From assembly GCA_043750125.1 (NCBI GenBank), contig JAYVCD010000155.1:1-14536 (forward strand): DNA of 14,536 bases, in the 5' to 3' direction. The position numbers and the translations under genes are program-made. The notes beneath the pieces were generated by a model. That model saw nothing but the letters and a program-made list of their open reading frames with translations. It was not told the DNA's origin and made no database searches. This document shows, one piece after another, positions 1 through 14,536 of the stretch. The DNA comes from Archangiaceae bacterium (lineage in GTDB: Bacteria > Myxococcota > Myxococcia > Myxococcales > Myxococcaceae). Position 1 is the first letter of the stretch; each line of letters opens with the position of its first letter.

Positions 1-3725
<3,725 letters not shown>

Positions 3726-3733
<8 letters not shown>

Positions 3734-6700
3734 CTTTGCCCCCGCTGACTCGAGCCTTGAGTCGCGATTGCCCCAGCCGCTGGGCCGATTCACGCCGGGC
3801 CTGGCCGCGCCCGGTCGATTGCTCGAGCCGCCCGGTCGGGGGCGGAACCGCGCCTTGTTCCAGCCGTTCGGCCAGCGCCCGAATCGAGGGGTAGGTGAAG
3901 AGGTCGACCAGTGACACTTCGCGCCCGAGCGAGGAATGAAGCTCGGCTTGCAGCCGAATCAGCATCAAGGAATGGCCGCCGAGGTCGAAGAAGCTCTCGG
4001 TGACTCCGACTTCGGGCAGACCGAGCAGGCCGCTCCACAGAGTGCACAGGGTGCGTTCGAGCGCGGTCGCCGGCGCCTCGCGAACGACGCCCTGGGTCGC
4101 GCGCGCTTCGCTGGGGCTGGGCAAGGCCGCGCGATCGACTTTGCCGTTCGCCGTCAGCGGGAACGCTTCGAGCGGGACGAGGTGGGCGGGCACCATGAAG
4201 CCGGGAAGCCGCTCGCGCAGAAACGCTCGCAGCGCAGTGAGGTCGATCGGCTGCCCGGCCGAGGTGAGGTACGCGACCAGCTCTTTCTCCTCGCTGGCGG
4301 TGGCGCGGGCAATGACCAGTGTCTGCCGCACGGACGGATGCTCGCTGAGCACCTGTTCGATCTCGCGCGGCTCGACGCGCATCCCCCGAATCTTCACCTG
4401 AAAATCCACCCGGCCGAGGATCTCGAGCGCGCCGTCGGGACGAAACCGACCGCGGTCACCGGTGAAGTAGATGAGGTCGGTCGGGTCCTGACGAAACGGG
4501 TTGGGGACGAACCGGCGCGCATCCTCTTCCGAGCCGCCGAGGTAGCCCAGGCTGCGGAAGGGAGTGCGGATCACGATTTCTCCGACCTCGCCGATTCCGG
4601 TGCGCTGGCGGTTCTTGTCGAGCACCAGCGCCTGGGCGTTGGGGAGCGCCCGTCCGACCGGCTGGACTCCGACGGCCGGCTCTGGGGGCACTTCGAAGAA
4701 GCACTTCGCGAGCGTCGTCTCGGTCGGGCCGTAGAGGTTTCCGACCGCACCGCTGGCCGGAAACGCTTCGCGCCAGCGTCGGACCAGGGCGTGGTTCAGC
4801 GGCTCGCCGGCGAACAGCACCCAGCGCAGCGCGCGCAAAGAGACCTCGGGTGCACGGGTCAGCCCGCCGAGCCAGGTCTGCGCGACGGCCGGCACGGTGT
4901 GGAGCAAGGAAATTTTCTGACGCTCCAGCCAGCCCAGCAGCGGGCCCGGCCCCAGCTCGAGCTGTTCGTCGGGCAGGCACAGCGTCGCCCCGCTCACCAG
5001 CGGCAGGAAGATGTCGCGCAGAACCACGTCGAAGGACAGCCCGGTGAGCTGAGCCACCCGGTCGCCCGGGCCCACCTGAAGTTGGTCGCGTTCCCACCCG
5101 ACGAAGTGCGCCAGCCCCTTGTGGCAACCGCGCACGCCTTTGGGCTGGCCCGTCGTGCCAGAGGTGAAGAAGAGGTAGGCGGGGTCCTCGGGACGCAGCG
5201 GGGGCGTCGGGGTGTCGACGGCTTTGATGGAGCCATTGGGCTGGCCCGACGCGGGGTCCACCTCGAGCACCGCCCGGTCCTTCTCGAGCTCGGCGATCGA
5301 CTCTGCGCCACAACGCAGCACCCAGCGCGCTTGCGCCAATGAGACCATCTGAAGCTGTCGGCGCAGGGGCAGCTGACGATCGAGCGTGAGCAACACCCCA
5401 CCACTGCGCAGCACGCCCACGATCGACGCGATGAGGCCGAAGCTCGGGGGGCCGAGTACCGCCACAGCGTCCCCGGGTTTCAGCCCCCTTTCGCAGAGGA
5501 CCGCGGCGGTCGCGCGCGCCGCGGTGTCCAGCTGCGCATAGGTCCACGACCGTTCGCCCTGACAGATGCTGGGCAGCAGCGGGGCCTTCTTCGCCCAGTC
5601 GGAAATCTGCTCGGTCACCGGGAACAGCACCGGCTCGTCGAGGGCGACCGCGGGGTCTGCGAGGACGGACCGGGCAGAATCGGTGAGCAGGCTCAATGCG
5701 CCGATTGGAAGCTGAGGCGACTTCGCGACCTGCTCGAGGACCAGCCGAAACTGCTCACCCAGCTCGCGCATCCGCTCGGCCGAATACAACGAGCGCTGGT
5801 AGGCCAACCGCAGCACGACCGCCCCGTCGCGCTCTTCGGCGTAGACGGTCAGCGGCAGCTTGGTGTCGGTTTCGGGAAGCTCGAGCGGAACGAAGGTCAG
5901 CCCCTGGCCCTGCATCGCCGACTGCGGGGTGTTCACCAGGTTGAACATCACCTGGTAGAGCGGATTGCGGTGGAGGTTGCGATCGGGCCGCAGCTCTTCG
6001 ACCAGCTTTTCGAACGGCAGCTCCTGGTGCGCGTAGGCGTCGACACAGGTGCGCTTCACCTGGGCCAACAACGCGCAAAAGGTGGGGTCGCCCTGCAGCG
6101 AAGTGCGCAGCACCAGGGTGTTGAGGAACAGGCCAATCAACGGCTCGGTCTGGGCGTGGCTGCGGCCCGCGACGGGAGTGCCCACCCGAATGTCTTCTTG
6201 CCCCGACCATCGCCCGAGCACGATTTTGAACGCGGCGAGCAAGGTCATGAACAGCGTCGCGCTTTCCCGTTCACCCAGGGCTTTGAGGGCTGAGGTCAGC
6301 GCTGCGCTCAAACGAACGGTGTGGGTGCCACCCGCGATCGACCGTTCGGCCGAGCCGTCGGTGGGCAGCTCGAGCTCGGGCACCGCCCCGCCCAGCTGCT
6401 GCTTCCAATACGCCCGCTCTTTCTCGAGCGCAGGCCCAGCCAGCCGGCCCCGCTGCCAGAGGGCGAAGTCGGCATACTGAATCGAGAGCACGGGAAGGAC
6501 CGGGCTGCGACCGCCCACGCAAGCGTCGTAGAGCTCGCCCAGCTCCTGCACCAGTACCGCCGTCGACCAGCCGTCGCAAACGATGTGATGAATCGAGAAC
6601 AACAGCACGTGCTGAAGATCGGCCAACCGAATCAGGGTGGCCCGAACCAACGGCCCGGCGGCGAGATCGAACGGGGCACGGGCGTCGTCGGCGATTCGAC

Positions 6701-7085
6701 GGGCGATTTGTCCCTGCACCTCGGAACCGTCGAGCGCCACCGCAGTCAATGGCAACGCGCCGACCGCGGCGATCTGCTGCATCAACTGCCCGTCCACCGG
6801 AACGAACGTGGTCCTCAAGATCTCGTGGCGCTCCACCAACTCGGTGAGCGCTTGCTTCAAGGCCACAAGATCCAGCGGCCCGTCGAGGCGAAGCGCGGCA
6901 GGCAGGTTGTACGCCGAGCTGTCGGGCGTCAACTGCTGCAGAAACCAGATGCGCTGCTGAGCGAATGACGCGGGCGTGGAGCCCACCGACCGGCGCGGAA
7001 TCGAAAGCACGGCCGAGGCGGTGATGCCCCGGTCCTTGAGCATTCGGTTGAACAGCTCACGCCGAAGGTCGGACGAGGCGATCAT
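3726..7085 (-). CDS. Single-module NRPS, C-A-T, 1119 aa
   Basis: C domain: SFAQQRIWFL, HHIVCDGWS (~6570-6590), HQELPFEKLV. A domain: YLFFTSGTTGQPKG, FAGE, NLYGPTE, FTGD, GRVDFQVKIRG, NGKVDR. T domain: FFDLGGHSL. Start placed at ATG 7085, which overlaps the dioxygenase TGA (ATGA); the longer track start at 7373 lies inside the dioxygenase gene. Confidence 0.96.
7027..7046. repeat. 20-nt exact repeat in the NRPS 5' end (encodes RMLKDRG)
   Basis: CCCCGGTCCTTGAGCATTCG, identical to 9123-9142 and in the same codon register (codons 14-20 of both genes). Confidence 0.92.
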
Positions 7086-7891
7086 CCGCGCGCCGAAATT
7101 GCCAGGGGCGAGAAGTCGCGACCGCACAAGAAGTCGGGCCGGGGCCGCTCGACCGCCACCGGAGTGTTCTGCACGCTGTTGTAGGTAATCAGCGCCAGCA
7201 CCCGGTCGAACGGCGAGAGGTTCGGCGAGGACGAGTGGCACAGGTTGCAATGGAAAAAGAGCAGCGAGCCCGGCGGCCCCTTGGGCGCGACGATTCCGGT
7301 GCTCTTCACCAGCCGCGAGATGGTCGGCTTGTCCAACGAGTACTTGAGGTCGGCGGTGAGGTTCGAAATCCACGAAGGGTTGTCGCGGTACTCGGCCGGA
7401 ATCTCGTCCTTGGCGGGCACGTCGATCACGCCCTCTTTGTGCGAGCCGGGAATCAACAGCAGCGGCCCGTTGAACTCGGTCACCTCATCGAGGAAGACCA
7501 CCGCATTGGTCATGCGCGGCTGCAGCGTTCCGTCTTCCTTGAGCCAGAACACGTAGTCCTGGTGCCATTCCCAAACGTCACCTTGCAGCCCGAGCTTCGC
7601 GTTGATCTTGAACTGGTGGATGTAGACCGGGCTGCCGATGATCTGCATCGCGGGCCCGACGAGGGCGTCGTTGACGCCCAGCGAGTTGAAGACCGGGTTG
7701 GTCAGATGAGAGCCGTAGACCGAACGAACGGTCTTTCCGTCTTTCTCCAGAATTCGTCGGGGAGACTCTTCGGCGAACGTGGTCGGCAGCTCGGCCTGCA
7801 AGCGCGCCACTTCGTCCCGAGAAAAATAGCCGGGCAGAAAGAGGAAGCCTTCGTTCTCGTACTGCTCGAGCTGGGTCGGTGTGAGTTCCAT
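7082..7891 (-). CDS. Fe(II)/2-oxoglutarate dioxygenase, PhyH/EctD superfamily, L-proline trans-4-hydroxylase-like, 269 aa
   Basis: HxD motif in WEWHQDY, distal His in NLCHSS, 2OG-binding Arg (DRVL), VYIHQFKINAK and NGPLLLIPGSH. From memory it closely follows the Dactylosporangium proline trans-4-hydroxylase (LEKDGxTVR, HQFKINAK, GDVWxWHQDYxFWxxEDG, RPxFL). GAGG SD at 7897-7900 supports ATG 7891. Confidence 0.9.
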   Translation of the reverse strand: MELTPTQLEQYENEGFLFLPGYFSRDEVARLQAELPTTFAEESPRRILEKDGKTVRSVYGSHLTNPVFNSLGVNDALVGPAMQIIGSPVYIHQFKINAKLGLQGDVWEWHQDYVFWLKEDGTLQPRMTNAVVFLDEVTEFNGPLLLIPGSHKEGVIDVPAKDEIPAEYRDNPSWISNLTADLKYSLDKPTISRLVKSTGIVAPKGPPGSLLFFHCNLCHSSSPNLSPFDRVLALITYNSVQNTPVAVERPRPDFLCGRDFSPLAISARG

Positions 7892-7968
7892 CGGAACCTC
7901 TAAGTGCACGCACGGAAAGAAACGTTCAACTGGGACAAAATCCTCAGGGTGGGACTGCCGACCTCAGG
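7870..7968. repeat. Direct repeat copy 1 (~99 bp): intergenic leader plus first 7 codons of the dioxygenase
   Basis: About 81/99 positions identical to 9160-9256 by manual alignment with one 2-nt gap. Includes exact blocks GTGAGTTCCATCGGAAC and GTGGGACTGCCGACCTCAGG. Confidence 0.93.
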
Positions 7969-9181
7969 TCGCGCGGGCCGAAAACTTCGACAGCGGCTGG
8001 CGCAGGGTTGCGCCGCAGAGCGCGGCGGCGTCTTCGGCGGTGATCGGGTTTGGCGCTGCGACGCCGAGCACGGCACACAGGGCGCGATCGCTGGTGGAGT
8101 ACGCGTCGAGGTGCGCGTCTTCAAAGGCCGGATAGTCCGCCCACTGCGAACCCAACGCGGGCAGGTGCGCACGGGCACGGGCGCGGACCTCTTTGAGCAC
8201 GAGGTTGACCAGCGGCTTCGCAAGCCCGTCCAGCGACCGGCTCACGTCGGCCACTTGTCCCGTCTGCCGCTGCCGCAGCTCGTGCTCGACCTGGGCCAGA
8301 TGCAGGCGTTGGGGTCCGCGCGGGGCGCGACGGGAGATCCCCGAATGGCGAGCGCCCAGCATGAAGGACGTGTGGGCCAGCATCAGCTCGGTCGTCTCGA
8401 TTCCGAACCGGTAGTAGTCGTCGAAGCTCGGAATGATTTCTGCCAGCGGCGATGGCTCCGTCGCAGGCGGCGGCGCGAGCAGCACCTCGAGCACCGAAAG
8501 AATCAGCCCGGGAGGGCCCGCGCAAACCTCGACCAGGCCGATCAGCTCCTTGCCCTTGTTGATCGACGCGTACAGCGTGTCCGCCGTGGGCAGGCGCCAC
8601 GAGACAGGCACCAGCCAGCGCGCACCCGGCAGCCGACGGATCAAGCCGGCACTGATCGCGCGCGTGCCCACCGAGCTGGTCACCCCGAGCAACACTTTGT
8701 AGACGGCCGCGATCAGCACCGGCATCGCGCCGTCAGCGACCGGCTCGACCCGCCGCGATGCGAGAAACACCGGCAGCGCAAGACCGAGCTGCGCGATGCG
8801 CCAGAGGTCGAAGAAGTCGAGCCTCGTGCGCCCTTCTCGCCGCGCGTATTCGGCCGACAGCAACCCGATCGTCGACTTCACCTCGGACCACGACCGGGTC
8901 ATCTGCTTCAGCGCCGATGTGTTCATCGGCAGCGCGTGCTCGTTCCGGCTGTCGTGGTACGGGCAGCGCTTCAGCTCTGATTTCACCTGGGCGTACAAGT
9001 CGGGCGTGCGCTGCTCACCCAACGGGCGACCGTCGGTGTCCCGGTACCGGGCGATGCCATTGCCCAGAATCAAACGGGCGGGCGAGACGCGGGCCGCTGA
9101 AGAAGCTGCCGAAGGTCCAATTCCCCGGTCCTTGAGCATTCGCTTGTAGAGGGCCGATCGCTGGGTCGAAGTGAGTTCCAT
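7964..9181 (-). CDS. Uncharacterised 405-aa protein, first gene of the cluster, with an NRPS-like N-terminal peptide
   Basis: Long ORF co-oriented with the cluster that fills the gap exactly and has protein-like composition. Motif-like segments RDxDGRPxGE, CPYHDSR, PMNxSALxQ and LIGxxEVCAGP. Family not recognised. Confidence 0.8.
   Translation of the reverse strand: MELTSTQRSALYKRMLKDRGIGPSAASSAARVSPARLILGNGIARYRDTDGRPLGEQRTPDLYAQVKSELKRCPYHDSRNEHALPMNTSALKQMTRSWSEVKSTIGLLSAEYARREGRTRLDFFDLWRIAQLGLALPVFLASRRVEPVADGAMPVLIAAVYKVLLGVTSSVGTRAISAGLIRRLPGARWLVPVSWRLPTADTLYASINKGKELIGLVEVCAGPPGLILSVLEVLLAPPPATEPSPLAEIIPSFDDYYRFGIETTELMLAHTSFMLGARHSGISRRAPRGPQRLHLAQVEHELRQRQTGQVADVSRSLDGLAKPLVNLVLKEVRARARAHLPALGSQWADYPAFEDAHLDAYSTSDRALCAVLGVAAPNPITAEDAAALCGATLRQPLSKFSARAT
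9123..9142. repeat. 20-nt exact repeat in the 5' end of the 405-aa gene (encodes RMLKDRG)
   Basis: Identical to 7027-7046. Confidence 0.92.
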
Positions 9182-9256
9182 CGGAACTTCTCAGTGCACG
9201 CGTCAGAAAAAACGGTCAACTGGGACCCCACCCCCAGTGGGACTGCCGACCTCAGG
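9160..9256. repeat. Direct repeat copy 2 (~97 bp): leader plus first 7 codons of the 405-aa gene
   Basis: Matches 7870-7968. Encodes MELTSTQ versus MELTPTQ; the SD position reads GAAG instead of GAGG. Confidence 0.93.
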
Positions 9257-9268
9257 CGCTGTCGGCTT

Positions 9269-9284
9269 GTGCGGTGAACCGCAC
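9269..9284. promoter_or_regulatory. Inverted repeat GTGCGGT-GA-ACCGCAC in the divergent intergenic region; possible operator or hairpin
   Basis: Perfect 7-bp arms. Function is inferred from position only. Confidence 0.35.
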
Positions 9285-9314
9285 CGCGGCCTCAAACGGC
9301 GCTCAGCTCGGACT

Positions 9315-9335
9315 CGTGACGTCTCTTCCGTCACG
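9315..9335. promoter_or_regulatory. Inverted repeat CGTGACG-N7-CGTCACG in the divergent intergenic region
   Basis: Perfect 7-bp arms with a 7-nt spacer. Function is inferred from position only. Confidence 0.35.
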
Positions 9336-9422
9336 TCGCTCCTTGTTTGCAGCTTGCGGTCCGAGCGCGAACTTCTGAACTGCCGTAATAGGGTCCGTTC
9401 TTCGTTTGCCGGGGGTCTGGAG

Positions 9423-9520
9423 ATGGGGATTTTTGGTTCGCTGTTTGGCCGAACGGCCTCGCAGTTCAAGAAGGAAGCCGAGCGCGTGTTTCAGCAGGCC
9501 AATGACCTGCGCCACCGGGA
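9423..9520 (+). other. Probable true N-terminal segment of the downstream gene, out of frame (MGIFGSLFGRTASQFKKEAERVFQQANDL)
   Basis: TASQFKKEAERVF resembles TREQFAAEAQAVL, the start of the second repeat unit of the 762-aa ORF. The 762-aa frame is closed upstream by TGA at 9503-9505. Confidence 0.6.
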
Positions 9521-11809
9521 ATGGAGCGACGCGGGCCCCTCTTGTCCCTCTCACTGCTCAACTCGTTTGGAGGAGACATCGACGAGCTCGACGTCTCTGA
9601 GGATCTCAATGCGTGGGTGGCCAGCGGAGATCCAAAGGTCATCGCTGACGGGCTGGCCCCGTTCGTCAAGCCTGGCGCCACGACCGGGAATGGCGTTGTG
9701 CTCTTTTTGGCTTCTTCGTTCGTCGCCGACACGATCCGGCTGACCCAGTCACAAACGCTCGCGACGAAGCCGATCGTCGAAGGGTTCAGCGGGGCGATTC
9801 GGATATTGACTGGGGTGGATCAAGCAACGCCGATAACGCACGAGTTCTTGCAGAGCATCGAGAGCGGGTTCGAGGATCTCTGGGCGGAGACGATCAATGC
9901 TCTGCCCAGCGCCGAGTTCGTGGCGGTATCAGACCGAGTTTTCAAGATCAGCGATCCCCTGGTGATCCTCGCCTGGGACGCGCAGCAGCCGCCGTCCGTC
10001 TTTGGCCAGCAGGTGGTGGCAGTGTTGGACGAAAAATTGGCTTTCTACTTTGGCAGCTATGACACCGAAGCGGTGGGCGTGGTGGGCGAGCGAATTGGTC
10101 GCCTGATCGTCAAAGAGAAGCCCGACCTGCTGGGCCACGTGTTGGTTCGTCAGGGTGACCAATGGCATCGCTGGCTCCCACCCCGGAGCAACGCGCTCGC
10201 GAGGGCTCGCTTCGTGATGATGCGGCGCTGCGCGCTGCGCGGCGAGTACGCCAGACAAGGTCGGCTGCTGCGAAAGGGACGAGAAGAGTACGTCGCGACC
10301 TACATGGCGGACACGAAGGACGAGCTGACGTTGCTTTCGGTTTCACCCTGGCTCGCTGGGAGGGCGATGCTGTTGCCCCGCGCCGAGATGCTGGTGCTGG
10401 GCCAGAGCCTGCTGAAGCAAAAAAAGGTTTCGTTCGACGTGTTCCAGAAGCAGCTGGGCCACCTGCTGAAGCAGGTCGAAGGCCTCTATCCGCCCAGGTG
10501 GCTCGTGGACGCGTTTCCGACTGCCGAGGAACTGGCTGCACTTCCAGAAATGGTCCACGGCGGCGCGAACAGCCCGCTGGTCGAATGGTGGGAAGAGGGT
10601 GTCACCGGGACTTCGGTCGAACTGTCTCCGGCGTACGGCGTGCCGACCCGCGAGCAGTTCGCGGCCGAAGCGCAGGCGGTGCTGGCCGAATTGGGCGAGA
10701 GCCAGATGGAGTACTCCCAGGAGCAGTTCGGCGTTCTGCTGCCCGCCGACGAAAAAGCGCTTCCACCCGGGATCCCCGAGGGGTTCGGTGCGATGCGGGT
10801 GATCGGGTTTCAGACCCCCTTCGAGCGCTACCGGCATTCCCCCGCCGTCGAACGCCGGCTGATGTTGAAGAACTACTTCACTGACGGCCTCAACGAGTTG
10901 GTCGTTGCGCCGGCAGCGCGGGCAGACGTGCTTCCGATTCTGAGACCGCAGAAGGAACTCTGGCAGAGCGGGCTGCAAGTCAAGCTCCAGTTCCCGGGCA
11001 AGGACGTAGCCGCCTCACGGGCGGTGAGCCAATCGTTCGTCGCGAACCGAATTCGAACTTCCTTCGTGATCGACAGCTCGAAAGCCATCCGCTTCGTGAC
11101 GGACGTTGAGCTGGCCGTCCTGGCGCTGAACGAGGGCAGCCTGTTCGAGCTGGCGATCGCCAACCTCGAGGTGCGCAGCACGCGGCCTCTGCTTCAGGTC
11201 GCCGCGGGCGTCTACGTCTCACCCTACGAAGATGACTACGACGCGACCCGGCTGTTGCTACCGCAGCTGTTCACCAGCCTGAAGCTGAAGGGAGCGCCCG
11301 TCGCGTTCGTGCCCAACCGTTCGACGTTGATCGTCACCGGCAGCGAGGACGTGCCGGGGCTGATTGAAGCGTTCGCGCGGGTGCGGCTTGCGCAGAAAGG
11401 CGATTCGCGGCCGGTCGATGCAGCGCCGCTGCGGCTGGCGGGTGACGAATGGGCGGTATGGCTGCCACCCACAAGCAGCGCCGCCCGCCCGGCGCTCGAG
11501 GCGCTGGTCAACGAGCAGCTGGCTGGCGACCACCAATCTGGCGGAAGGCTGCTCAAAGAGCTGTGGCCCAACAGCGTCGTGGCCCAAATCGCGACCCGCA
11601 CCAGAGCAGACAAGCCCTGGCCCGAGGTGTCGGTGCTTCTTCCCGCTGACCCTTTGGCTGAGGTGCTGCTGCCGATGGCGGACCTGGTATTGACGGCCGA
11701 CGAATTTCAGCTGGCGTGGGCAGACTTCGCGCGCGTCCACGCTGGCAGGCTGCGTCCAGTCGAAGGCGCCGAAGGTCGGTGGTGGCACCTCAGCGGGCTT
11801 CAGCGCTGA
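9521..11809 (+). CDS. Hypothetical protein with two tandem homologous units (second unit tentatively DUF1444-like); possibly frameshifted at the 5' end
   Basis: 762-aa ORF. Internal similarity: GDQWHRWLPP/GDEWAVWLPP, GRLLRK/GRLLKE, MLLPRAEMLVL/VLLPMADLVL, GHLLKQVEG/GRLRPVEG. The second unit has GVYVSPYEDDYDATRLLLP and PVAFVPNRSTLIVTGSED. The family name is from memory and unverified. Confidence 0.75.
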   Translation: MERRGPLLSLSLLNSFGGDIDELDVSEDLNAWVASGDPKVIADGLAPFVKPGATTGNGVVLFLASSFVADTIRLTQSQTLATKPIVEGFSGAIRILTGVDQATPITHEFLQSIESGFEDLWAETINALPSAEFVAVSDRVFKISDPLVILAWDAQQPPSVFGQQVVAVLDEKLAFYFGSYDTEAVGVVGERIGRLIVKEKPDLLGHVLVRQGDQWHRWLPPRSNALARARFVMMRRCALRGEYARQGRLLRKGREEYVATYMADTKDELTLLSVSPWLAGRAMLLPRAEMLVLGQSLLKQKKVSFDVFQKQLGHLLKQVEGLYPPRWLVDAFPTAEELAALPEMVHGGANSPLVEWWEEGVTGTSVELSPAYGVPTREQFAAEAQAVLAELGESQMEYSQEQFGVLLPADEKALPPGIPEGFGAMRVIGFQTPFERYRHSPAVERRLMLKNYFTDGLNELVVAPAARADVLPILRPQKELWQSGLQVKLQFPGKDVAASRAVSQSFVANRIRTSFVIDSSKAIRFVTDVELAVLALNEGSLFELAIANLEVRSTRPLLQVAAGVYVSPYEDDYDATRLLLPQLFTSLKLKGAPVAFVPNRSTLIVTGSEDVPGLIEAFARVRLAQKGDSRPVDAAPLRLAGDEWAVWLPPTSSAARPALEALVNEQLAGDHQSGGRLLKELWPNSVVAQIATRTRADKPWPEVSVLLPADPLAEVLLPMADLVLTADEFQLAWADFARVHAGRLRPVEGAEGRWWHLSGLQR

Positions 11810-11856
11810 GACCGTCGATCAAGATGCCCGCTAGACACGCGATCAGGTCGACGGTC
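11810..11856 (+). terminator. Possible stem-loop directly after the stop codon
   Basis: GACCGTCGA (11810-11818) and TCGACGGTC (11848-11856) are perfect inverted arms. The loop is long and there is no U tract. Confidence 0.3.
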
Positions 11857-12089
11857 GTCCTCGGCCTGCGGACGAGCTCACGACGCGAAGAAGGACTCCC
11901 GCGGCGAGGCAGCAGAGGCCCCGAGCAGCACACCTGAATCGTGACCGATCGCCCGACGCTCGAGCCGAAGAAAGAGCTGTCAGCAGGTGGGCAAAAAAGT
12001 CCCAGCTGAAAACCTGAAATATTGTTTCGCAGAGGGCCTGATCGGAACTATTCGGTTGACCGAGCTCGTGTTTGTCAATCCAGGCGCCC

Positions 12090-13256
12090 ATGACCCTCTC
12101 TGCTGTAGTTAACGATGCAAGCTCGGACAGTGTCGAAGCTGGATCCTCGCTCGGCAAAGAGATTCGTGCCGTCTTCAAGGGCGAGAGGCCCGACGCGGTG
12201 ATCGTATTTGCCTCGCCGAGACATGATTTTTCGGCCTTGTTGAAAGCACTTCAGGCCAGTTGCAGTCCGAAGATCTTGATCGGCTCTTCGTCGGCGGGCG
12301 AATTTACCAGCGCCACCCACGGAGAAGGCCTCGCCTGCGCGATCGCGCTGGGCAATCCACAGATGGAGTTCTCGCTCGGAGTGGGTCGAAACCTCAGCCG
12401 AGACCGCAAGCTCGCCTCGAATCAGGTCACCTCTTCGTTCAAGGGCCTCGCCGGTCGCCAGTTTGAACATCGCGCCGCGCTGGTGTTGGCGGACGCGCTG
12501 GCGGGACAGGCGGATGAGCTGGTCGAACACCTGACCGTCGGCACCGGCGCGAGCTACAGCCTGTTTGGCGGGGGAGCGGGCGGCGACGACAATTTCGAGA
12601 AGCGCTTCGTCTTCGCCGGGACCGAGGTGATCAGCGATGCCGTCGTCGCGCTCGAGATCCTCTCTCACAAGCCGATTGGGGTGGGGGTTCGACACGGCTG
12701 GACGCCGAAGAGCCCGGCGTTGCGGGTGACCGAGGCAGAAGGAATGCGCCTGGGAAGCCTCAACGCTGCCCCCGCCGCCGAAGTGTTTGCCGACCACGCG
12801 GCAGCCACCGGCCAGAAATTCGATCTCGCCCAGCCGCTGCCCTTTTTCCTCCACAACATCCTTGGGGTCGACACCGGCAACGGCCACAAGCTGCGGGTCC
12901 CGCTGACGGTGAATGCGGATCGCTCGGTGGCCTTCGCGACCGAAGTGCCGGCGGGAGCGACGGCGGCCATCATGTGCGTCAGCGCCGACTCGGCTGCTGC
13001 CGCCGCCGCCGAGAGTGCCCGCGATGCGCTGAACCAACTGGGAGGTCACAAACCGGCAGTGGCGCTTTTCTTCGACTGCGTCGCCACCCGGCTGCGAATG
13101 GGAAAAGAGTTTGGCTTCGAGCTGAAGGCGGTCCAGGAAGTGTTGGGCGAGGTCCGGTTCGCGGGCTGCAACACGATTGGGCAGATCGCCCGCGTCGATG
13201 GCCAATTCAGCGGCTTTCACAACTGCACCGCAGTGGTGTGCGTTCTCCCAGACTGA
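12090..13256 (+). CDS. FIST-N/FIST-C domain sensor protein (NosP-like), 388 aa
   Basis: VIVFASPRHD, LIGSSSAGEF, LFGGGAGGDD, GVRHGWTP, LFFDCVATR, AGCNTIGQIA and FHNCTAVV are typical FIST motifs. ATG 12090 is preferred over TTG 12072. Confidence 0.9.
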   Translation: MTLSAVVNDASSDSVEAGSSLGKEIRAVFKGERPDAVIVFASPRHDFSALLKALQASCSPKILIGSSSAGEFTSATHGEGLACAIALGNPQMEFSLGVGRNLSRDRKLASNQVTSSFKGLAGRQFEHRAALVLADALAGQADELVEHLTVGTGASYSLFGGGAGGDDNFEKRFVFAGTEVISDAVVALEILSHKPIGVGVRHGWTPKSPALRVTEAEGMRLGSLNAAPAAEVFADHAAATGQKFDLAQPLPFFLHNILGVDTGNGHKLRVPLTVNADRSVAFATEVPAGATAAIMCVSADSAAAAAAESARDALNQLGGHKPAVALFFDCVATRLRMGKEFGFELKAVQEVLGEVRFAGCNTIGQIARVDGQFSGFHNCTAVVCVLPD

Positions 13257-13264
13257 TCCGCACG

Positions 13265-14536
13265 ATGGACGTAACCATTCACAGCCTGATGCTTCGTCTC
13301 ACCCGCGCCGAGGGACGTGCGGCATCGGCTGCGGCGCTGGCCACCTTCGTTGGCGCCAGCGAGCTGGTCGTCTTCGCCGTTGATCCCGAGGTCAACGTCC
13401 TTCTGCCTGCACCTGGGTTTTCCCAGACGCTGACCGACGTCAAGGCCTGGCGCGCCTTCCTCGACGCGACCGTCAATTCAGCCTCCGCCCACCGCGCGCC
13501 TCTGAGCGGCCGGGAGGCAGTGGGAATCCGGGGGGATGATGGGACGGTGATGGTGTTGCTTGGCGGCGCCCCCCGGCCCTGGGCGTTCGAGCAGATCGCG
13601 CAGCTGCTTCCCTTCATCGGAGCGGTGTTCGTCGCCGAACGCCTCGCGCTGTCGGGAAAGGGCGACGCGATGGTTGCTCGGGCGTCAGCACGGAAGGCCG
13701 AAGAGCTCACCGCCTCGCTGGCGCGGACCCAGGCGGGGCTGAACACCGCGCTGGGCGAGCTCCATCAAAAACAGGAGTGGCTGTCGACGACGCTGAAGAG
13801 CATCGGAGACGCGGTGATCGTGACCGATGCGGGCAGCCAGGTGATGTTCATCAACGCCGTCGCGGGGAAGTTGACTGGGTGGGCGCCGGGCGAAGCGAAG
13901 GGCCGTCCACTGAGCGAGGTGTTCCGGATTCACAACCATGACAGCCGCGCGGTGGCCCGCTGTCCGGTGAACCAGGCGTTGACGACCGGAGAGATTGTCG
14001 GGCTGACGAACGAGACCTTCTTGATTCGAAAAGACCTGACCGAGGTCTTCATCGATGACAGCGCGGCGCCGATTCGCAACGAGGCGGGCCGGGTCACCGG
14101 GGCTGTGCTCGTCTTTCGCGACATCACTGCCCGCAAGAGAATCGAGGACGAAGAGCGGAAGCTGCGGGTGAAGGAGCGGGTGGCGCTCGAGTTCGAGCAG
14201 CAACTGATCGGAATCGTCAGCCACGACCTTCGCAACCCTCTGGCCGCGATGCTGATGGCCGCCACGCTGCTCGAGAAGATGGTGCCGGAACCGGCAGCCA
14301 AAAAGGTGCTCGCCCGCATCGCGACCAGCGGGCAGCGCGCCAGCCGAATGATTGGAGATCTACTCGACTTCACCCAGGCCCGCTTCGCCGGCGGCCTCTC
14401 GGTCAGCCCCGCGCCGATGGACCTTCACGACGTGATGAAGCAGGGGGTCGACGAAGCGCGGCTGGCGAACCCCGATCGCACGATCGAAGTGTCTTCCCAG
14501 GGCAGCGGGCGCGGTTGCTGGGATGCGGACCGGATT
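13265..14536 (+). CDS. Soluble PAS-domain sensor histidine kinase; 3' end lies outside the window
   Basis: Manual translation from ATG 13265 (MDVTIHSLMLRL...) is open for 424 codons. PAS: WLSTTLKSIGDAVIVTD...SAAPIR...VLVFRDIT (~13778-14128). HisKA: FEQQLIGIVSHDLRNPL (His 14222-14224), DLLDFTQAR. The HATPase start WDADRI is at the edge. Begins 8 nt after the FIST stop. Confidence 0.93.
   Translation, partial: MDVTIHSLMLRLTRAEGRAASAAALATFVGASELVVFAVDPEVNVLLPAPGFSQTLTDVKAWRAFLDATVNSASAHRAPLSGREAVGIRGDDGTVMVLLGGAPRPWAFEQIAQLLPFIGAVFVAERLALSGKGDAMVARASARKAEELTASLARTQAGLNTALGELHQKQEWLSTTLKSIGDAVIVTDAGSQVMFINAVAGKLTGWAPGEAKGRPLSEVFRIHNHDSRAVARCPVNQALTTGEIVGLTNETFLIRKDLTEVFIDDSAAPIRNEAGRVTGAVLVFRDITARKRIEDEERKLRVKERVALEFEQQLIGIVSHDLRNPLAAMLMAATLLEKMVPEPAAKKVLARIATSGQRASRMIGDLLDFTQARFAGGLSVSPAPMDLHDVMKQGVDEARLANPDRTIEVSSQGSGRGCWDADRI

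Follow-up and report, generated by a model that had tools for sequence, protein, structure and literature searches.

Several described types of docking element share features with the N-terminal peptide analyzed here. In the three-helix-bundle PAX pair (PaxB CDD/PaxC NDD, PDB 6TRP) and in the class 2 or type 2 systems (CurG/H, CurK/L, and Bamb_5925/5924), a short amphipathic N-terminal helix with spaced Leu/Met/Phe and Lys/Arg residues is followed by a linker, and the partner is an acidic C-terminal tail of two helices behind a carrier domain. The beta-hairpin type, found in TubC, EpoB, and the enacyloxin stand-alone C domain Bamb_5915, is an N-terminal element arranged as alpha-beta-beta-alpha-alpha that brings a stand-alone enzyme to a carrier protein; its partners are short linear motifs at C-termini. 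The COM acceptor of Bacillus-type NRPSs, which is a helix-hand motif, is a short element before the C domain that chooses the upstream subunit. In a published review, the strands of the COM acceptor are embedded in the C domain, PAX-type single-helix N-terminal docking domains are predicted on oxidoreductases, and beta-hairpin docking domains occur on halogenases, methyltransferases, and reductases (PMC9113145).

We analyzed a window of 14,536 nt from an Archangiaceae bacterium (GCA_043750125.1, contig JAYVCD010000155.1, positions 1 to 14,536), in which a 405-residue protein, ORF405, begins with a peptide resembling the N-terminus of an NRPS subunit encoded nearby. The genes of the window and the two parts of ORF405 are as follows.

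2..3793, minus strand: PKS subunit KS-AT-T-reductase (NAD_binding_4), running off the contig edge, with a likely start near 3733; assigned by Pfam.
3726..7085, minus strand: NRPS subunit C-A-T, 1119 aa, with a docking-type helix within residues 1-33 (6987-7085); assigned by Pfam domains, start site, and tag comparison.
7082..7891, minus strand: Fe(II)/2-oxoglutarate dioxygenase of the PhyH family, 269 aa, ectoine-hydroxylase-like; assigned by a GC3 frame plot, its sequence, PF05721, and TIGR02408.
7964-9181, minus strand: ORF405, a 405-aa protein; from the ORF translation.
7964..9082, minus strand: residues 34-405 of ORF405 and the stop codon, the core of an unannotated family; defined by phmmer, alignments, and AF2.
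9083..9181, minus strand: N-terminal tag of ORF405, residues 1-33; defined by translation, identity to the NRPS N-terminus, and an AF2 helix.
Within 9521..14536, plus strand: a 762-aa ORF without a Pfam match, a FIST protein, and a PAS-HisKA histidine kinase truncated by the contig end; assigned by Pfam.

ORF405 does not lie directly beside the NRPS gene: the original prediction missed the dioxygenase gene, which sits between the two and whose stop codon overlaps the NRPS start (ATGA). The dioxygenase belongs to the PhyH Fe(II)/2OG family (PF05721, E 7.7e-31, 108.5 bits against a cut-off of 22) and has the HxD motif as WHQD. It scores 170.6 bits (E 4.2e-50) with the ectoine hydroxylase equivalog TIGR02408, which is under the cut-off of 336.5, and is therefore not EctD itself. 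Because ORF405 and the dioxygenase gene lie in a common frame, a single read-through gene was considered; it was rejected, as the two are separated by a TGA, by a 72-nt stretch of lower GC3, and by an N-terminus of the native PhyH type. With a GC3 of 0.835, against 0.839 for the NRPS gene, ORF405 looks like a coding sequence.

The N-terminal sequences of ORF405 and of the NRPS (ATG at 7085) were as predicted, and they align without gaps from Met1 with 17 of 33 residues identical, RMLKDRGI invariant, and a shared run of 20 identical nucleotides, CGAATGCTCAAGGACCGGGG. This identity is far above chance, since among 149,973 random 33-mers from the ORFs of the genome the maximum was 11 identities and 12 was never reached. 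The Pfam Condensation match starts at NRPS residue 37 (residue 133 of P0002 minus 96 spurious leading residues), so that the similarity stops where the C domain begins, as had been claimed, and a search for similarity between ORF405 and the NRPS past residue 33 found none. The idea that the ORF405 body is a degenerate C domain was rejected on this lack of similarity beyond residue 33 and on the large family of its own to which the body belongs. Among the tags compared, that of the window NRPS is the closest to the ORF405 tag (46% identity versus 26-39% for the others). In the AF2 model of ORF405, residues 5-18 (9128-9169) form a helix that is separate from the core and predicted to be amphipathic. 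Residues 19-33 are non-helical and, with a pLDDT of about 50, make a low-confidence linker, and the core starts near residue 34; the block pLDDT values in the tag region are 69, 68, and 50. The modeled ORF405 thus has a single amphipathic helix at its extreme N-terminus followed by a flexible linker.

This kind of helix is general in the genome. It stands at the N-terminus of six of the seven C-first NRPS subunits, the seventh of which has a reading frame that opens within its C domain, and it lies 15-20 residues ahead of the first C-domain motif. None of the seven internal T-C linkers contains it. An HMM was built from five NRPS tags, with the window NRPS left out, and searched against 54,339 ORFs; after the five training sequences came the window NRPS (E 0.0011) and then ORF405 (E 0.079), the best non-NRPS match in the genome, with noise at E 2.7. 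On the partner side, acidic 'LSxEE..LL' tails of 27-46 residues close four upstream subunits (C5, C90, the PKS of contig C118, and C268), most clearly the first three, and acidic tails are also found at the ends of the C118 NRPS and of the C375 subunit. In addition, a stand-alone luciferase-like monooxygenase (409 aa, Bac_luciferase PF00296), whose gene on C118 (L067:6906-8135) lies between a PKS and a tagged NRPS, starts ...LSPEQRALLTLKLERTG; its tag reaches E 5.2 with the HMM and is a visual match only. These observations together support the proposal that the peptide is a docking-type element.

Compared with the described systems, the ORF405 tag resembles the PAX and type 2 elements, which occur at the N-termini of subunits rather than in the covalent linkers between domains, as is also seen here. 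Its hydrophobic spacing is similar, though not identical, to that of PaxC, as judged from the residue numbers quoted in the published text. Unlike those elements, the tag matches no solved docking domain by sequence, and the protein that carries it belongs to no known family. When a profile of eight tags was compared with every PDB sequence, the top match was AfsR (E 0.087), with no docking domain listed; such elements are too short for this negative to bar membership among docking domains. The tag was also considered as a beta-hairpin docking domain and rejected, as it is one helix of ~14 residues with no hairpin, and no Pfam docking match was found on P0001. The N-terminus of an unrelated NRPS in locus L055, which we take to be TubC-like, is quite unlike the ORF405 tag. 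A COM acceptor was likewise rejected, because ORF405 has no Condensation domain. The C118 monooxygenase offers a parallel in the same genome, as a tailoring-type protein that stands alone between assembly-line genes and has the same kind of helix within ~60 N-terminal residues; its body, however, is of a known family.

The body of ORF405 was said to fall in no recognized family, and this holds. Pfam and NCBIfam found nothing on ORF405, none of 91 family members matched any Pfam family, and a profile of these 91, compared with PDB sequences, reached E 0.058 at best, with helical proteins that are unrelated. With phmmer, ORF405 retrieves 573 cluster representatives at E<=1e-3 and 266 at E<=1e-10. 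The matches begin at ORF405 residue 23 or later, and the family core runs from near residue 34-45. Alignments of 5, 91, and 12 sequences gave the family motifs RDxxGRPLGE, CPY..R, MNxSAL, and VCAGP, all present in ORF405, so that the segments GRPxGE, CPY, MNxSAL, and VCAGP, once noted as motif-like, are conserved motifs. Six residues are invariant (D48, R52, C73, R79, N87, and C220), and the two cysteines among them are kept in all 91 sequences, as the prediction had expected of homologues.

The AF2 model is confident (pLDDT 82.9 over the full length and 91.4 in the core; pTM 0.82 and 0.89), and no solved structure resembles it. A Foldseek search, proposed as a check for fold relatives of the body, found none in the PDB, with a best E of 0.44 for the whole model and 0.58 for a core model of residues 34-250. 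Via a wide structural search, the best match of the whole model was to Dps four-helix bundles, with residues 260-405 only (Z 5.5, rmsd 3.3 Å, 112 residues aligned), and that of the core model had a Z of 4.1 (rmsd 8.6 Å, 106 aligned). The ESM Atlas gave no usable match for the whole protein or the core, and the Atlas's own model was poor (pTM 0.29). Cytochromes P450 make up 23 of the 50 matches listed for the core, at Z 2.7-3.5 with 131-158 residues aligned and an rmsd of 4.8-6.3 Å, which is below a meaningful level; we keep a P450 likeness of the modeled core as a lead only.

The original prediction further held that ORF405 and the NRPS share the same upstream carrier partner. A plausible candidate is the T-CDD end of the NRPS on C118. 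This NRPS is C-A-T-C-A-T and ends in a T domain plus a tail, without a releasing domain, while the NRPS-PKS line of the window ends in a reductase. Among 920 contig ends, the left end of C118 best continues the truncated kinase of the window (53% identity, E 2.6e-23; 39% for the next best), with an implied gap of about 21 codons judged from three homologues. The Logan contig from sequencing runs X1 and X2 stops at the same base as the window, 14536, and does not bridge the join. C118 probably adjoins the window contig, and because of this probable adjacency the tail of its NRPS is the likely shared partner of ORF405 and the window NRPS.

A predicted complex of the C118 T domain plus tail (123 aa) with ORF405 residues 1-60 scored 0.37 (0.36-0.38 in three runs), against 0.00 for the best of three controls; at least 47% of contacts agree between the runs, and the partner pLDDT is at least 46. 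Among solved complexes, 51 of 78 also pass the mark that this score passes, as do 2 of 108 mismatched pairs; passes at 0.60 or below account for only 5 of the 78 solved complexes and for all four passing mismatches (of 180). According to the tool itself, a pass of this kind will more frequently be wrong than right if the pairing was not already likely. It may also mirror likeness to solved docking pairs. The shared-partner claim has gained a candidate, whose predicted binding is weakly supported.

We propose that ORF405 is genuine, is translated, and belongs to a large uncharacterized family of mostly helical proteins of ~420 aa with two invariant cysteines, that C-domain-first NRPS subunits in this organism use the helix as their standard N-terminal docking element, paired with acidic tails, and that ORF405, docked through a copied NRPS helix, may act as a trans-acting component of the assembly line. 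We give this reading as a whole a probability of about 0.5; docking is its plausible part, and ORF405 is a candidate enzyme. In this genome only, ORF405 has gained a 33-residue extension composed of a basic amphipathic helix and a flexible linker. The helix would dock on the tail of the C118 C-A-T-C-A-T NRPS, the same tail that the window NRPS would use, and keep ORF405 beside the last carrier domain. There, by pure inference, ORF405 could act on the carrier-bound peptide ahead of its acceptance by the C domain of the window NRPS, and it may cooperate with the adjacent Fe/2OG dioxygenase.

The sequence around the start of ORF405 bears on how the tag arose, and three features are needed to describe it.

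7870..7968, minus strand: repeat copy C, comprising the ORF405 stop, a hairpin element, a Shine-Dalgarno-like sequence, and dioxygenase codons 1-7 (MELTPTQ); from repeat alignments.
9160..9256, minus strand: repeat copy B, comprising a stop-codon-like TGA (9254-9252), a hairpin element, a Shine-Dalgarno-like GAGAAG, and ORF405 codons 1-7 (MELTSTQ); from direct repeats D1 and D3 matching 7870-7968.
9209..9310, minus strand: frameshifted relic of an NRPS gene 3' end, then a hairpin; from alignment to the C118 NRPS gene.

The first seven codons of ORF405 and about 75 nt upstream of them copy the start region of the dioxygenase gene, not that of the NRPS gene, and copies B and C are 84% identical across 97 nt. 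The extension of ORF405 is a mosaic, with the 5'UTR and seven codons from the PhyH gene and residues 8-33 from the NRPS docking helix. The tag is a lineage-specific mosaic that arose by local duplication. The relic upstream of ORF405 contains ~55 nt with homology to that stretch of the C118 NRPS gene which codes for the docking tail ...LELSALSEAEVLAQLD... (local alignment score 100, with a maximum of 29 in 200 shuffles; blastn E 1.5e-9 for its 49-nt core) and connects ORF405 to the end of the C118 NRPS. An Rfam scan of the window found no family, a promoter scan returned 0 sites, and the three terminator-like sites in 7000-9600 are no excess over shuffles (mean 2.2).

Such a region could also produce a tag without a function. 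In the alternative that survives best, which we nevertheless consider unlikely, duplication or recombination supplied the dioxygenase start region and a 5' piece of the NRPS gene, and the tag is translated as a neutral by-product that does not dock, ORF405 being free or outside the pathway. The mosaic 5' end, the three repeat copies, and the decayed NRPS 3' relic mark the region as rearranged, and the mosaic fits a rearrangement that provided a promoter and a ribosome-binding site. The GC3 of tag codons 1-33, counted manually, is 21/33 (0.64), below the value for the whole gene and the 28/33 of the NRPS tag. Nor, for the most part, do the homologues follow the original prediction, which would have them carry the tag and sit in NRPS clusters. 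All but 2 of 153 family members lack the tag, the NRPS-linked homologues that were inspected included, and it was found at none of four complete N-termini of such homologues (L017, L018, L020, and L047); outside this count are L021, which is cut at a contig end, and L055, whose N-terminus is ambiguous. In a locus comparison queried with a 12-row alignment, the family is mostly not NRPS-linked: the 42 genome loci include 6 in NRPS clusters, and the 7 loci of relatives include none. A quick tree of 49 rows (L056 was dropped as too short) shows no single NRPS-linked clade, the seven linked rows being scattered, and groups the window ORF405 with L018 (aLRT 92).

Against a by-product stand several observations on the tag itself. 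Over codons 8-26 of the ORF405 and NRPS tags, pN is 0.24 and pS 0.58, while unrelated flanking codons give a pN of 0.79-0.93; this contrast comes from 19 codons only, and constraint on the NRPS copy alone could account for it. The tag retains an intact helix and an intact basic face. The second tagged family member, P0141, has an independent tag of its own, LSPRKRQLFDLLLKEK; its cluster has six members of 277 aa on contigs that reach 29 kb, and a metagenome scan for it returned two marginal fragments only. The tagged monooxygenase of the same genome, and the complex prediction that passed weakly with all controls at 0.00, likewise argue for a tag that docks.

Docking might also serve to hinder rather than to modify. 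ORF405 could be a decoy or gatekeeper that chiefly competes with the NRPS for the tail, pausing or regulating chain transfer without any chemistry, and the RMLKDRGI core common to both proteins, the one tail available, and the lack of a recognized catalytic family or cofactor motif in the body would be in line with this. We judge it improbable, as conservation of the family core is strong, invariant Cys, Arg, Asp, and Asn residues across 91 sequences being what an active or ligand site would lead one to expect, and relatives without a tag occur in many contexts.

It is likewise improbable that the tag lies outside the protein as an untranslated in-frame leader, with translation starting downstream, for example at a TTG at codon 37. 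Homologues do begin about 10-30 residues ahead of the GRPLGE motif, the lower GC3 of the tag would fit such a leader, and 36 codons without a stop are not rare at 66% GC. However, the ATG at 9181 lies in the copied dioxygenase start region, where GAGAAG/AGAGG is followed after 5-6 nt by the ATG, while no Shine-Dalgarno-like sequence precedes codon 15 or 37 (both judged by eye), and the pN below pS also speaks for translation of the tag.

An assembler chimera at short repeats, suggested by a MAG of 460 contigs and two exact 20-nt repeats in the region, deserves almost no weight. The repeats are only 79-100% identical with exact stretches too short to fool large k-mers. Runs X1 and X2 may stem from the source sample, and their Logan contigs show 0 differences over 8816-9590, a single piece of 775 nt, and over 1841-8814. 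The first of these stretches means that neither the join of tag and core nor the mosaic region upstream is assembly-specific. In runs X3 and X4, which belong to other samples in the same study, every bin has depth.

In principle, stand-alone tailoring enzymes with docking tags are already known. New here is that the tagged body comes from a sizeable unannotated family with a confident predicted structure and no solved match. The tag and its setting give this family its first testable functional context, namely an assembly line, a candidate docking partner, and a neighboring dioxygenase. The nucleotide mosaic and the decayed relic show a route to such wiring, the copying of a neighbor's docking helix, and this has practical interest for the engineering of split assembly lines. 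A broader and more doubtful reading is that the family forms a new class of enzymes acting on peptides or carrier-bound intermediates, with an unseen fold and a two-cysteine active site. Such enzymes would work alongside Fe/2OG hydroxylases, and they would repeatedly have been taken up by NRPS lines and by ribosomal-peptide-like loci that have C39 exporters and double-glycine leader peptides; the VCAGP loop might bear a thiolate-ligated cofactor. Should the family prove catalytic, NRPS chemistry would gain a new tailoring reaction, as might ribosomal peptide chemistry. If the new-class reading is true, the window would capture a free enzyme in the course of becoming a trans-acting component of an assembly line.

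The N-terminal 33 residues of ORF405 (the tag) align without gaps from Met1 with the NRPS N-terminus at 17 of 33 identities, with the RMLKDRGI block and a 20-nt run identical, as the original prediction had described. The similarity ends near the C domain, whose Pfam match opens at NRPS residue 37. Random 33-mers from the genome's own ORFs (149,973) reached 11 identities at most. ORF405 has the codon-position GC pattern typical of a real gene (GC3 = 0.835). Logan contigs from two runs, perhaps of the source sample, match 1841-8814 and 8816-9590 with 0 differences, and the junctions are therefore independent of the present assembly. The original observation stands, in sharper form.

The window is the whole of contig C155 in the source genome (6.17 Mb, 460 contigs, 89% complete, GC ~66%). 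Its minus strand carries four genes head to tail.

Genes of the window
7964-9181, minus strand, ORF405 (405-aa ORF)
7082-7891, minus strand, PhyH-family Fe(II)/2OG dioxygenase, 269 aa (GC3 signal, family match, HxD motif)
3726-7085, minus strand, NRPS subunit C-A-T (domain matches)
Cut by the contig end, minus strand, PKS subunit KS-AT-T-reductase (domain matches)
9521-11809, plus strand, 762-aa ORF divergent from ORF405, coding-like (GC3 0.79)
Between the 762-aa ORF and the kinase, plus strand, FIST protein (Pfam)
13635-14536, plus strand, PAS-HisKA kinase truncated by the contig end (Pfam)

The dioxygenase gene, overlooked in the original prediction, is revealed by a strong GC3 signal within the 878-nt "gap". 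Its stop codon shares an ATGA with the NRPS start, an overlap suggestive of coupled translation. The protein resembles ectoine hydroxylase with a score under the equivalog cut-off, and its HxD motif makes it a hydroxylase and not a halogenase. Pfam has no match to the 762-aa ORF, and NCBIfam none that is meaningful.

Comparison with all NRPS frames extracted from the source genome places the tag among its docking-type elements. Six of the seven C-first frames carry a short helix-like stretch, S-x-x-[KR]-[KR]-x-L-[FL]-x-x-[ML]-L-[KE]-x-x-G, 15-20 residues ahead of the first C-domain motif; the opening of the seventh falls within its C domain. The element is found in none of the seven internal T-C linkers. 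With an HMM of the six NRPS tags, ORF405 is the top non-training match among 54,339 ORFs (E 0.0028; next 2.6), and when training omits the window NRPS, the search gives E 0.0011 for it and E 0.079 for ORF405 (next 2.7). The window NRPS tag is 46% identical to that of ORF405, and all other compared tags 26-39%. Subunits upstream of tagged ones have acidic tails after the last carrier domain, such as ...EVEGLSDEEVSRLLEQG and ...LLAEVEQMSAEEMQQAM, whereas the tails of subunits preceding a KS are basic. A single-module C-A-T NRPS on another contig (C375:6718-10871) has both the N-terminal tag and the acidic C-terminal tail; it adjoins a small protein whose N-terminus resembles, by eye, the Cupin_8 proteins beside ORF405 relatives.

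A likely partner lies on contig C118. Among 920 contig ends, the C118 left end is the best continuation of the kinase truncated at the window's right end, matching the C-terminal portion of the nearest kinase homologue at 53% identity (E 2.6e-23; next contig end 39%). Three homologues imply a gap of ~21 codons, and strand and frame are compatible. The PAS-HisKA piece (window 13635-14536) and the HATPase fragment (C118:1-255) look like two parts of one gene. If so, both NRPS/PKS contigs would be adjacent in a single cluster of ~35 kb or more, which would read, on the minus strand, C118 operon, three opposite-strand genes, ORF405, dioxygenase, NRPS C-A-T and PKS-reductase. In this reading the C118 operon runs class-III aminotransferase, NRPS, PKS, tagged monooxygenase and NRPS C-A-T-C-A-T. 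The aminotransferase (PF00202) lies at C118:18806-20263 (L076:5807-7264, minus strand), and a zinc alcohol dehydrogenase is also just upstream of the NRPS operon; that these two and the ectoine-hydroxylase-like dioxygenase supply a diamino-acid building block is speculation.

The C-A-T-C-A-T subunit terminates in a T domain and acidic tail, has no releasing domain, and has no downstream acceptor on its own contig. No donor for the window NRPS is encoded on its contig, and the window PKS provides a terminal reductase. The window NRPS tag would thus find its natural partner in the C118 tail, as would the copy of that tag on ORF405. A complex predicted for ORF405 1-60 and the C118 T-plus-tail weakly supports docking: it scored 0.37 (0.36-0.38 over three runs, against 0.00 for the best of three controls). 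The mark is reached by 51 of the 78 solved complexes and by 2 of 108 mismatches; in the range up to 0.60, which holds this score, just 5 of those complexes reach it, as do all 4 passing mismatches (of 180). The runs agree in 47% or more of their contacts, and the partner has a pLDDT of 46 or above. A pass in such a prediction can reflect likeness to solved docking pairs.

Two papers (PMC9113145; PMC11221535) describe alpha-helical docking pairs (PAX, class 2) in which a single N-terminal helix sits on a two-helix C-terminal domain with specificity through salt bridges, a type predicted on oxidoreductases too. This layout is like the tag and acidic tail arrangement of our genome. By sequence, the tag profile matched none of the solved docking domains; membership in the alpha-helical class is plausible. 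A second stand-alone protein of the genome has such an N-terminus: the 409-aa protein encoded between the PKS and the tagged NRPS of C118 (L067:6906-8135, minus strand) opens with an NRPS-type docking helix, ...LSPEQRALLTLKLERTG, and is a luciferase-like monooxygenase (PF00296) over residues 61-369. Among 153 ORF405-family proteins, the tag HMM finds N-terminal matches only in ORF405 and P0141 (...LSPRKRQLFDLLLKEK), which represents a cluster of 6 members (277 aa).

The main rival explanation, that the tag is a by-product of rearrangement, we regard as less likely than docking. The ORF405 5' end is a mosaic. Positions 9160-9256 repeat 7870-7968 (84% identity over 97 nt, with a 20-nt exact block), comprising the hairpin element, ribosome-binding region and first 7 codons (MELT[S/P]TQ) of the dioxygenase gene, and the match to the NRPS takes over from ORF405 codon 8. 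ORF405 and the dioxygenase gene share a reading frame, and a distance of exactly 1290 nt (430 codons) separates the repeat copies. Judged by divergence, the two parts of the mosaic are of different ages. In the dioxygenase-like part, 2 of 21 coding positions have changed. In the NRPS-like part, synonymous sites are saturated (pS 0.58) and replacement sites conserved (pN 0.24 for codons 8-26 vs 0.79-0.93 in unrelated flanks). The 20-nt run identical between ORF405 and the NRPS includes a shared CGA arginine codon. CGA is expected to be rare at such GC content, and its sharing hints at a short conversion tract. Farther upstream, 9209-9310 aligns to the C118 NRPS gene at its 3' end (score 100 vs a maximum of 29 in 200 shuffles), including ~55 nt coding for the docking-tail end (...LELSALSEAEVLAQLD...) and interrupted by small indels; the ORF405 start region therefore once adjoined the end of an NRPS gene of this type. 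A conserved element of ~50 nt follows a TGA stop at three sites, all in NRPS/PKS operons of the genome.

Copies of the ~50-nt element
Window 9182-9262
Window 7892-7974
C118:330-412 (segment L067)

It folds as a hairpin (GGTCGGC...GTTGACC, inner GTCCCA/TGGGGT stem, then a T-rich run) with almost no covariation in only three copies, and may be a terminator or attenuator. Docking is in our view the best explanation of the ORF405 tag, with a probability of roughly 0.5 from comparative evidence and one weak prediction.

The body of ORF405 belongs to a genuine and widespread family that lacks annotation and has no recognisable fold. Exhaustive phmmer gave 573 cluster representatives (E<=1e-3), of which 266 pass E<=1e-10 and 10 pass E<=1e-30; most have 350-470 aa. 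In all 149 listed non-self matches, the matched stretch starts at query residue 23 or later, and the family's native N-terminus corresponds to about ORF405 residue 31-34. D48, R52, C73, R79, N87 and C220 are invariant in 91 sequences, and G51, P53, E56, Y75, M86, S89, A90, L91, W98, P154, K162, G166 and V219 nearly so; this conserved Cys/Arg/Asp/Asn/Lys set suggests an active or cofactor site. AF2 models the whole protein with confidence, at pLDDT 82.9 and pTM 0.82, and likewise residues 34-250, at 91.4 and 0.89. Foldseek and a wide structural search gave no convincing match to the fold, and family profile searches of PDB sequences and Pfam gave none.

An NRPS C domain lies within 10 kb at 6 of 42 reference-genome loci, including 4 of the 5 best matches. 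In a quick tree, the NRPS-linked rows form no single clade; the row nearest to the window is L018, from a Holophagales MAG, where the homologue is immediately upstream of an adenylation-T-C NRPS. At the loci of the closest relatives, Fe/2OG-type oxygenases recur as neighbors. In Polyangium fumosum (L020), the homologue is flanked by an Asp/Asn beta-hydroxylase and a Cupin_8/JmjC protein; L017 and L019 have Cupin_8 proteins; and in the window the PhyH protein lies beside ORF405. Five of 36 other genomes of the window's taxonomic family have long forms, open frames of 580-710 aa (L010-L015 and L053, e.g. L013:9201-10949) with a conserved additional N-terminal region of ~170 aa that has no Pfam match. 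These seven loci lie near C39-peptidase ABC exporters (5 of 7), HlyD-like genes (4 of 7) and APH kinases (2 of 7), and none has a C domain nearby. An outer-membrane efflux protein is usually near, and in two an APH-family kinase directly follows. At 10 further loci, of a Myxococcota subgroup (L023, L026, L031, L035, L041, L043, L044, L045, L052 and L056, e.g. L045:4990-5409), a conserved ~115-aa peptide is encoded a few hundred bases from the homologue. Its double-glycine-type leader (...QLATVAGG) precedes a Met-run and Gly-run core ending in GKKGW, which gives it the look of a peptide that is exported or modified. These contexts indicate that the family accompanies peptide-making and peptide-exporting systems of several kinds, and the tag with the reconstructed assembly line gives a concrete experimental handle on it.
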